In this document: piece after piece, positions 1-13,981 of the stretch
Layout: each line of letters opens with the position of its first letter
Position numbering within the stretch: position 1 is the first letter of the stretch
Assembly: GCF_006345805.1 (NCBI RefSeq)
Contig: NW_021825983.1
Location: forward strand, 1 to 13,981
From: Octopus sinensis
Lineage: Eukaryota
Length of the DNA: 13,981 bases
Direction of reading: 5' to 3'
Position numbers and translations under genes: made by a program
Notes under the pieces: generated by a model
Database searches by the model: none
What the model was told of the DNA's origin: nothing
What the model saw: the letters and a program-made list of their open reading frames with translations, nothing else

Positions 1-960
1 ACGTCTATTGAGGTAAAGAACATTCTGTGCCATATGAATATGTCCCTCGTTTAAGAAACAGATTGGGTTTATTTACATTTGTGAAGAAAAAAAGATACCC
101 TTCCCCCCACCCCTAACCCTAACCCTAATTCTAACTAACCTAACCCTAAAACAGATTGAAATGCAATAGATCGAGGATCTTTTCCTTTTGAACGGCGCTT
201 TGTAACATAATTTCTAGGTAACTAAAATGTTTTAAACTTCGCATACTGGTAGAATGTGTTACATAAAACATCTTTTTCTCTTGGCTTTATTGAGAAAATT
301 CTATAGTTTCTAAGATATTTGTTGTTGTTTTTCCTTCAATTTCTGCAATTTCAACCAATCACTGACGTCTATTGAGGTAAAAAAAACATTCTGTGCCGTA
401 TGAATATGTCCCTCGTTTAAGAAACAGATTGGGTTTATTTACATTTCTGAAGAATAAAAGATACCCTTCCACCCACCCCTAACCCTAACCCTAATCCTAA
501 CTAACCTAACCCTAAAACAGATTGAAATGCAATAGATCGAGGATCTTTTCCTTTTGAACGGCACTTTGTAACATAATTTCTAGGTAACTAAAAAGTTTTA
601 AACTTCGTATACTGGTAGAATGTTTTTATAAAACATCATTTTCTGTTGGCTTTATTGAGAAAATTCTATAGTTTGTAAGATATTTCGTCTAAAATTTTTT
701 GCATTTCGGCAATTTTAACCAATCAATTACCTCCATTGACGTAAATAACATTCTGTGCATAATGAATATGTCCCTCCTTTAAGAAACAGATTGGGTTTAT
801 TTACATTTGTGAAGAAAAAAAGATACCCTTCCCCAACCCCTAACCCTAACACAACTAACCCTAACTAACCCTAAATCTAAAATAGATTGAAATGCAATAG
901 ATCGATACTAGGGCCGTAATTATGGGTGATATTTTCATTTGACACCGCTAGAAAAAAATC
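1..960. repeat. Tandem array (~2.6 copies, period ~365 bp) of a non-autonomous element with internal telomere-like (CCCTAA) repeats
   Basis: acgtctattgaggtaaa recurs at 1 and 365; ggatcttttccttttgaacggc recurs at 175 and 541; ccctaaccctaa blocks lie at ~111-148, ~477-515 and ~838-874. The third copy is more diverged and reads on past the gatcga junction. Confidence 0.9.
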
Positions 961-1025
961 CCATTTTTCGTAGCGGTGTCCTATGAAATTGTCACCCATA
1001 ATTATAGCCCTAGTATCGATCTATT
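896..1025. repeat. Imperfect palindrome (fold-back), ~60-bp arms
   Basis: aatagatcgatactagggc..taattatgggtga..gacaccgcta is mirrored by tagcggtgtc..tcacccataatta..gccctagtatcgatctatt. Confidence 0.92.
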
Positions 1026-1050
1026 TAACTTCGAACGATGATTTGCAGAT

Positions 1051-1099
1051 GAAATACTGCTAAGAATTTCGCCCGGCGTGCTAACGTTTCTGCCAGCTC
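1051..1099 (-). mobile_element. SINE family A, 5' head fragment
   Basis: Reverse complement reads gagctggcagaaacgttagcacgccgggcgaaattcttagcagtatttc, matching the head at 1647-1695. Confidence 0.85.
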
Positions 1100-1149
1100 T
1101 CCTAAAGAACTGTTTCTCTAAACGACGCTAACCCACAGGCCAATAAACT

Positions 1150-1500
1150 TTAAACAGGAGATCTTAATTTTCCTAAGTCCAGCTGGCCTGATGGCGATAT
1201 CCAAGCAGGAATCATGCAACTAAAAGAAGGCAGATATGGAAGTTCTCCTCGACAGCACTAAAGCCCTCATTATGCGGCAGATCGTTTCAGATCCAACCAG
1301 AGGAAGCAACATACTTGACATAATCGTTTCTAACAATAGGCCCTTTGTTCACAATCCGCCAGCTCATTCCAAAAGCTATTTCCGACCACAATATAGTGCA
1401 ACTATTTCTAGTTGGTTCCAGAGGGCGACGCACAAAGATAATGTTATGACTAACCTCTTAAGTACTTGAGTTTCAAGAAGACAAACTGGAAAAGACAATT
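1150..1500 (+). mobile_element. Decayed LINE (CR1/L2 group) APE endonuclease fragment, frameshifted
   Basis: Ordered motifs across frameshifts: GDLNFPKSSW (from 1157), QIVSDPTRGSNILDIIVSN (ORF 1236-1469), ISDHNIV (SDH at 1381-1389), FKKTNW. These match the GDFN, PTR-xx-LD and SDH motifs of non-LTR APE domains. Confidence 0.85.
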
Positions 1501-1556
1501 GAGATTGAGAAACTCACAATGAATGTCCTTCAGTGGATTTCTAACCTCAAATATTC

Positions 1557-1640
1557 TTTTCTACTCTAGGCACAAGGGCCGAAATTTTTGGGAAGGGGGC
1601 CAGTCGATTAGATCGACCCCAGCACGCAACTGGTACTTAA
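1557..1640 (-). mobile_element. SINE family A 3' portion (variant tail), inverted relative to the adjacent copy
   Basis: ctactctaggcacaagg...ctggtacttaa is a diverged reverse complement of ~1768-1850. Confidence 0.85.
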
Positions 1641-1850
1641 GGCGGCGAGCTGGCAGAAACGTTAGCACGCCGGGCGAAATGCGTAGCCGTATTTCGTCTG
1701 CCGTTACGTTCAGGGTTCAAATTCCGCCGAGGTCGACTTTGTCTTTCATCCTTTCGGGGTCGATAAATTAAGTACCAGTTGTGTACTGGGCTCCATCCAA
1801 TCAACTGGTCCCCTTCCCCAAAATGTCGGGCCTTGTGCCTAGAGTAGAAA
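1640..1850 (+). mobile_element. SINE family A, full-length, variant tail ending ccttgtgcctagagtagaaa
   Basis: Head aggcggcgagctggcagaaacgttagc (A-box-like), B-box-like ggttcaaattcc, central gaggtcgacttt..tttcatcctttcggggtcgataaattaagtaccagtt shared with many copies in the window. Confidence 0.88.
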
Positions 1851-1867
1851 TTCATATTGAGGTTAGG

Positions 1868-2288
1868 AAGGCGAGCTGGCAGAAGCGTTAGCACGCCGGG
1901 CGAAATGCGTAGCCGTATTTCGTCTGCCGTTACGTTCTGAGTTCAAATTCCGCCGAGGTCGACTTTGCCTTTCATGCTTTCGGGGTCGATAAATTAAGTA
2001 CCAGTTACGCACTGCGGTCGATATAATCGACTTAATACCTGTGTCAGTCCTTGTTTGTCCCCCTCTATGTTTAGCCCCTTGTGGGCAGTAAAGAAATAGG
2101 TATTTCGTCTGCCGTTACGTTCTGAGTTCAAATTCCGCCGAGGTCGACTTTGCCTTTCATCCTTTCGGGGTCGTCGATAAATTAAGTACCAGTTGCGCAC
2201 TGGGGTCGATGTAATCGACTTAATCTGTTTGTCTGTCCTTGTTTGTCCTCTCTGTGTTTAGCCCCTTGTGGGTAGTAAAGAAATAGGT
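1868..2288 (+). mobile_element. SINE family A: one full copy (1868-2100) plus a head-less tandem unit (2101-2288)
   Basis: Same head, B box and centre; tail tgtccttgtttgtcc..tttagccccttgtggg..aaagaaatag; the second unit restarts at tatttcgtctgcc. Confidence 0.9.
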
Positions 2289-2427
2289 ACTTAATTTATT
2301 GACCCAGAAAGGATGAAAGGCAAAGACGACCTCGGCAGAATTTGAACTCAGAACGTAACAGCAGACAAAATACCTATTTCTTTACTACCCACAAGGGGCT
2401 AAACACAGAGAGGACAAACAAGGACAG
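2287..2427 (-). mobile_element. Inverted partial SINE family A spanning a tail/head junction
   Basis: ggtacttaatttat..aaaggatgaaaggcaaag..tttgaactcagaacgtaac..aatacctatttctttactacccacaaggggctaaacacagagaggacaaacaaggacag is the reverse complement of the family A multimer. Confidence 0.9.
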
Positions 2428-2460
2428 CAACAAATAAAGAGTATATATATATATATATAA

Positions 2461-2507
2461 TGGCGGTGCCCCAGCATGGCCACAGCTCATTAGCTGAAAC
2501 TGGAAAA
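2461..2507 (+). mobile_element. Isolated LINE/SINE-type 3' tail fragment
   Basis: tggcggtgccccagcatggccacagctcattagctgaaac resembles the family B tail and the LINE tail at 12719-12775. Confidence 0.7.
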
Positions 2508-2530
2508 ATCAAAATCATCATATATATATA

Positions 2531-2670
2531 TAGCGGTTCGGCAAAAAGAGATCGATAGAATAAGTACTGGGCTTACAAAGAATAAGTCCCGGGGTCGATT
2601 TGCTCGACTAAAGGACGGTGCTCCAGCATGGCCGCAGTCAATGACTGAAACAAGTAAAAGATAAAAGAAA
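2531..2670 (+). mobile_element. SINE family B, 3' part
   Basis: tagcggttcggcaaaa..gatagaataagtact..cttacaaagaataagt..ggtgctccagcatggccgcagtcaatgactgaaacaagtaaaaga, followed by an A-run; near-identical to 12537-12667. Confidence 0.88.
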
Positions 2671-2685
2671 AAAAAAAAAAAAAAA

Positions 2686-2827
2686 TATATATAATATATA
2701 TCATACACAACACACATATATTATATATATATATACACAACACACATTATCTATATATATATACACACACACACACACACATATATATATTATATATATA
2801 TATATACACACCACACACACACACCAC

Positions 2828-2870
<43 letters not shown>

Positions 2871-2872
2871 AC

Positions 2873-2930
<58 letters not shown>

Positions 2931-3090
2931 CACATGTATATATACACATGTATATTTACATATACATCTGAGCGTAGATATGTTTGTATGTGTGCCGCCA
3001 CACGCACACATTCGCACACACACATACAGTCTCACACACATAAACACATACACACAGACACACACACGTATATCCATATACACACACACC
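2686..3090. repeat. Compound (TA)n/(CA)n microsatellite
   Basis: Directly visible alternating tata/caca runs. Confidence 0.97.
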
Positions 3091-3244
3091 TACATCCATT
3101 ACTTCCTACTTATTCTTCCTTTCCCGAAAGACACAGACACACCCAGTTTCCCAGATTCTGGCGGGGAATTTTGCAGAAAATGGAAACCAAAACGAAAAAC
3201 AGAAAAATGAAACCAAATTTTCGGTTGAGTAAAATTTCCCAGTG

Positions 3245-3901
3245 ACGGTGGTGATGGTGGTGGTGGTGGTGGTGGTGGTGGTGGTGGTGGTGTGGTGGTG
3301 TTGGTGGTTTTGTTGGTTTGTGGTGGTGGTGATTGTGGTGGTGGTGGTGTGGTGGATTGTGGGTGGTAGTGGTGGTAGCGTGGTGGTGGTGGTGGTTGTG
3401 GTTGTGGTGGTGTAGTTTGTGGTGGTGGTGGTATGGTGGTGGTGGTGGTGGTTGTGTGGTGTGGGGTGGTGATTGTGGGTGTAGTGGTGGTAGGGGTGGT
3501 GGTGGTGGTTTGTGTTGGGTGGTGGTAGTTTGTGTGGTGTGTGGTGGTGGTGGTTGTGGTGGTGGTGGTGGTTGTGGTGGTAGTGGTGGTGGTGGTGTTG
3601 TGGTGGTGGTGGTATTGGTGTTATGTTGGGGTGTGTGGTGGTGGTGGTGGTGATTGTGGTGGTGGTTGTGGTGGTGATTGTGGTGGTGGTGCTGGTGGTG
3701 GTGATGGTGGTGGTGGTGGTGGTTGTAGTGGTGGTGATGGTTGTGGTGGTGGTGATGATGATGTCTGTTGTGGTGGCGGCTGATGTGATGGTCATGATGG
3801 TTGTGGTGGTGGTGGTAGTTGTAGTAGTGGTGATGATGGCTGTAGTGGTGGTGGTTGTGATGGTGGTGGTGATGATGGTTGTGGTGGTGGTGGTGGTTGT
3901 G
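3245..3901. repeat. Degenerate (GGT)n tract grading into GAT/GTT variants
   Basis: Directly visible; accounts for the poly-T/V/W/G/H ORFs. Confidence 0.96.
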
Positions 3902-3918
3902 AAATAAATTAAGTACCA

Positions 3919-4110
3919 GTTTCAGTCATTCGACTGTGGCCATGTTGGAGCACCGCCTTTTTAGTCGAGCAAATCGACCCCAAGGAATTAAAGCCTAGAT
4001 CCTAGTTTTTATACTATCGGTTACTTTTTTGCCGAACCGCTAAGTTACAGGGACGTAAACACACCAGCATCGGTTGTTAAGCGATGTTGGGGGAGGGAGA
4101 ACAAACACAG
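3919..4110 (-). mobile_element. SINE family B copy (diverged)
   Basis: tttcagtcattcgactgtggccatgttggagcaccgcc..gccgaaccgctaagttac..gacgtaaacacaccagcatcggttg is the reverse complement of family B. Confidence 0.88.
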
Positions 4111-4124
4111 ACACACACACACAC

Positions 4125-4199
<75 letters not shown>

Positions 4200-4203
4200 C
4201 ATA
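4111..4203. repeat. (CA)n(TA)n microsatellite
   Basis: Directly visible. Confidence 0.95.
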
Positions 4204-4204
4204 T

Positions 4205-4402
4205 TACTCTTTTACTTGTTTCAGTCATTTGACTGCGGCCATGCTGGAGCACTGCCTTTAGTCGAGCAAATCGACCCCCAGGACTTATTCTTTGTAAGCC
4301 TAGTACTTATTCTATCGGTAACTTTTTTGCCGAACCGCTAAGTTACGGGGACGTAAACACACCAGCATCGCTTGTCAAGCGATGTTGGGGGGACAAACAC
4401 AG
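4205..4402 (-). mobile_element. SINE family B copy
   Basis: tactcttttacttgtttcagtcatttgactgcggccatgctggagcac..gatgttggggggacaaacac is the reverse complement of ~12475-12669. Confidence 0.9.
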
Positions 4403-4470
4403 TCACACAAACATATATACACACACACACACATACACACACATACATACATACATATATATGTTTTGCT

Positions 4471-4558
4471 CCATCGAAAGGATGGAAATCAGAGTCGACC
4501 TCTGTGGGATTTGAAACCAGAACGTAGCAACGGAGAATTGCCGCTAAGCATTTCGTCC
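4471..4558 (-). mobile_element. Old, diverged SINE family A fragment
   Basis: cgaaaggatg..agtcgacctc..atttgaa..cagaacgtagc..ccgctaagcatttcg matches the reverse complement of the family A head and centre with many substitutions. Confidence 0.75.
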
Positions 4559-4572
4559 ATCGTGATAACAAC

Positions 4573-4859
4573 GGTGATGATGATGATGGTCATGATGGTG
4601 ATGGTGATGATGATGGTGGTGATGATGATGATGGTGATGATGATGGTGATGGTGGTGATGATGATGATGATGTTGAAGATGATGGTGGTGATGACGATGA
4701 TGATGGTTATGGTGATGGTGATGATGGTAATGATGTTGATGATGATGATGATGACGATGACGATGATGATGATGTTGATGATGGTGATGATGATGATGTG
4801 ATGATGATGATGATGATGATGATGACGATGACGGTGATGATGATGATGATGATGATGAT
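4573..4859. repeat. (GAT)n/(GGT)n microsatellite
   Basis: Directly visible; produces the poly-Met ORF 4382-4801. Confidence 0.97.
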
Positions 4860-5416
4860 AAATGCCCTGATGCAGTACCAGGCAGTGGCTCTCGTGGCTT
4901 CAGATCTTAACTGATTGGAAGTGTAATCATGTACATTGTTTTGTCTTGGTATAAAAGATGGGTTTTACAGCAAATATTCTACTCAATACCACAGATTTGC
5001 TTGTCAGTTGTTTGACCCGTAACCAGTTGAGCATGTCCCTTAGTGGCTGACGATATGTTGCATCTTTGATCACGAGCAGAGTAGTGGGGGAGCATCATAG
5101 CCATGTGTTGAGAGAATTCTTTGGGGTTTGAATAATTCATCTCTGGAAACATGGGTGTTCGTTCAACATCCTTAAACAATCCTTATTCAGGGACCTTTTG
5201 AGCGGGATGGGCTACTCAACCTGCGAAAATTCTAACTGGGCCCCACACTGCAAGGTCATGTGCTGTTTATCTTGATACGAGATCACCATGTCGCGCACAT
5301 ATGGTTGTGATGCATGTGCCTGTGTACCCTTATCAGACAGGTAGTCATGATGGTATACTGGGCTTCGTATATTTTACCCCAGTGTCACTTTGATGGCATG
5401 CACTGCTCTCTCACTC
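4860..5416. mobile_element. Unclassified ~560-bp interspersed repeat bounded by (GAT)n and (AAT)n
   Basis: Sharp microsatellite boundaries on both sides; its first ~115 bp recur at 5492-5607; no convincing ORF. Class and orientation not determined. Confidence 0.55.

Positions 5417-5481
<65 letters not shown>
5417..5481. repeat. (AAT)n microsatellite
   Basis: Perfect trinucleotide run. Confidence 0.98.
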
Positions 5482-5491
5482 GGGGCACCAC

Positions 5492-5607
5492 TGCCCTGAT
5501 GCAGTACCAGACAGTGGCTCTCGTGGCTTCTGATCTTAACTGATTGGAAGTGTTATCATGTACATTGTTTTGTCTTGGTATAAAAGATGGGTTTTACAGC
5601 AAATATT
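5492..5607. repeat. Partial direct duplicate of 4863-4978
   Basis: tgccctgatgcagtaccag..gggttttacagcaaatatt is nearly identical in both places. Confidence 0.93.
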
Positions 5608-5725
5608 AAGTTAAACACTGATAAAAGCCCCAAGTGCTTCAGATCTTGTTTCTAGGCCAACAATATTTGTAGCAGGTTGTTGTTGTTGTTGGTGGTGATG
5701 GTGGTTGGGGCGGTGTAAAATATAA

Positions 5726-5840
5726 ACAGGCTTCTTTCGGTTTCTTTTTACCAAATCCACTCACAAGGCTTTGGTCGGCCCGAGGCTATAGTAGAAGACA
5801 CTTGCCCAAGGTGCCACGCAGTGGGTCTGAACCCGGAACC
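5726..5840 (-). mobile_element. SINE family C fragment (tRNA-derived, CORE-like)
   Basis: Minus strand gives ggttccgggttcagacccactgcgtggcaccttgggcaagtgtcttctactatagcctcggg: B-box-like plus accttgggcaagt, which resembles the CORE-SINE domain start. Matches 10609-10724. Confidence 0.85.
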
Positions 5841-5864
5841 AGAAATGAATAAAAACAATTGTCA

Positions 5865-6043
5865 CAACAGCAACAAAGATAACAAAAGCACAATTAAAAC
5901 AAAAACAAATAAAACGAAAAACAGAAAAACAAAAAGGAAACTTCAAAGCGAAACGTTGTGGTGAAGAGTGTGATGTGGGGTGTGTGGATTGGGGGGAGTT
6001 ATCGGGGAAAGTGAAAGTAGGGAATTTCCAGTAACCCAGTCTA
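5865..6043. repeat. Left arm of a long-range diverged inverted repeat (partner 7681-7872)
   Basis: Exact reverse-complement blocks 5871-5888/7849-7866 (18 bp) and 5945-5964/7758-7777 (20 bp); 6007-6033/7691-7716 matches with one indel. Confidence 0.88.
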
Positions 6044-6080
6044 GGTAATTGTGGATTTAAACAGGTCGCCCTGTCTTAGC

Positions 6081-6145
6081 TCCACCACCACCACCACCAC
6101 CACCACCACCCCACCACCACCACCACCACCACCACCCCACCACCA
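6081..6145. repeat. (CCA)n microsatellite
   Basis: Directly visible. Confidence 0.95.
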
Positions 6146-6463
6146 TGTCTTTCATCCATTCGGGGTCGATAAATTAAGTACAAGTTACGCACTGGGGTCG
6201 ATATAATCGACTTAATCTGTTTGTCTGTCCTTGTTTGTCCCCTCTGTGTTTAGCCCCTTGTGGGTAGTAAAGAAATAGGTATTTCGTCTGCCGTTACGTT
6301 CTGAGTTCAAATTCCGCCGAGGTTGACTTTGCCTTTCATCCTTTCGGGGTCGATAAATTAAGTACCAGTTACGCACTGGGGTCGATGTAATCGACTGAAT
6401 CCCTTTGTCTGTCCTTGCTTGTCCCCTCTATGTTTAGCCCCTTGTGGGTAGTAAAGAAATAGG
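6146..6463 (+). mobile_element. SINE family A head-less tandem units (partial plus one ~184-bp unit)
   Basis: Family A centre and tail occur twice, joined at gaaataggtatttc (6272-6285). Confidence 0.9.
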
Positions 6464-6559
6464 TAGCGGTGAGATTGTTCGTGATAGTGGCGGCCTCGAA
6501 GTTGGCGGCGGGGGCAGCAGCGGCGTTTGTAGTAGTGCTGGTCGTACAGGTAGTGGCGA

Positions 6560-7588
6560 TGGTGGTGGTGGTTGTATTGGTGGTGGTGGTGGTGGTGGTG
6601 GTAGTATTGGTGGTGGTGGTGGTGGTAGTATTGGTGGTATTGGTGGTGGTGGTGGTATTGGTGGTATTGGTGGTAGTGGTGGTATTGGTGGTGGTATTGG
6701 TGGTAGTGGTGGTATTGGTGGTGGTGGTGGTATTGGTGGTAGTGGTGGTGGTATTGGTGATATTGGTGGTAGTGGTGGTATTGGTGGTGGTGGTGGTATT
6801 GGTGGTAGTGGTGGTAGTGGTGGTATTGGTGGTGGTGGTGGTATTGGTGGTAGTGGTAGTATTGGTGGTATTGGTGGTAGTGGTGGTAGTGGTGGTATTG
6901 GTGGTAGTGGTGGTATTGGTGGTGGTGGTGGTATTGGTGGTAGTGGTGGTAGTGGTGGTATTGGTGGTATTGGTGGTAGTGGTGGTATTGGTGGTGGTGG
7001 TGGTATTGGTGGTAGTGGTGATATTGGTGGTGGTGGTGGTATTGGTGGTAGTGGTGGTATTGGTGGTATTGGTGGTAGTGGTGGTATTGGTGGTGGTGGT
7101 GGTATTGGTGGTAGTGGTGGTAGTGGTGGTATTGGTGGTGGTGGTGGTGGTGGTATTGGTGGTATTGGTGGTGGTGGTGGTAGTGGTGGTAGTAGTGGTA
7201 TTGGTGGTGGTGGTGGTGGTATTGGTGGTAGTAGTGGTATTGGTGGTGGTGGTGGTATTGGTGGTAGTGGTGGTATTGGTGGTAGTGGTGGTATTGGTGG
7301 TAGTGGTGGTAGTGGTGGTATTGGTGGTGGTGGTGGTGGTATTGGTGGTATTGGTGGTGGTGGTGGTAGTGGTGGTAGTAGTGGTATTGGTGGTGGTATT
7401 GGTGGTATTGGTGGTGGTGGTGGTAGTGGTGGTAGTAGTGGTATTGGTGGTGGTGGTGGTGGTATTGGTGGTAGTGGTGGTAGTAGTGGTATTGGTGGTG
7501 GTGGTGGTATTGGTGGTAGTGGTGGTATTGGTGGTGGTGGTGGTATTGGTGGTATTGGTGGTATTGGTGGTGGTGGTGGTGTTGGTGT
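6560..7588. repeat. ~1-kb (GGT)n tract with in-phase ATT and AGT interruptions
   Basis: Composed almost only of GGT, ATT and AGT triplets, with rare GAT, and no phase slips. Confidence 0.97.
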
Positions 7589-7662
7589 TGTTCGCGGTAA
7601 TAACAACGGCAGCAGTGGTGGCGGTGGTGATGGTGATCGTCCTTGTATCCTTTGTGGTGGTG

Positions 7663-7703
7663 GGAATTTCCAGTACCCATAGATTTGGGGTACTGGAAAT
7701 TCC
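7663..7703. repeat. Perfect hairpin, 16-bp arms, 9-nt loop
   Basis: ggaatttccagtaccc (7663-7678) and gggtactggaaattcc (7688-7703). Confidence 0.93.
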
Positions 7704-7872
7704 TACTTTCACTTTCTCGCTACCCCCCGCCCCACCCCCCACCGCTCAGCACACTCCTCACCACAACGTTTCGCTTTCAGATTTTTCTTTCTGTTTTCCT
7801 ATTTCTTTTCTTTTTTTTTTTTTTTATAATTTTTTTGGTTTAATTGTCCTTTTGTTATCTTTGTTGTCATTG
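7681..7872. repeat. Right arm of the long-range inverted repeat (partner 5865-6043)
   Basis: Same reverse-complement blocks as listed for 5865-6043. Confidence 0.88.
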
Positions 7873-7882
7873 TTCTTTGTAG

Positions 7883-8942
7883 GGCCGCTGCGAGCTGGCA
7901 GAACCGTTAGCAACGCCGGGCGAAATGCTTAGCGGTATTCCGTATTTCCTCTGCTGCTACGTTCTGAGTTCAAATTCGGCCGAGGTCGACTTTGCCTTTC
8001 ATCCTTTCGGGGTCGATTAAATAAGTACCAGTTACGCACTGGGGTCGATATAATCGACTTAATCCGTTCGTCTGTCCTTGTTTGTCCCCTCTGTGTTTAG
8101 CCCCTTGTGGGTAATAAAGAAATAGAAATAGGTATTTCATATGCCGCTACGTTCTGAGTTCAAATTCCGTCGAGGTCCACTTTGCCTTTCATCCTTTCGG
8201 GGTCGATAAATTAAGTACCAGTTACGCACTGGGGTCGATGTAATCGACTTAATACCTATGTCTGTCCTTGTTTGTCCCCTCTGTGTTTAGTCCCTTGTGG
8301 GCAATAAAGAAATAAGTATTTCGTCTGCAGTTATGTTCTGAGTACAAATTCCGTCGAGGTCGACTTTGCCTTTCATTCTTTCGGGGTCGATTAAATAAGT
8401 GGGTTGCAAAGAAATAGGTATTTCACCTGCCGTTACGTTCTGAGTTCAAATTCCGCCGAGTTCGACTTTGCCTTTCATCCTTTCGGGGTCGATTAAATAA
8501 GTACCAGTTACGCACTGGGGTCGATGTAATCCACTTAATTCGTTTGTCTGTCCTTGTTTGTCCCCTCTGTGTTTAGCCCCTTGTGGGTCGCAAAGAAATA
8601 GGTATTTCGTCTACCGCTACGTTCTGAGTTCAAATTCCGTCGAGGTCGACTTTGCCTTTCATCCTTTCGGGGGTCGATTAAATAAGTACCAGTTACGCAC
8701 TGGGGTCGATATAATCGACTTAATCCATTTGTCTGTCCTTGTTTGTCCCCTCTGTGATAACCCCTTGTAGGCAATAAAGAAATAGGTATTTCGTCTGCCG
8801 CTACGTTCTGAGTTCAAATTCCGCCGAGGTCGACTTTGCCTTTCATTCTTTCGGATCGATTCCATAAGTACCAGTTACGCACTGGGGTCGATATAATCGA
8901 CTTAATCCGTTTGTTTGTCCTTGTTTGTCCTCTTTGTGTTTA
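7883..8942 (+). mobile_element. SINE family A multimer: one headed copy plus five head-less tandem units (184-bp period, one internally deleted, last truncated)
   Basis: Junction gaaata(g/a)gtatttc at 8125, 8309, 8411, 8595 and 8779 (spacings 184, 102, 184, 184). Confidence 0.93.
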
Positions 8943-9341
8943 GAAAAGAATCCGCACGGACAATCTACAGGAGAGGTGGGCAGAAATACAGATGCAGTAT
9001 TGTCTAAGGAAGAGGGATTTCCTAAGTAAGAGACCGAAACACTTATCTGTTGTGACAGGCGGGACCGGATTAAGACCCATCAAGGCCCTAAGCACATAAT
9101 AGATTTTGGTGCCCCCCCCCCCTGAAAGATTATGTAATTCAAAATATAAACAATAACAAAAACCATAAAATAAATTTTTATTTTTCAAAATGAAACGAAA
9201 CAGTAAATAAACATTATTTAAATATAAATAAAAATAATTAAAAAATATAATCAATATAAATAAAAATATAAATAAAAATAAATAAAAATAAAAAATAAAA
9301 ATATAAATAAGTAGGAGGAAGCTTATTTATATTTGAAAAGT

Positions 9342-10156
9342 TTCCTCCTACTTTTTTGAATTGCAAAGTCTTTGACCTCAGAATTAATCTCAGGTAACAC
9401 ATCTGCGTCTATACTTAGTAGAGATAAAGGCATCCCGAATATTATTTTAGCGGGTTTAAAGTGATATCTTTTGTGCCATAAACCATTTACCATTTCTGTG
9501 GTACCCCCTTCCTTCCCTTGATGCCCTAAGCACGTGCTTATTCTGCCTAATTCCTCCTACTTTTTTGAATTGCAAAGTCTTTGATCGGATCCTCAGAATT
9601 AATCTCAGGTAACACATCTGCGTCTATACTTAGTAGAGATAAAGGCATCCCGAATATTATTTTAGCGGGTTTAAAGTGATATCTTTTGTGCCATAAACCA
9701 TTTACCATTTCTGTGGTACCCCCTTCCTTCCCTTGATGCCCTAAGCACGTGCTTATTCTGCCTAATTCCTCCTACTTTTTTGAATTGCAAAGTCTTTGAT
9801 CGGATCCTCAGAATTAATCTCAGGTAACACATCTGCATCTATACTTAGTAGAGATAAAAGCATCCCGAATATTATTTTAGCGGTTTTAAAGTGATTTCTT
9901 TTGTGCCATAAACCATTTACCATTTCTGTGGTGCCCCCCTCCTTCCTTTGATGCCCTAAGCACATGCTTATTCTACCTAATTCCCCCTACTTTTTTGAAT
10001 TGCAAAGTCTTTGATCGGATCCTCAGAATTAATCTCAGGTAAACACATCTGCGTCTATACTTAGTAGAGATAAAGGCATCCCGAATAATATTTTAGCGGG
10101 TTTAAAGTGATTTCTTTTGTGCCATAAACCATTTACCATTTCTATGGTACCCCCTT
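9342..10156. repeat. 215-bp tandem repeat, ~3.8 copies
   Basis: Units start at 9342 (209 bp, lacks tcggat), 9551, 9766 and 9981 with ttcc(t/c)cctacttttttgaattgcaaagtc; very few substitutions between units. Confidence 0.96.
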
Positions 10157-10418
10157 AACCCTTTCGTGACTATATTTCTGACCAAAATTCACCCCTCATG
10201 AGTTTCAATTAAATTCTAAAATAATCATGAATCTAGGCTTGTTTCATTAACTAACTGTAACTTTTTTACTTATCAACATATTAATGTGATATTTGGAACA
10301 TAATTAAAGAAAGGGTTCTTAATCAATTCTATTGCATAACTTTTGTCTCGAAGTGACTTTAATTACAGGTAAATCCAGGTAAATTGAGCAAAAGGTAAAA
10401 ATATTAAAATTTTGTTTA
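10155..10418. mobile_element. AT-rich insertion, possibly a piggyBac-type MITE fragment
   Basis: Interrupts tandem unit 4 and begins TTAA-CCCTTTCG; the host element's end motif resumes at ~10419. No clean right TIR plus TTAA was found. Confidence 0.4.
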
Positions 10419-10510
10419 ATGCTCTAAGCTTATTTTGCTTAATGGTTAATCTGAAAGGAATAAACATTAAGGTCAAATAAAATACAGGATTGGATTATAC
10501 ATAAGAAAGT

Positions 10511-10573
10511 ACTGAACGCGGAGCCATGTGGTTGGTAAGCAAGCTACTTACCACACAGCCACTCCTGCATCTA
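10511..10573 (-). mobile_element. SINE family C head fragment
   Basis: Near-duplicate of 10709-10772. Confidence 0.85.
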
Positions 10574-10605
10574 TATATATATTATATATACATATATATA
10601 TATAT

Positions 10606-10772
10606 ACGACAGGCTTCTTTCAGTTTCCGTCTACCAAATCCACTCACAAGGCTTTAGTCAGCCCGAAGCTATAGTAGAAGACACTTGCGCAAGGTGCCAC
10701 GCGGTGGGACTGAACCCGGAGCCATGTGGTTGGTAAGCAAGCTACTTACCCCACAGCCACTCCTGCGCCTAT
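10606..10772 (-). mobile_element. SINE family C, near full-length, (TA)n tail
   Basis: Minus strand ataggcgcaggagtggctgtggggtaag (A-box-like), gggttcagtccc (B-box-like), CORE-like accttgcgcaagtg, tail ..gaaagaagcctgtcgtatata. Confidence 0.9.
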
Positions 10773-10899
10773 GAACGGCTACAAAATTTGCAGGAGTCGG
10801 TTTCTTGTTTGCAAGAGGGAAAAACTTAGAATTAAAAAAGAAAATTTGCAACGAATAAGAGAAGGATACAAGCTAAGGAAGAGTGGCAAGGATTTTGGA

Positions 10900-11325
10900 C
10901 ACATTAAACTGAATACAGGATTGGATAATACAAAAGAAAGCGACAGATAAAGGTGGTGTGTTGTGATTAACGTGAGACCGTATGACATATTGTTAATGAA
11001 GGTAGGAAGGTGACCCGAAAACAATAGAAAACAAGACACGATAATGTAGTAGGAATGATTCACTGGGAAGTGACTGGCATGTATGGATTGGATAGAGCAA
11101 AGGCGTGGTACGGGATAATCACAGAAGGAGTAATCGAGAAAGACAAGGGAAAGAGAAATTTTGGGATGTAAATGACAGAATGCGAACACGAGGGTGAACA
11201 GCGAAAACCGGATATGGCGGTCGTGGATCGAGAGGAAAATTTCTGCTTAATCACAAGGTATTGCACACCCGGATGATGACAGAATATCGGAAGGACAAGA
11301 AGAGAAATCAGGTGAGATATGATGA
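10900..11325 (+). mobile_element. Decayed R4/Dong-like non-LTR retrotransposon: zinc-knuckle and restriction-like endonuclease region
   Basis: Translation through stops and frameshifts gives ETV*HIV..KTRHDNVVGMIHWE (RHD at 11034-11042), AWY..EGVIE, WDV, RKPDMAVVDREE..CLI (from 11202), IAHPDDDRI..EEK. This is the motif order of REL-endonuclease clades. Confidence 0.85.
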
Positions 11326-11326
11326 C

Positions 11327-11374
11327 AGCCTTGTGAGTGGATTTGGTAGACGGAAACTGAAGGAAGCCCGTCGT
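11327..11374 (+). mobile_element. SINE family C 3' fragment
   Basis: agccttgtgagtggatttggtagacggaaactgaaggaagcccgtcgt then (TA)n; reverse complement of 10606-10653. Confidence 0.88.
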
Positions 11375-11443
11375 ATATATGTATATATATATATATATAT
11401 ATAACGGGAAGCTTTATGAAAATAGACAAAAGACGAAGGCATA

Positions 11444-11481
<38 letters not shown>

Positions 11482-11487
<6 letters not shown>

Positions 11488-11945
11488 TTTAGTGAAGGGA
11501 AGAAATGGAGCTGAACGAAGATTCTACAAAATTCCTTTTTATTATTTTCTACACATGTTTTCAAAGGCCATTCATACCATGGGCTCCTAGGGAGCGTTTT
11601 GTTCGAGAAGCATGCTGCGCATTTGTTTGGATATTTAAATTCCTGGATTTTCCTGAAGAGAAAGCTGCAAAATGGTCTCCTTATTCAATCCGAATATGGG
11701 AATTTGCAGCCTTTGAAACATGTGTAGAAAATAATAAAAAGGAATTTTGTAGAATCTTCGTTCAGCTCCATTTCTTCCCTTCACTAAATATATAAAACTT
11801 CAATTATCCGCGCCAAGGCACGGTTGCGACACCCCATGGTGGTAACCTCAACCGTGTCTTTTCTGGTGTGATTTTTGCTACCCAGGTTTCGGTTAAATTT
11901 TGAATAATCCGTGACAAGATAATTCATTTATCCATTTCAATAAAA
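11482..11945 (+). mobile_element. Penelope-like (PLE) terminal fragment: inverted arm plus hammerhead-bearing end, flanked by (TA)n
   Basis: Arms 11482-11568 and 11709-11794 are reverse complements with one indel; hammerhead at 11648-11731; AATAAA at 11939-11944. The PLE assignment is inferred from architecture; no RT or GIY-YIG coding sequence is seen. Confidence 0.65.
11648..11731 (+). ncRNA. Type I hammerhead ribozyme motif (long stem II)
   Basis: Stem I UUUUC(11648-52)/GAAAA(11727-31); CUGAAGA 11653-59; stem II GAAAGCUGCAAA(11660-71)/UUUGCAGCCUUU(11703-14), 11 of 12 paired; GAAA 11715-18; stem III ACA-UG-UGU; cleavage triplet GUA with predicted cut 3' of 11726. Confidence 0.8.
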
Positions 11946-11973
11946 TATAATATATTATATATATTATATATAT

Positions 11974-12090
11974 ATACTAAGTAATAAGGGTTTAGCAACG
12001 ATTTTGCCTCACCACACACCGAATTTAGAAATAGCAGAAATTCGGTGTGTGGTGAGGCAAATCGTTGCTAAACCCTTAATTACTTAGTAT
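11974..12090. repeat. Palindrome, 53-bp arms (two 1-nt indels), 11-nt spacer
   Basis: atactaagtaataagggtttagcaacgattttgcctcaccacacaccgaattt (11974-12026) is mirrored at 12038-12090. Confidence 0.93.
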
Positions 12091-12178
12091 TACTTAAACC
12101 TTCCTTGAATGGGGCTTTTACATGCCGAACTCTACTTGGTGAAATTAATGATTATTTCTAAATTAATTAATTTCACCC

Positions 12179-12180
<2 letters not shown>

Positions 12181-12247
<67 letters not shown>
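12181..12247. repeat. (TAT)n microsatellite
   Basis: Perfect run. Confidence 0.98.
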
Positions 12248-12261
12248 TTATATATATATAT

Positions 12262-12422
12262 ATCCGCTCAGTCGAAGTCGACTCTCGGTCACTCGTTGGA
12301 TCAGTGTCCTCCAGTCAGTTCTATCCTGGGCCGCTTCTTTCAGATTGGCTATGTCCATTTCGGTATCACTCTTGATGGTGTCAAGCCAGCGGGTTCTTGG
12401 TCGGCCTCTTCCTCTCTTGCCA
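12262..12422 (-). mobile_element. RTE-clade (BovB-like) LINE 3' end fragment
   Basis: GKRGRGRPRTRWLDTIKSDTEMDIANLKEAAQDRTDWRTLIQRVTESRLRLSG matches the RTE ORF C-terminal pattern GxRxRGRxxxRWxD...DRxxWR...SRxRL. Confidence 0.88.
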
Positions 12423-12469
12423 CATATACATATATATATATATGTATGTATGTGTGTGCGTGTATGTTT

Positions 12470-12669
12470 GTGTGTCTGTGCTTGTCCCTCCAACATCGCT
12501 TGACAACCGATGTTGGTGTGTTTACGTCCCGTAACTTAGCAGTTCGGCAAAAGACTCCGATAGAATAAGTACTAGGCTTACAAAGAATAAGTGCTGGGGT
12601 TAATTTGCTCGACTAAAGGCGGCGCTCCAGCGTGGTCGCAGTCAAATGACTGAAACAAGTAAAAGAGTA
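12470..12669 (+). mobile_element. SINE family B copy
   Basis: ccaacatcgcttgacaaccgatgttggtgtgtttacgtcccgtaacttagc..cagtcaaatgactgaaacaagtaaaagagta. Confidence 0.9.
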
Positions 12670-12670
12670 A

Positions 12671-12702
<32 letters not shown>

Positions 12703-12718
12703 ATATATATATATATAT

Positions 12719-13276
12719 CCTTAATCCTTAAAAATGTGTTAGCCCGAAGGCCGCGGCCATGCTGGGGCACCACCGCTGAATGAGCTACACTAATATGTGA
12801 ATCCACCTCTGATACGTGGCACTTGATCAACAAGGGAGTTCGATGCTGCTGCCCGCATCTGTGTCTCCTGTCGTGAGGTAGGTTCATCTGGGACCCCCGA
12901 GAAGAAGAGATCCAGTTTAGTTTTAAAGAAACCCACACCATGTAAGTCTCTCAGGCATTTAGGGAGGATGTTAAAGAGCTGTGGTCCTCTGAAACCCAAG
13001 CTGTTGCAGTATCTGGACCTGTATTTTGATGATGATGTTGGAATCCTTGGCACCATGCAGTGGCGCCCCGGTCTGCGATTGGGGTAACTTTGAATGCCAA
13101 AGTTTGGGACAAGACCCTCCAGGATTTTCCAGATGTATATCACCGCACATCTCTCTCCCGCCTCCGCTCTAGGGAGAAGAGGTTTAATACTTTCAGTCTT
13201 TCCCAGTAGCTGATATTTTGCATTGAGACGATCTTCTTTGTGTAGCTTCTCTCAATTGCTTTGAGTTCTGCTGTTA

Positions 13277-13280
<4 letters not shown>
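12719..13280 (-). mobile_element. 5'-truncated CR1/L2-group LINE: ORF2 C-terminus plus 3' UTR
   Basis: SYWERLKVLNLFSLERRRER, a frameshift near 13143, then IYIWKIL..GPQLFNILPKCLR..FKTKLDLF..VPDEP to the stop at 12790; short UTR with hairpin and a (TTAAGGA)x2 end; bounded by (TA)n on both sides. Confidence 0.9.

Positions 13281-13340
<60 letters not shown>
13281..13340. repeat. (TA)n microsatellite
   Basis: Perfect run. Confidence 0.98.
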
Positions 13341-13342
<2 letters not shown>

Positions 13343-13444
13343 GGAGTAAACACATAAATGTGAAACAAGGTGGAAAAAAGAGTACTCAAATACCAGTGGT
13401 AGAGTAATATGCTTTATTTAAAGCAGCAGAAAATTCAACAAAAT

Positions 13445-13482
13445 CTGTTACTCTGAGTTTCTCGTTGCCGTTCATCAGACAG
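13445..13482 (-). ncRNA. Minimal type I hammerhead ribozyme motif (inverted copy)
   Basis: Reverse complement is CUGU-CUGAUGA-ACGGCAACGA-GAAA-CUCAGAG-UA-ACAG, identical to 13499-13536. Confidence 0.78.
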
Positions 13483-13498
13483 TTTTTTGCTAGAAAAA

Positions 13499-13536
13499 CT
13501 GTCTGATGAACGGCAACGAGAAACTCAGAGTAACAG
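13499..13536 (+). ncRNA. Minimal type I hammerhead ribozyme motif
   Basis: Stem I CUGU/ACAG; CUGAUGA 13503-09; stem II CG-GCAA-CG with an A.A mismatch at the closing pair; GAAA 13520-23; self-complementary stem III ACUC-A-GAGU; GUA triplet with predicted cut 3' of 13532. Confidence 0.78.
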
Positions 13537-13568
13537 ATTTTGTTGAATTTTCTGCTGCTTTAAATAAG

Positions 13569-13738
13569 TATATATATATATATATTATATATATATATAT
13601 ATATTATATATATAATATATATATACTATATATTATACTTTCTATGTATGTATTTTATGTTTGTTTTCTCCTTTGTGCTCATATATGAGTGTGTGTGTAT
13701 TAGTAAGCTTGTGTGTGTGTGTGTGTGTGTATTTGTGT
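13569..13738. repeat. (TA)n then degenerate (TG)n low-complexity region
   Basis: Directly visible. Confidence 0.85.
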
Positions 13739-13981
13739 ACGAAACAGCAGAAGGTCAATCACATGGTGTCGCCCCTCGGCATCGAAACCCGATATCCTGC
13801 GTTATTGACTCTATTTGTATTTTATTTCGTTTTAACTGGATTTACATTGTTTAGGGTGTATTTATTGATTTATGCTGTTATTTATTTTGGAAATCGGGGA
13901 GAGAGAGAGAGAGGGGGGAGGGAAAAAGGAGCGGGTGGGGGTAGTAGAGCGTGAAAGGGGTGGGGGAAGACGAAGAAGAGA

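What the first reader, a model, noticed from the sequence alone, without database searches (positions are those of the whole stretch)
13414..13567. Two identical minimal hammerhead ribozymes back-to-back in a perfect 154-bp palindrome
Seen: 74-bp perfect arms, each with a complete 38-nt type I hammerhead core (CUGAUGA..GAAA..GUA), a GNRA-capped mini stem II and a self-complementary stem III (ACUCAGAGU). Established: minimal type I hammerheads with palindromic stem/loop III occur at Penelope-like element termini and are proposed to cleave as dimers. Inference: this is a PLE-derived or retrozyme-like non-autonomous insertion in (TA)n. Transcription in either direction would yield one ribozyme plus its exact antisense, i.e. 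a self-inhibiting hairpin or dsRNA source. Both arms share an A.A mismatch at the stem II closing pair, so this copy may be weak or dead.
Basis: partly seen in the sequence, partly recalled or inferred. Interest (0 to 1): 0.75.

Follow-up and report, generated by a model that had tools for sequence, protein, structure and literature searches.

The report
Back-to-back Penelope retrotransposon stubs
The palindrome is real but common: it is one of at least 519 short back-to-back stubs of a Penelope-type jumping gene in this genome, likely made when both ends of a cut TA repeat copied the front end of the element's RNA, and its two predicted self-cutting ribozymes would be shut off by the hairpin they form.

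Summary
In detail: two identical 74-bp arms, each with a 38-nt type I hammerhead motif, inside (TA)n. It is not a unique device or a retrozyme. It is a 228-bp, doubly 5'-truncated head-to-head insertion of an autonomous Hydra-clade Penelope-like element (RT + GIY-YIG, 3.4-kb unit). The genome holds at least 2,604 exact arms and 519 tight palindromes.

A census of 75 loci shows strict rules. Arms end at one of two fixed sites, with one of each in 33 of 35 pairs. Their 5' ends pile up against a boundary 17 nt upstream of the ribozyme core. The two arms of a copy share alleles (29 of 29). This fits two cDNAs primed from both target ends that run off a fixed RNA 5' end and join by microhomology (inferred; the start site is not mapped).

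The A·A pair is the subfamily norm (110 of 114 arms), not damage to this copy. Related hammerheads have U·U there. Cleavage is untested and likely weak. The layout is in print, and this scan has noted similar insertions on other octopus DNA. Interest is modest.

The parts
13281..13340 (.). (TA)n target, left half
   Evidence: TRF period 2, 30 copies, 100%
13341..13495 (-). 'Tail' arm: element sense strand, from near the inferred RNA 5' end through the hammerhead to the distal fixed end (+137 from C3, ...TACTCCGG)
   Evidence: 100% match to unlinked copies; collinear with the leader of full unit L037
13341..13411 (-). 71-nt 'tail' between the two fixed ends, present on one arm only
   Evidence: End sites +66 and +137; 63 proximal and 46 tail ends among 114 arms
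13445..13482 (-). Type I hammerhead motif, copy 1 (predicted cut after 13449)
   Evidence: Sequence
13488..13495 (.). Head-to-head junction: spacer TGCTAG plus a 2-nt overlap shared by both arms; a recurrent junction type
13494..13568 (+). 'Proximal' arm: element sense strand from -9 through the hammerhead to the proximal fixed end (+66; AAATAAG here, AAATAAAG in the family)
13499..13536 (+). Type I hammerhead motif, copy 2 (A10.1 = 13510, A11.1 = 13519, predicted cut after A13532)
13569..13637 (.). (TA)n target, right half
   Evidence: TRF

Best explanation
This is a 228-bp head-to-head insertion made of two truncated ends of a high-copy Hydra-clade Penelope-like retrotransposon, likely produced when both ends of a cut (TA)n repeat primed reverse transcription on the element's RNA. 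Shown: the parent element, the two fixed 3' ends, one of each per pair, the 5' boundary at -17, and allele sharing between arms. Inferred: the GIY-YIG nuclease cuts both strands of (TA)n. One end primes at +66 and the other at +137 of the leader. Both cDNAs run to the RNA's 5' end, likely a transcription start at the A of an initiator-like CCATTCT (motif recalled). Their free 3' ends anneal through 1-6 nt of microhomology, often the self-complementary CTAG, and are repaired into a palindrome. The hammerhead is a passenger from the element's 5' leader. In this copy the antisense arm is transcribed first on either strand, so the ribozyme would be trapped in a 74-bp hairpin. The copy is likely a neutral dead end.
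For: Parent: L032 has a 723-aa stop-free frame whose model (pLDDT 92.8) hits TERT first (E 2.5e-9). L037 holds a 3,381-bp HHR-to-HHR unit with ATG at +205. Counts: 2,604 exact arms; 519 tight pairs with varied junctions. Census of 75 of the 77 loci behind the first 100 rows (114 arms): 33 of 35 divergent pairs are proximal + tail, 2 are proximal + other, none are same-type. 5' ends: 64 at -17..0, 13 at -18..-100, 37 beyond -100. At the boundary: 32 at -17..-13 against 1 at -22..-18 (p 8e-9). Single-ribozyme loci show the same pile-up (11 of 18 ends within 100 nt; p 5e-5), and 12 of 30 loci ending at -17 join straight to (TA)n. The boundary therefore does not need a fold-back partner. Arms agree at a T/A site in 29 of 29 informative pairs (chance 0.54 each). 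In 23 tight pairs the tail arm is longer in 8, the proximal arm in 8, and they are equal in 7. In vitro, a PLE protein cuts and extends both strands and starts at two internal sites that match the 'tail' (Frangieh 2024).
Against: The RNA 5' end is not mapped; the -17 boundary is the only evidence for it. One of 24 tight pairs among the first 30 loci is discordant at the T/A site (L008). Allele sharing could also come from gene conversion between arms or from subfamilies active at different times. The census needs an intact ribozyme with U4 and covers the first 99 Mb of one contig, so truncations inside +1..+137 are under-sampled. Ends scored beyond -100 mean only 'reads on'. The window's own junction, taken alone, also fits a snap-back of one cDNA. 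A non-native G before -17 (13 of 30 loci) would fit cap copying, but 12 of the 13 are fold-back joints where the partner arm can supply the G: inconclusive.
Confidence: 0.72

Rival explanations
1. Self-priming or snap-back: one cDNA (or an antisense template, as Arkhipova et al. 2013 proposed) folds back near CTAG and copies itself, giving the inverted arm.
For: It explains the identical arms directly. The window's junction (T6-GCTAG-A5 on +) is what a tail-primed cDNA snapping back AA onto TT would give. It is proposed in print for PLE palindromes (PMC3846280, passages).
Against: The proximal arm reaches further upstream as often as the tail arm (8 v 8 of 23). A proximal cDNA cannot template the tail. 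A frequent junction is a spacer-less GCTAGC, which suits two strands annealing. 25 of 38 single-ribozyme loci end at the proximal site, so that site acts on its own.
Confidence: 0.15
2. A non-autonomous MITE- or retrozyme-like family in which the whole palindrome is the unit that spreads.
For: Some junctions recur exactly: 14 of 23 parsed top hits share one, and GCTAG|ATTC recurs. Copies are young: 81 of 114 arms are identical over 57 nt.
Against: The top hits were chosen by likeness to this copy. An unselected list shows many junction types. The same junctions occur in the T and A allele groups and in the U4C sister subfamily, with both arms carrying the group's alleles. Arm spacing runs from about 20 bp to 4 kb with the same end rule. 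Retrozymes are tandem, same-strand repeats (bioRxiv 10.64898/2026.07.22.740005).
Confidence: 0.08
3. The -17 boundary comes from RT stalling or microhomology at CTAG/ATT, not from an RNA 5' end; the rest of the model stands.
For: CTAG is self-complementary and ATT can pair with (TA)n, so both favour joints here. 37 of 114 arms pass the site.
Against: A better TA match lies about 12-17 nt further upstream (ATATAT), yet only 13 ends fall in -18..-100. The drop at -17/-18 is abrupt (32 v 1). Arms that pass the site are expected from priming at the downstream pLTR.
Confidence: 0.2
4. A host-selected regulatory hairpin (dsRNA, small-RNA or editing substrate) at this locus.
For: A perfect 74-bp stem would be a good dsRNA substrate.
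Against: It is one of hundreds of like copies. It sits beside a LINE fragment in a 14-kb repeat-only contig, with no host exon evident among 35 frames of 90 aa or more (read by eye). The perfect arms are explained by youth.
Confidence: 0.04

Closest known systems
Hydra clade of C-terminal EN+ Penelope-like elements (Craig et al. 2021, PMC8557442; section 11, passages and supplement rows seen)
   Same: RWK, DKT, CxCX5C linker, CxxC and CxH motifs, C-terminal GIY-YIG, (TA)n target, hammerhead in the pLTR. Hydra-2_aMil has the same stem I (ctgt/acag), stem III (actc-N-gagt) and cleavage base.
   Different: It is not Hydra-1_Obim, whose hammerhead differs; our motifs had 0 hits in that supplement. 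The unit is 3.4 kb (clade 'generally <3 kb'). The tail is 71 nt against the usual 30-40.
Inverted 5'-truncated pLTR plus one-sided 'tail' layout of PLE insertions (Craig 2021 Fig. 2 legend; Arkhipova 2013 PMC3846280; Schostak 2008 PMC2377424; passages)
   Same: Head-to-head copies, a tail on one end only, palindromes at the junction. Cervera and de la Pena 2014 already note dual min-HHRs on opposite strands about 100-700 bp apart.
   Different: Here both arms stop at one sharp boundary 17 nt before the core, giving hundreds of about 230-bp minimal palindromes. I did not find that boundary described in my searches.
Minimal type I hammerheads of metazoan PLEs (Cervera and de la Pena 2014, PMC4209133; parts 1-2 of 4 read)
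   Same: Type I topology, 4-bp stem I, palindromic stem/loop III suited to dimers; low activity expected.
   Different: A 2-bp stem II closed by A·A, where the consensus has a long stem II with G10.1-C11.1. The two motifs are on opposite strands, so they cannot form the tandem dimer in one RNA.
Poseidon element of Anolis, in vitro (Frangieh et al. 2024, PMC11167929; parts 1-2 of 4 read)
   Same: Both target strands are cut and extended, two internal start sites bound the tail, and hammerhead cleavage is not needed for insertion.
   Different: Different clade. There the ORF starts inside the ribozyme; here the ATG lies 205 nt after C3, beyond both start sites.
Non-LTR retrozymes (bioRxiv 10.64898/2026.07.22.740005; part 1 of 5 read)
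   Same: Type I hammerhead, PLE origin.
   Different: Retrozymes are head-to-tail tandem units with same-strand ribozymes. This is a single head-to-head stub.

Membership tests
Hydra-clade PLE (parent element) | Single ORF with telomerase-like RT | tested here: met
   723-aa frame; model's top PDB hit TERT 3du5, E 2.5e-9. Pfam and PDB sequence searches found nothing.
Hydra-clade PLE (parent element) | C-terminal GIY-YIG endonuclease without CCHH | tested here: met
   [quoted passage not shown] GIY-YIG clusters among Atlas hits; homolog P0003 carries PF01541. No direct profile hit on P0001 itself.
Hydra-clade PLE (parent element) | RWK, DKT, CxCX5C linker, CxxC and CxH motifs | tested here: met
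   RLRWKA, NSDKTR, CNCKSESSC, CKLC, CRH in P0001, against section 11
Hydra-clade PLE (parent element) | Insertion into (TA)n | tested here: met
   Flanks of this copy and of nearly all census arms
Hydra-clade PLE (parent element) | Placement in the clade by RT phylogeny | not tested
   Reference Hydra proteins were not held as tool sequences; assignment rests on motifs
PLE insertion layout | pLTR-ORF-pLTR tandem, inverted 5'-truncated copy, tail on one end | tested here: met
   L037, L031 tandem; L032, L033, L035 inverted; 33 of 35 pairs have one tail
Type I hammerhead ribozyme | Core C3-A9, G12-A14, A15.1-U16.1, H17 and three stems | tested here: met
   In 16 non-family loci, stem I (not fixed by the search pattern) paired at 49 of 64 positions.
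Type I hammerhead ribozyme | Watson-Crick pair 10.1-11.1 | tested here: not met
   A·A in this subfamily. T·T in 10 of 16 related loci and in 10 of 19 Hydra-clade rows seen in File S2. A·G, A·U or A·C in the sister subfamily.
Type I hammerhead ribozyme | Self-cleavage | not testable with these tools
   The active monomer fold is predicted 4.9 kcal/mol above the minimum (0.7 v -4.2)
Non-LTR retrozyme | Head-to-tail tandem units, each with a same-strand hammerhead | tested here: not met
   Two arms on opposite strands, no tandem repeat at the locus

The most novel reading that the evidence does not exclude
These minimal palindromes are 'strong-stop' products: the PLE protein primes both target ends on the 5' leader of one capped RNA and runs off its start. 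Hundreds of copies would then map the transcription start (-17) and both RT start sites (+66, +137) to the base. They would also show how PLEs make inverted pLTRs without self-priming or an antisense template, which is an open question in the PLE literature.
Probability: 0.55. Interest if true: 0.55.

Novelty: new member of a known kind. Interest (0 to 1): 0.3.

Why it matters
As a locus it is ordinary. As a family it gives base-level predictions for an unsolved step of PLE mobility, the origin of head-to-head repeats, that can be tested with the existing in vitro PLE assay and 5'-end mapping. It also gives a natural series of 10.1·11.1 and U4 variants (A·A; U·U; U4C with A·G, A·U or A·C), two of them in subfamilies that each spread to over a thousand arms. 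That series can test whether PLE hammerheads need to cleave at all.

Tried and rejected
Rfam scan: no hammerhead model matched; the miRNA hits reflect the hairpin only. Pfam and PDB sequence searches on P0001 gave 0 hits.

Expression: no RNA holder listed. All eight runs laid were contigs. Their depth step near -17 was not used, because contig depth cannot show a start and the short insertions themselves would make such a step.

Cap-G signature at -17: inconclusive. Splicing of the leader (lead from e1-9957499): arms are collinear with the unit from -17 to +137, so no intron loss was seen in this family. A second, type III-like hammerhead cutting near -17 was considered by eye and rejected: there are no matching stems.

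Covariation inside the family cannot be tested, because copies are nearly identical. U4/A11.1 versus C4/G11.1 looks like a Watson-Crick swap, but it is one lineage event and U or C also occur at 11.1. A free-energy dimer fold of two arms paired stem III across molecules but did not give the full active fold. The scan look-up by sequence found nothing. My first exact patterns missed the U4C sister subfamily, so those counts are lower bounds. Supplements of the papers other than Craig 2021 were not opened (that of the bioRxiv preprint is closed); they could list this family or its ribozyme.

Full report
Observation. The arms 13414-13487 and 13494-13567 are exact reverse complements around a 6-nt spacer, TGCTAG. 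Each holds a 38-nt type I hammerhead motif: 13499-13536 on + and 13482-13445 on -. It has stem I CTGT/ACAG, core CUGAUGA, A10.1·A11.1, a 2-bp stem II with a GCAA loop, GAA, stem III ACTC-A-GAGT, and a predicted cut after A13532. The insert is 13341-13568, between two (TA)n tracts; the left arm runs on past the palindrome. Rfam hammerhead models did not match at E<=10. The window is a whole 13,981-bp contig of a 2.72-Gb assembly. It is full of repeats, and I saw no host exon among 35 long frames. Earlier scan notes on the same genome call it octopus; I did not check that.

What it belongs to. An exact 35-nt ribozyme pattern matches 2,604 times, against 0 for the control. Tight head-to-head pairs number 519, with many junction types. 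Longer copies lead to an ORF. L032 has a 723-aa stop-free frame. L037 has a 3,381-bp unit from ribozyme to ribozyme, with ATG 205 nt after C3, so the ribozyme lies in the 5' leader. The protein has no Pfam or PDB sequence hit but 2,091 homologs among 7,993 scored. Its model (92 sequences, pLDDT 92.8) matches TERT first. It carries RWK, DKT, CxCX5C, CxxC and CxH, the marks of the Hydra clade (Craig 2021, section 11). The published octopus member Hydra-1_Obim has another ribozyme, so this is a separate family.

End rules. I fetched 75 of the 77 loci behind the first 100 rows and found 114 arms. 3' ends: 63 at +66 (AATAAAG), 46 at +137 (TACTCCGG), 4 elsewhere, 1 reading on into the ORF. Of 35 divergent pairs, 33 join one proximal and one tail arm, and none join two alike. 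5' ends: 64 at -17..0, 13 at -18..-100, 37 beyond. At the boundary, 32 lie at -17..-13 against 1 at -22..-18. Single-ribozyme loci show the same pile-up (11 of 18 within 100 nt). Genome-wide, 145 arms stop exactly at -17 under a pattern that sees only part of them. Of the first 30, 12 join (TA)n directly, 16 join a partner arm and 2 join other sequence. Arms agree at a T/A polymorphism in 29 of 29 informative census pairs and in 23 of 24 tight pairs among the first 30 loci. In 23 tight pairs either arm can be the longer (8, 8, 7 equal). Caveat: the census needs an intact U4 ribozyme and covers part of one contig.

Mechanism. A PLE protein cuts and extends both target strands and starts at two internal sites that bound the 'tail' (Frangieh 2024, parts 1-2 read). 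I infer that here one target end primes at +66, the other at +137, and both cDNAs run off an RNA 5' end at -17. That position is the A of CCATTCT, which fits an initiator consensus (recalled). In Drosophila Penelope the start also lies shortly before the ribozyme (Schostak 2008 passages; Cervera 2014). The cDNA ends then join by short microhomology, often CTAG. The published rival is self-priming (Arkhipova 2013 passages). It fits this copy's junction but not the symmetry of arm lengths, the spacer-less GCTAGC junctions or the solo proximal arms. The start site itself is unmapped, and a possible cap-G trace is inconclusive.

The ribozyme. A11.1 is present in 110 of 114 arms, so A·A is the subfamily state. 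An older sister family, whose nuclease is 39% identical, keeps the core and stems I and III but has T·T at that pair in 10 of 16 loci. Its stem I, not fixed by my pattern, pairs at 49 of 64 positions. Ten of 19 Hydra-clade rows seen in Craig's File S2 have U·U, and Hydra-2_aMil shares our stems I and III with a G-C pair. A sister subfamily of at least 1,244 arms has U4C, with G, U or C at 11.1 and A in 3 of the first 100. It follows the same end rules in the 20 loci read. Perreault 2011 (passages) states that U·U is the best-tolerated mispair and that U4C lowers activity. Weak cleavage is therefore plausible for the whole family, but nothing marks this copy as decayed. The active monomer fold is predicted 4.9 kcal/mol above the minimum, and the whole insert folds into a hairpin of about -135 kcal/mol. 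On either strand the antisense arm is made first, so read-through RNA would trap the ribozyme. The two motifs are on opposite strands and cannot form the tandem dimer in one RNA.

Artefact check. Fold-back loose ends (...CAGTTTTTG before CTAG) appear in contigs of X15, X16 and X19, which come from three organism labels and two studies; X15 could be the assembly's source. The layout is therefore real as a class. This locus was not spanned with reads.

Novelty. The head-to-head layout, the one-sided tail and opposite-strand hammerhead pairs are in print. Four paper searches did not turn up a fixed 5' boundary or this family; the library lacks most subscription journals. This scan has noted like insertions on other octopus DNA, including the two-start-point reading. 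I had set down my own reading before seeing them. Verdict: a new family of a known clade, an ordinary locus, and a useful mechanistic footprint. Interest 0.3.

Noticed in passing
window 11482-11794 (ribozyme 11648-11731, +): A second head-to-head insertion in (TA)n, with 79-nt perfect arms 155 nt apart. It carries a complete type I hammerhead motif with a long stem II (CUGAAGA, 55-nt insert, stem III ACAUGU, stem I TTTTC/GAAAA). Rfam missed it. The inverted arm stops inside the ribozyme.
   Followed up: partly
window 11976-12179: A third head-to-head stub of another high-copy family (1,269 candidates), also with one short arm and one tailed arm and two fixed ends. It has a hammerhead-like but non-canonical stretch (GUGGUGAG GCAA..UUGC UAAAC) shared by the copies read. 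No parent ORF was found in 20 loci.
   Followed up: partly
G000, e.g. L176-L192: Sister subfamily of at least 1,244 arms with U4C (CCGAUGA or CCGACGA) and G, U or C at 11.1: a core variant that spread widely.
   Followed up: partly
L107-L109, L113, L114, L118-L124: An older sister Hydra family with a U·U-closed mini stem II and the same AATAAA proximal end; several copies abut (CA)n or (TG)n instead of (TA)n.
   Followed up: partly
L115: Another hammerhead family also forms a tight head-to-head palindrome (152 bp, 79% matched).
   Followed up: no
L025, L082, L096, L186: A minor second junction hot spot near -40, at the near-palindromic CAGAGTCTG.
   Followed up: no
window 12790-13251 (-): LINE fragment (C-terminal end of an RT ORF, 153 aa frame) next to the left (TA)n; a similar frame flanks L032.
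   Followed up: no
window 1637-2430, 6087-6470, 7890-8975; 9342-10156: Tandem and inverted copies of a roughly 185-bp SINE-like unit, and a 215-bp tandem array with 3.8 copies at 96%.
   Followed up: no
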